From positions 2,048,001 to 2,112,000 of the forward strand of contig CAXXVS010000003.1 in NCBI GenBank assembly GCA_963674755.2: 64,000 nucleotides of DNA. The letters run 5' to 3'. Of this stretch, positions 1 through 64,000 are shown in pieces. Under the pieces are notes generated by a model. The model was not told the DNA's origin, did no database searches, and saw only the letters and a list, made by a program, of their open reading frames with translations. This DNA comes from Desulfobacterales bacterium. Lineage in GTDB: Bacteria; Desulfobacterota; Desulfobacteria; Desulfobacterales; UBA5852. The stretch's first letter is position 1. Every line of letters begins with the position of its first letter. The translations under genes and the position numbers were made by a program.

Positions 1-872
1 TCGTTGTGATCGAATAAGAGCGGCCGCTCGATGCAGCCGGTGGCCACCACCACGCTTTGGGCACGAATCTCGATATAGCGCTCGTCGAAAGGATCCTCGT
101 TGCCGCCCACCTGGAAGGCGGTGATCAGGTTGTTGCTGTAGGCGCCCACCATGGCGGTCTGGGTGAAGCATCGGATCTGGGGGGTTTCCGCCACCTGCCG
201 GGCCAGTTCACGGGCCCGTTCGTGAAGCGGGCGGCCGTCGGCGCAAGGCTGTACGCGGTAGTCGAAGCTCCCTCCCAGCCAGGGGCGCATTTCCAGGAGA
301 ACCACCCGCAGCCCGGACTCGGCCGCAGCCAGAGCGGCCGTCATCCCGGCGGCCCCGCCCCCGATCACGCAGACATCGGCTGTGGGATAGATTTCATCAT
401 ACCGTCCCGGCATCTTGAAATCAGGCGCCATGATGCCTAACCCCGCCGCCTTGCGCACCTGCTTCATGGCCAGGGGCCAGATCGCCGCCGGCTTGTGCAG
501 GGTACGGTAGTAAAAGCCCGCCGGCATGAGCCAGTCCAACTTGTCCATAAACCCCATCAAGTCGAAGCGGGCCGATCCCTTGACGTTCTGGGCCGTCACC
601 CGCATCCCGTCCTTGAGAAGGGTCGTCTCGGCGCGCACGTTGGGGATGCCGTCCACCGCCACACAGGTGTTGCTGCACTCCCCGTCCAGGCTGTAGAGCC
701 CCCGGGGGCGGTGGTATTTCAGGCTGCGCCCGAAGACCCGGATACCGCCGGCAAAGAGGGCCGAGGCCACCGTGTCGCCGGCATACCCCTGGTAGGGGCG
801 TCCCTCGAAGGTCAGCGAACGCCCCTGGGTCGGGTCGATGCGCAGGGTGGGCAGATCTTGGATCCGTTTCAT
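1..872 (-). CDS. soxA: Sarcosine oxidase subunit alpha family, N-terminal part (runs off window edge)
   Basis: Manual translation MKRIQDLP..GDTVASAL..GRSLKYHRPRG..PAGFYY..DVCVIGGGPAG; ATG overlaps the soxD stop (ATGA); absent from the ORF track because it is truncated by the window. Confidence 0.9.
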   Translation of the reverse strand, partial: MKRIQDLPTLRIDPTQGRSLTFEGRPYQGYAGDTVASALFAGGIRVFGRSLKYHRPRGLYSLDGECSNTCVAVDGIPNVRAETTLLKDGMRVTAQNVKGSARFDLMGFMDKLDWLMPAGFYYRTLHKPAAIWPLAMKQVRKAAGLGIMAPDFKMPGRYDEIYPTADVCVIGGGAAGMTAALAAAESGLRVVLLEMRPWLGGSFDYRVQPCADGRPLHERARELARQVAETPQIRCFTQTAMVGAYSNNLITAFQVGGNEDPFDERYIEIRAQSVVVATGCIERPLLFDHN

Positions 873-1138
873 GAGGAGGTCTCCACTGCAGCCGGTTCGG
901 GCACTTCCAGGTTGCGGACCGTGTCGCGCCAGGTGGTGAACCACGAACCGCAGCCGTCCTTGTGGCACCACCATTCCTTCTGAAGACCGGCCGTGCAGCG
1001 GTTCATGTGCACGTAGTCGCACCAGGCTCGCGGACTGAGATCCGCCTCGGCCGGGCGGGGGCCCTTGTCTTCGCCGCCGTAACGAAATTCATACCCGCAG
1101 CGTGGTCCGCAGATCGGGCAGGTCAGGGTCAATGCCAT
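869..1138 (-). CDS. soxD: Sarcosine oxidase subunit delta
   Basis: CPICGPR..EFRYGG..EWWCHKDGCGSWF Zn-binding motif; AAGGAG RBS upstream of ATG 1138. Confidence 0.9.
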   Translation of the reverse strand: MALTLTCPICGPRCGYEFRYGGEDKGPRPAEADLSPRAWCDYVHMNRCTAGLQKEWWCHKDGCGSWFTTWRDTVRNLEVPEPAAVETSS

Positions 1139-1149
1139 CGCAAGCTCCT

Positions 1150-1323
1150 TAGTGCCCATCCAGGGATGGCATCTTTTGGCCCCTGGCGGCGTTCTCGCCT
1201 CCTGCCGGTCCTCGGCGCAGCAGCGCTACGCCTGTGGGCACCCACCGTTGAAGAATCAATCAGATGGGAAGTCCCGCTCGGCGGGACCAGAAACCAAAAT
1301 CTACCATTTCTGGGTGGGCACTC
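1150..1323. repeat. MITE/REPIN-like structured repeat, copy 1 (altered, longer centre)
   Basis: TAGTGCCCATCCAG...CTGGGTGGGCACT ends; shares blocks ATGGCATCTTTTGGCCCCTGGCGGCGTTCTCGC and AACCAAAATCTACCA with the other copies. Confidence 0.85.
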
Positions 1324-1324
1324 C

Positions 1325-2548
1325 TTAATTATCCGGTGAATAGTTCACCAAGGCGGCCGTTTCGCCCATGAGGCGATGCTGTTCGTAGCGTCGCAGGTGA
1401 AACGGTTTCAGCATCGGCGGACATTCCCCTTCGGCCAGATAGGCGGCCATGTGTTGGCCGGTGGCCGCACAGGACTTGAAGCCGAAATAGCCCCAGCCGC
1501 AATTCATGTAAAAGCCTTCCACCGGATCGTTGCCGTCCATGATAGGCGCCATGTCCGGGGTCATGTCGGCCAGTCCCCCCCAGATGCGCATGAATTTCAC
1601 CCCGCGCAGGCAGGGCAGAAATTCCCCGAGCGCCTCGGCCTGGTGCTTGATGTAATAGGCCGTGTTCTGGGTGGTGTAGTTGGGCCAGGGGTCCATGTGG
1701 GCTCCGGTGGCGATTTCACCCTTGAGGGTCTGGTTGGCGTAGACATGGTAGGCTCCGGAAGAGACCACGTGGTTCAGTAGCGGCTTGAGGGGCTGGGTCA
1801 CCATGGCCTGGATGGTCAAGACACTGATGGGCAGGTCTATGCCCAGCATCCGGTTGATGATGCCGGCCGAGTAGGCGCCGGCAGATACCAGAACACGGGG
1901 GGTCGTGATGGGGCCCTGGCTGGTGTCGACTCCGGCGACCTTTCCGTCTGCGACCCGGATGGCCATGGCCTCGGTCTGCTGGTGAATGTGGGCGCCAAGT
2001 TTCGTCGCCCCTTTGGCGAGCCCCCAGACCACGGCGTCGTGGCGGACGATACCGCCGGGCGGGTGGAACATGGCGCCATGGATAGGATGGGTGATGTTGC
2101 CGGAAATATTGAGGGCGGGCTCCATTTCCTTGACCTGCTGGGCATCCAGAAAATGGCTCGCCACGCCTAGAAATTGGGCCGTGGCGATGTTGAGGCGGGC
2201 GGCTTTCACGCCGGCCTCGCTGTGCACCAGGTTCAGGTTGCCGCAGTTGTTGAACATTAGGTTGAAATCCAACTCACGGGTCAGCACCGGCCAGAGATCC
2301 AGGGCTTCTTTGTAAAGAGGCACGTTTTCCTGGGTGCGCTGGTTGGCGCGTACGATGGCCGTGTTGCGGCCGGCACCGCCGAAACCGACGAACCGCTTTT
2401 CCAGGACCGCAACATCGGTCATGCCATGGTTGCGGGCCAGGTAATAGGCGGTCGCCAGACCATGCAGGCCGCCGCCGATAATGACGGCGTCGTAGCTGGA
2501 CTTCATGGGGCTGGTTTTCCAAAGGCGTTTTGTGAATAGACCCAGCAT
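1325..2548 (-). CDS. soxB: Sarcosine oxidase subunit beta family FAD oxidoreductase
   Basis: YDAVIIGGGLHGLATAYYLA, GRNTAIVRAN, RHDAVVW, GWGYFGFK. Confidence 0.9.
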   Translation of the reverse strand: MLGLFTKRLWKTSPMKSSYDAVIIGGGLHGLATAYYLARNHGMTDVAVLEKRFVGFGGAGRNTAIVRANQRTQENVPLYKEALDLWPVLTRELDFNLMFNNCGNLNLVHSEAGVKAARLNIATAQFLGVASHFLDAQQVKEMEPALNISGNITHPIHGAMFHPPGGIVRHDAVVWGLAKGATKLGAHIHQQTEAMAIRVADGKVAGVDTSQGPITTPRVLVSAGAYSAGIINRMLGIDLPISVLTIQAMVTQPLKPLLNHVVSSGAYHVYANQTLKGEIATGAHMDPWPNYTTQNTAYYIKHQAEALGEFLPCLRGVKFMRIWGGLADMTPDMAPIMDGNDPVEGFYMNCGWGYFGFKSCAATGQHMAAYLAEGECPPMLKPFHLRRYEQHRLMGETAALVNYSPDN

Positions 2549-2602
2549 GGGAATCCTCTGCTGAAAATATGAATGGGATTCAAAACCAAATTGACGTTTT
2601 TC

Positions 2603-2616
2603 ATTTCATATGAAAT
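2603..2616. promoter_or_regulatory. Palindrome ATTTCATATGAAAT, candidate operator
   Basis: Perfect 14-bp palindrome in the AT-rich divergent region between soxB and the RpiR gene. Confidence 0.35.
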
Positions 2617-2910
2617 ATATCATGTCAATAACAAACATGTGCGTGCGGCTATTTTTCGGAGCTTTTCCGGAGCCCCTAGGGCGGCCTTTGATAAGTCTCT
2701 GCGCCAAGGAGTTAATATGTGTTATAAGATCAATATGTTTAATAGATCTATGTCGGGGTGGCCGATGGTGGGGGTTGGACTTGAATTTTAGCGGCGGTTG
2801 AGGGATGAAAAGGCGCTTGAGCGAAAAATTGGAGCGGTTTTCTGACCTGTTGGATGAAATAAAAAATATCAATTAGTAGTTAAAATTTCATTAATTGAGG
2901 GCATCCGGAC

Positions 2911-3792
2911 ATGATCAACGGCATCCAAGCCTATACCTTACCGGAGCGTATCACGCGGTTCTATGATGAACTGACGCCGAAAAGTCGCATCATCGGCAGC
3001 TATATCAAGGAAAACCCCCGTAAAGTGGTGTTCATGACCGTTGCAGAGCTATCCAAGGCCTGCGATGTCAGCGAGGCAACGGTGGTGCGCTTCGTGGGCC
3101 AGCTGGGGTACGAGGGCTACGCGGATTTTCAGCAGTCCCTGCGTGACTTTGTCGACACGGAACTGACCCTGCTCGACCGGGTGGATCTGACCGACATGCT
3201 GGAACCGGGCGCCGAGCGTTTGCGTCGCGTGGTTTCCCAGGAAATCGATAACCTGCGACAGTTTTTCGAACACGCGGACATCGAACAAATGGAACGGGTG
3301 GTGTCGCTGCTCTACGACAGTCCACAGATTTTTGTGGTCGGCTCTCGGCTTTCCTATACCTTGTCCTATTATCTGGGTTGGTCGCTGACCAAGGTGCGCG
3401 GCGGGATCCAGATCCTCAAAGGCAGCGACAAAACCACCATTGATTGGCTCACCATCGCCCCGGCCGATGCCCTGGTGGTGGTGATCGCCCTGTCGCGCTA
3501 TCCCAACGAACTGATCCGTCTGGCCAAACTCGCCAAACGCCTGGGCCAGCACCTGGTGGTCATGACCGACAGCGCCGCCTGCCCGATCGTCCGCGAAGCC
3601 GACGAAAGTCTGGTGGCGCCGTCCCAGCACATCCCCCTGATCGGCACGCCCACGACGATCTCCTGCCTGATCAACTATCTCGTGATGGAACTGGCCAGCC
3701 GTTACGGCGACGACCTCAGGACGCACCAGGAAAAGCTCGAGCAGTCCTACTGGGAAAACGACGTCCTTTTCAGCATGAAGAAATTATCTTAA
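2911..3792 (+). CDS. MurR/RpiR family transcriptional regulator (HTH + SIS)
   Basis: ELSKACDVSEATVVRFVGQLGYEGYADFQ HTH; SIS domain with VVMTDS. Confidence 0.9.
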   Translation: MINGIQAYTLPERITRFYDELTPKSRIIGSYIKENPRKVVFMTVAELSKACDVSEATVVRFVGQLGYEGYADFQQSLRDFVDTELTLLDRVDLTDMLEPGAERLRRVVSQEIDNLRQFFEHADIEQMERVVSLLYDSPQIFVVGSRLSYTLSYYLGWSLTKVRGGIQILKGSDKTTIDWLTIAPADALVVVIALSRYPNELIRLAKLAKRLGQHLVVMTDSAACPIVREADESLVAPSQHIPLIGTPTTISCLINYLVMELASRYGDDLRTHQEKLEQSYWENDVLFSMKKLS

Positions 3793-3834
3793 ATTTTTCC
3801 ATTTTTATGGTTAACTCAATGGAAATTGTATTTG

Positions 3835-3853
3835 GCGCTTTTTAGAAAAGCGC
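3835..3853. terminator. Possible hairpin terminator between convergent genes
   Basis: GCGCTTTT-TAG-AAAAGCGC followed by TTT. Confidence 0.3.
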
Positions 3854-3982
3854 TTTCGCAAATTGCTTTGGTAGTCGCCTGAAAAGAAGGAAATTAAAGC
3901 TTTTACTATAAGATCGAACTCACACGCTGCGAACTAGTCTCCCAATTCCTTTCCTTTTCCGTCTGCTTTCGTATGGAACCTT

Positions 3983-6328
3983 TTATTCATTCTGACTGAA
4001 CTTGCGCGCCAGGTCGTTGTCGATGACGTAGATGCAGACTTCCTGGGCACCTTTCTCGGAATAGCGGTATTTTTTTTCGAGATTGCCGATCAGGAAGGTG
4101 ACGTCCTCGCGGATGCGGCGATCGAAGGTTTTAAAGGACGGGCTATGGTAATCCTTGATGGCCTGTCGGAAGTTTTCGTTGTCCAGAAAAGGGTCCAGGG
4201 CCTTTTCCTTCAGATTGTGGGTATAGCGCGCGTGAATGGTCCGAAACAGCCGGGTATCGTTCAGCGGCTGCCCTTCGATCATGATTTCCTGGGTCAGGGT
4301 ACGGGTGGTGTAGGTTTTTTGGGTTTCTTCACGAAAGGCCGCCCGCTCCCCGGCGCTGGCCCCGTTTCCCAGAATATGCTTTTCCAACTCGTCCAGATAG
4401 GCCTCGGATATTTCCAGCCGGTCGCCGGTGTAGGTCGAGACCACCACGGCGCCCGGCTCGAAGTTGACCGCAAACAGGTAATTCATGATGTCGCGCGCGA
4501 TCTGTTCCCGGTTGTAGTAAAAGAGGGATTCCTTGACTTCCTGAAGCACGGTATAGTCGTACATCCGCAGCAAGGCTTCCAGAAAACCGCTGGGAATCTG
4601 ATCCAATAGATCTTTGCGAACTTTGGTGAAGTATTGGCTAAGATCGGCCATGGTGATCAGCTTGTCGTCCCGGGCAAAGGAAGAATAGAATTCGCTGAAG
4701 ATTTTAATGGAATCCCGGCCCGAGAGGCCGCGGATGCCCTCCCGCTCGGATTCGCCGATGATCTTGCGGCGGCGTTTGGCGGTGAAACGCTTGCGGTCCC
4801 TCTCCGACAGCCAGGCCGGGATGTAGCCCGTATAGATCTCCATCTTCAGCAGCTGCAGGTTGTCGTCGCAGAAGCGGTGGTATTTGCCCGGATCGCCGAT
4901 CCATTCCAGCAGGGCGTCGGATCGGAGATTAAGCCGCGAGGAGATGATGATGCGTGCGAAGTTGTGCAGCACGCGCGGCAGGAAGCTTTGATCGATCTGG
5001 CGGCCGAAGATGTTGCGGTAGATGGCGATCTCGGTGTTGAGATCGAGAATATAGGGAATGTTGATGTACTCGATGCGGTCGGAAAAGGATTGAAAATCCT
5101 GGATGTTTTTCTTGTCTTCCGGATTCATCAGGGCCAGCAGGAGGGAGTTGACGTTTTCTTCGATGTCATCGACCTTGTGGACGCCTTCGCTGATGATGTT
5201 GTGCAGCTCGATCAGGCGTTCGATGTTGTGGGATTTGATGTCCATCAGGGCGTAGATCCCGTTGTTGGTCGTGGCGTAGCGGGAGAAGAGATACTTGATC
5301 TGGCTGCTTTCCCGCAGGGCCATGTTGATCTGGTTCTGCAGGGTGACGTTGGTCCGCACGAGTTCCTTGCTGGTGCGGTCGCCGGGGTTGAAAACGCTGA
5401 TGCCCCGCCCAATGCGCCGCTTGAAGCGGTAGGGCTGGGCGTAAAGCATGCTCAATACTTTCAGGGGACTTTTGAGCCGGTTGAGCAGGGCCTGGTAGAT
5501 GGAGGTGCAGATGGTGCAGGGCACATCCCGGAAGACCCAGTCGTAGGCCTTGTCGGTGAAAAGGGTCCACTTGAAGCGGTCGTTGGCGAACAGGTCGTCG
5601 AAAAACGAGCGCCGGTGGTTCTTGGGAATCATCAAAATGGGGTGGTCGTGGCTGGGGCAGGGGATCTCCACCACGTCGTCCTCGACGGGCAGGGCGGTTT
5701 CGGTGACGAGGGACGACCCCGGGGCCGTCTGGGCCGAATGGTGATGGCCGCCTTCCTCGGAGGGCGGTTCGTTTTCCCGTGAGGAGCGCTCCATGAGCGA
5801 GAACATCTTTTCGAAGAACGGGATGGCCTCCGCACCCGTGTCGGTGCCCAGCTGCTGCCGGTCGATGCGCCAGACCGCCTCGTAGCGCATACCCTCCGGG
5901 GTATTGGCGTAGGACTCGAATTTGGTCAGCAGGTTGTTCAGGAAGGTGCTCTTGCCGCAACCGGGCGGCCCATCGAAGATATAGATTTTATTTTGTTGGG
6001 CGCCGCGTTTCATGGATTCCGCCAGCTTGATGAGGCGGTTGGCGAACAGGCGGTCCGCAAAAAAGGGGTTGTCAGAGCCTTCCACAAAGAGCCGGTTGCA
6101 GTCGTAGTAAACGAAATGGATAGACTCGGGATCGTCCGGGTACTCGTCGTAGCCTTCCGATACATAGGTCTTGATCATGTCATGGAAGACCTGGAAGACA
6201 TTGCGGATCAGGTTTTCGGGTTGTTTGACCATCTGCTCCAGAAAAGCCTCGAAGGGTATCGGCGGGGGCTGGCCCCGTTCCTTGATGGAGCGGTCGAGGC
6301 TCTGCATGGCCTGATGTATGTTTTCCAT
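3983..6328 (-). CDS. PrkA/YeaG-like AAA+ protein, second divergent paralogue
   Basis: Walker A GPPGCGKST, CPSHDHP, SGRDSI; start MENIHQ at 6328, just after the SpoVR stop. Confidence 0.8.
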   Translation of the reverse strand: MENIHQAMQSLDRSIKERGQPPPIPFEAFLEQMVKQPENLIRNVFQVFHDMIKTYVSEGYDEYPDDPESIHFVYYDCNRLFVEGSDNPFFADRLFANRLIKLAESMKRGAQQNKIYIFDGPPGCGKSTFLNNLLTKFESYANTPEGMRYEAVWRIDRQQLGTDTGAEAIPFFEKMFSLMERSSRENEPPSEEGGHHHSAQTAPGSSLVTETALPVEDDVVEIPCPSHDHPILMIPKNHRRSFFDDLFANDRFKWTLFTDKAYDWVFRDVPCTICTSIYQALLNRLKSPLKVLSMLYAQPYRFKRRIGRGISVFNPGDRTSKELVRTNVTLQNQINMALRESSQIKYLFSRYATTNNGIYALMDIKSHNIERLIELHNIISEGVHKVDDIEENVNSLLLALMNPEDKKNIQDFQSFSDRIEYINIPYILDLNTEIAIYRNIFGRQIDQSFLPRVLHNFARIIISSRLNLRSDALLEWIGDPGKYHRFCDDNLQLLKMEIYTGYIPAWLSERDRKRFTAKRRRKIIGESEREGIRGLSGRDSIKIFSEFYSSFARDDKLITMADLSQYFTKVRKDLLDQIPSGFLEALLRMYDYTVLQEVKESLFYYNREQIARDIMNYLFAVNFEPGAVVVSTYTGDRLEISEAYLDELEKHILGNGASAGERAAFREETQKTYTTRTLTQEIMIEGQPLNDTRLFRTIHARYTHNLKEKALDPFLDNENFRQAIKDYHSPSFKTFDRRIREDVTFLIGNLEKKYRYSEKGAQEVCIYVIDNDLARKFSQNE

Positions 6329-6344
6329 GATCACGTTCCGATCC

Positions 6345-8003
6345 TTAGTCCGATAGAATCTCCCGGGACAACTGGCGGTTCTGCATCGTGTAGCGCACGC
6401 GCTGCCAGGCCGCGTCGGGCGGCGGCGCTTTCTCCTCAGTTGCGACATAGACACCGGTCAGCGCGCGGGGTTCGGGCATCGGGGACGCCGGGGCGCGTTC
6501 GGTCGTTTCCAGGATGACCGGTCGGCCCCACAGGTATTCGATGCCCAGCATGGTGTTGGCAATGTATTCCGTCACCAGTGGCTTGCCCTCGAAGCGGTGC
6601 ACCAAGACGAGGGGCCCCTTTTCCGTGCGCCGGGTGTCGACGGCGATTTGCGGCGGATGGTACAGGGCGCCGATCAGCATCTGGCGGTACTGAGCGGCAT
6701 CGCGACTCCGGACGACATACTCCCAGGTCATGCGGGTGCGGTTCAAGCGTTTGCCGGCCACAAACAGCCGGTGGCGGTCCACGAATTCCTGATCGACAAA
6801 TTCGTTGATGAACATGAAGTCGCAATAGTTGCGGCTGATGTGGAAAATCGTATCCGTTCCGCTTCCGGTGGCGGCATCGTATGTTGCCCGCTGGCGCTGA
6901 TCTTTGATCCGCTGGTAATCGTATCCGTAGTGGCCTTTGTCGGCCATTTCGACGATGTATTGGAAGAGGCGCATACCGAGGGCATAGGGGTTCAGGCCGA
7001 CCCGGGGCAGGGCGGTGACCCCGGCATTGACCCGGGCATATTCCACCTCGTGGCCCCTGATGCGGTCGTCCTGGAGGAAGAGCTTTTCATGCCAATAGCT
7101 GGCCCAGCCCTCGTGCATGATCTTGGTGCGGATCTGGGGCTGGAAGAACAGGGCGGTTTGACGCACCACGTGAATGACGGTTTTCATCCACTGGTTTTCT
7201 TCCCTGTTCAGAAAATCGGAGTGGGTCAGCATAAATTCGAAAAGGTCCGGATGATCGCCCAGGTGGTGGTCGCGGTATTTCTGGTAAAGCGCCTGGAATT
7301 CGGGATGGTTCATGTCGATCGGGGCGAAAAAGGCGTCTTCACAACGGGTGGGGCTTTCGTTGCGGCACTGGTTATAGCGGTCGATTTCGGCAATGTAATG
7401 GCTGATTTTGAACCCCTTCTGGGATTGGAGGAAGATATCGAAGTAGTAGTCGAGCTTGCATAGGGGCCCCGCGGCGCGATGGTTGTTCAGGCGGGAGAGG
7501 GCTTCATGGAATCCCACCAGATTGTCGATGCCGCGCGCAAACTCGATCAGGTAGTCGACCCAGCGGCCCTTTTCCGAACGCAACCGCGCGATGATGCGCT
7601 TGTCCGAGAGGGCCCGGCCGTTGAAATCGTAGTCCCAGGTGTGACGGAAGAAGACATTGTGCTGGAAGAGGTCGATATGGGCCAGCACGTGGTAGAAGAT
7701 CATGACATTGAGCCAGTCCGGGTTGTTGTCGTTGTAAAAGGAGATGGCCGGCCGCGTATTGATGACCGTCTCATAGGGATTGCCCGGATACAGCTCGTAC
7801 TTGCCCTTTTCCTTGAGGACCTCCACGTCGTGCACCCAGTAGTCGTAGAGGGTAGGGATCATCATCTTGGGCGAGAGTTCCAGCAGGTCGCGGTTGGTGA
7901 CGATATACTCCAGGGTCTCGTCCTCGAATTGCAGGCCGGCCTCACGGGCGCGGACCTTGCAGCCCTCCATGATGTCCTTGCTGTGCTGGTCGATCAATTC
8001 CAT
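6345..8003 (-). CDS. spoVR: SpoVR/YcgB family protein
   Basis: YETVINTRP, YHVLAH, PQIRTKIMHEGWASYWH, NPYALG, LWGRPV. Confidence 0.9.
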   Translation of the reverse strand: MELIDQHSKDIMEGCKVRAREAGLQFEDETLEYIVTNRDLLELSPKMMIPTLYDYWVHDVEVLKEKGKYELYPGNPYETVINTRPAISFYNDNNPDWLNVMIFYHVLAHIDLFQHNVFFRHTWDYDFNGRALSDKRIIARLRSEKGRWVDYLIEFARGIDNLVGFHEALSRLNNHRAAGPLCKLDYYFDIFLQSQKGFKISHYIAEIDRYNQCRNESPTRCEDAFFAPIDMNHPEFQALYQKYRDHHLGDHPDLFEFMLTHSDFLNREENQWMKTVIHVVRQTALFFQPQIRTKIMHEGWASYWHEKLFLQDDRIRGHEVEYARVNAGVTALPRVGLNPYALGMRLFQYIVEMADKGHYGYDYQRIKDQRQRATYDAATGSGTDTIFHISRNYCDFMFINEFVDQEFVDRHRLFVAGKRLNRTRMTWEYVVRSRDAAQYRQMLIGALYHPPQIAVDTRRTEKGPLVLVHRFEGKPLVTEYIANTMLGIEYLWGRPVILETTERAPASPMPEPRALTGVYVATEEKAPPPDAAWQRVRYTMQNRQLSREILSD

Positions 8004-8036
8004 CGTCGACTCCTGGGGGGTGCCGCAGATGTCGGT

Positions 8037-9416
8037 TCATTCCGCCGTCAGGTGCCGGATCCCGTCGATCAGGCGTGATTCGGGGGCCTCCTGGGGCATG
8101 GTATCCATGCGCAGGAGATCGGCCCGGGATTCGAGCAGACCGGAACGTTTGAGATAGCGCTCCACCTCGGTATCGCCCACGCTCCCGGTGCGCGCCACCA
8201 CGGTGAATCCCACCCGGCTGGCATAGCCCAGCATGGTCCTCAGTTCCGGAACGGTCTGGGTGCCCTGGGTATCCCAGTCGTCGCCGTCCGTTCCGTGGAA
8301 GACATAGATATTGTAGTCCGCGGCCAGATTCTCCCGGGCGACGATCTCGTTTACCAGGTGCAGGGCCGAGGCCACCTGGGTGCCCCCGGCCACGCTGGAG
8401 TTGTAATAGGTGTAAAAGTCGTCGACTTCACGGGCCTCCGTGTCGTGCAGGATAAAGCGCGATTCCACCTGGCGGGCATACTGGTAGAGCAGCCAGCTGT
8501 AGATCAGCACATGCTGGGTGACGACCACCTCGGTGGCCTTGCCTTCCATGGAGCCGGAATAGTCCCGCAGAAAAAAGACCATGGCCTGGGATTCCAGATC
8601 CTTTTCGGGCGAGAGGATGCGGTAGATCCGGTCCCGGGGTGAAATCAGGAAGGACGCCGGATCAATCCGGGTGGGATCGGGAATGTTGCCCAGGTGGATG
8701 TTGGTTTCGACGATCTGGCGCAGGGTGGCCTTTTTGTCGAGCAGTTGCCCCCGCCCGGCGTGGCGGTCGGTCAGCTGGTAGGTGTAGCGGGTAAGGGAGC
8801 GCTTTTTGCCCTTGTTCTTGAGATTGGGCAGGGCGAATTGCTCGGTCAGCACCCGGCCCAGATCGTAGGCGCTGGACTCCACTTCATGGTTGCCGCTCTC
8901 CCCCTGTCCCGGTCCGCTGCCGGCCCCGCTGCCGGACGGCCGCACCGGCTGCTCGCCGATCACCTCTCCGGGTTCGCCCTCGCCGGAGCCGCCCGAGGAG
9001 GGGGAGGCATCCGGCGGTTGATCGGAGGTGTCGTGGATGAACTTTTCCTCCACCGTGGTGGGCACCACGACCACCTTGTCCTTGCCGCGCAGGCCCGGCT
9101 TGATCATGCGGCCCACGCGGATTTTGCGGGGAAAGCCGTCCTTTTCCCGCTGGCGGTCGCGTTCCAGCAGCTCGTCGAGGGATTGCAGGCAGGTGGTATA
9201 ATTCGTCTGGGGGGCAACCATGGATTGCAATACGGAGAAGTCGTTGTCGTCGTAAAGGCCGTGCGGTCGCGGCCCCGCTGAGCGCCCGCCGGCCGGCGGT
9301 GCCGGGAGATGATGACGGCGCCGGTCGTTCTCTTCCCTTTGACGCGGCGGACTTTTCACGGACGGGTCGGGATTGCTTTCGGCCGAGCTGCGAATGTCGT
9401 CATCGCGGGTTGTCAT
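8037..9416 (-). CDS. yeaH: YeaH/YhbH (DUF444) vWA-like protein
   Basis: GSGEGEPG linker, LPNLKNKG, DYSGSM, GGTQVASA, YNIYVFHGTDGDDW. Confidence 0.88.
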   Translation of the reverse strand: MTTRDDDIRSSAESNPDPSVKSPPRQREENDRRRHHLPAPPAGGRSAGPRPHGLYDDNDFSVLQSMVAPQTNYTTCLQSLDELLERDRQREKDGFPRKIRVGRMIKPGLRGKDKVVVVPTTVEEKFIHDTSDQPPDASPSSGGSGEGEPGEVIGEQPVRPSGSGAGSGPGQGESGNHEVESSAYDLGRVLTEQFALPNLKNKGKKRSLTRYTYQLTDRHAGRGQLLDKKATLRQIVETNIHLGNIPDPTRIDPASFLISPRDRIYRILSPEKDLESQAMVFFLRDYSGSMEGKATEVVVTQHVLIYSWLLYQYARQVESRFILHDTEAREVDDFYTYYNSSVAGGTQVASALHLVNEIVARENLAADYNIYVFHGTDGDDWDTQGTQTVPELRTMLGYASRVGFTVVARTGSVGDTEVERYLKRSGLLESRADLLRMDTMPQEAPESRLIDGIRHLTAE

Positions 9417-9469
9417 GGCCCTCTGCCCTCGTCTGTGGTCGTCCTGTTCCTAATCCTGTCTCATGGCGC

Positions 9470-11530
9470 TCAGTTCTCGTCTTCCTGGGTACAGAAGTAC
9501 TCGATGGTCTTCTGGGCGCAGGTGGTGCAATAGGACAGCTTGTGCAGCATGGTGTCGATCATGCGGTCGTAGAGCTTCTGGTTCTCTTCGTTGGTGCGGT
9601 TGGCCAGGGCGCCCACCAGACTGCCGGCCCCGGCGATGTCCGATTTAAGGCGCACGTCGGTCACGGCCTTGACCAGTTCAAGGTTGTCCATGAAGTCGTA
9701 GTCGGGCTGCACCGAAATTTTCTGGCCGTAGATCTTGCGGATGGAGGTCCGGAAAGATTCCCGCTGTTCGGCGGTCTTGAGTCCCAGGCGTTCCTCCACG
9801 CTGTTGATATAGCGCTCGTCGATTTTCATGGCCTTCAGCTCACCGGTCTGGGGGTCCTTGTATTTCCACATCTTGTCCGGCCCCAGGTTTTCGGCGTCGA
9901 TGCCGATGATCATGTTGACGTAGTTCATGACGTCCTTGCGGATGGCATGGGGCTCGTCCATGTAGGCGTTGAACATTTCCGTCATGATCCGTTCGCGGTA
10001 GAGCCCCCTGGCCAGCTTGAGGTCATCGAGGTATTTGCCCCGGTCGTTGGCCTCCGGCACGTAGTCCAGAATGATGCGCTCCAGGGCACGGAAGATGTCG
10101 TAGGCGAACATGCAGCGCCCCTCGTTGGTCTCCGAGCTTTCGATGAGCAGTTGGATGGCCCGGCCCAGATTACGCTGGCCCAGTCCCTTCTGGCCGAAAC
10201 GCCGCGTGATGTCCGGTTCCTGGTTGAGGGTGTCGATCACCTCCGAAAGGGTTTTGATGCTTTTTTCGCCGGCGATTTCGCCGGCGGCCAGCTTCAGGGT
10301 CTCCACCGGCGTCAGTTTCTCGGATTTGGGCAGCCTGGAGAGCACCGCGGCCACCGAGGCCGCGTAGTTCAGGTTGGGGTCCTGATGGAGTTCCTCCCGG
10401 CTCAGGGTGGTGCGGGCGCCGCTGCCGATGGCATAGCGGGTCAGGTCTTTCTGGAGCTTATAGTTGGTATTGTGGGAGACATAGGTAATGCGGCAGCGGT
10501 CCACGATGGGGGCTTCTTCCTTTTCGGCCAGGAAGCGGTTGAACTCGGCGTTGTTGCTGGTGGCGATGATCAGGGAGTCGATGGGCCACTTGAACCCGTC
10601 GATTTCGATGCTGCGGTTCTGGATGACCCCCAGGTAGACCTGGATGAGGTCTTTTTTGTTTTTGAACAATTCATCCACAAAGTGAATGCCGCCGCCCGCT
10701 ACCCGGGCCAGGGCACCGCGCCGCAGGTCGAAGCGATAGGGGTTGCCGGTATCGCTGATATGCAGCAGACGCTGGATGGATTCCTCCCCCAGAAGGTCCA
10801 CGGCGGACGAGGTGATCTTGTCCTTGGCCGGGTATTTGCCGGTGAGGGTGCCCAGGCTTTCGCTCATGGGAATGGGCATGACCTCGATGTGCTCGAGCAT
10901 CTTGACCAGCTGGCCGTCATGCAGGCGCCGGAAATCGTTCCAGATATATTCGCTGCAGGCGCCCAGGGGGCGGTAATTGGCAAATACCTCATCGACGAGG
11001 GCTTCCGGAAAGCCCAACTGCTCGTTCAGGACAGCGCGGCTGGCTTCGGGCGTTTCCGCCAGATTCATGGCCAGCACCATGGGGTCTTCATAGGTTTGGG
11101 ATTCCGCGGCCTGAATTTTGCCGTAGGTGCCGATGCGATCGAGGTGCAGAAAACGGAAGGTATAGCGGCGGTTCTCCGGACGGCTTACAAAGCGGCGGTA
11201 TTGCTCGCAGAGGAAGTCCACGAAATAGGTTTTCCCGTTGCCCGGCTCCCCCACGAGGACATAGGCCATCTCCTTGGAAGATCCCCCTTCGGCCGCATCT
11301 TTCACATAGGAGACGAAACTGTTGATTTCGTCGTACATACCCACCACCGGTTTGATGCCGGAGCGGAAGATGCCGTAGTCGTAGGTCGTCTTGCCGTTGA
11401 CGACCACTTTCTGGATCTCGTTGTCCAGGATCATGCGGGCCACCGACTGGAAGGCGTTCTCGAATCGGCGGTTTCCAGCCTGGAATTCTTCCAGATGGTG
11501 CTGAAGCGTCTGCGGGGCTGCGTTGGCCAT
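9470..11530 (-). CDS. prkA: PrkA/YeaG family serine protein kinase / AAA+ ATPase
   Basis: Walker A GEPGNGKT, Walker B IHFVDE, IIATSNNAEF, IVDRC, C-terminal YCTTCA. Confidence 0.88.
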   Translation of the reverse strand: MANAAPQTLQHHLEEFQAGNRRFENAFQSVARMILDNEIQKVVVNGKTTYDYGIFRSGIKPVVGMYDEINSFVSYVKDAAEGGSSKEMAYVLVGEPGNGKTYFVDFLCEQYRRFVSRPENRRYTFRFLHLDRIGTYGKIQAAESQTYEDPMVLAMNLAETPEASRAVLNEQLGFPEALVDEVFANYRPLGACSEYIWNDFRRLHDGQLVKMLEHIEVMPIPMSESLGTLTGKYPAKDKITSSAVDLLGEESIQRLLHISDTGNPYRFDLRRGALARVAGGGIHFVDELFKNKKDLIQVYLGVIQNRSIEIDGFKWPIDSLIIATSNNAEFNRFLAEKEEAPIVDRCRITYVSHNTNYKLQKDLTRYAIGSGARTTLSREELHQDPNLNYAASVAAVLSRLPKSEKLTPVETLKLAAGEIAGEKSIKTLSEVIDTLNQEPDITRRFGQKGLGQRNLGRAIQLLIESSETNEGRCMFAYDIFRALERIILDYVPEANDRGKYLDDLKLARGLYRERIMTEMFNAYMDEPHAIRKDVMNYVNMIIGIDAENLGPDKMWKYKDPQTGELKAMKIDERYINSVEERLGLKTAEQRESFRTSIRKIYGQKISVQPDYDFMDNLELVKAVTDVRLKSDIAGAGSLVGALANRTNEENQKLYDRMIDTMLHKLSYCTTCAQKTIEYFCTQEDEN

Positions 11531-11850
11531 GTCGCCCTCCCGTAGGCCCGTGTTTTTCAGACGGGTCGAATGAAAGGTTGGGGTTCCGGGGCGATGGTTG
11601 TTCAGAGGTGTCAGGTGCTGCGGCGGAGAGCATCAGACCAGCGGGGAGGATGGCATCGTACTCGGGTTCGTTGTCCGTCGCCCTACTCAATATAAGGGCT
11701 GCGGCAGGCATGGCAATGCAACAGCGTGCCGGGGCCGACGGCGGGTGGCCTGCGTGGCGGCCCTTAAGACGGACGTTCGTTGGGAGCGACCGGAGGGATG
11801 CTTGGGTGGCGGTCGCTTCAGCGGCCGGCCTATCGGTTGTGGATCAGGGC

Positions 11851-12090
11851 TTAGCGCAGTCCCGGATCCCAGGGCGCTTCGGTGGTATCGTTATGGGCAG
11901 CCATATTGAGATAGGTTGCCATGGTGTTGGCTATCTTTTCCTTGGCGGCCGGGTCGCCCGAGAATTCGATGCGGCGGTTGCCGTTTTGAAAATCGATGGT
12001 CATGGAACAGTCGTATTTCTGCGCCGTGGCTTTGGCGATGCGTGCCAGAATTTCCAGATTGGTTTCTTCACGATTGATCTTGATGGGCAT
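11851..12090 (-). CDS. Small hypothetical protein (79 aa)
   Basis: AGGAGG RBS, protein-like composition, sigma54 motif upstream. Confidence 0.7.
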   Translation of the reverse strand: MPIKINREETNLEILARIAKATAQKYDCSMTIDFQNGNRRIEFSGDPAAKEKIANTMATYLNMAAHNDTTEAPWDPGLR

Positions 12091-12142
12091 GGTGGATTCA
12101 GCCTCCTGTCATCAGGTTCGCCCTGGATTAGCCCGTAGTATT

Positions 12143-12158
12143 AGCAAGAGCCATGCCG
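12143..12158 (-). promoter_or_regulatory. Sigma54 -24/-12 promoter
   Basis: CGGCATGGCTCTTGCT = GG-N10-GC, about 50 bp upstream of ATG 12090. Confidence 0.6.
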
Positions 12159-12839
12159 CAATGATCGCTATAAGGAGGTTATCCTCCGCCTGCCTGGCGC
12201 ACGGGCGATTCCGGCGGGATCGGCCGGCGGGTTGCCGATGGTGGTCCCCCGCCGTCTGAATGAGCGTCCGGGAATTGTAAACGTGTCTTCGGCAAGCGTC
12301 AGGCAATTGACGTCCGGCAACGCATATGGCTTGTTGTCCGCGACGTGATCATCCCCGTATGGCCATCGTGACAATGGTAGCTATGGACAATATTGTGTTT
12401 TGAGGGGGATTAAAAAACAAAATTGTATTTTTAAAAAACAGCCACCGAAGATGTTGCCGGCGGGGGATTGTACCCATCGCGGAACAAGGGACGACGATTG
12501 CATTGCGGGGCGTTATACCGTATGAAAGGGCGTGAATTTGGCCCCGGAGGGCTGTTTTGCGGTCCGCCTTCCAGAGCGCAATCCGAGGCCTTGAACCCCT
12601 TTCAACCTTTGGGTGAGGATTGATGTGGACCAGCTGGCATTATTCGCTGTGCAAAACAAACCGCGTGCGGCGGGCCGTGAAGATGCGGTGACCATTCGTT
12701 CCGGGCAGGTCGGGGCGATCCGCTTTGGGGCCACCGAGACGTCCTATGCCCTGACCCGCAGCGTGCTCAGCGCGCTGGCCGCCGCCCCCACCGATGCAGA
12801 GGTTGGCGCTCCCCAGGCAGAATCTTCCTGACGTTCCTA

Positions 12840-14072
12840 TCATGCCGCAGCATTAATGATGCCGCAGTCCTGCAAGGCCCTTTGGAGCTGTCGCAGCCGT
12901 TCCTCCAGATTGCCGGTAATGCCCACCGACATGCGCAGCAGACCGGGGGAAAGGCCCATGCGGCCCTGTTCCTCGGCATCGATTTCCGACGAGGTGGAGG
13001 CCCCGGAGCAGGACATGAGCGTATCGAAGTAGCCCAGTGATACGGCCATGAATCCGAACCGCTCCGTGTTCTGCAGCCGGTCCATGAGGGCTTCGGCTGT
13101 GGCCTGGGTGCCGCAGTCGATGGTCAGCATGCCGCCGTAGCCATAACCGTCATTCACGATTTCACGCATCCGGGAGTGCTGGGGGAAAGCGGGCAGGCCC
13201 GGGTAGGTGACCGTTACCCCCCAGGCCTTGAGATGCTCGGCCACGACCATGGCCCGCCGTCCGTGCTCCCGCATCCGAACGGCCAGATGGGGGATGCGCT
13301 GGATGATGTCGAAGGCGGCGCGAGGATCAAGGGTGGGCCCCAGCAGCATGGCCCGGCCGGTATGCAGGTTCATCAGCTCATGGATGAAGGCCCGGCGGGC
13401 GCAAATTGCTCCGGCCAGCAGATCGCTGGCGCCGTTGATGAATTTGGTCATGGAGTAGACCACCACGTCGGCGCCCAGGACCGCCGGTGAGATGAGCATG
13501 GGCGTGAAGGTGTTGTCCACCACGAGGGCCGCGCCGGCCTGATGCGCCCTGGCGGCGATTTGCGGAATGTCGGCCAGGATCAGGGTCGGATTGCCCACGG
13601 TTTCCGTGTACCAGACTTTGGTGGCGGGGCGCGTGGCCGCCTCGAAATGCTCCGGCCGGGTGGGGTCGACGAAGGTGGCATCGATGCCCCACTGGGGCAG
13701 GAGATCGGCCAGCAGGGCATGGGTGCCGCCGTAGATGGTGCGGCTGGCCACGATGTGATCGCCCTGCCGGCATAGCTGCAGGAGCGTGCAGGCGATGGCG
13801 GCCATGCCGCTGGCCGTGCAGATGGCGTATTCCGTGCCCTCCATGGCCGCCAGATAGCGCGCCAGGACATCGACCGTGGGGTTGAAATGGCGGCTGTAGA
13901 GATAGCAGCCCCCCTGTTCCGGGCTGCGGATGCCCTTGAATATTTCCGGCATGGTTTCCGGGGTCATGACGGTAAACGTCGACGAGCGGGAAATGGAGGG
14001 GCAAACCCCGCCGTGCTCCCCGAACTCCCGGCGAATCCGGGCAATGGCCTCTTCAGGGTCGAAGTGTTCCAT
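12840..14072 (-). CDS. megL: Methionine gamma-lyase-like Cys/Met metabolism PLP enzyme
   Basis: EFGEHGGV, YLYSRHFNPT, SGMAAI, VDNTF, YSMTKF (PLP Lys), AVSLGYFDTL. Confidence 0.82.
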   Translation of the reverse strand: MEHFDPEEAIARIRREFGEHGGVCPSISRSSTFTVMTPETMPEIFKGIRSPEQGGCYLYSRHFNPTVDVLARYLAAMEGTEYAICTASGMAAIACTLLQLCRQGDHIVASRTIYGGTHALLADLLPQWGIDATFVDPTRPEHFEAATRPATKVWYTETVGNPTLILADIPQIAARAHQAGAALVVDNTFTPMLISPAVLGADVVVYSMTKFINGASDLLAGAICARRAFIHELMNLHTGRAMLLGPTLDPRAAFDIIQRIPHLAVRMREHGRRAMVVAEHLKAWGVTVTYPGLPAFPQHSRMREIVNDGYGYGGMLTIDCGTQATAEALMDRLQNTERFGFMAVSLGYFDTLMSCSGASTSSEIDAEEQGRMGLSPGLLRMSVGITGNLEERLRQLQRALQDCGIINAAA

Positions 14073-14189
14073 GGTTCCTCTCCTCCAGGGGGTGACATCA
14101 TGCGATTAAGACTGAATATGGTACTTCAGGTCGTGCCGCTCCTCCGTCGCCCCGGCAACAGGTACGGGGAGCGGGCTGGGGGCGCATCT

Positions 14190-16313
14190 TCAGGAAGGGC
14201 TGTCCAGCACCTTGCGCATGGTTTTCGCCAGATCGCTCATGACGATCGGTTTGAGGATGAAGGCCTGGATGCCAAGGCGCTTGGCCGCTTCTTCCGTGAT
14301 GGTTTCGCTGAATCCCGTGCACAGGATAATGGGCAGCTGCGGGTTGATCTTCAACAGCTCGACGGCCAGCTCCTTGCCGGTCATGCGGGGCATGGTCATG
14401 TCGGTGATCACCAGGTCGAAGGCGGCGGGATCCCGCTGAAAATGCTGCAACGCCTCGAGACTGCTCGTGCAGGCCGTCACCTGATAGCCCAGCCGCTGCA
14501 AAATCTGTCCGCTCATGTCCACCAGCATGGTTTCGTCGTCCACGAAGAGGACCCGTTCGGTACCCGAGGGCAGGGGTAATGGGTCCGGAGGCGTGTTGGC
14601 GGTGCGGCGCCGGACCTTGGGCAGGTAGATGCGAAAGGTGGTCCCCTCCCCGGGCCGGCTTGCCACATCGATGGATCCACCGTGGCTTTTGATGATGCCG
14701 TGGGCCACCGAGAGGCCCATGCCCGTACCCTCGGTGTGTTCCTTGGTGGTGAAAAACGGGTCGAAGATGCGGTCGATAATGGTGGGGGGGATGCCGTGGC
14801 CGGTATCTTCTACGGTGAGCAGCAGATAGGCATCGGCCGCCAACCCCGTCAGCCGTCGTTCCTGGATTTCGTCTTCATCGGCGTCACGCAGGGCAACGGT
14901 CAGCCGGCCGCCGCGATCGCGCATGGCGTGGCCGGCGTTCGTGCAAAGGTTCATCAGCACCTGGTGCATCTGGGTGGGGTCGCCCATGATAAAGGCGTCG
15001 GACTGGATGTCCGTGTGGATTGCGATGGTCGTGGGCAGGGAGGCCCGCAGCAGTTCGCAGGCTTCCTGAATGATGCGGTCCAGTTGGACCGGCCGCATCT
15101 CATGCTCGCTCTGCCGGCTGAAGGCCAGAATCTGCTGCACCAGGTGTTTGGCGCGCAGGCCGGCTTGCAGCACCTGTTCCATGTTGTGGCTGAGAAACGA
15201 ATCCGGGGGGGCATCTTCCATGGCCATTTCGGTAAATCCGATCACGGCGGAAAGGATGTTGTTGAAATCGTGCGCAATACCGCCGGCCAGGGTGCCCACG
15301 GCCTCCATCTTCTGGGCCTGGCGCAGTTGACGGCCCAGGGCTTTTTTCTCCTCCTCGGCCTCCATGCGTTCGGTCAGGTCGTACACCGAAATAAAGACCT
15401 TCTCCCAGCTGTCTTCGTAGCCGGGCGGAATGGAGGATTTGATCAGCAGGTGGCGGTCGTTCCCTTTCAGGGTCCGGTTGACGCACTCGATCTCAAACCG
15501 CCCCTCCTGGGCCATGGCCACCAGTTCCTGCTTCAGCACGCTATGGGCGGTTTGGGGCAGAATCCGGTGGATGTTGGCCAGGAGTTCTTCCTTGCTGCCG
15601 GCTTCATACAGGGCCAGGGTCACCCGGTTGACATCCAGGATGCGGATCATACGAATGCAGCGGGAGATCTCCTCCGGGTGGTCGCTGAAATAGCGTGTAA
15701 AATTGTCGACACCATCCGCCTTGAGACGATCGAAATGGCGTTTCAGGCGGCTGAAATTTTCCTCCCAGAGCGAGATCGGCGAGTCCTCAAACAAGGCCCG
15801 GTAGCGCAGCTCGCTGCGCTTGAGATTTTCCTCGGCCCGCAGGCGGGCACTGATGTCGCGCCCCACGATCAGGCCGAGGGCCGTGTTCTTCAACTGGGCT
15901 TTTTGGATCGAAATGTCTACCCTGGTTCGGCGACCGCTACGATCGTGGCAGAAGGTGACCGACGGCGCGGCGGGGCGCTGTTCTTCGGACGGCGGTCGGG
16001 AGTGAAAGGGGAAATCGGCAAAGAGATCCTGCTGGGGGAAGATGTCCGTCACCGACAGGCGCGTGAGGACCTCGAAGGAATAGCCGGACTGGGCGACCGC
16101 GCTGCGGTTAGCGTCCTGGATGCGGCCGTCGTTGGCATCGAACAGGAAAACCATGTCGCTGGCCTGGTCCAGCAGAAAACGGAAGCGTTCCAGCTCCTCG
16201 AGCCGCCGCTGCAGCTGGGGGTAGTAGCTTTTGCGTACAGTGCGTTCCCCGAGGCCGATGATCCGCTGGCGGGTCAATCGGTATTGGAGATCGCGGTCAG
16301 AGGGCTTGGGCAT
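14190..16313 (-). CDS. PAS-PAS hybrid sensor histidine kinase/receiver with ErcS-like N-terminus
   Basis: IIGLGERTVRKSYYPQL N-terminus; GIAHDFNN H-box; FFTTK..GTGMGL; receiver LVITDMTMP. Confidence 0.9.
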   Translation of the reverse strand: MPKPSDRDLQYRLTRQRIIGLGERTVRKSYYPQLQRRLEELERFRFLLDQASDMVFLFDANDGRIQDANRSAVAQSGYSFEVLTRLSVTDIFPQQDLFADFPFHSRPPSEEQRPAAPSVTFCHDRSGRRTRVDISIQKAQLKNTALGLIVGRDISARLRAEENLKRSELRYRALFEDSPISLWEENFSRLKRHFDRLKADGVDNFTRYFSDHPEEISRCIRMIRILDVNRVTLALYEAGSKEELLANIHRILPQTAHSVLKQELVAMAQEGRFEIECVNRTLKGNDRHLLIKSSIPPGYEDSWEKVFISVYDLTERMEAEEEKKALGRQLRQAQKMEAVGTLAGGIAHDFNNILSAVIGFTEMAMEDAPPDSFLSHNMEQVLQAGLRAKHLVQQILAFSRQSEHEMRPVQLDRIIQEACELLRASLPTTIAIHTDIQSDAFIMGDPTQMHQVLMNLCTNAGHAMRDRGGRLTVALRDADEDEIQERRLTGLAADAYLLLTVEDTGHGIPPTIIDRIFDPFFTTKEHTEGTGMGLSVAHGIIKSHGGSIDVASRPGEGTTFRIYLPKVRRRTANTPPDPLPLPSGTERVLFVDDETMLVDMSGQILQRLGYQVTACTSSLEALQHFQRDPAAFDLVITDMTMPRMTGKELAVELLKINPQLPIILCTGFSETITEEAAKRLGIQAFILKPIVMSDLAKTMRKVLDSPS

Positions 16314-17448
16314 AGACCGTCTCGATGTCGCTGATGGTGGGTGCAACGGGATTGGTCGCCATGCAGGGGTCGTCGACGGCAAGTCGCGCCAGCTGGGGGA
16401 TGTCTTCCCTGCGAATCCCCCGATCCCGGAGACGCGCGGTAATGCCGATGCAATGTCTAAACCCGGTCAGGGACGCGATGATCGTCTCGCAGGCCGCTTC
16501 ACTGGACAGGCCTTCCAGCGAAACCCCCAGGCTGTCGGCCAAGGCGGCGTAGCGCTGGCCGGATTGGGGCCAGTTAAACCGCATCACATGGTCGACCAAT
16601 AGGCTGTTGCACTCTCCGTGGGGCAGGTCGAACAACCCGCCGATGCTGTGCGCCATGGCGTGCACGGCGCCCAAACTGGCGTTGGAAAAGGCCAGGCCCG
16701 CGGCCAGGCTGCCGAACATGACCTGCCGGCGCGCTGCCATGTCGCGGGGGTGTTCGACGACTTGCGGCAGGTAGCGGAAGATGCGGCGGACGGCTTCACG
16801 GGCATGCAGGTCGGTCATCTCCGAGGCGGCATTGGAGACCAGGGCTTCCAGAGCGTGTACCAGGGCATCCATGCCTGTGCAGGCTGTCAGATAGGCATCC
16901 ATGGTGACGGTGGGCTCCGGATCCACCAGGGCCACATCGGGCACCACGCTTTTGCTGAGGATAGCGATTTTGCGTTTTTCAAAGCGGTTGCTGAGGATGG
17001 CGAATTGGGACACATCGGAGGATGTCCCGGCCGTAGTCGGGATGCAGATCAGCGGCGGACCGGGATCGTCCACCCGGTCGACACCCTCGAACTCCAGGAC
17101 ATGGCGACGGTTGGTATGGACGATGCCGATGGCCTTGGCGCAATCCATGGGGCTGCCCCCGCCCACCGCCAGAATAACATCGCACCCTTCCCGCTCGTAA
17201 CGTTCCGCGCCGGCCATGACCTCCTCGGCCCGCGGGTTGGGGCTGACCTCGGTGAACATCGCCCACTCGAGGGCGGCGGCCTCGAGGCAGCGGAGGACGG
17301 CCTGGGCCCAGCCGGCCTGGACGACACCCGGGTCTGATACCAGAAATACCTTGCTGGCGCCGAGGTTACGGGCATAGCGGCCCGCCAGCTGCAAGGCGCC
17401 GGACCCGAAAACGATTTCCGGCGCCACGAATTTACGCAAATTTTCCAT
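16297..17448 (-). CDS. ercA: Iron-containing alcohol dehydrogenase family, ErcA-like
   Basis: LRKFVAPEIVFG, GGGSPMD, PTTAGTSSDVSQF, DALVH, HAMAHS..LPHGECN; overlaps the kinase start. Confidence 0.85.
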   Translation of the reverse strand: MENLRKFVAPEIVFGSGALQLAGRYARNLGASKVFLVSDPGVVQAGWAQAVLRCLEAAALEWAMFTEVSPNPRAEEVMAGAERYEREGCDVILAVGGGSPMDCAKAIGIVHTNRRHVLEFEGVDRVDDPGPPLICIPTTAGTSSDVSQFAILSNRFEKRKIAILSKSVVPDVALVDPEPTVTMDAYLTACTGMDALVHALEALVSNAASEMTDLHAREAVRRIFRYLPQVVEHPRDMAARRQVMFGSLAAGLAFSNASLGAVHAMAHSIGGLFDLPHGECNSLLVDHVMRFNWPQSGQRYAALADSLGVSLEGLSSEAACETIIASLTGFRHCIGITARLRDRGIRREDIPQLARLAVDDPCMATNPVAPTISDIETVYAQAL

Positions 17449-17739
17449 TTCCGAAATCCATTGGGGCGTCCTGCAGGGAGGCCGGCCCGGAAGGAGGGGG
17501 ACACGCTGTTGCCGCAGGCCGCCATTCCGTTTTTCATCGGATGCTAATGCCACCCTAATGAGCAAGCGGTCAAATGTCAATCGGGCGGGCGCGGATCCGG
17601 CCGGCCGCGCAGCGTGTGGTGGGCTTAGGGAGGGTACGATCTAACCGGGGGAACAATTCTTGGCCGCAACGGCTTGACTTTGGCCAACTATTCATTACTT
17701 TTTTATATAACTTGGCGATCTTTATCGAAAGGATGATTT

Positions 17740-17913
17740 ATGGATACACAGTCTAATCTCGGTAAACGGGTTAAGTTTACGGTCGACGCTTTCTGGATCG
17801 GTTTGGTGGAAGGCACCGTCGTCAAAGAGTTCAAGAACGGTAAAGTGGCCGTCAAAGTGGATCGGCCCAACAAAGTATTTCATGTCAAGGGCAGTGATGT
17901 CACACACATATGA
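17740..17913 (+). CDS. Unannotated 57-aa beta-rich (SH3/KOW-like) small protein
   Basis: GAAAGGA RBS; MDTQSNLGKRVKFTVDAFWIGLVEGTVVKEFKNGKVAVKVDRPNKVFHVKGSDVTHI; stop overlaps the recombinase ATG (ATGA). Confidence 0.75.
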   Translation: MDTQSNLGKRVKFTVDAFWIGLVEGTVVKEFKNGKVAVKVDRPNKVFHVKGSDVTHI

Positions 17914-18503
17914 CCGGTGACAACCGTCCGCGCAAGGGGGCCCGCATCAAAGTGGAGCCCATTCGGTATCTGGCGGACATCAAACGCATCAAAAACTTTC
18001 TGATGCAACGCCCCCGCGATCTCGCTCTCTTCACGCTGGGTATCAACTCTCCTTTACGGGTGTCCGATCTGCTTGGGCTGACCTTTGGTCAGGTAGCGGA
18101 TTTGGCGCCGGGCGATTTCCTGAGCATTCATGAAAAACGTACCGGCCGACGCCTCAAGACAGGCTTCAATCATGTCTGCTGTGCGGCGGTCGCCAATCTG
18201 GTGGTGAGTTTGCCGTCCAGGCCCGATCCGGCATGCGCCCTTTTTGCGAGCCGGCGGGGCGACGTTTTGCTGCCATCCTCGGTGCACCGTTTGGTCAAAT
18301 CATGGTGCAAGGGCATCGGACTGGAAGGCAATTACGGCGCCAATACGCTTCGGAAAACCTGGGGCTATCACCAGTTCGCAACCTTCGGTACGGATCTGGC
18401 CCGCTTGAGGTCCTATTTCCATCACCCCACCCGTCGGCAAACCCTCGATTATCTTTGTCTCGTGCCGGAAGATTTCAAAAGCATTTTCGACCATGAATTG
18501 TGA
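17910..18503 (+). CDS. Tyrosine recombinase/integrase, catalytic domain only
   Basis: RDLALFTLGINSPLRVSDL (R), EKRTG (K), ANTLRKTWGY (HxxR with H>N), FHH, TLDYL (Y). Confidence 0.88.
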   Translation: MTGDNRPRKGARIKVEPIRYLADIKRIKNFLMQRPRDLALFTLGINSPLRVSDLLGLTFGQVADLAPGDFLSIHEKRTGRRLKTGFNHVCCAAVANLVVSLPSRPDPACALFASRRGDVLLPSSVHRLVKSWCKGIGLEGNYGANTLRKTWGYHQFATFGTDLARLRSYFHHPTRRQTLDYLCLVPEDFKSIFDHEL

Positions 18504-18795
18504 CACCTTCCATTGAAGGGCTGAACCTGCGATAAGAGAATTTTCCCCCGGGAAGGTGTCGGGCCCCACCCGATGGTTCTTGCAATGCCCCTTGATCAAA
18601 TCGTGCGCTTGCCCTATGATAGCCTTCCAATTCCACCAGGTCCGGACCTTTTCAAAATCGACGCGCGACCGGCCGCGCGCCCGATCGATCACCATGACGG
18701 ACAGCTTTCCCCTTCGTCAAGAAATATGTCATTCCCGGCGACCGCCCGGTGTGCACCGCGGTCCTAACCCTAACCGTCCATATAAGGAAAACACC

Positions 18796-19374
18796 ATGCA
18801 CAGACAATGGGAGATCATGGCCACACTCATTTGCATCGTCTTGATGCTGACCACCGGCGGCTGCCAGAAAACCGTCATCGGTTCCGGGGAGGCCATGCGC
18901 GGTCCCGGCCCGGGTGCCGGCGCGGCAGGCTCCGGTGAAACGGGCACCATGGGCGAGGAGGACTTGTCCGGGCAGTCCCGGATTGACGAGGGACCCGTGG
19001 ACGAGATCGTTACGGCCGATGGAACCGTCATGAACCGCGAGCGCTTTATCAACGAGGATATCTTTTTCGAGTTCGACAGTTCGACCCTCAGCCCCCAAGC
19101 CCAGGCCATATTGAAAGCCAAGGCCGAATGGATGGCACGCAATCCCCATTTGAACATCGTCATCGAAGGCCATTGCGACAATCGGGGTACCACGGAGTAT
19201 AACCTGGCGCTGGGTGAGCGGCGTGCCGAGAGCGTCAAACGCTATCTTGAGGATCTGGGAGTTTCCGGGAGTCGGATCAGAACCATCAGTTACGGCGAAG
19301 AGCGGCCGCTTGTCAAGGGGGACAATGAAGACGCCTGGGCCAAGAACAGACGCGCCCATTTCGAGTTTGACTAG
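18796..19374 (+). CDS. pal: Peptidoglycan-associated lipoprotein (OmpA family)
   Basis: Lipobox [54 protein letters not shown]. Confidence 0.92.
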
Positions 19375-19443
19375 TCCGCCCCGCGTTTCGGCCTGTTCCG
19401 ACCGGAAACGGCCTTTCAGGGACCCGTATAGAACCGCCTAAGC

Positions 19444-20007
19444 CTAGTTCGCCTGGCCCTGGGAAGGTGCTTCGCGATTGTGCGGCCGGGGTTCCCGCGG
19501 GGAAGTATCATGAGGTCTCGGCCGCGGCGGTTGCCAGGCAGGGGGCGTGTCGCCCGGAGGGCGATGGCCCGGCGGACGATGTCCGGGCGGCCGCCAACCG
19601 GGCGGACCGTACCAGCGATACGGATAATAAACCCCGTAGGAGCGGTCTTCCTCTTCTTGCTCCTTCAGTTCCTGTTCCAAACGATCGGCCTTGCGCTGGG
19701 CCGCTTCTGCCTGGCGGCGTGCTTCCTCGGCCTTGCGTTCAGCTTCCTCCAGGCGTTCCTGGAGCGCGTCCTGTTCGGCCTCCTCCAGCATGGCATCTTC
19801 CTGCCGCCGGCGCTGATCTTCCGTTGCGGGATCGTGGGGGAGCTCCTCCATCAGCGCGGTGGCGTTCTCGCCGTCCGGGGGCTTCGTGTTGGTGTAGTGA
19901 CGGACGCCCTTTTGGTCTGTCCAGTAGTAAAGATCGGCCGCGGCGGGCCATATATCCGTCAGGAGCAGGAGCATAACAAGCCCGGCGATGCGGAGGAATG
20001 CGGTCAT
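19444..20007 (-). CDS. DUF4124-domain exported protein
   Basis: Signal peptide, ADLYYWTDQKGVRHYTNTKPP, coiled coil, RPPG-repeat tail. Confidence 0.8.
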   Translation of the reverse strand: MTAFLRIAGLVMLLLLTDIWPAAADLYYWTDQKGVRHYTNTKPPDGENATALMEELPHDPATEDQRRRQEDAMLEEAEQDALQERLEEAERKAEEARRQAEAAQRKADRLEQELKEQEEEDRSYGVYYPYRWYGPPGWRPPGHRPPGHRPPGDTPPAWQPPRPRPHDTSPREPRPHNREAPSQGQAN

Positions 20008-20038
20008 GCCGACCTACCTTTCAGAAGCTGTCATTGCC

Positions 20039-20581
20039 TCAGGGCGTATGCCAGAAATCCCAGCTGATGCCGCCGTCGTCCATACCCGGCGTAGCGCCCC
20101 GCCCGCCGTCACTCATGCGGCCCTGGTAGCTGAAGGCCACCGACCGGGTTGCTTCAGGAACAGTATATTGCCGTTGAAAGGACCATTTTATGAAAAAGGG
20201 TTGGGTGCCAGGGTTGGCTTGCCATAACGGGTAGCTTGCCAGAATCTGGCCGTCGCCGTCCACGGCATAAGCGTTGACCCGCAGGAAATCAACCACGGTG
20301 TAATTGGCCAGGTTGCTCTGGAGCTTGACCTGGCCGGCCAGGTTGAGTTGGTCACCCTCGAGGATGTAGGTGCCCTCGATGATGATATCATTGGTTTGCC
20401 ATTGGAGTTGATGGTCTCCGCCCCGAACGAGAGGGACGATGCTTTCCGATCGGGCAAAACGCCCGTTGTAGGATAAGATGCCACTGGCGCAAGCCACTAG
20501 CCCCACCAGACTGAACAGCACCCCGAGCCGCAGGATGCGGCCTGATCCGTGACGCGTTCGTTTTTGATGTGGTTCTTTCAT
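20039..20581 (-). CDS. Hypothetical lipoprotein
   Basis: Lipobox LVAC after a basic/hydrophobic N-terminus; RBS-like purine tract. Confidence 0.7.
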   Translation of the reverse strand: MKEPHQKRTRHGSGRILRLGVLFSLVGLVACASGILSYNGRFARSESIVPLVRGGDHQLQWQTNDIIIEGTYILEGDQLNLAGQVKLQSNLANYTVVDFLRVNAYAVDGDGQILASYPLWQANPGTQPFFIKWSFQRQYTVPEATRSVAFSYQGRMSDGGRGATPGMDDGGISWDFWHTP

Positions 20582-20775
20582 GATATCGGCCCCTGTTCTC
20601 CCCTTCGATTGCCCATATGGTAAGGCTTTCTTGCCGGCAAGCGCCCCTTCGGCTTGCCAAGGCGGCACGCTGCCGCCCATGAGACGAATGGTAAGACGAA
20701 AAAGGGCGGGGTCAACGCTTCCGGCCAAGCGGCACGGGTCGTTTCAATAGGCCGACCGGGGGCCGGTCCGGTTTC

Positions 20776-21414
20776 TCAGGGCAGGGGCACCGGCGGAGGA
20801 GCGACCGCCTCCGAGGTGGGAGGCACGATGGGACCTCGATCGCAGCATGTTTCGCGAAAACGTCGGGCCGTTTCCATTTCCTGCTGCCACTGCGCCAGTT
20901 TGCCGTCCGGCCCGGTGAATCGGGTCTGCTTGAACTGCTGGCTTAAGCGCTCCCGCGCCGCAAAGGTGCGTCGGGCCAGGTTCTCATCAGGCGCCAGGGC
21001 TTCCCACACATATTGCCAATAGTCGTTACGGTCCAGGGCGACATACATGGTCTGATGATCAGGGTCGAAATAGCGGCCTTGCACGGGCAGCCAGCGGTTG
21101 GAAGCGGAGGTTGCCACCCCCTGCTGCTGTTTGACGCGGGCCAGGTAGTGGGGCACGGATTCATCCGGTCGGCGGTCAACCCGGGCCAAAATGATGGCGG
21201 GATCGTGCATCAGTTCGCCGACGGTGGCCAACAGCGCCTGGTCCCGTTGGATGACATCGTTCGTCTGGCGGCATTGGCGTTCCAACTCCTGGGGTGCCGC
21301 CGGGCAGTAAATCCATTCCTGAGCCTGCAGAGGCGCGGCTGCCAGGAGGAGGAAAACAGCGATCCCGTTTCGTATCCGGTTCAACATGGTGATGAATTTT
21401 CCCGATGGGCCCAT
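20776..21414 (-). CDS. Hypothetical exported protein (start may be 21387)
   Basis: Signal peptide FLLLAAAPLQA; 212-aa ORF. Confidence 0.6.
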   Translation of the reverse strand: MGPSGKFITMLNRIRNGIAVFLLLAAAPLQAQEWIYCPAAPQELERQCRQTNDVIQRDQALLATVGELMHDPAIILARVDRRPDESVPHYLARVKQQQGVATSASNRWLPVQGRYFDPDHQTMYVALDRNDYWQYVWEALAPDENLARRTFAARERLSQQFKQTRFTGPDGKLAQWQQEMETARRFRETCCDRGPIVPPTSEAVAPPPVPLP

Positions 21415-21430
21415 TGGTTGTTTAAAGAAG

Positions 21431-21457
21431 GCCTATCCATTATCTCTGGATGGACAC
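21431..21457. repeat. Collapsed remnant of the structured repeat (both ends, no interior)
   Basis: GCCTATCCAT resembles the left end and ATCTCTGGATGGACAC the right end of the full copies. Confidence 0.5.
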
Positions 21458-21652
21458 GGGAGAGCGTGGAAGACCCTAAACGTTCTCGTCAAGCCATAGC
21501 ACATTTCCGGCAACGGGGAAATGGGCGGCCGTGAGCGGTCGTTGACAAGGGGTGCTGAAGTTGTAGAATACGCCCATCTTTTGGCCGTCGCAAGCGCGGC
21601 CGGCCGTGGTGCGGTCGGGCCTGCGATGCGTGCCCAACGAACAGGAGCCCTT

Positions 21653-22483
<831 letters not shown>

Positions 22484-22492
22484 AGAAGACGG

Positions 22493-23575
22493 ATGACGTT
22501 AGCGAAGCTTAAAGGGTGGCTGCGGCGCATTGCGACGGTGGAAGGCCGGGAAAAGATCGCCGACAGTCCTGATACCCCCGGCCAGCCGGTCCGGGCCGAA
22601 GCGGAGCGATCCCGTTTGGTCGGCCAATCCCCTGATCGTCATCAGGCTGTTTCCGGAAAGCCGCGTCCCCCGGCCGGCAAACAGACGGCTGTTCAGCCTG
22701 CGGCTTCAAAAGCCCGTGTACGACGGACGACCCGGCAGGGCATCCCGATTTTAAACCCGGATGAAGACCTGGCACATCATTTCCTGGCCCGTGCGGACGT
22801 GCCGGAGGGGGCGCCGTCGCAGAACGCGTCCGGTCGCGAGGCCCCGGAGGGCACGGAGCGCTCCGGCCCGGCGGTCCGGCACCATGCCACCAAGGGGCGC
22901 AGGAAGAGGTCATACCGCAACCGGGCGGGGATCCGCCAACTGGACGCGCAGCGCGATCTTAGCGACTATTTTCTGCCCGCCGCGTCGGAGGAAAGCACCG
23001 CCGCCCGGCAGCCCGCCTTGAAAACGGAGAACCCTGCTCCGACGAAGATCGGACGGAGACCCAAGGTTGCCGCTGAGACCGATCGACACGGCATCCCGCG
23101 TCTGGACGATCAGACCGATTTACGCCGCTTTTTCGAAACGGCATTGGAAGACGAAGCGATTGCGGAAGATCAAGAACTGGGTGAAGTCTTCCGGGCTTCT
23201 CTGGATCACGATGCCCAGCGCCTGATGAAGAAAAAGACAGGCGGATTTTTTGCGCCCCGCCAGCTATCCCTCAAAGAAAAACTCCGCCGCTATCCCGCCC
23301 CCCAGGCCCAGCTGGATCTCCACGGCGATACGGCGCTCATCGCCCAACAGCGGGCCGACAGCTTCCTCCGAAAGGCCGGCGCGACTGGGACCCTGACCGT
23401 ACGCATCATCGTGGGCAAGGGCCTGCACTCCGAAGACGGCGCCGTGCTGCCCGACGTGATCGAAGATCTTCTGGTGGCCCTGAAACGCGACGGCCGGGTG
23501 CTGACCTTCCGCTGGGATAAAGGCCTCAAGCGCAAGAGCGGGGCAGTCATCGTTTATCTGGAACCGCCGTTTTAG
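22493..23575 (+). CDS. Smr/MutS domain protein with long repeat-containing N-terminus
   Basis: LDLHG, IIVGKGLHS, SGAVIVYL. Confidence 0.85.
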   Translation: MTLAKLKGWLRRIATVEGREKIADSPDTPGQPVRAEAERSRLVGQSPDRHQAVSGKPRPPAGKQTAVQPAASKARVRRTTRQGIPILNPDEDLAHHFLARADVPEGAPSQNASGREAPEGTERSGPAVRHHATKGRRKRSYRNRAGIRQLDAQRDLSDYFLPAASEESTAARQPALKTENPAPTKIGRRPKVAAETDRHGIPRLDDQTDLRRFFETALEDEAIAEDQELGEVFRASLDHDAQRLMKKKTGGFFAPRQLSLKEKLRRYPAPQAQLDLHGDTALIAQQRADSFLRKAGATGTLTVRIIVGKGLHSEDGAVLPDVIEDLLVALKRDGRVLTFRWDKGLKRKSGAVIVYLEPPF

Positions 23576-23821
23576 ACGTCATTCACAACAAGCGATTATC
23601 CATTCCATTCCGTCCCGCCTAACCTACTTTCCTCCCTCTTCGTTTTCACCAGATACCTATCGAAGTGGGAAATCGATTTCTCTCGTCCATATCGTTTGGG
23701 AATAATATGGGAAATAAATTACCTATATTCGCAAAGCAGATTTCTAAGAACAGTCCTCGTATTACCGCATAAATTTTATAACCATCTAAAATTATATGTA
23801 AATTCATCTATCAGGGCGGCG

Positions 23822-23837
23822 TGGCACACAGCTTGCT
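23822..23837 (+). promoter_or_regulatory. Sigma54 -24/-12 promoter of the PEP-CTERM gene
   Basis: TGGCACACAGCTTGCT; upstream AT-rich tract and repeated GGGAAAT-N2-ATT sites (23667, 23709). Confidence 0.8.
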
Positions 23838-23896
23838 ATCTACCTGGCTAACAGAACGGTTAGGTTCATTTCTGACATCAACGGAGGAAAAGTAGC

Positions 23897-24553
23897 ATGC
23901 GAAGGTGGATTGTTCTAACGGCGGTATTTTTAGTGGTGGTTTGCAGTGGGTTGGCGCAAGCTTTAACGCTGTCAGAGGATGCCCAGCTCAATATTATCAA
24001 AGAGGGTTCCTACTGGACGCAATTGCATTACAATCTTGACGGAAATGACATGACTGCCGATTCAGGGCGGTTTCATACCTTTGTGACGCAATACGGCAAG
24101 ACCATCGACACCTATTCCTATTGTATTGATCCCGAACAGGTCTTTTACTGGGACACACCCTTCGAGGTTGATTTAAAATCGTCGAATCCGGATTACATGG
24201 CGGCGGCATGGCTGGTATACAACTTCGATCCTTTCGACGGTGTGAATAAATTGGCGGGTGACAATATAGATGTGATAGCAGCCCTGCAGATAGCCGTTTG
24301 GGAAAGTGTACTTCCAGGGAGATTCAGCTATAACTATGGAAACAACGATGCCGTTGACGACTTGTACACTTCCATGATGGGTGCACTCTCAAAAGCCGAG
24401 TATTCGGGTATCCAGGGTCAGTATGCTGCTGCCGTTAGCGGGACCATGCAGGATCAGCTGGTGGCTGCTCCGGTGCCCGAACCCGCCACCATGCTTCTCA
24501 TGGGTATCGGCCTCTTGGGGCTGGGGGTGGTCGGCCGCAAGCGGCTCAAATAA
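23897..24553 (+). CDS. PEP-CTERM sorting domain protein, probable thioester domain
   Basis: Signal peptide; PVPEPATMLLMGIGLLGLGVVGRKRLK; YSYCIDP and ALQIAVWE motifs; GGAGG RBS. Confidence 0.92.
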   Translation: MRRWIVLTAVFLVVVCSGLAQALTLSEDAQLNIIKEGSYWTQLHYNLDGNDMTADSGRFHTFVTQYGKTIDTYSYCIDPEQVFYWDTPFEVDLKSSNPDYMAAAWLVYNFDPFDGVNKLAGDNIDVIAALQIAVWESVLPGRFSYNYGNNDAVDDLYTSMMGALSKAEYSGIQGQYAAAVSGTMQDQLVAAPVPEPATMLLMGIGLLGLGVVGRKRLK

Positions 24554-24570
24554 TCGCATAGGCATTCTTC

Positions 24571-24618
24571 AATAAAAAAGCGGAGGATCTCTCGCGGGAG
24601 ATCCTCCGCTTTTTTATT
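24571..24618. terminator. Bidirectional intrinsic terminator
   Basis: AATAAAAAAGCGGAGGATCTC-N6-GAGATCCTCCGCTTTTTTATT between convergent genes. Confidence 0.9.
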
Positions 24619-24637
24619 GGATAGGCAGATCCCCTCG

Positions 24638-24946
24638 TCAGCGGGAGGATGGATCGGGGGCGCCTAATTGACGTTGTTTGGCTTCCAATTTGCGGATGGC
24701 CCGGGGAATCTGACGGGCCTGAACTTCCAATTCGGAAATGCGGTCTTTGAGAGTTTCGATTTTTTCCAGGAGGGCTTCATCAACAGGCTTTTCGGCCTGG
24801 TAGAGGGTCAGGGTGAAGCTGAGACGGTTGATTTCCTCTTCGGTGGCCGCTTTTTCGGCATACTTGTCTTCGGTTTCCTTGCGAATCCGGAAAATTTCCT
24901 TCTGAAGCTCGGTCAGCACCTTTTTGGCTTTGGGCATGGGTAGCAT
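24638..24946 (-). CDS. Small coiled-coil hypothetical protein
   Basis: GAAAGGA RBS, E/K-rich heptads, TTGACA promoter upstream, terminator downstream. Confidence 0.75.
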   Translation of the reverse strand: MLPMPKAKKVLTELQKEIFRIRKETEDKYAEKAATEEEINRLSFTLTLYQAEKPVDEALLEKIETLKDRISELEVQARQIPRAIRKLEAKQRQLGAPDPSSR

Positions 24947-25086
24947 GAATCCTTTCCGGTGCCCGGTTGCACCGCCTTTCTTAAAGGCGTTTGATCCTTC
25001 GGTGCAGGGGGCAACGATTTATTGCATAAATGACTAATTTAATAATTATAAATGGATTGTCAATATGAGGCTGTCCGGGCCGGGGA

Positions 25087-26550
25087 TCAGGGGGTTTGAT
25101 CCTTGGATACGTAGAAGTCCTCGATCAGGCCCCTGGCTTTCAGCTCGCTGCCGTAGGCCAGCGCTTCGGCCTTGTCCGGGAAATGGGCGATGCGAACCTG
25201 ATACCAGGTTTTATCGTTGCTGTGGGCCTTGACGAGGTAGACATCGATGGATTGCTTCCGAAGTTCTTCCAGGTAGTGTTCCGCATGTTCAGGCTTGAGG
25301 TAGGCTGCCACCTGAAGGGTGAAAGGCTTGGGCGATGGGGCGGGAACCGTCGCCGGCACTATCACAGGCTGGGGTTCCGGAGGTGTCGCGGGCGTTAAAT
25401 AACCAACTGTATTTATAAGGAAAGCGATTGTCAGGATGCCCAGGCCGGCTGTCAGACTCCAGGTGATGCTGCGACGCAGCCGCGGAGAGCGGCGCAAGGT
25501 ATGAACGACCGCCGTCAGCCCCTTTCCGATGCGCTCCTTGAAATTGGAACCCCGCTTTAGGAGGCGAATCAAGGCGCCTTTCAGGTTCGGTTCGCCGGTC
25601 AGACCGGTCGGTCGCGCCGGGGAGCCTTCCAGTCGATAGCTGCCGGAGGGTGGCACGAAACCGGATGACATGCGGGCCAGGGTATCGTCATCCACGGCGC
25701 CGATGATGTCTCGGGCCTGGGCCAGCCAGGCCGCATTGCGTTCGGATGGGAGGACCCACCGCAGGCAGGCGGCCAGGCCGCAGCGCAACGTCTCCCAGGA
25801 AGTTTCCCGGCGGGCGGTCTCCAGGTAGACGGGCAGGGCCCATTCATCGGAACGCCCTTCTGCCAGGAAAACGCGTGACAGGTCAAGGGCCAGGTCGGCA
25901 AATCGTTCCGGGGAAACCGACATGACGCGGCGGTAGACCTGTAAGGCGGGGAAATCCGTCTGTTTGGCCTGCAGGTAAAGCCGGGCCAATGCCACCTGGA
26001 CGGTCGTGTCGCCGACCTGGGCTTCGCCGATGCGCACGGCCAGTTCCTGCTGCCGGGGCGTCAGTCCGCCTTGATAGGCCCTGGCCTGCAACCAGGTCTG
26101 GGCGATTTCCGTGTCACTGGGATCGATTTCAAGATAGCGCTCCAGGAAACCGTCGGCGGCTTCATGTTTTTCCGTCTGGGCGGCATACATGCGGGCCATG
26201 CGCGAGACCAGAGCGGGGACTCCGGAGCGGCGGGCCGCCGGCGCTATCAAAAAACTGCCGTACAGGGAGAGGACCTTCTGGTAGGCCCGTTCGGCTCTGT
26301 CCATATCCCCGCTGCGCTCCCAGACACCGGCCTCATGGAGAAGGGGGAGGATCATGCGCTGGGCCAGTCGGGAGGCCAGCCATCCGCTTCCGGCATAGCA
26401 GATGAAGAACAGGACAGCCAGTACGGTCAGCGGCACGGCCAGCCCGCCGGTCCGGTCCCATTGGGACAATATCCCCAGGCACAGCGGAACCGCCACCGCG
26501 GTCGCGGCCCAGATTTTGAAGGCGGTATGTTTCAAGGTCTGGATGGCCAT
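25087..26550 (-). CDS. Membrane protein with TPR-like region and C-terminal SPOR domain
   Basis: Two N-terminal TMs; FTLQVAAY..WYQVRIAHF. Confidence 0.8.
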   Translation of the reverse strand: MAIQTLKHTAFKIWAATAVAVPLCLGILSQWDRTGGLAVPLTVLAVLFFICYAGSGWLASRLAQRMILPLLHEAGVWERSGDMDRAERAYQKVLSLYGSFLIAPAARRSGVPALVSRMARMYAAQTEKHEAADGFLERYLEIDPSDTEIAQTWLQARAYQGGLTPRQQELAVRIGEAQVGDTTVQVALARLYLQAKQTDFPALQVYRRVMSVSPERFADLALDLSRVFLAEGRSDEWALPVYLETARRETSWETLRCGLAACLRWVLPSERNAAWLAQARDIIGAVDDDTLARMSSGFVPPSGSYRLEGSPARPTGLTGEPNLKGALIRLLKRGSNFKERIGKGLTAVVHTLRRSPRLRRSITWSLTAGLGILTIAFLINTVGYLTPATPPEPQPVIVPATVPAPSPKPFTLQVAAYLKPEHAEHYLEELRKQSIDVYLVKAHSNDKTWYQVRIAHFPDKAEALAYGSELKARGLIEDFYVSKDQTP

Positions 26551-26570
26551 TCCGTTAATGAATCCCCTTG

Positions 26571-28658
26571 TCAGTCTTTGGGCAGGTCCTCTTCCATGAT
26601 GCCTTCTTCCGGTTGGGCCGCCGGCCGCGCCGGCCCCGGGAGCGGCGTCGCGAACAGGCCTTCAGGGCGGCTTTCCACCACCGTGCCGCTGGCCGCCTGA
26701 CCGTCGGTCAGCGCCACTTGCAGGGTCTCCCGCGTCAGCGCATCCGGCGGGCGTCCGGTCTGAGGATCGATCGTTTCCAGATGGATATCTTCAGGCATGG
26801 TGAAATCGCGCACCGGTTCGCCCTCCATGGCCTGTTTCATGAAGCGGGCCCAAATGGGTGCGGCCGCGCGGCCGCCGGTGATGCCGACGCCGTTGCGGTC
26901 GCGCAGGGAGCGGTTCTTGTCGAAGCCCACCCAGACGGAGGTACTAAGGGTGGGGGTGAACCCGATGAACCAGGCATCCTGGTAGCTGTTGGTGGTGCCC
27001 GTCTTACCGGCGGCCGGCAAATCAAACCCCAGGCGACGCACCGCCCGTCCCGAGCCCTGATCCACAACCCCCTTCATCATGTCGACGATCTGGTAGCTAA
27101 GATCCGGTTCGAGCACCCGCCGGCCGCTGACAAGGTGTTCCTCGAGGATGCGGCCCTGGGAGTCTTCGACGCGGGCGATCCAGAAGGGGTCGTGGCGGAT
27201 GCCGCCGGTGGCGAAGGTCGCGAAGGCGCCGGCCATTTCCAGCGGGCTGACCCCCGAAGTCCCCAGCGACAGGGAATAGACGGGTTTCAGCGGGCTTTGG
27301 ATCCCGCAGCGCCGGGCCGTGTCCACCACGGCTTCCGGCCCGCTGCGTTCGATCAGCTGGGCCGCAATGGTGTTGACGGAGTCCATCAGCGCTTTCTTGA
27401 GCACGATGGGCCCGTGGAACGTGCGGCCGAAATTGCGCGGCTGCCAATCGGCGGCGCCGCGCACCGGAACGGTCAGGGGGCGGTCCACCATGACGGTGGC
27501 CGGCGAATAGCCGAGTTTTTCAAGGGCGGCGTAGTAGGTGAAGGGTTTGAATCCCGAACCGACCTGGCGCTGGTTTTGGATGGCGCGATTGTAGGCGGTT
27601 TCCGCATAGTTGCGCCCCCCCACAAGGGCTTTGAGAGCGCCCGATTGGGCGGCTACGGCCACCAGGGCGCCCTGGAGCGGCTGGGGTTCGTCGGCCGTTT
27701 CCGGGGCGGTGGTGCCGGTGGTCTCGGCAAGATTGTCGAGCCCGGCCAAGAGAGCCTCTTCCGCCCAGGTCTGCAGTTGGGGATCGAGTGTGGTGGTGAC
27801 CTTGAGCCCGCCGTGGTGCACCACATCGGTGCCATAGCGATTTTCCAGATCGCGGATGACCATATCCAGAAAATAGCCGCCCGGACGGGCCTTTCGCGGG
27901 GAGGATGCCAGGTGGATCGGACTGAATCCGGCCTCCTCGGCCTGTTGGCGGGTAATATAGCCGGTGGCCACCATGCGTGCCAGCACCACGCGCTGCCGTC
28001 TTTGGGCGCGTTCCATGTGCCGGTAGGGATTGTAGCGCGTGGGGGATTTGGGCAGGCCGGCCAGCAGGGCGGCTTCGGACAGCGTGAGTTCCGAAGCGGT
28101 TTTCCCGAAAAAGACCCGGGCCGCCTGTTCGATGCCGTGGGCCTGGGGACCGAAGGCGATCTGGTTGATATAGGCTTCCAGAATGTCTTCCTTGCTGTAG
28201 CGCGATTCGATCTGGAAGGCCACCAGCAGCTCGCGGAATTTGCGCATATAGCTGCGCTCAAAGGAGAAAAAGAGGTTTTTGGCCAACTGCTGGGTAATGG
28301 TGGAGGCGCCCTGGATGCGGTCGGGCTGCAGGAGCGTGATCCACAAGGCTTTCAGGGTACGCAGTTTGTCGATCCCGTGATGCCCCCAGAAACGATGGTC
28401 TTCGGTGGCGACGACCGCGTTGATAAAGTCGGTGGAAACCCGGTTGAGCGGGATGGCTTCGCGGCCGCCGATGACCATGAGGCGCTCGCCCGTGGCGGCA
28501 AAGATTTCCGTGGGCGGGGTCTCGATGATGCGGCTCAGGGGATCGGGCACCCGGGGGAGATCCTGGGCCACGACCAGCAGCAGAACCGCCAGCCCCAAAA
28601 GCGCCACACCGGCGATGGTCAAGCCGCCATAAAAAGCGGTGCGTAAGAAACGGATCAT
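26571..28658 (-). CDS. mrcA: Class A penicillin-binding protein (PBP1A family)
   Basis: EDHRFWGHHG, GASTITQQLAKN, GSGFKP (SxxK), SVN, KTGT. Confidence 0.9.
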   Translation of the reverse strand: MIRFLRTAFYGGLTIAGVALLGLAVLLLVVAQDLPRVPDPLSRIIETPPTEIFAATGERLMVIGGREAIPLNRVSTDFINAVVATEDHRFWGHHGIDKLRTLKALWITLLQPDRIQGASTITQQLAKNLFFSFERSYMRKFRELLVAFQIESRYSKEDILEAYINQIAFGPQAHGIEQAARVFFGKTASELTLSEAALLAGLPKSPTRYNPYRHMERAQRRQRVVLARMVATGYITRQQAEEAGFSPIHLASSPRKARPGGYFLDMVIRDLENRYGTDVVHHGGLKVTTTLDPQLQTWAEEALLAGLDNLAETTGTTAPETADEPQPLQGALVAVAAQSGALKALVGGRNYAETAYNRAIQNQRQVGSGFKPFTYYAALEKLGYSPATVMVDRPLTVPVRGAADWQPRNFGRTFHGPIVLKKALMDSVNTIAAQLIERSGPEAVVDTARRCGIQSPLKPVYSLSLGTSGVSPLEMAGAFATFATGGIRHDPFWIARVEDSQGRILEEHLVSGRRVLEPDLSYQIVDMMKGVVDQGSGRAVRRLGFDLPAAGKTGTTNSYQDAWFIGFTPTLSTSVWVGFDKNRSLRDRNGVGITGGRAAAPIWARFMKQAMEGEPVRDFTMPEDIHLETIDPQTGRPPDALTRETLQVALTDGQAASGTVVESRPEGLFATPLPGPARPAAQPEEGIMEEDLPKD

Positions 28659-28676
28659 AGCAGTCTAGTATTTCTC

Positions 28677-28823
28677 TATTGGCCATCCATAAATGGCATC
28701 TTTCGGCCCTGGCCGGCGTTCTCGCTCTTTGGAAATTCTCGACGCAGCTCGACTATACCTGCGGTTTCCAAATCGTTGCGGCCTTGACCGGAACCAAAAT
28801 CCCGCATTTCTGGACGGACACTC
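28677..28823. repeat. MITE/REPIN-like structured repeat, copy 2
   Basis: CCATCCATAAATGGCATCTTTCGGCCC...GAACCAAAATCCCGCATTTCTGGACGGACAC; interior very similar to copy 5. Confidence 0.85.
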
Positions 28824-28832
28824 TCTAACGGT

Positions 28833-29723
28833 CTAAAACGTAATCGGTTTCTCAAAGGTTTCACCTTCCAGAACTGCGCGAATACGGGCCACGGCCCAGT
28901 CGCGCCCCTGAAACAGGATTACCCGGGTACGGCCGGCTTCCTCCAGTTCAAACCCTATTTCGATGTACCCGGAAATCACCTCGTCGGAAATGGCCACGCG
29001 CGTTACCCTGCCAGGGGATTTGAGAAGGTTTTCCGGCCAGGGGATGCCCTGGCGGCGTACATCATCGGAAACGGTTTCTATCGCTTTGAAGAAGCGCTCG
29101 GCCGGGTAGATACGATTTTCAAACTGGGGCAGGTTGTCGAGGGTGTCGATGCGCGGTGCTTCCCCCCGTTCGATGCGCGTCAGCATGTCCCCCGGCACCG
29201 TCAGTTGTTTGAGAACGCGATTGTCTTTGTTGAGGAGGTAGATATTGAAGCCGCTGCCCCCGGGCTCGAAAAAGACGCGATCCCATTCGTTTTCGCTGAT
29301 GAGGCGGACCAGGGTATAGGGCGATAGCAGCTCCGCGGACAGCTCCGGCGGCAGTTCGTTGTACAGATGCCGGAAATGGTCGGCCGATATGATCAGCTCC
29401 CCCCCCCGGGAGAGCGCCTGGGCGATCTGGGCAAAATTCTCAGCATCCCGGGCTTCGCGCTGAACGGCCTGTTTGTCGGTGACGATCTTTTCCAGGATTT
29501 GGCGCGCGTCTTCGGTGCGGTGCCCCTTTTCCCAGATGGCCCCGGATTCGGGGCGGAATTGATTGGTGGTCACCAGGTAGCCGCCCAGGAGATGCTCCAC
29601 CCAGTCAAAACGCAGTTCGGCGATCAGGACGAAGAAGATCACCAGCACCAGGGCAATGGGCCGCAGGGTGAAGATGCGTTTCGACCAGGCGGTGAAAGTA
29701 GGGGGATGGGTCCAGACGTCCAT
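28833..29723 (-). CDS. Hypothetical membrane-anchored protein
   Basis: 296-aa ORF with one N-terminal TM, co-oriented with PBP1A. Confidence 0.75.
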   Translation of the reverse strand: MDVWTHPPTFTAWSKRIFTLRPIALVLVIFFVLIAELRFDWVEHLLGGYLVTTNQFRPESGAIWEKGHRTEDARQILEKIVTDKQAVQREARDAENFAQIAQALSRGGELIISADHFRHLYNELPPELSAELLSPYTLVRLISENEWDRVFFEPGGSGFNIYLLNKDNRVLKQLTVPGDMLTRIERGEAPRIDTLDNLPQFENRIYPAERFFKAIETVSDDVRRQGIPWPENLLKSPGRVTRVAISDEVISGYIEIGFELEEAGRTRVILFQGRDWAVARIRAVLEGETFEKPITF

Positions 29724-29888
29724 GGGTCAATCGGTTCTTGGGTGGTCCAGCATCGGAAAGAGGAAACTATCGGTCGGCATGGTATTCTTCGCAAGCATTC
29801 GACGGGGCTGATCCCGCTCGCCGGGTCGTCGGCCGGCCACGGATCGACGCCGTTGCGGCGGTGCCCCGGGAGGCCTTGTGGCCCCGGG

Positions 29889-30092
29889 CTAACGGTAGAA
29901 GATGGACATCGTCAGATTCCAGGCGTTTTCCGAGCCCTGTGATTCAGATTGAAGGATGTGCAGGATTTCGATATCCGGGTGCTCCCGCAGCCAGTCATTG
30001 ACCTTTTGGGAGAGATTGGTGATGATCGATTCAAACCGTTCGGAGGGAATATGGCCTCCGTCGTAGAACATTTTTACCTGCATCGGTTTCAT
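29889..30092 (-). CDS. Small protein, Cse60-like pattern
   Basis: MQVKMF..LSQKVNDWL..IEILHI..MSIFY; ATG overlaps the MFS stop. Confidence 0.65.
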   Translation of the reverse strand: MKPMQVKMFYDGGHIPSERFESIITNLSQKVNDWLREHPDIEILHILQSESQGSENAWNLTMSIFYR

Positions 30093-31495
30093 GACGTATG
30101 CTTCTGTTGGGGTGTCCCAAGGGGGCGGTCATCAAGTCGCCGCCACGCAAACCATATTAGCACAGCCAGCATCAGAAGGAAATACCCCGGCAGCCAAAGA
30201 AACGACTGCCGGAAAACCACATCTTCCAGCGCCTGCCGGCCGGCAATACCGGTGGGGGGTGCGGTTTCGCGAAGCGCTGCCAGCAGCAGGGCATAGAGCA
30301 GACCGGCCGCTCCATAGGCCAGGTTATACGAAAGCCCCTTGAAGCTCAACACCGTGGCCCGCTGTTCCGAAGCGGCCACCTGGTTGAGGTAGCGGCTGGA
30401 GAAGAACTGGGTCAACATCATGACCCCATAGAGCAGCGCCAGGGGCATCAGACCGAAATAGGGCCAGAAAAAGGCGATGCCGGTCAAACCGGCGACAGCC
30501 ATGGCGCTAATGACGAAGAAATTAACGGTGGGCCGGAACCGGGCGTCCATCTTTTCCGCTATTTTGGGCATGAACACCCCCATCAGGGCCAGCCCCGATC
30601 CGATCAGGCCAAAGGAAGCATCCGGGAAGTGGATGGCCCGCAGATACTGACTGTTGAGGGTGATCACCACCCGGATTACATGGTCGAACAGCATGCCGGC
30701 CAGGATGACGCACAAGGCCGTGGGGGTGTCCAGAATCCAGCGCCCGGTCCGCAAGGTTATTCGAAAGGCGTACCTTATGGTATGCCAACGCGACCGCGGG
30801 CCACGGTTTTCTTCCACCCGGGGGCCGGCAGGGGGTGTTTCATGCATGCCCAGGGTCTGGATCAGGGCGGCCACGGCCATGACCAGGGTCAGAAAGAGGG
30901 GCAAACGCAGGGCGGCCGCCGGGCTGATCCGCAACGCGATTCCCAGGGCGGCCAGGACGCGGTTGACCAGCGCCGGGTCATAGACCGCCGCCCCGATGCT
31001 CATGGCGAATACATAGCCGATGGATTGATAGCGGATCTGGCGCTCCAACACCCGACCCCAGTCGGCCGCGCGTCCCTCACGCTGCAAGGCATCATAGGCG
31101 AGCGCTTCGTCGGCCCCGCTGGCGGCCGCCTCGGCCATCCCGCTCAAGATCCGGTTCAGCAGGAAAACCGGGAACAACAAGGGGCCGCTGCCCCGGGGCG
31201 CCACACACAGCAGACCGATTTCGATCACCATCAGGATGCCGGCCGCCACCAGCAGATTGCGGCGGCCGATGATATCCGCCAAGGCCCCGGAAGGGACTTC
31301 ACACAACACAATGGTCGCGGCCCAGACGGCATTCAGAAGGGCAAATTGTTCCAGGGTCAGACCAAAATCAAGGAACAGGACCGCGAAGATCGGATAGTAA
31401 AAACGGGCATTGAAGCAGACCCGAAAGGCGATGAAACGGCGTACGTTGCCGATGGCAAAGGGGGCGGACCGGTTTGTTGCAGGTGCAGGTTTGAT
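30089..31495 (-). CDS. MFS transporter; start uncertain (non-canonical start or frameshift)
   Basis: Frame open to 31522, encoding FAIGNVRRFIAFRVCFNARFYYPIFAVLFLDFG before EVPSGALADIIGRR; first canonical start only at 31309. Confidence 0.75.
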   Translation of the reverse strand: MKPAPATNRSAPFAIGNVRRFIAFRVCFNARFYYPIFAVLFLDFGLTLEQFALLNAVWAATIVLCEVPSGALADIIGRRNLLVAAGILMVIEIGLLCVAPRGSGPLLFPVFLLNRILSGMAEAAASGADEALAYDALQREGRAADWGRVLERQIRYQSIGYVFAMSIGAAVYDPALVNRVLAALGIALRISPAAALRLPLFLTLVMAVAALIQTLGMHETPPAGPRVEENRGPRSRWHTIRYAFRITLRTGRWILDTPTALCVILAGMLFDHVIRVVITLNSQYLRAIHFPDASFGLIGSGLALMGVFMPKIAEKMDARFRPTVNFFVISAMAVAGLTGIAFFWPYFGLMPLALLYGVMMLTQFFSSRYLNQVAASEQRATVLSFKGLSYNLAYGAAGLLYALLLAALRETAPPTGIAGRQALEDVVFRQSFLWLPGYFLLMLAVLIWFAWRRLDDRPLGTPQQKHTS

Positions 31496-31547
31496 AGCAT
31501 CGTCTCCGTCATCGGAGTCCCGTCAAAAACCCCGGGACGCGCGCGGG

Positions 31548-32774
31548 TCAGTTTTCACCGGCGGGGCGTTCGGGAGGCTCGCCTACCGCCTGGCGAAAGG
31601 CTTCCGGGTCTGTGGCGCCTTCGGTGGAAAACAGGAGGATGCGCGAGGTCGGACCCAGATCGAGCCGGAGCCCCTCGTCGCCGTCCCGGGGCCGCATCAA
31701 ACGCTGCAAGCAGCCCAGCGTGACCGCGCCGCATTCGCCCGCTTCCACCGGCGGATCCGGTGGATCGGGAAAGGCCAGTGGCGGCATGGCCTCCAGGGCG
31801 ACCTCGTCCGCACAGCTGGCAAAGCCATCGGCCCAGCGACGCAAAATCGACCACCCCAGGCGCGAGGGCACACCGCAGGCCAGCCCGGCCATACGGGTGG
31901 TCAGATCCCCGTCCACGGAAATGATCGACTCGCCGCCGGCGGCCATGGAGCGGTAATAGCAGTCGGCAGCGGCGGCTTCAACCACGATCAGCCGCGGTCG
32001 TTGGGCACCGAATTTTTCCACCAGATAGGCCTGCAGGGCAGCGGCCAGCGCGCCCACCCCGCAGGGGACGAAAACATGGCTCGGCATGTCGGGGGCCATT
32101 TGGGCGAAGGCTTCCTCGAAAAGGGTCAGGTAGCCCTGCATGACCCGGCGAGGGATGTCCTCGTAGCCCTCCCAGCCCGTATCCTGAATCAGGAGGCCTT
32201 GCCCCTCTTGTGCTTCCCGGGCGGCCTGGACCACGGCCGCATCATAGTTGCCGTCCACCACAACGGCTTCACCGCCCAGTTGCCGAATCGCCGTATAGCG
32301 GCTGGCGGCCGTGCCGCGGGGTAGCAGGATGCGGCTGCGGCACCCGATGCGTTGCGCCATCCAGGCCACGGCCGCACCGTGGTTGCCGTCCGAGGCGGCC
32401 ACCAGGGGCAAGGCCGACAGGCGGCGGCGGACACGGTCTTCCCGGAAGGCGTCGAAATCAAGGGGGGGCGGCAGGGCCAGGCGCTCGGCCAGGGTGGCAC
32501 AGACCGCATAGGACGCGCCTAAAATCTTGAAGGCTTTCAGACCGAAGCGCCGGGACTCATCCTTGAGCCAGATGCCGCCCAGGCCCAGCCGCCGAGCCAT
32601 CTGGCCGAGTGCCACTATCGGGGTGGGCCGGTAGCCGGGGAGGGTTTCGTGAAAGCGGCCGACGGTCTGTACCGCTTCCTGCGACGCAAAGTCTGTTTCC
32701 CGGGGTCTTGGGGAAGGGCGGCGGGCACGGGGGTTGCAAAACAGCTTCAGCCCTTCCATGGCATCAATCCGCAT
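31548..32774 (-). CDS. dpaL: Diaminopropionate ammonia-lyase
   Basis: YRPTP, KDESRRFGLKAFKILGASYA, ASDGNHG, QDTGWEGY, MAGLACG, STEGATD. Confidence 0.9.
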   Translation of the reverse strand: MRIDAMEGLKLFCNPRARRPSPRPRETDFASQEAVQTVGRFHETLPGYRPTPIVALGQMARRLGLGGIWLKDESRRFGLKAFKILGASYAVCATLAERLALPPPLDFDAFREDRVRRRLSALPLVAASDGNHGAAVAWMAQRIGCRSRILLPRGTAASRYTAIRQLGGEAVVVDGNYDAAVVQAAREAQEGQGLLIQDTGWEGYEDIPRRVMQGYLTLFEEAFAQMAPDMPSHVFVPCGVGALAAALQAYLVEKFGAQRPRLIVVEAAAADCYYRSMAAGGESIISVDGDLTTRMAGLACGVPSRLGWSILRRWADGFASCADEVALEAMPPLAFPDPPDPPVEAGECGAVTLGCLQRLMRPRDGDEGLRLDLGPTSRILLFSTEGATDPEAFRQAVGEPPERPAGEN

Positions 32775-34050
32775 CTCCGGGCGGAACGAGGCCCTTTTCG
32801 TCTTCCGCCCACAGGCGGCACAATTCCATGATGACCTGCGCGCCTTTGGCCAGGGCGATCACCGGGATCCATTCCTTGCGGCTGTGAAACAGGAGGCCGC
32901 CGGCAAACAGGTTGGGGGTGGGAACCCCCAGAAAGCACAACTGGGCACCGTCGGTGCCGCCCCGGATGGCCTTGGTGATGACGTCCACCCCGGCGGCTTG
33001 AATCGCATCGCGGGCTTTACGGCAGACGTCCGGATAGTGATCCAGGACTTCTTTCATATTACGGTATTGTTCACTGATGTGAAGATCGATACGCAGGCCG
33101 GGATGGGCGGTTTCGAAAACCGCACTCATCTGCCGCAGCCATTTTTCCCGCCGGCGGTTGCGTGCGGCGTCGAAATCCCGCAGAAGGATTTCGACGGTGG
33201 CCCGGCTTTCATTGCCGGAGAGGGTCGTCACGTGGAAAAATCCCTCGCGGTCCGCGGTATGCTCCGGTGTTTCGGCCGCCGGCAGGCCCGCCACAAAGCA
33301 GGCGGCCAGCCGGCCGGCATTCACCATGCGGTTTTTGGCATAGCCCGGGTGGACATTCAGGCCCTGGAAAGTCAGCATGGCCTTCAGGGCGTGAAAACAC
33401 TCGGTCTCCAGTTCCCCCATCTCGCCCCCGTCAATGGTATAGCCCACGTCCCCCAGCCGCTCGCGACGGATACGAGCCGTGCCCTGCCCGATTTCCTCGT
33501 CGGGCGTGAACACGATGCGCAGCTCCGGGTGCGGCCATTCCGGTCTGTCGCGGAGGGCTTCCAGGGCGGTCATGATCGCGGCCAGCCCGGCCTTGTCGTC
33601 CGCCCCCAGGAGGGTTTGCCCGGCGGCGGTGATGATGTCTTCACCGATGAATTGCGTGAGTTCGGGCGATTCCTGCGGTGTGAGGACCAAATCGGGATCG
33701 TCGTCGAAACAAAGTGGGCCGCCGGCATAGCGGCGATGCACCACCGGGCGCACATCCTTCCCGGAGACCGAAGGCGATGTATCCAGGTGGGCACAAAAGG
33801 TCAGGGTCATGGGGGTGCGGGCCTGCCGGCCGGGAAGCCGCCCATAGACATAGCCGAAGGTATCCTGTTCGACCGCTTCCAGCCCCAGCTGACGAAGCTC
33901 GTCGGCCAGCCGGGCGCCCAGTTCCAACTGGCCCGGGGAGGATGGCTGTCGGTCGGCCGACGGATCGGCACTGGTGTCGATGGTGACATAGCGCAGAAAA
34001 CGCGCCAGTGCCCGGGGGCGCAGGAATTCGATGAGAGATTGCCGATTCAT
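32764..34050 (-). CDS. pepT: Peptidase T (M20B tripeptidase)
   Basis: RFLRYVTIDT, AHLDT, LLGADDKAG, FTPDEEIG, HPGYAKN, IRGGTDG. Confidence 0.92.
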   Translation of the reverse strand: MNRQSLIEFLRPRALARFLRYVTIDTSADPSADRQPSSPGQLELGARLADELRQLGLEAVEQDTFGYVYGRLPGRQARTPMTLTFCAHLDTSPSVSGKDVRPVVHRRYAGGPLCFDDDPDLVLTPQESPELTQFIGEDIITAAGQTLLGADDKAGLAAIMTALEALRDRPEWPHPELRIVFTPDEEIGQGTARIRRERLGDVGYTIDGGEMGELETECFHALKAMLTFQGLNVHPGYAKNRMVNAGRLAACFVAGLPAAETPEHTADREGFFHVTTLSGNESRATVEILLRDFDAARNRRREKWLRQMSAVFETAHPGLRIDLHISEQYRNMKEVLDHYPDVCRKARDAIQAAGVDVITKAIRGGTDGAQLCFLGVPTPNLFAGGLLFHSRKEWIPVIALAKGAQVIMELCRLWAEDEKGLVPPGDAD

Positions 34051-34069
34051 GGCCTGTGGCTTTAACCGT

Positions 34070-34468
34070 CTAAGATCGCAGGAGGTGTTTGACCGCGGGC
34101 AGTTTCAGACTGGCGGCATCCACCTGCCATTCTCCGGCGGCAGTCTGAGCCCCCTTGAGGCGGCCTTTTTTGAGCCACTTGATGACGCCGGTTTCGGTAA
34201 GATAGGTTCTAGAACTGAATTCGGATACGGACATGATTCGGGCAACGGGAGACGGTTGGGCGGTTTGGGCCGGCGCCGCTTTTTGGGGGGAGGCCGGGGG
34301 TGATGTTTCACCGCTATGTTCCAAGGCGCTGGCGGGGATCATCCATTTGCCCGACTGCTTTTGCCCGCTGAGTTTTTTCTCGCGCAGCATTTTGGTGACT
34401 TGCGCAACGGAGAGGCCGGATCGCGAAGCAAATTCCCTGGTGGTCAGAAGGGGTTCGTTTGGTCCCAT
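34070..34468 (-). CDS. Protein with two excisionase-like (HTH_17) domains
   Basis: LTTREFA..LSGQKQSGKWMIP and MSVSEFS..LKGAQTAAGEWQVD, joined by a Pro/Ala linker; GAAAGGA RBS. Confidence 0.75.
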   Translation of the reverse strand: MGPNEPLLTTREFASRSGLSVAQVTKMLREKKLSGQKQSGKWMIPASALEHSGETSPPASPQKAAPAQTAQPSPVARIMSVSEFSSRTYLTETGVIKWLKKGRLKGAQTAAGEWQVDAASLKLPAVKHLLRS

Positions 34469-34841
34469 GGAGTTGGTCCTTTCTGGATAAACGAAGGTTG
34501 GGGCGGGCGGCCTTTGAAGGGACGGCGATCGTTGGCCGAAATGCCGCCCGGCCGGTCTGCCGAGGCTTCGGCCCTGCTTGGTGGCCACCATACTAAAATC
34601 GATAGGATTCGTAAATGGTTGTCTGGTTGGCGGAACGCCCCTGGTGTTCCCTTCGGACTGAAAGCGCGGATTGACAGCGGCCAATCCATGGTCATGGTTG
34701 ATAGCGTGCCGGCCAAGGCCGGTTGCAAAACGCAACAGGTTTCCTCGCAGGCCCAGTTCCGTCCTGCGGACCCGGACGGCCAGATTATCAAAGCGACCGA
34801 CGGCCAATACCGCCGATGGCGATGCGGCCCCATAGGGGCCC

Positions 34842-34870
34842 TGGCAAGGGCCAACCAATTATCGTATAAT
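34842..34870 (+). promoter_or_regulatory. Candidate sigma70 promoter for the redox protein-selD unit
   Basis: TGGCAA-N17-TATAAT. Confidence 0.5.
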
Positions 34871-35011
34871 AAAACCTTTTGATGGGTACCCCCGGCCTCA
34901 GCGGGGACTTCCGGGCCCGGGAGCTCGGGGATGAGAACGTCCATGGTTTCAGCAGCGGCATCCAAACCTGGCGCAGCATCCGACGATCCAATTCAACCAT
35001 AAAGATGACGA

Positions 35012-35566
35012 ATGCATACGGACCCCCACTACAACCGACTGCTCGAAGGCATCGAAAAGCGGGCTGAAAATCTGTTTCTGACCCGGCAATTGCAATGTGC
35101 CGAGGCCGTGATAACCGTCCTGAACCAGGGGTTGGGCGGCGGTCTGCCCCCCGGAATGGCGGTGCGGCTGGCATCGGCCCTGCCGGAAGGGCTGGGAAGG
35201 CGCGGATGCCTTTGCGGCGCGCTCAATGGCGGGGCCCTGGCCCTGGGCCTGTTTCTGGGGCGCGACGGTCCCGGGTACGGCAACGGCCGGACCGTCAAAC
35301 AGGCGGCGGGTCAGCTGCATGACCAATTCAAGGCCTGCTTCAAGGCGACCTGCTGCCGGATCTTGACCAAATCGTTGGTCTATGGATCGGATGAGCATTT
35401 CCGCCACTGCGCGCAAATGACGGGAACGGCCGCCCGTTTGACCGCCGGCATCGTGCTCAACCACAGGCCGGAACTGGTGAAAACGGCGGACTGGGACTTT
35501 CTGGCCCGGCAGGAAAGCCGTATGGCCGCCGAGGTCAAGAAGCTGGCGCGCGCTTTCGGCCGTTAG
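35012..35566 (+). CDS. C-GCAxxG-C-C family putative redox-active protein
   Basis: QCAEAV, GCLCGALNGG, TCCRIL, HCAQM. Confidence 0.85.
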   Translation: MHTDPHYNRLLEGIEKRAENLFLTRQLQCAEAVITVLNQGLGGGLPPGMAVRLASALPEGLGRRGCLCGALNGGALALGLFLGRDGPGYGNGRTVKQAAGQLHDQFKACFKATCCRILTKSLVYGSDEHFRHCAQMTGTAARLTAGIVLNHRPELVKTADWDFLARQESRMAAEVKKLARAFGR

Positions 35567-35597
35567 GGTCTCGGGATGCCGAACGAGGGACAGGGGA

Positions 35598-36653
35598 TTG
35601 AAGCTGTTCAAGAAACATACCTTGATGAGTCTTTCCAAGACCTGTGGCTGAGCGGCCAAAATCGACCCGGTCGGGCTCGGTGAACTGCTCAAACAGCTTC
35701 CTCAGGTGGAGGATCCCAACCTCCTGGTGGGCTTCAACACAAGTGATGACGCCGGTGTCTATCGTCTCAGGGACGACATGGCCCTGGTGAGCACCGCGGA
35801 TTTTATCACGCCGCCGGTGGATGATCCGTTTATTTACGGACAGATCGCGGCGGCCAATGCCATCAGCGATGTCTATGCCATGGGGGGCCGTCCCATCACC
35901 TGCCTGAATCTGGTGGCCTTTCCTTCCGGGAAACTGGCGCCGGAGATTCTGCACGGGATCGTCGCCGGTGCGATGGCAAAAATCACCGAAGCCGGTGCGG
36001 TGCTGATCGGCGGACACACCATCGAGGATGATGAACCCAAATTCGGTCTGGCGGTCAACGGCGTGGTTCACCCGGACAGGATCTGGACCAATGCCGGCGC
36101 CCGGCCCGGTGACCATCTGGTCCTGACCAAGCCCATCGGCAGCGGCGTGCTTTTCAACGCCAATATCAAAGGCTGGGTATCGGCGGAAGCCCTGTCCGCT
36201 TGTATTGCCCACCTTACCACGCTGAACCGCACGGCCTGCGAGATCATGCAAGGCTTCGAGATCCACGCCGCCACGGATGTCACCGGATTCGGCCTGGCGG
36301 GCCACAGCTTCGAGATGGCCGATGCCTCGGGGGCCATGCTCATCCTTGGGATGGATCGACTGCCCGTGATGGACGAAGCGCTCGATATGTACCGCCGGGG
36401 CGTCAACACGGGGGTGAACCCCCATAATCGGCGGATGGTACAGGATCATTTGGAACTGCGCGGCGACTGGCCGTCCTGGCAGCAGGAAATCCTCTACGAT
36501 CCCCAGACCAGCGGGGGGCTCCTGGCGGCGGTGGATGCCGCTGCCGCAGACGCTCTCGTGACGGCTCTGCGCGCGGCCGGCCTGCTTCAAGCCGTGGTCA
36601 TCGGGGAAGTCCGCCCGCGGGCGTCGGGGTCGGTCATGCTGCAAATCGTATAG
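35598..36653 (+). CDS. selD: Selenide, water dikinase, selenocysteine-containing (TGA 35649-35651); start TTG 35598 or ATG 35625
   Basis: MSLSKTCG-U-AAKIDP in frame with DDAGVY, ADFITP, NAISDVYAMGG, GGHT, TDVTGFGL, DPQTSGGLL. Confidence 0.93.
35661..35681 (+). promoter_or_regulatory. Bacterial SECIS hairpin
   Basis: ATCGA-CCC-GGTC-GGG-C-TCGGT stem-loop with a G-led apical loop about 17 nt after the UGA. Confidence 0.8.
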
Positions 36654-36935
36654 AAGCCCGCTGACCCGATTGCGCCTTGTCACGCCCTTCCGAAAATCGC
36701 GTGCCTTTTCGGCGGGGAGCGGGGGAAGTCGTCGTTTACAAGTAACGGCTGAAGGTTAACCCATTTCAGGGCCGATGAATCAGACGGAACCGGACGCGGA
36801 CCCTAGGTGCAGCTGGAATGGGAACCGAAGGGCCGTGGGGATGATTTTTGCAACGCGATTTTGCTTGACCAAATATCACGTTTAAAATATGTAGTGGGCA
36901 TCAAAAAAAAAATAGTATTCAGGAGAAGGCTTATT

Positions 36936-37565
36936 ATGGGGATTCAGGAGCGCAAAGAGCGTGAAAAAGAGCGTCGCCGGCAGCAGATCATGGTGGCTGC
37001 CAAACGCGTTTTTTCCGAAAAGGGCTTCAACAAGGCCACCATGGAGGACATTGCCCACCAGGCCGAATTGAGCCCGGGGACCCTGTACCTGTATTTTAAG
37101 AACAAGGAGGAGTTATACGCCTCGTTGTCCCTGCGCATTCTGCAATACCTGCTGATTCGCGTCGAACATGTGGATACCGAAGATGTGCCCAGTCCCGAGG
37201 AGAAGGTCAAATCCCTCATGAATGCCATGTACGACGTCTACGAGTTCGATCCTCTGATTATTATCAACATGTTTCATCTGCAATCAAGTGAAACCCTTAA
37301 AAATTTATCGCCCGAGCTGATGTCGGAAATAAAGGCCCTTTCGCAAAAATCCCTGGGGGCCATCGCCAAGATTTTCGAACAGGGCATCAAGGCCGGCAAA
37401 TTTATCGAGCGTCATCCGGTCGCCCTGGCGGACATTTTCTGGTCCCTCTTTTCCGGTGTGGTGCTCTGGGAAGCCAGCAAAAAAATCATTGACGACGAAA
37501 AGGACTACCTCAAGGAGACCCTGGAGATCGCTTTCGAAATTTTTTACCGGGGGCTGCTTAAATAG
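36936..37565 (+). CDS. TetR/AcrR family transcriptional regulator
   Basis: MGIQERKEREK..KGFNKATMEDIA..SPGTLYLYFKNKEEL; AGGAG RBS. Confidence 0.92.
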   Translation: MGIQERKEREKERRRQQIMVAAKRVFSEKGFNKATMEDIAHQAELSPGTLYLYFKNKEELYASLSLRILQYLLIRVEHVDTEDVPSPEEKVKSLMNAMYDVYEFDPLIIINMFHLQSSETLKNLSPELMSEIKALSQKSLGAIAKIFEQGIKAGKFIERHPVALADIFWSLFSGVVLWEASKKIIDDEKDYLKETLEIAFEIFYRGLLK

Positions 37566-37611
37566 TGCCTATCCATAAATGGTAGATTTTGGTTCCTGGT
37601 CCCGCCGCCGG
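37563..37611. repeat. Half copy of the structured repeat (copy 3, opposite orientation)
   Basis: TAGTGCCTATCCATAAATGGTAGATTTTGGTTCCTGGTCCCGCCG closely matches the reverse complement of the right arm of copy 1. Confidence 0.8.
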
Positions 37612-37646
37612 TCTGCAAGCCCGCCCCGTTTGGCCCTCCCCTGACG

Positions 37647-39263
37647 TCATTCCTGAAAAAGACGCGCAATCTCATCCACTTCAAATTCCGGCCAACCGGC
37701 AGGTTCGCCGTCCTGGTAGGCGACAACCCCCTGGCCGGGGTTCTGGACCTCCCCAATGAGGGCGGCGGCGATGCCCTGATCGTTGATGGCCCGCCGCAGG
37801 CCGTCGGCTGCTTCAGACCGACAGACGATCAGCAACGAACCCGAACCGATCAGTCCCAAAGGCTCAATATCCAAGGCGGCACAGATACGGGCGGTGGGCG
37901 GCAGCAGCGGGATGCGGTCCAGATGAATAGCGATGGCATGACCGCCGGCCGCACTCAATTCGCTGAGCGCCGTGGCGAGCCCCCCTTCGGTGACGTCGTG
38001 CATGGCGCTGACCCCGGCCGTGGCCCGTGCGATGGCCGCTTCGGGCAGGATGCTGATGTGATCCTCCAGCGCACGCCCGGCGGCGAGTTCCGCATCGCCG
38101 AGACCCGCGGCCTTGAGGCGTTCGGCAAAGGCGTGGGCGATGATGGCCGTGCCCTCCACTGCCACGCCCTTGGTCAAAAGGATGCGATCCCCCGGTCGTA
38201 TGCTTTTTTTGTCGATGAGATCCGCGCGTTCCATGGCGGCCCCCAAGGTGCCCACCACCACCGGCCGTCGGACCGCATCGGTGATTTCGGTATGACCACC
38301 GCACAGGGTGATGCCCCAGGCCGTGCAGGCCTGATGGATATCGGTCATGACCTGGACAATCTGGGAAGGGGTCGATCCGGCGGGAAACAGCAGGGTCGTC
38401 ATGAGCCACTGGGGGACGGCGCCTGCGGTGGCAATATCGTTGGCATTGATCAGCACGGTGTAGGTGCCGATCCGGTCGGTGACAAAGGTGATGGGGTCCG
38501 AGGTCACCACCAGGGTGTCCCGGCCGGTCATATCGATGGCGGCCGTGTCTTCCCCGATGCCCGGTTTGATCAGGAAGCGCGGATCGTCCTGGTTCAGGTG
38601 GCCGAAAAACTCTTCCAGCAGATCGCTGGGGAATTTGCCGTTGGGCAGGGGCAGCCCGCCGCGTACGATCTTGACGATAGCGTTCAGGGAGGCCGCCCGG
38701 AAATCGCAAACGATGTGGCCCTCCGGATCCGTGCGGCCCTCGTCCAGCAGGGCGGTCAAGGCGCCGGCCCGCCGGCCGGCATCCATATCAAAATGAAAAT
38801 CCCCCACGACGAGAACCGTCTGCGGTGCGATCTGCAGCCGCTCGGCGGCCAGCAGGACACCGTCCGGGTGGGGTTTGGGGCGCACGGGGTCGTCGCGGGT
38901 AATCACCACATCGAAATCGTCGATGGTGAGATCGGAGAACTGCTCCAGGGCCGTTACCACCGAGGCCCGGCTGTTGCGGGTGATGATGCCGATGGGCAGC
39001 TGGCGCTCTTTCAGGAAGTGAAGGAGGTGCCGGACACCGCCGTTGGGATGGGAGCGTCGCGCCGCTTCAAGCTCCATGGCATTGAGCACCGCGTGGGCTT
39101 CGGCCTGGCGTGCGTCGTCGCGGAGGCTGCCGATGAATTCCAGAATGGCTTGGTCCGGGGGGCAGCCAATGGATCGTTTGACCGCCTGGAAATCAATGGC
39201 ACCCGGTTTGGTCAGGGTGCCGTCAAAGTCAAAAAGCACGGCTTTTACCCGATAAGCTTGCAT
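37647..39263 (-). CDS. HAD phosphatase - AIR synthase-related (PurM/HypE-like) fusion
   Basis: FDFDGTL, TRN, KPHPDG, VGDFHFD, followed by GEDTA, SDPIT, NANDIAT, GGHTE, MHDVTEGG, GSGSLL. Confidence 0.85.
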   Translation of the reverse strand: MQAYRVKAVLFDFDGTLTKPGAIDFQAVKRSIGCPPDQAILEFIGSLRDDARQAEAHAVLNAMELEAARRSHPNGGVRHLLHFLKERQLPIGIITRNSRASVVTALEQFSDLTIDDFDVVITRDDPVRPKPHPDGVLLAAERLQIAPQTVLVVGDFHFDMDAGRRAGALTALLDEGRTDPEGHIVCDFRAASLNAIVKIVRGGLPLPNGKFPSDLLEEFFGHLNQDDPRFLIKPGIGEDTAAIDMTGRDTLVVTSDPITFVTDRIGTYTVLINANDIATAGAVPQWLMTTLLFPAGSTPSQIVQVMTDIHQACTAWGITLCGGHTEITDAVRRPVVVGTLGAAMERADLIDKKSIRPGDRILLTKGVAVEGTAIIAHAFAERLKAAGLGDAELAAGRALEDHISILPEAAIARATAGVSAMHDVTEGGLATALSELSAAGGHAIAIHLDRIPLLPPTARICAALDIEPLGLIGSGSLLIVCRSEAADGLRRAINDQGIAAALIGEVQNPGQGVVAYQDGEPAGWPEFEVDEIARLFQE

Positions 39264-39391
39264 TTTCCAGTCCACAACTTGCCATTCGGCCATTGTCGTT
39301 AGGAGCGCTATCCAGGCCGCGGCACTGCGCCGAGTCCGGTCGTCAAAACGAGGGTCGTTTTAGTGGCGACCCAAGCATCTGTCAAGCGGAT

Positions 39392-40672
39392 TCAGCCGGC
39401 CGGCGGCCTGTCCTGGGGCGACAACGTATCCGGATCGTAGACCTGAGTGGCCAGGTAGTCTTCCAGGCGTTGGGCGCGGCGGATCAGCTCCACGGTGCCG
39501 TCGGCGTTGAGCAACAGCTCTTTGGGCTGCAGCCGTCCGTTGTAGGTAAAGCCCATGGCTTGACCGTGGGCGCCCGTATCGTGGATCACCAGCAGGTCGT
39601 TTTCCCGGATCTCCGGCAGCGGCCGCTGGATGGCAAACTTGTCGTTGTTCTCGCAGAGGGCCCCCACCACGTCCACCACCCGGACAGGGGTGTCATGGTT
39701 GCGGCCCGGAACGGTAATATGATGGTAGGCGCCGTACATGCCGGGACGCATGAGGGACGACATGCAGGCATCGACCCCCACGTATTCCCGATAGATGGAT
39801 TTGTGGTTGATGGCCTGTGTGACGAGTACCCCGTGGGGACCGGTCATGAAACGACCGCATTCCATGGCCAGGCCGGGCCGGTAGCCGTTGACCGATTGAA
39901 AGGCCTGGAAGAGGTCTTCCACGTCGGCGGCCAGGGCGTCCAGGTTGAAAATGGCCTGGTCGGGCTGGTAGGGAATGCCGATCCCGCCGCCGATGTTGAC
40001 GAATTCGAACTGAATGCCGGTGCGGCGTCCGACCCGGGCGGCGATGTCCAGGATCATGCGGGTGGTTTCCACGATATTGCGGTAGTCCAGTTCGTTGGAG
40101 GCGATCATGGTGTGAAGCCCGAATCGTCGCGCGCCGCGCTGGATGGCCAGCTGGTAGGCGTTCACGATCTGCTCGTGGCTGACCCCGTATTTGGATTCCG
40201 CCGGGTTGCCGATAATGGCGTTGCCGGTGCGCCGGGGACCGGGATTGTAGCGGAAGGAGATGAGGTCCGGAAAGGGATCCAGCTTGTCCACCAGGGAGAT
40301 ATCGTCCAGGTTGATGATGCTGCTGCCCTCGGCCAGGGCGGCCGCGAATTCTTCGCGCGTCGTATTGTTGGAAGTGAACATGATGGCCTCCCCCCGCCCT
40401 CCGGCCATGCGCGCCAGGACCAGTTCGGGGATGGAGCTGCAGTCGAACCCGAAGCCCATCGCCTGCATGATCTTCAGGATGCGCAGATTGGGTAGCGCCT
40501 TGACGGCGAAATATTCGCGGAACGCGGCATGGGTCTTGAAGGCCTCGATCAGGTGGCGGCCGGTTTCCCGGATGCCGATTTCGTCATAGATGTGAAACGG
40601 TGTTCCGAAGTGCTCCGCGATGTCGTTCAGAGCAGGGTAGAGACGGTTTTGGAAATCGGCTGACATGGGCAT
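39392..40672 (-). CDS. lysA: Diaminopimelate decarboxylase
   Basis: GTPFHIYDE, FAVKA, ESKYG, NIGGGIG, ECGRFM, RPGMYGAYH, LCENND, GFTYNG. Confidence 0.9.
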   Translation of the reverse strand: MPMSADFQNRLYPALNDIAEHFGTPFHIYDEIGIRETGRHLIEAFKTHAAFREYFAVKALPNLRILKIMQAMGFGFDCSSIPELVLARMAGGRGEAIMFTSNNTTREEFAAALAEGSSIINLDDISLVDKLDPFPDLISFRYNPGPRRTGNAIIGNPAESKYGVSHEQIVNAYQLAIQRGARRFGLHTMIASNELDYRNIVETTRMILDIAARVGRRTGIQFEFVNIGGGIGIPYQPDQAIFNLDALAADVEDLFQAFQSVNGYRPGLAMECGRFMTGPHGVLVTQAINHKSIYREYVGVDACMSSLMRPGMYGAYHHITVPGRNHDTPVRVVDVVGALCENNDKFAIQRPLPEIRENDLLVIHDTGAHGQAMGFTYNGRLQPKELLLNADGTVELIRRAQRLEDYLATQVYDPDTLSPQDRPPAG

Positions 40673-40729
40673 GGCGCAACCCCTTTCTTACAATTCTTTC
40701 AAACGGCGGCGCGCAGGCCGCCGGCAAGG

Positions 40730-40757
40730 GCTGCCACGCTTGCCAAAGCGTGGCAGC
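40730..40757. terminator. Strong hairpin between the Lrp gene and lysA
   Basis: GCTGCCACGCTT-GCCA-AAGCGTGGCAGC; no clear U-tract. Confidence 0.35.
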
Positions 40758-40806
40758 AGGTTGTAGCAGACAAAATGCGATTTATCCATCATGACCGCAA
40801 AAGGCC

Positions 40807-41268
40807 CTATTCCTCCGCACCGATGGGGATCATGGCCGTTTCCTTGAGGGTGGACAGGACCACATGGGTGCAGGTCTGCGCGATGCCGTCGATGGCGCCG
40901 ATCTCCTCCTGCAGCAGGCGGTTCAACGCTTCGGGATCGGCCACCCGCAGCTTGACCAGAAACCGGTCCGGTCCGGCAATGAAATGGATCTCCTGGATGG
41001 CCGCAATCCGGGACAGAGCGTCGGCCACCGCGGTGCGAAAGGCCGGCCCGCGGGTTTCGACAAAGACGAAGGCTACCAGGGCGCGGTTGAAACGCCGGGG
41101 GTTCAAGCGGACCTCATAGCCATCGATGTAGCCCTGGCTTTCCAGCTTGCGGATGCGTTCCAGGACGGCGGAAGGGGCCATGTTCACCTGGCGGGCCACC
41201 TCTACATTGGGGATGCGGGCCTTGCGCTGCAGTATGCTGAGAATTTCATAGCCAATGTCGTCGATCAT
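40807..41268 (-). CDS. Lrp/AsnC family transcriptional regulator
   Basis: ARIPNVEVARQVNMAPSAVLERIRKLE..IDGY. Confidence 0.92.
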   Translation of the reverse strand: MIDDIGYEILSILQRKARIPNVEVARQVNMAPSAVLERIRKLESQGYIDGYEVRLNPRRFNRALVAFVFVETRGPAFRTAVADALSRIAAIQEIHFIAGPDRFLVKLRVADPEALNRLLQEEIGAIDGIAQTCTHVVLSTLKETAMIPIGAEE

Positions 41269-41292
41269 TCTTTATATCTCCAAATTGAACGT

Positions 41293-41334
41293 AAAATATT
41301 TATAAATATTTATTATGTCAAGAACAATATTCTG
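41293..41334 (-). promoter_or_regulatory. Sigma70 promoter of the Lrp gene with palindrome and Lrp-box-like site
   Basis: TTGACA-N17-TATTTT; 18-bp palindrome 41294-41311; CAGAATATTGTTCTT at 41320-41334. Confidence 0.55.
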
Positions 41335-41507
41335 TAATATTGAAAAATAAAAGAACATATGGCCGGGAGCGGCTTGATGTGCTTTAAGCGACCGAACAGA
41401 TTGCGCTTTTCCGCAGGAATGGTATGGTGGCGTCCTGTTGTGGGCCCTTTAATGGCCTTTCCGGGGGCGCTGTCGGGCGTTCGGCCAACAAGATGGGACA
41501 GATCGGT

Positions 41508-43205
41508 ATGAGCGCACGAAAATGGAAAATTCTTTTCATTTATCCGCCGTTTCTCGCGCCGCGCATCCACGCGGACGAGATCCGCGCCCTGCCAATGGGC
41601 CTCTATCATGTCGCGGCGGCCATGAAAGCCGCGGGCCACGAGGTGACCCTGCTCAACCTCAACGACCATCGGCCTGGCATGGATCAGGTCATGCAGATGA
41701 TCCGGGAATTCCAGCCGAAGGTGGTGGGTTTTTCGATCTTAAATGCCAACCGCTGGGGCGGGATCGATCTGGCCCGACGGATCAAGGCGCTGGATGCGGG
41801 CATCGTCACGGTTTTCGGCGGGATCGGGGCCAGCACGCTCTGGGAGCATTTGCTGACCCACTTCGAAGCCATTGATTACGTGGTGATCGGGGAGGGGGAA
41901 AACACCTTCAAGGGTCTCGTACACTGTCTCGCCAACCAGGGCGGGGCGGACATCGACCGGTTGGGGGGGCTGGCCTTCCGCCGGGACGGGCGGCCCGTGC
42001 GGACCCCGTGCGATCCCTTTATCGAAGATCTCGATCACCTGCCGGATCCTTCGCGCTACTTCACCTACCAGCACCTCTCGCTGACACGGGGCTGCCCCGC
42101 CGATTGCCGTTTTTGCGGTTCGCCAGGGTTCTGGGGCCGCCGGGTGCGCTGGCATTCCCCGGCCTACTTTGTCGATCAGATCGAGCGCCTGGCCTCCCGG
42201 GGGGTATCCTTCTTTTATTTCTCCGACGATACGTTCACCCTGCGCAAGCAAAGCGTGCTGGCGGTGTGCCGCGCCATCATCGAGCGAGGGCTCGCGATCC
42301 ACTGGGCGGCCATATCCCGGGTGGACACCGTGGACGAGGAAATCCTGCGCTGGATGCGCCGGGCCGGGTGCATCCAGATCAGCTACGGCATCGAAAGCGC
42401 CAATGCCGAGGTACGCCGGTTTCTGGACAAACGCATCAAGATCGAAGACGTCCAGGCCGCTTTTGCGGCCACCCGCCGCTGCGGTATCCTGCCGCGGGCT
42501 TACTTTATTTACGGCTGCCCCGGCGACAATGAGAAGACCATGCAGGAGGCGCTCGACCTGATGCGGGCGATCAAACCTTTGGGGGCCATTTTTTACATTC
42601 TCGATATTTTCCCGGGCACGCGGCTCTACGATGATTACCGGGCCCGCACCGGCCGGACGGACGATCTCTGGCTGGCGCCCATCGAAGATATGCTCTATTT
42701 TGAAACCGATCCTGCCATGGATAAGGAAACCGTGCTGGCGCAGGGACGCATGCTGCGCGACGGCTTTCATAAGCTGCTGCCGACGTTTGCCGAAGATCTC
42801 GAACTGCTGGACGACCCGGAGTTCTACCCCCTGCATGCCGATTTTCTCTCCCGGCTGGCCATGACCTTTCATCGGGGAGACTATGCCCGCATTGCGGCCA
42901 TTCCGGACAAGCACCAAACAGCCGAAAAGCTTTACCGGCGTGCGCTGACCTATGCGCCGGACGCCCGTGCTTTTCTGGGCCTGGGGATGCTGTGCCAGGA
43001 GCGTGGCGCTTACGCCGCGGCCGCCGAAATTCTGATGCGCGGACTCGAACAGCATCCGGGCGACGTCGAGCTGCAAACCTGTGCGGCGCTCAACGATATG
43101 AACCAGGGCGCTTACGGCCAGGCCCTCGAACGCCTGCTGCAGCTGGAGGCAACCCCTCAAGTCCGCCAGTGGATCGACCATTGTCAGGCGGCTGTCGGTT
43201 CCTGA
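41508..43205 (+). CDS. B12-binding radical SAM protein with C-terminal TPR
   Basis: PMGLYHVAA, VIGEGE, TRGCPADCRFC, DDTF, YGIES. Confidence 0.88.
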   Translation: MSARKWKILFIYPPFLAPRIHADEIRALPMGLYHVAAAMKAAGHEVTLLNLNDHRPGMDQVMQMIREFQPKVVGFSILNANRWGGIDLARRIKALDAGIVTVFGGIGASTLWEHLLTHFEAIDYVVIGEGENTFKGLVHCLANQGGADIDRLGGLAFRRDGRPVRTPCDPFIEDLDHLPDPSRYFTYQHLSLTRGCPADCRFCGSPGFWGRRVRWHSPAYFVDQIERLASRGVSFFYFSDDTFTLRKQSVLAVCRAIIERGLAIHWAAISRVDTVDEEILRWMRRAGCIQISYGIESANAEVRRFLDKRIKIEDVQAAFAATRRCGILPRAYFIYGCPGDNEKTMQEALDLMRAIKPLGAIFYILDIFPGTRLYDDYRARTGRTDDLWLAPIEDMLYFETDPAMDKETVLAQGRMLRDGFHKLLPTFAEDLELLDDPEFYPLHADFLSRLAMTFHRGDYARIAAIPDKHQTAEKLYRRALTYAPDARAFLGLGMLCQERGAYAAAAEILMRGLEQHPGDVELQTCAALNDMNQGAYGQALERLLQLEATPQVRQWIDHCQAAVGS

Positions 43206-43222
43206 GAACAGGGGGAAGGGGC

Positions 43223-44233
43223 ATGGCCTTGCAGGAAAACATTTCACTCAAACCTTACAACACCATGGGGGTGGAGGCCCGGGCACGGTTTTTTCTGCCG
43301 GTCGCCAGCCGGGAAGGGCTGGCGGACGCCCTGGCCGATATCCCTTCCGGGCAGCGCCTGCTGGTTTTGGGCGGGGGCAGCAATATCCTTTTTACCCGGG
43401 ATTTCGACGGGCTGGTGTTGAAAAACCAGATCGAGGGATGCGAGGTGCTGGCGGAGGATCGGCAGCATGTCCGGATCCGGGCCGGGAGCGGTGCGGACTG
43501 GCATACGTTTGTGTGCTGGTGTCTGCGGCAGGGCTATTACGGGCTCGAGAATCTGTCGCTCATCCCAGGGACGGTGGGAGCGGCCCCGGTGCAAAATATC
43601 GGCGCCTATGGGGTCGAGGCGGGCACGACGATCGAAGCGGTGGAGGCCATCGACCTGCAAAACGGCATGCGCCGCAGCTTCGCAGCCGAAGCCTGTCGGT
43701 TCGCTTACCGCTACAGCATTTTCAAGGGCCCCTGCCGGGACCGGTTTTTTATCACCGCCGTGACCTTCCGCCTGTCCAAAACGCCTCATCTGGCAACTTC
43801 CTATGCCGATGTCCGGCAGGCCCTCGCCCAAAGGTCTTCGGGGGTGACGGCCCAGGAGCTGAGCGACATCATCTGCGCCATCCGGCGGCACAAGCTGCCC
43901 GACCCGCAAGACCTTCCCAATGCCGGCAGTTTCTTCAAAAACCCGGTGGTCGCCCGTCAGCGTTACCAGCACCTGGCCGCACGCTTCCCCGGCCTGCCGT
44001 CCTATCCGGTGGACGATGCGACCGTTAAAATCGCGGCCGGATGGATGATCGACTACTGCGGCTGGAAAGGCCGCCGCCGGGGCTCCTGCGGCGTCTATGC
44101 CAAACAGGCCCTGGTACTGGTGAATTACGGCGGCGCCACCGGCCGTGAGATCCTGGATTTGGCCGAAACGGTGCAGGACGCCGTCGAAGCCCTATTCGGC
44201 ATCCGGCTGGAGCCCGAGCCCTTGATCCTTTAA
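43223..44233 (+). CDS. murB: UDP-N-acetylmuramate dehydrogenase
   Basis: LGGGSNIL, GLENLSLIPGTVGAAPVQNIGAYG, YRYSIFK, NAGSFFKNP, QALVLVN. Confidence 0.93.
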   Translation: MALQENISLKPYNTMGVEARARFFLPVASREGLADALADIPSGQRLLVLGGGSNILFTRDFDGLVLKNQIEGCEVLAEDRQHVRIRAGSGADWHTFVCWCLRQGYYGLENLSLIPGTVGAAPVQNIGAYGVEAGTTIEAVEAIDLQNGMRRSFAAEACRFAYRYSIFKGPCRDRFFITAVTFRLSKTPHLATSYADVRQALAQRSSGVTAQELSDIICAIRRHKLPDPQDLPNAGSFFKNPVVARQRYQHLAARFPGLPSYPVDDATVKIAAGWMIDYCGWKGRRRGSCGVYAKQALVLVNYGGATGREILDLAETVQDAVEALFGIRLEPEPLIL

Positions 44234-44384
44234 TCTCTCCTCGGGCACGGTGCGCGCGCTGCCATGGCGGTGTTTTTAGCCGTGCCGGCCCGATTGACTT
44301 ATCCGCCCCCGATGCGCATTATGTGCGCAATGACCCCACAGCGGTTCAACCGTTTGCAGGATAAATTGAAAAAGGAGAGATCAG

Positions 44385-44921
44385 ATGATCAGCGAGAAAA
44401 TGAATGCGGCCTTGAATGCCCAGGTGACCAAGGAGATGTATTCGGCCTACCTTTACATGGCCATGTCCTCCTACAGCAATTCCATCGGGCTCAAAGGCTT
44501 TGCCAAATGGTTCATGGTCCAATACCATGAGGAGATGTTTCACGCCATGAAGATGTATGAATACATCCACAGTCAGGGCGGCGCCGTCGTCCTCAAGGCC
44601 ATCGACGAGCCCCCGGCCGCCTTCGAAGGGCCGTTGGACATGTTCACCAAGACCCTGGCCCACGAACAAATGGTGACCCGCTCCATCAACGATCTCATGG
44701 AAATCGCCATCAGCGAAAAAGACCACGCCACGCAGATTTTCCTGCACTGGTACGTGACCGAACAAATTGAAGAAGAAGAAAACGACAACGACATCATCCA
44801 GCAGCTCAAGCTGATCCAGGAGCATCCCCAGGGCCTGCTGATGCTCGACCGTGACCTGGCCCAGCGCACGGCGACGGTCCCCCTCGATTTCAGTCAGGGC
44901 GTTTCCGGCGGCAGTGCCTGA
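44385..44921 (+). CDS. ftnA: Non-haem ferritin
   Basis: EMYSAYLY, EEMFHAMK, HEQMVT, WYVTEQIEEE; AAGGAG RBS. Confidence 0.93.
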   Translation: MISEKMNAALNAQVTKEMYSAYLYMAMSSYSNSIGLKGFAKWFMVQYHEEMFHAMKMYEYIHSQGGAVVLKAIDEPPAAFEGPLDMFTKTLAHEQMVTRSINDLMEIAISEKDHATQIFLHWYVTEQIEEEENDNDIIQQLKLIQEHPQGLLMLDRDLAQRTATVPLDFSQGVSGGSA

Positions 44922-45135
44922 TAACCCGAGACGGCTTTTTTCCCTCTATAAACACATCCTGGATGCCGGCCAAGAACGGTCGGCATCCAAGGCCTTCTTC
45001 CCCCACCCATCCCAGCGGACTTCCTGATTTTCCTATGACGGGTCAAGATCCATCCCCTTCAATGTTTAGGTTGCCCCGTGTTTGCAAAGGCTTGCCAGCC
45101 GTATGGCGCGATTCCTGGAAGGCGATCATAAATAT

Positions 45136-45249
45136 GCGGCAATAGTGTCGCGATACGCGGCATATGAATACAAATAATTTTATCAATAATCTCAATGTGT
45201 TGGCATTGAGCAGAGGAGACAGCCGCGGCAATATTGCCGCGGCTGTCTC
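45136..45249. promoter_or_regulatory. Candidate enhancer (bEBP) sites GCGGCA-N4-TGYCGC x2
   Basis: Sites at 45136-45151 and 45225-45240, the second inside a perfect 34-bp palindrome 45216-45249. Confidence 0.55.
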
Positions 45250-45314
45250 TTTTAAATTGGCTTCATAAGTAAAAATTATTAATAAAATCAGATAGTAAAA
45301 ATAATTTTTAGATT

Positions 45315-45330
45315 TGGCATCATGCTTGCT
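45315..45330 (+). promoter_or_regulatory. Sigma54 -24/-12 promoter
   Basis: TGGCATCATGCTTGCT preceded by an AT-rich tract. Confidence 0.75.
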
Positions 45331-45371
45331 CTAAGTCAGGGCAAGAATCAATTCGTTTCAGGAAAACAGAG

Positions 45372-45824
45372 GTGTCTATGCTCAGGGTCTTGATGATTGA
45401 TTCTCTGCCGGAACAAAGCTCGCTCATCGGGGGCATGCTTAAAGACTGGGGTCATTCGGTGACGGTCGTATCGAGCGGCGCCAAAGCGTTGGCGGATGGT
45501 ACGCGAAAGACTTGGCAGCTTGTGTTTATCGGTCTGGAAAAATTATCGATGGAGGGTATGGAATGGATTGCCCGCATGCGACGCACATGGCCCGGGGCTT
45601 TGCTGATTGTGATCGGCGATTTGGATCAGCCGGATTTCGAACGTCAGGTGCGAACCCAGGGGATAGATTTCTATTTGCAGAAAGCCAGTGATTTGCCCCG
45701 GCTGAAAATTCTTATGCAGCATTTCGAAAACAAATGCTTCTGCCCAAAGGACGTTTCTGAAAATTGGCCGAAGACCATGACGTCCGATGGGCAAAACCTC
45801 TTCAACCGAAAGGAGAAACGATGA
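45372..45824 (+). CDS. Atypical single-domain response regulator (pseudo-receiver)
   Basis: CheY-like pattern RVLMIDS..LVFIGL..EGMEW..FYLQK; acceptor Asp replaced by Gly. Confidence 0.7.
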   Translation: MSMLRVLMIDSLPEQSSLIGGMLKDWGHSVTVVSSGAKALADGTRKTWQLVFIGLEKLSMEGMEWIARMRRTWPGALLIVIGDLDQPDFERQVRTQGIDFYLQKASDLPRLKILMQHFENKCFCPKDVSENWPKTMTSDGQNLFNRKEKR

Positions 45825-46114
45825 AAAGGCATATGACGGTTGTGATGATTGTGGTTGTTTGGGCAATGTGTGCCGCCTTTGTGGTGGGTTGCGCCGGAAG
45901 CTACGGCACCTGGGACGAACAATGGTACAGCGAGCATCCCATGACCCAGGAGGAGGTCATCGCCCACTGGGGGCCGCCGGAGAAGATCATTTCCAATGAC
46001 GATGGCATGCAGGAACTGGTCTATCAACGCGCCTTTCCGCCGGGTGGTGCCAAAGCCCGCTTTGTCTACATGGTCAAAGATGGGAAGGTGATCAAGGAGT
46101 GCTGGAAGCATTAG
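45821..46114 (+). CDS. Small lipoprotein
   Basis: AAGGAG RBS; lipobox VVGC; MTQEEVIAHWGPP resembles SmpA/OmlA-like motifs. Confidence 0.75.
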   Translation: MKRHMTVVMIVVVWAMCAAFVVGCAGSYGTWDEQWYSEHPMTQEEVIAHWGPPEKIISNDDGMQELVYQRAFPPGGAKARFVYMVKDGKVIKECWKH

Positions 46115-46265
46115 CAGCGGAAAGGGCCGTGGCTCACAGGGCCATCGGCCTCTAAACGGCAGAACGCTACCCCCCTGGTTATGACACAAAGTCCCTTCTC
46201 CGGCCGGCTTTCAGGGCCGGCCGGAGAAGATCCCGTCCCCTGCCGCAGCCCCTCTTGCCACTAAA

Positions 46266-46413
46266 TAGTGCCCATCCATAAATGGCATCTTTTGGCCCCT
46301 GGCGGCGTTCTCGCCTCCTGTCGGTCCTCGGCGTAGCCCAAGCTACGCCTGCGGGCGCCAGTCGGCGGCGGCCTTGCCAGGAACCAAAATCTACCATCTC
46401 TGGATGGGCACTA
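46266..46413. repeat. MITE/REPIN-like structured repeat, copy 4
   Basis: Perfect 13-bp TIR TAGTGCCCATCCA/TGGATGGGCACTA; inner hairpin GGCGTAGC-CCAA-GCTACGCC. Confidence 0.9.
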
Positions 46414-46576
46414 AATAAGGATTGCCATTCGCCCCTATTCCCGATTATGTTCCCCCTGTCCGGCAGCCCCGGCCCCAATCGCAGGTTTTGATTGCGGGCT
46501 GAAACCGTGGGCCGCCCCCCCAACGATGATCCCTGCGCTTCCGGAGCTTCCGGGAGCCCGATGAAGGTGCCCGATC

Positions 46577-48376
46577 ATGACTGACGCACCGGACGCTCCC
46601 CATACACGCGAACGATTGCAGCCAGAAGAAATGGAACGCTGGTATCTCTCCGTATTCGAAAACACGGGGACGGCGATGGCCATCTTGGAGCAGGATCTTA
46701 CCCTGCACAGTTTCAATTCGGAATTCGTCCGCTTGACCGGTATTCCGGCGGAAGAATTACGGCGCCGGCGGGTTTTCAGGGAACTGGTGGACGACGCGGA
46801 TTATATCCGCTTGAGCGTTTACCACGAGCAGCGCTGCCGGGAGGGCGGCAAGGCCCCTTCGGAGTACGAATTAGAACTGCTGACACGCGGTGGGGACCGG
46901 AAAATCGTCGCTCTGAAGGCTGACGTGATTCCCGGCACCCGCCGGACCATCGTTTCCCTGGTGGATATTTCGCGCCGCAAACAGGCGGAACAGGCCTACC
47001 GCGAAAGCCAGGAGCAATTGAAGCGCCTTTTGGATAACATGCCGGGCATGGCTTACAGCATCGAGGACGACGAGGACAAAACCATTTCCATGGTCAGCCG
47101 CGGGGCCCTGGCATTCACCGGTTTCGATCCCGAGACACTGGTGGGCGGCAAATTCGCGGACCGTTTTGAAAAGCACATTCATCCGGACGATGCCGACGAG
47201 GTCCGGATGACGGTGGAAACCGCCCTTGAAGCCGGACAGCCTTTCGAAACCGTCTTTCGTCTGCGGATGGCTTCCGGGAACTACAAATGGGTCCGCAATC
47301 GGGGGGTTGGGGTCTATGACGCCCAGGGGCGTCTGCGGCGTCTGGAAGGGCTCGTCACCGACATCGATGCCGCCAAGCAGGCCGAGCTGGAGCTTTGCAA
47401 GGAAAACCAGCGGCTGCGATCCAGCATTCAGGACCGCTTTCGTTTCGGGCCGATCCTGGGGCGCAGTACGCCCATGCAGAACGTCTACGAAATGATCCTG
47501 AAGGCGGCCGCCTCCAGCGCCAATGTGGTCATCTACGGCGAATCGGGCACCGGCAAGGAACTCGTATCGCGCGCCATCCACGACCTCAGCGACCGCCGGG
47601 AGCAGGCCTTTGTGCCCGTCAATTGCGGCGCCATTCCCGAAAGCCTGCTGGAGAGCGAATTCTTCGGTTATAAGAAAGGGGCTTTCACCGGGGCCGATCG
47701 CGACAAACACGGTTATCTCGATTTGGCCCACGGCGGGACCCTTTTTCTGGATGAAGTCGGCGAGATCGGACCGGCCATGCAGGTCAAACTGCTGCGGGCC
47801 ATCGAAGGCGGCGGGTATACGCCGGTGGGCGGCAAATCCCTTCACAAGGCGGACATCCGCATCGTGGCGGCCACCAACCGCGACACGTTGCAGATGGTCC
47901 GCGAGGGGCGGATGCGGGAAGATTTCTACTACCGGATCCATGTCATTCCCGTCCACCTTCCCCCTTTGCGGGAGCGCCTGCCGGATATTCCGCTGCTGGT
48001 GGAACACTTTTTGACGTCATACGGTGACGAGGGGCGGCGGCGTTACCCCCTTCCGGGAACGGTCATGGAAGCGCTCATGCGCCATCCCTGGCCGGGCAAT
48101 GTCCGCGAACTGCAAAACGTTTTGCACCGCTACGTTACCCTGGGGCGATTGGTCCTGGAGGACAATCATGGCGGCGGGCCCGACCATCCCAAGGCCGGGG
48201 CGGCTGTCGGAAGCGACGCCGGCCGGATGTTGGCGGAAGCCCTGGGGCGTTTCGAAAAGGACTACCTGCTGGACCAACTGCAGCAGCACCGCTGGCATGT
48301 CGGCCGCACGGCCGCTTCACTGGGTATCGACCGCCGGACGCTGCAGCGCAAGATGAAGCGTTTCGGGCTCTATTAG
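46577..48376 (+). CDS. PAS-PAS sigma54-dependent activator (Fis HTH)
   Basis: [39 protein letters not shown]-terminal HTH. Confidence 0.93.
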
Positions 48377-48683
48377 ACGTCACCCCTCTAAGCGTTTTTC
48401 GCCCGGTCCACCGGATGCGGACCAGGTCCCCGAAGGCGGACCGATTCCCCCGGCGGAAATCCGTTCCGGTGTAGCGGCCCTGCTTCGATGCCTTGCCAAA
48501 GGCGCTGATCAGCGCCATATTTACATGGCTTGAACAGGCGGCAATAGGGGATGGCATTCCACCGGGATTTTATCGCCGCGGGTGGAGAAAACTGCGCGCT
48601 TTATTCGAACAGGCCGGCCGGCGTGACAGCACAAGGGAGGGCGGACCGGCCAACGAAAACCACCTCTGGAGAAGGGAGACATC

Positions 48684-49154
48684 ATGGCCCAGAAAATCCT
48701 GATTGCCTTGGACGATTCGGAAAATGCCCAACGCGCCGTCAACTATGTGGCGGACAACTTCCAGAATCATGCGTCGATCACTCTTTTCAGCGTGTTGACG
48801 GACACCGCCAGTCTGTGTGACATGAACAGCCCTGAATTGACGCCGCTTTTCAGGTCCGAGCAGGCGAGTTTCTGCCAACTGGAAGACAAGAAGCACAGCC
48901 TCATCAAAGCGGCCTGTGAGAAGGGCAAGCAGATCCTCGAAGAGGCCGGCTGGGATCCGGCCTACATTACGATCAAGGTGGGGCCCAAACGAAAGGGGGT
49001 GGCCCGGGACATTGTCCAGGAGGCGGCCCAGGGCTGCGACCTGGTCGTGATCGGCAAACACGGGGTGTCCGGCATCCGGGAATTCTTTATGGGCAGTATC
49101 CCCCAGAAAGTGCTTCAGCTGGCGAAGGATGTATCAGTGCTCATCGTCAACTAG
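48684..49154 (+). CDS. Universal stress protein
   Basis: KILIALDDSENAQRA, DLVVIGKHG..FMGSIPQKVL. Confidence 0.9.
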   Translation: MAQKILIALDDSENAQRAVNYVADNFQNHASITLFSVLTDTASLCDMNSPELTPLFRSEQASFCQLEDKKHSLIKAACEKGKQILEEAGWDPAYITIKVGPKRKGVARDIVQEAAQGCDLVVIGKHGVSGIREFFMGSIPQKVLQLAKDVSVLIVN

Positions 49155-49298
49155 TGTCCGTCCAGAGGTGGCATCTTTCGGTCCCGGCCGGCGTTCTCGC
49201 TCTTTGGAAATCCTCGACGTAGCCGGGCTACGCCTGCGGTTTCCAAATCGCTGCGGCCTTGGCCGGAACCAAAATCTACCACCTCTGGACGGACACAA
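49152..49298. repeat. MITE/REPIN-like structured repeat, copy 5
   Basis: Perfect 18-bp TIR GTGTCCGTCCAGAGGTGG/CCACCTCTGGACGGACAC. Confidence 0.9.
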
Positions 49299-49402
49299 GG
49301 TGGTATCTCTGAATGAACAAGGCGGTTTCTTTGGGAGAGGCCGCCTTAGACGTTTCATCTTACAGTCCCGCACGTCCGGCTCGCATTTTATTAAGGAGCG
49401 GT

Positions 49403-50716
49403 ATGTTTACCATCAAGGAAGTGCTTTCCACCGAGGTCGCGCCGGCCCTGGGGTGTACCGAACCTGTCGCCATCGCGCTGGGTGCGGCTGCGGCCGCGAC
49501 GTTGATCGCGGGTGCGGTGCGTCAGATTGAGGTGGCCGTCGATCCGAATATCTACAAAAACGGGTTGGCCGTATCCATTCCGGGTACCGACGGGCTTTCC
49601 GGATTGGACCTGGCGGCGGCGATCGGAGCTGTGGCCGGCAATCCCCACCTCGGACTGCAGGTGCTCGACCCGGTGGACGACCAGGCCGTGGCGCAGGCCC
49701 GGCAGCTCATTGCGAACAACAGCGTCCGGGTCCGTTTGCTGGAAGACCGCCAGGGACTCTATATCCATACCACGGTGAGCGGTGACAAGGACCGGGCCGA
49801 GAGCGTCATCCGCGAAAGTCATGACAATATCGTGGCCCTGCGGTTCAACGGCCAGGCGGTTTGCGACCATCCTCTGGTTGCGATCGCGGGCGGTGCCGGC
49901 GGCGGCCCGGTCCGGGCCGATTTGGAAGCGTGGCTCAAGACACTGTCCCTCAAGGACCTCCTGGCCATGGTGGACGATCTGGACGATGACGACTTCGCCT
50001 TTTTGCAGGAGGGCGTCGACCACAACATGCAGCTGGCCGAATACGGCCTCAAGTTCGGTCCGGGACTGAACGTGGGCATGGCCTTTGAGCGCCTGGTGCG
50101 CCAGCGGCTGCTTTGCAAGGACATGGCCATGGCGGCTCGCATCCTGGCCTCGGCCGCGGCCGATGCCCGCATGGCCGGTGTCAAGCTGCCGGCCATGAGT
50201 TCGGCGGGCAGTGGCAACCACGGGCTGACCGCCGTCCTGCCCATCCGGGCGGTAAAAGATTATGTCGAATGTTCGGATAAGGTCTTCCTGGAGGCCATCG
50301 CCCTCAGCCACCTGCTGACCGCCTATGTCAAAACCCACACCGGTCGCCTGTCCGCGGTCTGCGGCTGCTCGATCGCAGCCGGGGCCGGGGCGACGGCCGG
50401 CATCACCTATCTCCTGGGCGGCCAGCTAAAGCATATCGCCGGCGCCATCACCAATCTGACCGAGGATCTGGCCGGGGTCATCTGCGACGGCGCCAAAGCC
50501 GGCTGCTCCCTCAAACTGGCCACGGCCGCCGGGTCGGCGGTCCAGGCGGCTCTGTTCGCCTTGCAGGGGGTGAACGTGCTGGCCACGGACGGCATCATCG
50601 GCCATTCCCCGGAACAGACCATGCAGAACGTGGGCACCCTCAGCACCCAGGGCATGGTGGAAACCGACCGCACGATCCTGAAAATCATGTTGGAAAAGAA
50701 ATTCCAGAACATTTAA
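49403..50716 (+). CDS. cyuA: L-cysteine desulfidase (YhaM/CyuA/CdsB family)
   Basis: PALGCTEP, DARMAG..MSSAGSGNHG, LSAVCGC, CDGAKAGCSLK; AAGGAG RBS. Confidence 0.85.
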   Translation: MFTIKEVLSTEVAPALGCTEPVAIALGAAAAATLIAGAVRQIEVAVDPNIYKNGLAVSIPGTDGLSGLDLAAAIGAVAGNPHLGLQVLDPVDDQAVAQARQLIANNSVRVRLLEDRQGLYIHTTVSGDKDRAESVIRESHDNIVALRFNGQAVCDHPLVAIAGGAGGGPVRADLEAWLKTLSLKDLLAMVDDLDDDDFAFLQEGVDHNMQLAEYGLKFGPGLNVGMAFERLVRQRLLCKDMAMAARILASAAADARMAGVKLPAMSSAGSGNHGLTAVLPIRAVKDYVECSDKVFLEAIALSHLLTAYVKTHTGRLSAVCGCSIAAGAGATAGITYLLGGQLKHIAGAITNLTEDLAGVICDGAKAGCSLKLATAAGSAVQAALFALQGVNVLATDGIIGHSPEQTMQNVGTLSTQGMVETDRTILKIMLEKKFQNI

Positions 50717-50727
50717 AAGGCTGCTTA

Positions 50728-51573
50728 TTGTCGAGACCGCCTGCCATGCGCTTACGGGACCAGCTGGAACAATGGTTGCTCAAACGAGCCGATCAGTGGG
50801 TTGACCGCCGGCCGCAACGGCCTGTCCGCCCGCCGCGCCTGGCCCGGGCCCGCCTCGTGGCCCACCGGGGCGCCTACGACAACCAGCAGGTTTTCGAGAA
50901 CACCCTCCCGGCCTTCGAACGGTTCCGGCGGGCGGGGGGCTGGGGGATCGAACTGGATGTGCGCTGGACACGCGACGGGGTGCCCGTCATCTCCCACGAT
51001 CCGGACGGCCGGCGGTTGTTCGGTGTCGATCACCCCATTGCCGACATGGATTTGGCAACCCTGCGGCAGCGTCTTCCCCTGGTACCGCCCCTGGCCGACA
51101 TCGTGACCCGTTTCGGCGGGCGGCTGCACCTGATGGTGGAAATCAAGTGTCTGCCGCCCAGGGATCGGCGCTCCTCGGCCGCCCTTCTCCAGCGTCATTT
51201 CGACGGACTCACCCCATCCCGGGACTATCATTTTCTCAGCCTGGATCATCGTCTATTGCAGCAGCTTGCGTTCACCCCCAGGGAGGCCTGCATCCCGATC
51301 GCCCGCGTCAATTCCGGGAAGGTCAGACGCATGGCCGAAATTTATGGCTGGGGAGGGGTTGCCGGCCACTATGCTCTGATCCGGCGGCGGCAGGTGGCGG
51401 CTCTCCATCGCCGTGGTTTTCGGGTCGGCACCGGATTCGTCAATTCCGCCAACAGTCTCCACCGTGAACTCAATCGGGGCGTGGACTGGCTGTTTTCCGA
51501 CCGGCCGCTGGGGCTGCAGCGCATGGTATCGTCTTCTATGCCGGGGCAAGCAGGTGCCGGTCCGGAACGATAG
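50728..51573 (+). CDS. Glycerophosphodiester phosphodiesterase family
   Basis: VAHRG, ENTLPAF, IELDV..DGVPVISHD, VEIK, FSDRP. Confidence 0.85.
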   Translation: MSRPPAMRLRDQLEQWLLKRADQWVDRRPQRPVRPPRLARARLVAHRGAYDNQQVFENTLPAFERFRRAGGWGIELDVRWTRDGVPVISHDPDGRRLFGVDHPIADMDLATLRQRLPLVPPLADIVTRFGGRLHLMVEIKCLPPRDRRSSAALLQRHFDGLTPSRDYHFLSLDHRLLQQLAFTPREACIPIARVNSGKVRRMAEIYGWGGVAGHYALIRRRQVAALHRRGFRVGTGFVNSANSLHRELNRGVDWLFSDRPLGLQRMVSSSMPGQAGAGPER

Positions 51574-51610
51574 GGTGTGTTGATTCACCGGGGTGCTCCC
51601 GCCGGAGCCT

Positions 51611-52927
51611 TTATCCGTGGGGAGGGGCGGGCCTGACCCGATAGAGGAGGATGGCCCCGATTACAAAGAGCACCATGACCGAAGCGATGCTGGTGCGGGT
51701 GGCCAGATCCGCCACCCAGGGCAAGGCTTCCGGGGAGGGGGCATAATGCCGTAAAATGCGCCGGGCGACCAGCCCCACCGTTCCCATCAGGGCCGGACCG
51801 ATGATGACCGCAAATTTCCCCAGCATGTTGTAGAGTCCGAAATACTCCGCCGAACGGCCTTCGGGGATCAGGCGGGCGTAGTAGGAGCGGCTCAACGCCT
51901 GGATACCGCCCTGGACCAGACCCACCGCCAGAGCAAGGCCAAAAAATTCCCAGCGATGGTGCATGCAAGCGCCCCATAGGGTGATCAGCATATAAAGGCC
52001 CAGGGCCAGGAAAAGGCTTTGCCGGGTACCCCAGCGCTGACCGAGACGACCGAAAAGCAGGGCGGCCGGAAACCCCACGAACTGGACGAGGAGCAGGGCG
52101 GTAATCAGGTCGGTAGCGGCGAAACCCAGCGACAAGCCGTAGTCCACCGCCATGCGAATGATGGTGTCGACACCGTCGATATAGAACCAGTAGGCCAGGA
52201 GGAAGAGAAACAGCGGTTTGCGGTTGCGGGCCTGCCGCAGGGTGGTGATGAGTTGGCGCCAGGCCCGTCGAAGGGTGTTCCCCCCGGAGGCTGTAGGATT
52301 GACCGGTGGTTCGGGAACCCAGTGAAAGGTGACCAGGCTGAATCCGCCCCACCAAACCGCCACGGTCAGAAAAGACCACTGGACGGCCGCCCCGCTGTCG
52401 GCCAGACCGAACCAGTGGGGCTTCAGCGTCATGAGGACGTTGACCAGCAAAAGCAGACCCCCGCCGAGATAGCCGGTGGCATAGCCCAGGGCCGAAACCC
52501 GGTCCAGATCCTGGCGGCCGGCCACGCACGGCAGCAGCGCATCGTAAAAGATAAGGGCCCCGGAAAAACCGATCAGGCTTGCACCGTAACACAGGAGGGC
52601 GCCCAGCCAGCGGCCCTGGGGCCAAAAGAAGAGAGTAGCCGTGGCCGTTACGCCCAAAAAGGTGAAAACGGCCAAAAACCGTTTGCGCAACCCGCCCCGG
52701 TCGGCGATGGCGCCCAATACCGGGGCCCAGGCCGCTACCAGGAGGCCGGCCAGGGCATTGCCGAAGCCCAGGCGGGCGGTGCTGATATTGACATCGACGC
52801 CGATACTCCAGAATTGTTTGAAGAATACCGGGAAAAAGCCGGCCATGACCGTGGTGGCGAAGGCGGAGTTGGCCCAGTCGTAGAGGGCCCAGCCCCAGAC
52901 GGCTCGACGATGTGGATCGGGCGGCAT
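51611..52927 (-). CDS. MFS transporter (UMF1/Atg22-like)
   Basis: WALYDWANSAF, GYATGYLGG, QALSRS, EYFGLYNMLGK. Confidence 0.88.
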   Translation of the reverse strand: MPPDPHRRAVWGWALYDWANSAFATTVMAGFFPVFFKQFWSIGVDVNISTARLGFGNALAGLLVAAWAPVLGAIADRGGLRKRFLAVFTFLGVTATATLFFWPQGRWLGALLCYGASLIGFSGALIFYDALLPCVAGRQDLDRVSALGYATGYLGGGLLLLVNVLMTLKPHWFGLADSGAAVQWSFLTVAVWWGGFSLVTFHWVPEPPVNPTASGGNTLRRAWRQLITTLRQARNRKPLFLFLLAYWFYIDGVDTIIRMAVDYGLSLGFAATDLITALLLVQFVGFPAALLFGRLGQRWGTRQSLFLALGLYMLITLWGACMHHRWEFFGLALAVGLVQGGIQALSRSYYARLIPEGRSAEYFGLYNMLGKFAVIIGPALMGTVGLVARRILRHYAPSPEALPWVADLATRTSIASVMVLFVIGAILLYRVRPAPPHG

Positions 52928-53212
52928 GTCGATAGATTCCTGGTGGTTGCTGCGGCAATTGCCCGTGCCCTCAGTGGGTGTTTCCTTTGCAAAAAGGGGG
53001 GGGCGGGCTAGCACCTGTCGTTAGGTAAAGGCGGGAGCCGGCCATCGGTGCCATATCCTTCCCCCGTCGAGGGCGGTGCGGCGCCGGCTTCCCCTATCTG
53101 TGCTGGGAAAGGCATAGGACCGATCCGACGGTGTTGTCAACCACCCTTGCCAGTTGCTTTTCTATGGACACAGGGGTAGGCTGCCGATTTCATGACGTCT
53201 TGACAGACCCCA

Positions 53213-55561
53213 ATGGGCCATGGGGATAGCCCAAAAATTGCTATGAAGATGTTGCTATCACGATATCGCCCTGTTTGGCTGGGCGTCCTGGCCGTTGCCT
53301 GTGCCGCCGTGATCTCCTTGAGCCTTTACAGCCTGTACCTCTACCATCAGGTGGAGACGCGGTTTTCCGGCCGCCGCTGGAGTATTCCGTCGCAGATTTT
53401 CTCCGACGTCACGCTCCTCTATCCCGGACTGCGCGTCAACCGCTCTCTTTTTGAAGCTAAACTGCTGCGCCTGGGCTACCGTCCTGTCAATAAAACACCC
53501 CAAAGGGAGGGGGAGATGCGGGTTAGACCCGGCGCCATCGAACTCTTCCTCCATCATCTGAATTTGCCGGAAGACGACCGAGAGGGGTATGGGGTACGCC
53601 TGAAATTCGAGCGTCAGACCCTGACTGCCCTGGAGCGCATGTCCCCCGGTCCGCCCCTGTCGTTGGTCACCCTGGAGCCCGAGTCCCTGGGGCTTTTTTT
53701 CGGACCCGAACGGGAGCAGCGGGAGCTGATCGCCATCGACCAGCTCCCCCGGCATGTCATCGATGCCGTCCTGGCCGCCGAGGACAGCCGTTTTTACGAC
53801 CATATCGGTCTGGACTGGCGGGGCATCGTGCGGGCGTTGGTGGCCAATATGCGTTTCGGCGGGATCCGCCAGGGGGGCTCCACCATCACCCAGCAGCTGG
53901 CCAAGAATTTCTTCCTTACCCCGGAACGGACCCTGACGCGCAAGTTAAAGGAAATGATGCTGGCCCTGGTCATCGAGGCCCGCTACGACAAGGCCACGAT
54001 TCTCGAAATCTATCTCAACGAAATCTACTTCGGGCAAAACGGTTCGGTGTCGGTCAACGGCATCGGCGAAGCGAGCCGGTTCTATTTCGACAAGCCCGCC
54101 CGGGAGCTGACCGTCGGCGAAGCCGCCACCCTGGCCGGTCTGATCAAAAGCCCCAACACCTACTCGCCATATATCGATCCCGCGCGCTGTCGTGCGCGGC
54201 GCGACACGGTCCTGGCCGCCATGCAACAGCACGGCTGGATTTCCGCAGCGGACGAGGCGGCGGCCCTCCAGACGCCCGTGCAGACGGCCGGTACCAGCGT
54301 CCGCCACAGCGCCCCGGCCTACTTTATCGACTATCTTTCGGGCCAGCTTGCCGAACTCTACGCCCCTGAAGACTTGGCCTCCCTGGGGCTTTCCATCTAC
54401 ACCACCATCGATACCCAGGTGCAGCAGGCCGCTGAAACCGCTCTGGCCAAAGGCCTGGCCCGCCTTGAGAAAACCCTGCCGGCCGGCGGGAAACCGTCAT
54501 CCGCCGAGCCCCTGCAGGGCGCCATTGTGGTGCTGAAGCCCCAGACCGGCGCCGTCCTGGCCATGGTCGGGGGGCGGGACTACGGCCTGAGCCAGTTCAA
54601 CCGGATCACCCAGGCTCGGCGTCAGGCCGGCAGCACTTTCAAGGTGTTTACCTATTTGGCAGCCCTGGAGGACAACTTCACGCCGATATCCGCCCTTTCC
54701 AATGAACCCCGCACCTATAGGGTGGACGGCAAACCCTGGCAGCCGCGCAATGCGGGTGTGCTGGACACCCCGGTGATCAGCCTGCGGGAAGCCCTGGCAC
54801 GATCGGTCAATCGCGCCACCGTGGATCTGGCCATGCGCGTCGGTCTGGATGCGGTGGTGCGCACGGCCCGGCAGTTCGACTTCTCCACCCCGCTGAAATC
54901 CTATCCTTCCCTGGCGCTGGGGGCGGTGGATGTCATTCCCCTCGAGCTGGCCCGGGCCTACTGCGTCTTTCCGGCCGCGGGTCTTCTCCCCAATCCCATC
55001 GGCTTGCGGGATGTCTTTGACGACCACCAGCAGCCCCTCACCCGGCGGCACATGACGGTCCAGCGTGTGGTTTCCCCGGCTCAGGCCTTCCTGATGACCT
55101 CGCTCTTGCGCAGCGTGGTCACCCAGGGCACGGCCCGAAGCCTGGCGGACTGGGGCGTCCGCTTCCCGGTGGCCGGCAAGACCGGCACCACGAACGATTC
55201 GCGGGACGCCTGGTTTGTGGGGTATACACCGGACATCCTCATCCTGGTATGGGTGGGCTACGACAATGGGGCCTCCATTCACGCCTCGGGGGCCGGGGCT
55301 GCGCTGCCCATCTGGGCGGAGCTGGCGCGTGCCATCCCCCATCAGATTACCGGCGCCGATTTCAGTACCCCGCCCGGGGTCGAAGCGGTCACCATCTGCG
55401 CCCGGGACGGCTTTGCCGCCCTGAACGGGGGCTGCGGAGAAACCATGACGGAATGGTTCCTGGAAGGACAGGTGCCCGAAGCCGTGGCGCGCCTGAAGCC
55501 GCCGGATTCCGTTTTCCAGAGACTGATGCAGACCATCAAGGGGGCCGTCAATGAGCGCTGA
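53213..55561 (+). CDS. mrcB: Penicillin-binding protein 1B (UB2H-like, GT and TP domains); start may be 53243
   Basis: LLRLGYR UB2H-like region, EDSRFYDH, GGSTITQQL, GSTFK, SVN, KTGT. Confidence 0.88.
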   Translation: MGHGDSPKIAMKMLLSRYRPVWLGVLAVACAAVISLSLYSLYLYHQVETRFSGRRWSIPSQIFSDVTLLYPGLRVNRSLFEAKLLRLGYRPVNKTPQREGEMRVRPGAIELFLHHLNLPEDDREGYGVRLKFERQTLTALERMSPGPPLSLVTLEPESLGLFFGPEREQRELIAIDQLPRHVIDAVLAAEDSRFYDHIGLDWRGIVRALVANMRFGGIRQGGSTITQQLAKNFFLTPERTLTRKLKEMMLALVIEARYDKATILEIYLNEIYFGQNGSVSVNGIGEASRFYFDKPARELTVGEAATLAGLIKSPNTYSPYIDPARCRARRDTVLAAMQQHGWISAADEAAALQTPVQTAGTSVRHSAPAYFIDYLSGQLAELYAPEDLASLGLSIYTTIDTQVQQAAETALAKGLARLEKTLPAGGKPSSAEPLQGAIVVLKPQTGAVLAMVGGRDYGLSQFNRITQARRQAGSTFKVFTYLAALEDNFTPISALSNEPRTYRVDGKPWQPRNAGVLDTPVISLREALARSVNRATVDLAMRVGLDAVVRTARQFDFSTPLKSYPSLALGAVDVIPLELARAYCVFPAAGLLPNPIGLRDVFDDHQQPLTRRHMTVQRVVSPAQAFLMTSLLRSVVTQGTARSLADWGVRFPVAGKTGTTNDSRDAWFVGYTPDILILVWVGYDNGASIHASGAGAALPIWAELARAIPHQITGADFSTPPGVEAVTICARDGFAALNGGCGETMTEWFLEGQVPEAVARLKPPDSVFQRLMQTIKGAVNER

Positions 55562-56015
55562 ATGGAAAACCTGGATTGTGGCGGCCGGGTTCCTGCTGTT
55601 GTTCGCCTGCCGGCCGGCCGTGATCGTCCCGCCGCCGGATACGGTACCGCCGACATCCCCCGAGCGGCCTGCGCCGCCCCCCCCCGTCCCATCGCCCGGT
55701 GCGGTCGAAAAGGAACTCAACAGCAGGGAACAGGTGGCCGCCGTCCTGACCGATCAGGGGCGCGGGCTGCTGAAGGCCGGCCGGGTGGATGGGGCCATCC
55801 GCGTTTTCGAACAGGCCGTGTCCCAATCCCCGCATTACGGGCCGGCCTATTTCTATCTGGCGGAGGCCTGGATGGCGAAGAACAACGGCCCCCAAGCCCG
55901 GGCCTTTCACGATCAGGCGATCCTCTATCTCCAGGGGCAAGCCGAGTGGGCTTCCCGTCTGGAGCGCCAGCAGATTGAAATCGATCGGCAGGTCTCCGGA
56001 CTTTCCCTTCCCTGA
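55551..56015 (+). CDS. TPR lipoprotein, LpoP-like
   Basis: Lipobox LFAC, Pro-rich linker, AIRVFEQAVSQSP..AYFYLAEAW; overlaps the PBP1B stop. Confidence 0.75.
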   Translation: MSAEWKTWIVAAGFLLLFACRPAVIVPPPDTVPPTSPERPAPPPPVPSPGAVEKELNSREQVAAVLTDQGRGLLKAGRVDGAIRVFEQAVSQSPHYGPAYFYLAEAWMAKNNGPQARAFHDQAILYLQGQAEWASRLERQQIEIDRQVSGLSLP

Positions 56016-56097
56016 AAAGATGTTCCGGCCCTGAAAAGACGTTCCGGACAGCCTTTCGCCAGGGGCGGGATTCACCCGGGCGGCCATCAACCATAGA

Positions 56098-57600
56098 TCA
56101 CGCGGTATGGCCCCGGTCGGGATGCCAGTGCCGGATTTTGATGTGATCCGGAAAGGCGTGGGGCTTGTAGACGGATTTATTCAGCAGGACCCGCAGGCAG
56201 TCTTGAATGCCCTCGGACATGGTGGGGTGGGGGTGGACGGATTTCAGGGCATCGCGGATGCCCTTGTCCTGATCCATCAAAAAAGCGATGGACATGATGG
56301 TGTTGGAAGCCTGGGGGCCGGCCGCCCGCATGCCGATCACTTTCTGTTCGTCATCGTCGCTCACAATGATCTTAAGAAAGCCCTGGGTGGCCCGCATGGC
56401 GATGGCCCGGGGCAGCAGGGCGTTGCTGTAGTAGGCCACCCGGTAGGGGATCTTCTTCTGCTGGCAGGCCTTTTCGTTGAGGCCCACCGCGGCCACGGCC
56501 GGTTTGAAGAACATGACGGTGGACATGTTGCGGTAGTTGAGCGGCCACTGTTTGGCCCCGTACATATGTTTGACGGCGAAGCGGCCTTCCATTTCCGCCA
56601 GGTTGACCAGGGCCGGGCGATGGGTGACGTCGCCGGCGGTATAAATATGGTCGTTGACCTGGCAGTTGTCGTTCGAGCCCAGGTAGCCCTCGGCATCCAG
56701 TGCAATCCCGGCCTTTTCCAGCTGCAGGGAATTGAAATTGGGCTGGCGTCCGATGGAAATGAGGGCGGCATCCACTTCCAGGACCTGGGAATGGCCGTCG
56801 TCGTAGTCCAGAATCACCTGCAAATAGTCGTCAAAATGGCGGATGTCCCTCAAAATGACCGAATGCAGGATGTGGACCCCGTTGTTGGCGAGGTTGCGGC
56901 TGATGAAATCGCTGACATCGTCGTCCTCCGAGGGGATGATGCGCTCGGCGTAATCCACCAGATAGACCTGGGTCTGGCCGAAGTTGGAGAAGATGGTCGC
57001 ATATTCGCATCCGATGACCCCGGCCCCGACAATCACCAGCCGTTTGGGAAAGGCTTTGAGATTGAGAATCGAGTCGGAGTCCACCACCCGTTCACCGTCG
57101 GTCACGATACCGGGGAAGGCCCGGGGGCGGGAGCCGCTGGCGATGACGAAATAATCCGCCTGGATCTCTTCCCGCTTGCCGTCGGGATAGGTGATGGCCA
57201 CGGTGTGGTCGGAAACGAAAGCGGCCCAACCCCGTTTCAAGGTCAGCGATCCGGGGCCCTTCCAGCGCCGGGGGGAAAACGTTTCGATCTGGGAGAGCAT
57301 TTGGTATTGTTTTTCCCGCACGGCCTGCAACACGGAATCCCGCATGGCATGGTAGTCCATGGAAAGGCCGGAAGCCCGATAGCCGCGCAGGGTCTGGGCG
57401 GCAATGGAGAAGTCTTTGGCCAGCTCCCACATGGTTTTCGATGCCAGGGCACCCCACATGACGCCGGCTCCGCCGATTTCGCTGCCTTCGACGATGCAAA
57501 CATGCTTGCCCAGATCCAGGGCGCGCATGGCCGCGGCAAAGCCGCCCGGTCCGCAACCGATGACGCCTAGATCGTAGTGTTGTTGCTCGATATTGGCCAT
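56098..57600 (-). CDS. Pyridine nucleotide-disulfide oxidoreductase family (SthA/Lpd-like) lacking redox Cys
   Basis: GCGPGG, IASGSRP, GAGVIGCE, YTAGD, HPHPTMSEG. Confidence 0.85.
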   Translation of the reverse strand: MANIEQQHYDLGVIGCGPGGFAAAMRALDLGKHVCIVEGSEIGGAGVMWGALASKTMWELAKDFSIAAQTLRGYRASGLSMDYHAMRDSVLQAVREKQYQMLSQIETFSPRRWKGPGSLTLKRGWAAFVSDHTVAITYPDGKREEIQADYFVIASGSRPRAFPGIVTDGERVVDSDSILNLKAFPKRLVIVGAGVIGCEYATIFSNFGQTQVYLVDYAERIIPSEDDDVSDFISRNLANNGVHILHSVILRDIRHFDDYLQVILDYDDGHSQVLEVDAALISIGRQPNFNSLQLEKAGIALDAEGYLGSNDNCQVNDHIYTAGDVTHRPALVNLAEMEGRFAVKHMYGAKQWPLNYRNMSTVMFFKPAVAAVGLNEKACQQKKIPYRVAYYSNALLPRAIAMRATQGFLKIIVSDDDEQKVIGMRAAGPQASNTIMSIAFLMDQDKGIRDALKSVHPHPTMSEGIQDCLRVLLNKSVYKPHAFPDHIKIRHWHPDRGHTA

Positions 57601-57789
57601 GGGTTTGATCCTTTGGAGAGATTCGGATATACGCCTAAGCACGTTAGGGGAAAAAAAGGCCAGCGTCAACCGGTAGAAAGCCCTTGACGATCAGGTGCCC
57701 GTCCGATGCCCGTCGGGGGCCTTTGCGCTCCGGCGGGTCAATCGAAATCAACCCGGGTGGGATGGCCCGCTTTCTTGTTTGAGGATTCT

Positions 57790-59082
57790 ATGCTGCGTCG
57801 TGCTGCCACTGTAGGGGCACCACCGCTTTTTCTGGTGGTCGCGACCCTCCTTTTGGTCCGCTACCATCCATTGCTGCTCCAATCCTGGTGGGGAGGCGAA
57901 CTGCCGGGCGCCTGGGGCGATGCCGCCCGGTATCTGCCCCTGCTGCTGGCGGCCGTGGGGGTGGTGGTCGGTCTGCGCATGGGCAGTTGCGGGATCATGC
58001 TGGTCATGCTGACGCTGGGAGCGGCCTTCGGGACGTCCGCGGCCGGTGTGATCAGCGGGTGGCCGGGTTGGGGAACAGTGGTGCGGCCACCGCTTGTTTT
58101 TCTGCTGATACCGGTCAACTTTATGATAGGCCTATGGACCCTCGGACATTCCTGGCGGACGCGCCGGGGGCTGACCGCCCTGGCCGGGGCCCTGGTCGTG
58201 TTTGCCGGTACGGCCTGGCCGGTGACGGCGGGACACATCCCGGCCGCGGCCTTTATCGGGCGTTTTACCGATGGCCTCCGTTTATGGCCGGCCGGGCCGA
58301 CGGCCGTGTTGCGGCTCTGGGGGGACACCCTGCCGGCCGCCCTCGTGGTGCTGGTGCTCGTCATTTATGCGCTGCGCCAACGTGATCCGGTCGCCGCCGC
58401 CATGGGGGCCAGCCTGGTCCTCCTGCTGCCACCGATGATCCGCGGCCTGGACGACCTCTCCCGGGTCATTGTTTATAGCGCGGCGGATTTGGTGGTCCTG
58501 GTGGGCGCTCTGGAGGCCATGTTCGCGCTGGCCTACCGTGACGGTCTCACGGGGCTTCCCGGAAGGCGTGCTCTGAACGATGCCCTCCGGCAGCTGGGAC
58601 GGCGCTATGCCATCGCCATGCTGGATGTGGATCATTTCAAGCGGTTCAATGACCGCTTCGGACACCGCACCGGGGATGAGGTGCTGAAGATGATGGCCGC
58701 CCGCCTGCAGCGTATCCCCGGCGGACGGGCCTACCGCTATGGCGGCGAAGAATTCGCCGTTATTTTTAGAGGACGGGCGGTCCGGCAGGCCGCCGACCGA
58801 CTGGAAGCTTTCCGGGAAGCGCTGGCCAACACACCGTTTGTGATCCGGCATCTGCCGCGCACCAACCGGAAGGCGCGCGGCGGTTCGACCGCCTGGACAC
58901 GTTCCCGGAAAGAAGTGCGGATTACGGCCAGCATCGGCTGGGCCGCACCGGCGGCGGCCCAGGGACGCCGGAAACCGGCGGCCGTGTTGGCCGCCGCCGA
59001 CAAAGCGCTTTACAGGGCCAAGCAAAGGGGCCGCAATCGCGTGGCGGCGGATACCATGGTAAAACGTGCCCGCGGAGTATAG
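57790..59082 (+). CDS. Membrane-bound diguanylate cyclase
   Basis: Multiple TMs; DGLTGLPGRR, DVDHFKRFND, RYGGEEF, ADKALY. Confidence 0.9.
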   Translation: MLRRAATVGAPPLFLVVATLLLVRYHPLLLQSWWGGELPGAWGDAARYLPLLLAAVGVVVGLRMGSCGIMLVMLTLGAAFGTSAAGVISGWPGWGTVVRPPLVFLLIPVNFMIGLWTLGHSWRTRRGLTALAGALVVFAGTAWPVTAGHIPAAAFIGRFTDGLRLWPAGPTAVLRLWGDTLPAALVVLVLVIYALRQRDPVAAAMGASLVLLLPPMIRGLDDLSRVIVYSAADLVVLVGALEAMFALAYRDGLTGLPGRRALNDALRQLGRRYAIAMLDVDHFKRFNDRFGHRTGDEVLKMMAARLQRIPGGRAYRYGGEEFAVIFRGRAVRQAADRLEAFREALANTPFVIRHLPRTNRKARGGSTAWTRSRKEVRITASIGWAAPAAAQGRRKPAAVLAAADKALYRAKQRGRNRVAADTMVKRARGV

Positions 59083-59144
59083 TGGCTCCTGGCAGATACC
59101 CGGTATTCCGTTCATTCCCGAGTGACCCATGAAAGGTGGAAACG

Positions 59145-59660
59145 ATGATCATGACCTATGAGGGCAAGACCCCCCGGATCGGCAACAATGTGTTCATCGC
59201 GCCTACGGCTGCGGTTATCGGTGATGTGGAAATCGCCGACGGGGCCAGCATCTGGTATGGTGCCGTGATCCGCGGCGACCTGGACGCGATTCGCATCGGC
59301 GCGGACACCAATATCCAGGACAACTGCACCATCCACGTGGACGCGGGACGACCGGCCGTCATCGGGCAATCGGTGGTGGTGGGCCACAATGCCGTCGTGC
59401 ACGGGTGTACGATCGAGGACCAGTGCCTGATCGGCATCAATGCGGTGGTGTTAAACGGCGCCCATATCCGGGAGGGTTCCATCGTGGCGGCCGGTGCGGT
59501 GGTGCTGGAAGATCAGGTCGTGGGCCCGCTTGAACTGGCGGCCGGGATGCCGGCCCGCGTCCGCAAACAACTGCCGGCCGACATGCCGCACACGATTCGT
59601 CACGACGCCGAAATCTACCTCGATCTGGCTCGGCGGCATGGCCAATTGAACGCCAAATGA
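59145..59660 (+). CDS. Gamma carbonic anhydrase family protein
   Basis: Hexapeptide repeats, IRGD, NIQDNCTIH, GHNAVVHGC. Confidence 0.9.
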   Translation: MIMTYEGKTPRIGNNVFIAPTAAVIGDVEIADGASIWYGAVIRGDLDAIRIGADTNIQDNCTIHVDAGRPAVIGQSVVVGHNAVVHGCTIEDQCLIGINAVVLNGAHIREGSIVAAGAVVLEDQVVGPLELAAGMPARVRKQLPADMPHTIRHDAEIYLDLARRHGQLNAK

Positions 59661-59880
59661 CGCCTGTGGTCGCGCTCCCTTCGCCAGGCAAGCCTTGCGT
59701 CACAGGGCCCGGCATCGTTTCCGCATCGGCCGTGGAAGACGACGGCCACCGGGACAAGCCGTTTCTTGCACTTTTCTCCTTTTAGCCTATACTTGACAGA
59801 CTTCCGTACCGGGATGCCGCCGCAGGGCGGCGACCCGAGGGGTCGAGCGGGCCGGATGCGGATCGCAGGGAAAACCGAGA

Positions 59881-60369
59881 ATGGATATTTTATTTGTGTG
59901 TACCGGAAACATTTGCCGCAGCCCGATGGCCGCCGGTCTGCTCCACCATATGCTGCCGCCGGAAAGACAGGGGGCCGTCCATGTGCATTCGGCCGGTACG
60001 TACGGTCTGGATGGAGAGCCGGCCGCTCCCTTTGCCGTGCAGGCGGCTGCCGCGTTGGGAGTCGACATCAGCCGTCATCGGGCCCGCTCCCTGGACCCTG
60101 AAATGGTCCGGCAGGCGGATTGTATTCTCGTAATGGAACCGTTTCATCGCGATATCGTCATCCGTGCCCTGCCCGGGGAGGCTCATCACCGGGTGCGGCT
60201 GCTGGCAGGTTTCGAAAGGCCGCCTCGTTCGGATACCATTGATGACCCCTACAGCAAACCCCTGGAAGCCTATCAGGTTTGCCTGGCGAGAATGCACCGT
60301 TGTCTGGACAACGTTGTCCCCTATTTGTTTCAGCCGTGCGACGGACGGGGGGGCAATGCACTTTTATAG
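59881..60369 (+). CDS. Low molecular weight protein tyrosine/arginine phosphatase
   Basis: VCTGNICRSPMA, SAGT, DDPY. Confidence 0.9.
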   Translation: MDILFVCTGNICRSPMAAGLLHHMLPPERQGAVHVHSAGTYGLDGEPAAPFAVQAAAALGVDISRHRARSLDPEMVRQADCILVMEPFHRDIVIRALPGEAHHRVRLLAGFERPPRSDTIDDPYSKPLEAYQVCLARMHRCLDNVVPYLFQPCDGRGGNALL

Positions 60370-60486
60370 AGGGCCGGCGTTAAGCGGGCTGTGGCCCAAC
60401 CCGGTGCTGGCAGGGCTTGTCGGGTCCCACAGCCCTTTCACGCGACGGGGTGCCAACGACACCTTGGCCGTCGAGGATGAGCATCC

Positions 60487-63400
60487 ATGAAACTTTCCAT
60501 CCGGTGGGTCCTGATAGTGGGAATTCTGGCCACTATCTGGGTCACCCAGCTGATTACGATTTCCACCAGTTATGTGTCCTCCCAGCGGGTTTTGCTGACC
60601 CATGCCCAGGACATCATGCGCAATATCGCCGACCTGGCCATGAAACAGGCCGAGAACCACCTGGCCCATGCAGAATCCGCCGCACTCCTCACCAAGCGTC
60701 TGTTGACATCCAACGTAGTCAGCCGCGCCCAGGATCGTATGACCGATCTGGAGCGCTATTTCCAAGACCAACTGGCGGTGTATGGCCAGTTTGCCGGGAT
60801 CTATCTGGGGGAACCCAACGGCGATTTTTTTGACGTGCGGCGGGATGACACCCATGGCCCGGGCGGGCTGCGAACCAAGACGATACTCAACACCGCCGCC
60901 GGGAAGGAAACCCGCCTGGTCTGGCGTGACAAGACCAACCGTGTTGTGGACCAGCAGGCTGTCCATGACGATCCCTACGATCCCCGCAAACGCCCCTGGT
61001 ACATCAAGGCCATGGAAGAAAAGCGCATCGTCTGGACGGATCCTTACATTTTCTTTACATCCCAGAAACCCGGCATCACCATCGCGGGGCCGACCTACGC
61101 CCCGGACGGATCGCTCAGGGGCATTGTGGGCGTGGACATCGAGATCGATGAGCTTTCCCGTTTTATCAGTCAATTGCGCATCGGCAAACATGGCCGTGCT
61201 TTCATGCTCAACCGCAACGGCGACGTGGTGGCGTTTCCGGATCTGGCCAAACTGAAATATAAAGATTCTGCCGAGGGGCGAACGTTTCGTTTGGCCAAAA
61301 TCGATGAACTGGACGACGTTTTGAGTCGCAAGGCCTTCGAAGCCATGGCACTGCCTTATGGTGCGGACGGGAGGTTCCGCTTAGACCAACCGCGATTTGG
61401 TAAGTTCGAACAGGCCGGACAGACCTACCATACCATGTTTACGCCGTTCCCAGGCCGCCAATGGCCCTGGGTGATCGGCGTCTATATTCCCGAAGACGAT
61501 TATATCGGTGCCATTAAGGACAACCGGCGGGCCAACATCATGATCACCTTGATATGCTCAGTGGTCGCGACCATTTTTGCCCTCTGGTTGGCTGGCGGGA
61601 TCATTCGGCCGGTGGCGGGAATGGCCGAAGAGGCCCAGGCCATCCGGGAGAAGGATTTCCAACGTCGCGTCTCCACTGACTCCATCTATCGGGAGATCCA
61701 GGCTACGGCGGACTCGCTGGCCGCGCTGAAGGCGGCACTGCTGCGCAGCAAGGAGAAGTACCGCAGCATTTTCAGCCACATCCAGGATATTTACTACGAA
61801 AGTGACATGTCAGGAACTCTCCTGGAAGTGAGCCCTTCGGTGGAAAAGCACAGCCACTATACCCGTGCCGAATTGATCGGGCAATCCGCCTATCGGCTTT
61901 ACCAGGATCCTGCCCAGCGAGACGCATTGGTGAACGCTTTCGCCGAACACGGGCAGGTCAGCGACTATGAGGTGACGATTCGCGACAAGGATGACTCGCT
62001 TTTGTACTGTTCCATCAATGCCCGGCTGCTGCGCGGGGCGGGCGGCACGCCGGAGCGCATGGTGGGGTCGTTGCGCATCATCAACGACCGCAAACAGGCG
62101 GAACAGGAGCTTGAAAAATACCGCCGCGAACTGGAGGCGCTCGTTGAAGAACGAACCGGCGACCTGCGAGCGGTCAACCAGAAGCTCCTGGCGGAAATCG
62201 AACAGCGTAAAGTGACCGAAGAGGCGTTACGCAAAAGCGAAGGCCGCTACCGGACCATTCTGGAAGATATCGAAGAGGGGTATTTCGAGTGCGATCTGAG
62301 CGGCCGCTTGACCTTCTTCAACGATACGCTCTGCCGCATCATGGGGTTCAGCCGCGCCGAGCTGCTGGGCATGGATGGACGCCATTTCATGTCGGCGCGC
62401 TCGGCCCGCAAAATCACTGAACGCCTGCGCCATGTCACCAGCGAGAGGGATGCCATCAAGGTGACGGAACTGGAAGTTTTTCGCCGGGACCGAGCCCACC
62501 GCACCATGGAGATATCCGCCTCCCTTATCCTGGACCGGCAAGGACAGCCGGCCGGCCACCGCGGTCTGGTGCATGATGTCACCGAACGGCTGCAGGCTGA
62601 ACGCGAGCGCCGGCGCATGGAACGCAAATTCCAGCAGGTCCAGCGGTTGAAAGGCCTGGGAACGCTGGCCGGCGGCGTGGCCCACGACTTCAACAACCTC
62701 CTGATGGGGATCCAGGGCAATGTGTCCGTTCTGCTCCTGGACTGCCCGCCGGATTCGGAACTCTATGAAAATCTCCAGAGCATTCAGCAATGTGTGGAAA
62801 GCGGGGCCAAGCTCACCCAGCAACTCCTGGGCTTTGCGCGGGGCGGTAAATACGTCGTCGAGCCGACGGACCTGAACCGCATCGTGCACGCCACCTCCCA
62901 GCTTTTCGGCCGCACGCGCAAAGAAATCATTATCTTCGAGAACTACGAGGAGGATATCTGGGCCGTCAATGTGGACCAGAAGCAGATCGAACAGGTCCTC
63001 CTGAATATCTACATCAACGCCTGGCAGGCCATGCCGGAGGGCGGCGAGCTCTACCTGCGCACGGAGAACCTCGTTCTGGACAGCCGGCACGGGAACTTGT
63101 TTCCCACGACACCCGGCAAGTATGTCAAAATTTCCGTCCGGGATACGGGGCGGGGCATGGACGAAACCACCATGCAGCGCATTTTCGAGCCTTTTTTTAC
63201 GACCAAGGAAATCGGAACCGGAACAGGGCTGGGGCTGGCATCGGCCTTCGGCATCATCAAGAATCACAACGGCTTCATCGATGTTCACAGCAAGCCGGGG
63301 AAGGGTGCCGTATTCGCCATTTATCTGCCGGCCACCGAAGAAAAAGTGCAAGAATTTGAGAAGAAGGCCGTCGAAATGGTGCCGGGCAGCGAAACCGTTT

Positions 63401-63753
63401 TGCTGGTGGATGATGAACAAACCATTTTGGAGGCCTGCGCCGCCATGCTGGAGCGGATGGGATACCGTGTCCTGGTCGCCCGGGGCGGCAACGAGGCCAT
63501 TACAATCTACCGCGAACACCAGGCCGAGATCGATCTCGTGATTCTCGATATTATCATGCCGGATATGAGCGGCGGGGAAGTCTTCGATCACCTCCTGCGC
63601 ATCGATCCCGAGGTGCGGGTGCTGCTCTCCAGCGGATACAGCATCGAAGATCAGGCTGCCGAGATCATGGGACGCGGCTGCGACGGATTTATTCAGAAAC
63701 CCTACCAAGTGGAACAGCTGCACCGAAATATCAGGGAAATCATGGAATCGTGA
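60487..63753 (+). CDS. dCache-HAMP-PAS-PAS hybrid histidine kinase
   Basis: YDPRKRPWY..WTDPY, GVAHDFNN, FFTTK..GTGLGL, receiver LVILDIIMP. Confidence 0.92.
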   Translation: MKLSIRWVLIVGILATIWVTQLITISTSYVSSQRVLLTHAQDIMRNIADLAMKQAENHLAHAESAALLTKRLLTSNVVSRAQDRMTDLERYFQDQLAVYGQFAGIYLGEPNGDFFDVRRDDTHGPGGLRTKTILNTAAGKETRLVWRDKTNRVVDQQAVHDDPYDPRKRPWYIKAMEEKRIVWTDPYIFFTSQKPGITIAGPTYAPDGSLRGIVGVDIEIDELSRFISQLRIGKHGRAFMLNRNGDVVAFPDLAKLKYKDSAEGRTFRLAKIDELDDVLSRKAFEAMALPYGADGRFRLDQPRFGKFEQAGQTYHTMFTPFPGRQWPWVIGVYIPEDDYIGAIKDNRRANIMITLICSVVATIFALWLAGGIIRPVAGMAEEAQAIREKDFQRRVSTDSIYREIQATADSLAALKAALLRSKEKYRSIFSHIQDIYYESDMSGTLLEVSPSVEKHSHYTRAELIGQSAYRLYQDPAQRDALVNAFAEHGQVSDYEVTIRDKDDSLLYCSINARLLRGAGGTPERMVGSLRIINDRKQAEQELEKYRRELEALVEERTGDLRAVNQKLLAEIEQRKVTEEALRKSEGRYRTILEDIEEGYFECDLSGRLTFFNDTLCRIMGFSRAELLGMDGRHFMSARSARKITERLRHVTSERDAIKVTELEVFRRDRAHRTMEISASLILDRQGQPAGHRGLVHDVTERLQAERERRRMERKFQQVQRLKGLGTLAGGVAHDFNNLLMGIQGNVSVLLLDCPPDSELYENLQSIQQCVESGAKLTQQLLGFARGGKYVVEPTDLNRIVHATSQLFGRTRKEIIIFENYEEDIWAVNVDQKQIEQVLLNIYINAWQAMPEGGELYLRTENLVLDSRHGNLFPTTPGKYVKISVRDTGRGMDETTMQRIFEPFFTTKEIGTGTGLGLASAFGIIKNHNGFIDVHSKPGKGAVFAIYLPATEEKVQEFEKKAVEMVPGSETVLLVDDEQTILEACAAMLERMGYRVLVARGGNEAITIYREHQAEIDLVILDIIMPDMSGGEVFDHLLRIDPEVRVLLSSGYSIEDQAAEIMGRGCDGFIQKPYQVEQLHRNIREIMES

Positions 63754-63794
63754 TGGCGGGGAGGATAGGGGACGGGCCGCAAACGGAAGGTATA

Positions 63795-63824
63795 AAAAAA
63801 GGGCGACCTGGGCCGCCCTTTTTT
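63795..63824. terminator. Bidirectional intrinsic terminator
   Basis: AAAAAAGGGCG-N8-CGCCCTTTTTT between the convergent kinase gene and tRNA. Confidence 0.8.
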
Positions 63825-63830
63825 GTCGAT

Positions 63831-63906
63831 TGGTGGAGCTGAGGGGACTTGAACCCCTGGCCTCATGACTGCCAGTCATGCGCTCTCCCAGCTGAGCTAC
63901 AGCCCC
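63831..63906 (-). tRNA. tRNA-Ala(GGC)
   Basis: GGGGCTGTAGCTCAGCTGGGAGAGCG-CATGA-CT-GGC-AG-TCATG..GGTTCAAGTCC..CTCCACCA, 76 nt with encoded CCA. Confidence 0.97.
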
Positions 63907-64000
63907 ATGACGATAAGCGCGAAAATTAACAAACCCTTCCGGTGCTGTCAATATTTTTTTCAATGCGAGCGGATTGCGGAAATGGATCGACAGCGCCGGT

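Follow-up and report, generated by a model that had tools for sequence, protein, structure and literature searches.

The two genes studied here overlap by four bases and lie between ercA and pal on the chromosome of a Desulfobacterales bacterium from sediment. They were analysed within a stretch of 64,000 nucleotides, the whole of which we call the window, and the features below are given in its coordinates.

14190-16382, minus strand (as ercA): PAS hybrid sensor kinase, next after ercA
16297..17448, minus strand: ercA, alcohol dehydrogenase-like regulatory protein (NF041833, 597 bits against a cutoff of 550; synteny)
17575..17580, minus strand: TTGACA-like hexamer, candidate -35 of a putative divergent ercA promoter
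17655..17664, plus strand: what remains of the right arm of O1, another wide repeat lying further upstream (from comparison of clade loci)
17674..17679, plus strand: -35 hexamer TTGACT, conserved in aligned promoters
17683..17716, plus strand: 34-bp inverted repeat GCCAACTATT-N14-ATAACTTGGC, putative operator (site II) of the recombinase
17696..17701, plus strand: -10 hexamer TACTTT, N16 after the -35 and within the operator spacer
17728..17733, plus strand: microprotein RBS AAAGGA (SD-like 4-mer in 44/45 loci)
17740..17913, plus strand: 57-aa SH3/Tudor/KOW-like beta-barrel microprotein (sequence search, model, codon statistics)
17910..17913, plus strand: ATGA stop/start overlap of microprotein and recombinase, four bases
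17910..18503, plus strand: 197-aa catalytic-domain-only tyrosine recombinase homologue (PF00589, phrog_216, model)
18796..19374, plus strand: pal, peptidoglycan-associated lipoprotein, conserved downstream neighbour (TIGR02802 above cutoff; synteny)

The divergent neighbour ercA belongs to the conserved context of this module and lies outside the module itself, and with the sensor kinase (together 14190-17448, minus strand) it resembles the Pseudomonas ErcA-ErcS ethanol-sensing pair, with a presumed likeness to ErcS. As an earlier sequence-only reading of this DNA had stated, no phage or IS genes occur among the flanking genes scanned; the same genes place the locus outside any defence island (no PADLOC match), Rfam gave no match, and the window's single tRNA is 45 kb off. 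Repeats around the module such as 17653-17675 with 18479-18501 were dismissed as chance matches. The coordinates of the 57-aa frame with its RBS and ATGA overlap, called in that reading, were confirmed, and the proposed promoter TTGACT-N16-TACTTT is present with its geometry retained in aligned orthologous promoters, though a consensus promoter scanner gave no call for it. Across 38 sites the T, A and final T columns of the -10 are invariant or almost so, and the -35 is also kept, as TTGACA, in two promoters that precede no recombinase. The 34-bp repeat, which the earlier reading did not contain, spans the -10 and the predicted start site. A minus-strand TTGACA-like hexamer lies upstream in 34/40 loci at variable distance, and the upstream repeat O1 is whole in 14/40 clade loci and not whole in the window.

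Judged by its codon statistics and relatives, the 57-aa frame is a real conserved gene. A protein search with the microprotein gave 79 protein clusters, itself included, among 80 candidates, with the full-length clusters at 69-96% identity. Median dN/dS was 0.10 over 43 orthologue pairs with the window gene (mean pS 0.64, mean pN 0.12, synonymous sites near saturation), and variability at the three codon positions was 0.105, 0.089 and 0.365, the third being about four times the first or second. Contigs from three metatranscriptome assemblies cover the gene, contigs from which strand, level and transcript unity are not readable; one of them runs without mismatch from 17756 to 18038, across the junction with the recombinase, and two further ones start at 17720 and 17727. 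The interval 17596-17682 had no RNA-contig cover in three RNA runs, which is a weak hint only.

The microprotein is basic (10 K/R, 6 D/E), and the alternating beta-strand pattern noticed earlier reappears in its AlphaFold model (pLDDT 77) as a five-stranded SH3-like barrel with a short helix ahead of the last strand, an assignment shared by the model and the fold searches. Its best fold match was 6kco (VIA Z 8.2, rmsd 2.0, 53 aligned), Tudor matches reached Z 8.0, and Foldseek gave a TM of about 0.7. Tudor, PWWP and KOW domains match the model about equally well, and among the small SH3-like barrels that have this fold in common with it (Tudor, PWWP, KOW, NdhS, DUF1918) no single match stands out; the modelled SH3-like fold alone gives the microprotein no function. 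No match was found in Pfam, NCBIfam or PDB sequences, named Atlas clusters scored at most 0.88, and a full profile search for distant relatives returned 4 matches (two belong to the microprotein's own family, and the others are a repeat protein and, at E 2e-5, a protein of 58 aa). By these searches the microprotein is a new conserved family, one longer form of which has 119 aa. A viral match spans residues 22-45 only; a viral 96-aa ORF (L044:4923-5213) and the unplaced 58-aa P0202 have a KNGKVAV hairpin in common with the microprotein, and a phage origin of the fold is, on this weak sequence likeness, possible.

Evaluating its range, we found the microprotein to be confined, as far as sequence searches reach, to one Desulfobacterales family. 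Among 401 genomes of the order it is present in its own genome and in 11/12 other genomes of the family, while a single weak match (E 0.007) came from the 388 genomes outside the family. A scan of 185,579 species genomes yielded 13 loci, whose titles read Desulfobacterales, Desulfobacteraceae or delta proteobacterium, and metagenomes added 39 more. From these 52 loci, 5 near-duplicates and 2 loci cut by contig ends were removed, and the recombinase follows at the four-base overlap in 43 of the 45 evaluable loci, such that the conservation and linkage by which the sequence-only reading had proposed to check its ORF are both found. In one of the 43 (L129), mutation or assembly error has apparently frameshifted the recombinase, to 168 aa, leaving operator and microprotein intact. 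The 13 genome loci have the common order ercA - microprotein - (recombinase) - pal, except L043, where the contig stops within the microprotein gene. An SD-like 4-mer precedes 44/45 microprotein starts versus 0/44 recombinase starts; because the recombinase start has no SD of its own and sits in the ATGA overlap, we infer that its translation is coupled to that of the microprotein.

Two loci, L039 and L041, possess the microprotein and no recombinase. Their microproteins are 68% identical to that of the window, compared with 68-84% in three recombinase-bearing genomes, and keep the same core motifs; because the microprotein is equally conserved in these two genomes, it is probably cargo of the module rather than a partner of the recombinase. 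On an unstarred branch with 93/94 support, g3, the genus without the recombinase, groups as sister of both other genera, so gain and loss of the recombinase are equally parsimonious there. Inside the clade the recombinase tree agrees with RpoB, and the gene appears, from these trees, to be vertically inherited. No microprotein homologue was found at 72 other loci of the recombinase family, and in 12 genomes from other families the region upstream of ercA contains neither gene; G009 and G016, which have neither gene, are uninformative because a close ercA match is missing too.

The downstream gene belongs to the tyrosine recombinase superfamily by sequence and by fold: it matches PF00589 above cutoff over residues 29-181 and also phrog_216, and its model aligns with XerA in Foldseek (E 3.7e-8, TM 0.73). 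Neither the extent of the Pfam match nor the model contains a core-binding domain, which bears out the core-binding part of the earlier description of a minimal enzyme lacking core- and arm-binding domains; the build is nothing special to the locus, as the four plasmid homologues examined for length have 183-199 aa, and by sequence comparison a catalytic-domain-only protein is the family trait. FimB and FimE, the invertases of about 200 aa, likewise have no core-binding domain and resemble the window recombinase in size, but it matches PRK09871 only weakly (24.6 bits against a cutoff of 222), outside the FimB/FimE family, and no invertible element or inverted partner site was found. The IntDes subgroup (Smyshlyaev 2021) is described in the accessible part of the source by an arm-binding domain, a shifted Arg I and His changed to Tyr, a description that the window recombinase does not fit (PMC8138268). 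For IntXO, the accessible text states no protein size (PMC5567495).

The active site of the window recombinase reads R-R-N-R-H-Y rather than the complete R-K-H-R-H/W-Y. It keeps R50, R148, H172 and Y181, and is changed from Lys to Arg at 77 (18138-18140) and from His to Asn at 145 (18342-18344). Among 37 full clade genes, R148, H172 and Y181 are kept in all 37 and R50 in 36 (His in one); N145 is present in 36/37 (Thr in one), which upholds the HxxR to NxxR change noted earlier. The earlier statement that R, K, R, H and Y remain holds for the two arginines, the histidine and the tyrosine and fails for the lysine: column 77 is Arg in 37/37 clade genes, is Lys in 59/68 other family members and corresponds in alignment to the lysine in the GKG of two XerA chains, and the neighbouring K76 is variable (K in 20, Q in 11, N in 3, other in 3 of the 37). 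With column 77 Arg throughout the clade and H145 replaced, two catalytic positions are altered, not one. Both substitutions are conservative in kind, which together with the four kept residues speaks against a loss of activity; the recombinase is under purifying selection (median dN/dS 0.13, 36 pairs), and the substitutions themselves suggest that recombination activity has probably been lost in the clade. Taken with linkage, synteny and selection on both genes, they agree with the proposal of a two-gene domesticated unit.

The window recombinase belongs directly to the PF00589/phrog_216 'site-specific integrases', short proteins (about 180-200 aa) encoded on plasmids, phages and islands, a subfamily that we take to be the one labelled cd01192 in CDD and for which our literature search found no characterising paper. 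It is 36-53% identical to full-length members in the order and up to 46% identical to plasmid proteins, and related proteins occur patchily (82/401 genomes of the order), with matches to 1111 records from plasmids and 160 from phages. In the upstream sequences of 80 full-length members we found two inverted repeats with common arms, namely a 12-6-12 site, usually 150-210 bp from the gene, and a wider repeat over the promoter. The 6-bp-spacer site is the probable recombination (core) site of intact members and the wider repeat a probable autoregulatory site in relatives. The spacer spectrum of 50 intact members has one peak at 6, with 25 loci, and another at 17, with 12. Intact short integrases have R-K-H-R-H-Y and often the core site 150-210 bp upstream, those of plasmids share the promoter-overlapping repeat geometry of the clade, and none has the microprotein.

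The upstream core site was detected in 31/50 intact members (19/50 being without a detectable one), in 2/18 other degenerate members and in 0/12 clade loci, counts for which 20 of the same sites had served to train the matrix, thresholds were fixed after the data had been seen and L079 was scored by hand. With only 2 independent pairs on supported branches, phylogenetic contrasts between core site and catalysis are without power. Outside the training set, 3/4 plasmid homologues have a core site at -162 to -171. A CCAA-armed 12-6-12 match at 8/48 loci was rejected, as in 6 of them it is formed where two wide repeats abut and spans 20 bp instead of 24 bp. Of 106 listed neighbouring ORFs 63 were scanned, among them 6 around a paralogue in the window's own genome: beside 14 intact members there are IS66, IS91, integrases, toxin-antitoxin genes, Fic, PIN, HEPN and restriction helicases, and beside 7 degenerate members the Pfam matches are solely housekeeping or regulatory. 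The paralogue itself (L118 = G000:C2:1280000-1295000) has an intact active site with no site detected upstream, and lies in an island of lower GC with DarT, an SNF2 helicase, DUF932, a D5-like primase and an integrase.

The wide promoter repeat co-occurs with the recombinase, being present in 35/36 recombinase-bearing loci and both contig-cut loci and in 0/2 recombinase-less loci, where it is missing though -35, -10 and RBS are kept. The sole exception, L035 (the same gene as L008), carries R50H and now has GAT/ATC-type arms in its promoter repeat with a GCC-armed copy left upstream, which may represent either decay or a specificity shift. The strict repeat pattern occurs once each in 7/17 family genomes, always at the module promoter; a two-mismatch scan gave extra matches no commoner than a reversed-pattern control, and a matrix scan of the own genome returned its own promoter alone at 34-bp spacing. 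Candidate regulon sites were rejected, including an intergenic 35-bp match (G000:C3:246123-246161, 27.9 bits) that a DNA search of 16 family genomes found unconserved and four other own-genome matches for which inspection gave no support, three of them within coding sequence. Genome scans with repeat pattern and matrix found no target beyond the own promoter.

Ser123 of the window recombinase (18276-18278) covaries with the GCC arms. In the 57 loci for which a site was called, S or G stands at position 123 in 16/16 with a CC arm and in 0/41 without, and by mutual information no other of the 197 columns scores higher (z 8.9, counting the clade as a single row). Residue 123 and arm type each change 5 times on the tree, with only 1 independent pair on starred branches, too few for a contrast with power; among plasmids outside the sample the strict CC rule held in 2/3, L158 (Ser with GTC arms) fitting a looser rule only. 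In the model the residue opens helix 122-135, where it aligns to Gln in XerD, and the matching XerD helix presumably sets dif specificity through its helix-J residues. On this covariation, arm specificity maps to residue 123 in the recombinase's own helix. The sequence-only reading had offered two roles: that the microprotein supplies specificity or directionality, and that the recombinase fold is repurposed as a DNA-binding regulator. The first finds no support in view of this mapping, of the 72 other loci without a homologue and of the 68% identical microproteins of recombinase-less genomes; operator co-occurrence and arm covariation argue for the second.

We lean, by a small measure, towards a recombinase that has been domesticated, probably recombines no longer and represses its own operon in the manner of phage MrpR/SroF. 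A small plasmid- or island-type tyrosine recombinase would have become fixed between ercA and pal on the chromosome of one Desulfobacterales lineage, which would have kept the promoter repeat but no longer the core site or two of the active-site residues. The recombinase would bind the two GCC arms via its catalytic-domain helix and repress the microprotein-recombinase transcript, and, made solely by coupling to the microprotein, would exert negative-feedback dose control on it, possibly reaching the divergent ercA promoter too. The microprotein would be the regulated cargo, with a conserved partner of its own, nucleic acid or protein. The main gap in this repressor reading is that a single visible target, the own promoter, leaves the benefit of retention unaccounted for.

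MrpR/YopR (SroF), the master repressor of SPbeta-like phages, is a precedent for a tyrosine-recombinase fold serving as a sequence-specific repressor with active-site losses and the Tyr kept, and its chains 8bpz and 8a0a are among the fold matches of the window recombinase. In the accessible part of the source, MrpR has lost recombination and represses, its Y304F variant is destabilised, and it comprises core-binding and catalytic domains in about 320 aa (PMC10516654), whereas the window protein is a catalytic domain of 197 aa. In both, a small protein gene lies near the recombinase-fold gene. MrpR binds many phage sites in an SPbeta-like prophage and SroF acts as a monomer, whereas the clade recombinase has one predicted, palindromic, chromosomal site beside housekeeping genes; it would work like MrpR/SroF, yet is not a member.

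Small partners of such proteins are described in the parts of two sources available to us, namely the SroF antirepressor Sar, an acidic, LexA-controlled DNA-mimic alpha/beta dimer (bioRxiv 10.1101/2025.11.27.690993), and MpsB, a helical, core-binding-like protein of 98 aa from Salmonella genomic island 1 that is encoded downstream of mpsA on a mobilisable island, in a bicistronic pair of recombinase-related and small gene as here (PMC6414798). By analogy with SroF-Sar or MpsA-MpsB, the microprotein could be a direct partner of the recombinase, acting as co-repressor, antirepressor or core-binding-domain substitute; the four-base overlap and the RNA contigs bridging the junction also speak for this. 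We nevertheless consider this unlikely: it is net basic and all-beta where Sar is acidic and MpsB helical, shares the operon of the recombinase unlike Sar, and is encoded upstream, at a stable locus, unlike mpsB; it also persists with its core motifs where the recombinase is missing and has no homologue at the 72 other family loci. A complex prediction for the two proteins scored 0.00 in two runs and is not counted as evidence.

Quite unlikely, in turn, is an enzyme that still recombines or nicks, slowly or conditionally, at a degenerate core-like sub-site in the promoter repeat or at an unrecognised site. Four of the six active-site residues, the Tyr included, are nearly invariant, natural His substitutions occur in active recombinases, and a 6-bp-spacer sub-match inside the wide repeat, which we did not count as a core site, reaches at least 14 in 4/12 clade loci (15.1 in the window). 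However, no partner site was found in the genome, orientation and neighbours are constant at the 11 recombinase-bearing genome loci, RNA contigs from four runs gave no joint within the module (a weak indication, from contigs only), and H-R-H-Y is kept also in a sister clade that has lost Arg I. Least probable is a decoy that occupies the GCC-armed core sites of incoming plasmids and islands and blocks their resolution, with autoregulation setting its dose and the microprotein a bystander: intact members with the same arms exist in the order (L015, L021, L076, L116) and purifying selection would be accounted for without a regulon, but the idea is pure inference, with neither a PADLOC match nor a defence island at the locus.

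The repressor reading has parallels elsewhere in the family. In a separate clade of 12 members, Arg I and/or Lys has been lost and there is no core site, with the promoter site mostly kept; its members (L016-L018, L077, L080-L083, L085-L088) have no microprotein, and those scanned lie beside housekeeping genes. Three proteins of 627-640 aa carry a recombinase domain with altered active site ahead of PAS-PAS-LuxR, and three of 381-407 aa carry a truncated, Tyr-less recombinase fragment ahead of GntR-FCD.

L019:178-2100, minus strand: PAS-PAS-LuxR fusion (Pfam)
L089:2494-4377, plus strand: PAS-PAS-LuxR fusion (inspection)
L103:1596-3518, plus strand: PAS-PAS-LuxR fusion (inspection)
L025:67-1212: GntR-FCD fusion
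L026:775-1953, minus strand: GntR-FCD fusion
L027:29-1252: GntR-FCD fusion

The second degenerate clade and the fusions to PAS-LuxR and GntR suggest, from their sequences, that the family has been recruited into regulation more than once. Tentatively, and as a rather doubtful generalisation, catalytic-domain-only tyrosine recombinases of Desulfobacterales may have given rise repeatedly to chromosomal transcription factors, in which the autoregulatory site is kept, core site and catalysis have been lost independently twice, fusions have formed, arm specificity is set by one helix residue, and the factor here controls, and may be modulated by, a new SH3 microprotein. Within one family, steps of domestication are visible, from intact two-site members beside mobile genes to degenerate one-site members beside housekeeping genes and regulator fusions. 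A predicted operator with a one-residue specificity rule makes the model directly testable, and for short plasmid 'integrases', a common class, the analysis predicts how the sites are laid out. The operon is real, lineage-restricted and apparently undescribed: our literature search, which covered few subscription papers, found no description of it, of the subfamily's two-site layout or of the regulator fusions, and no chromosomal, catalytic-domain-only recombinase-derived repressor, the known cases coming from SPbeta-like phages.

Some further observations concern the surroundings of these loci. At L089 a perfect 6-bp-spacer repeat stands directly before the start. A Smr-domain gene lies 4 kb from the window recombinase (22493-23575) and another (L081:1348-2388) adjoins the second degenerate clade, which may be coincidence. 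Further along the window, a stretch of lower GC encodes, at 23897-24553, a PEP-CTERM protein that matches a thioester domain weakly.
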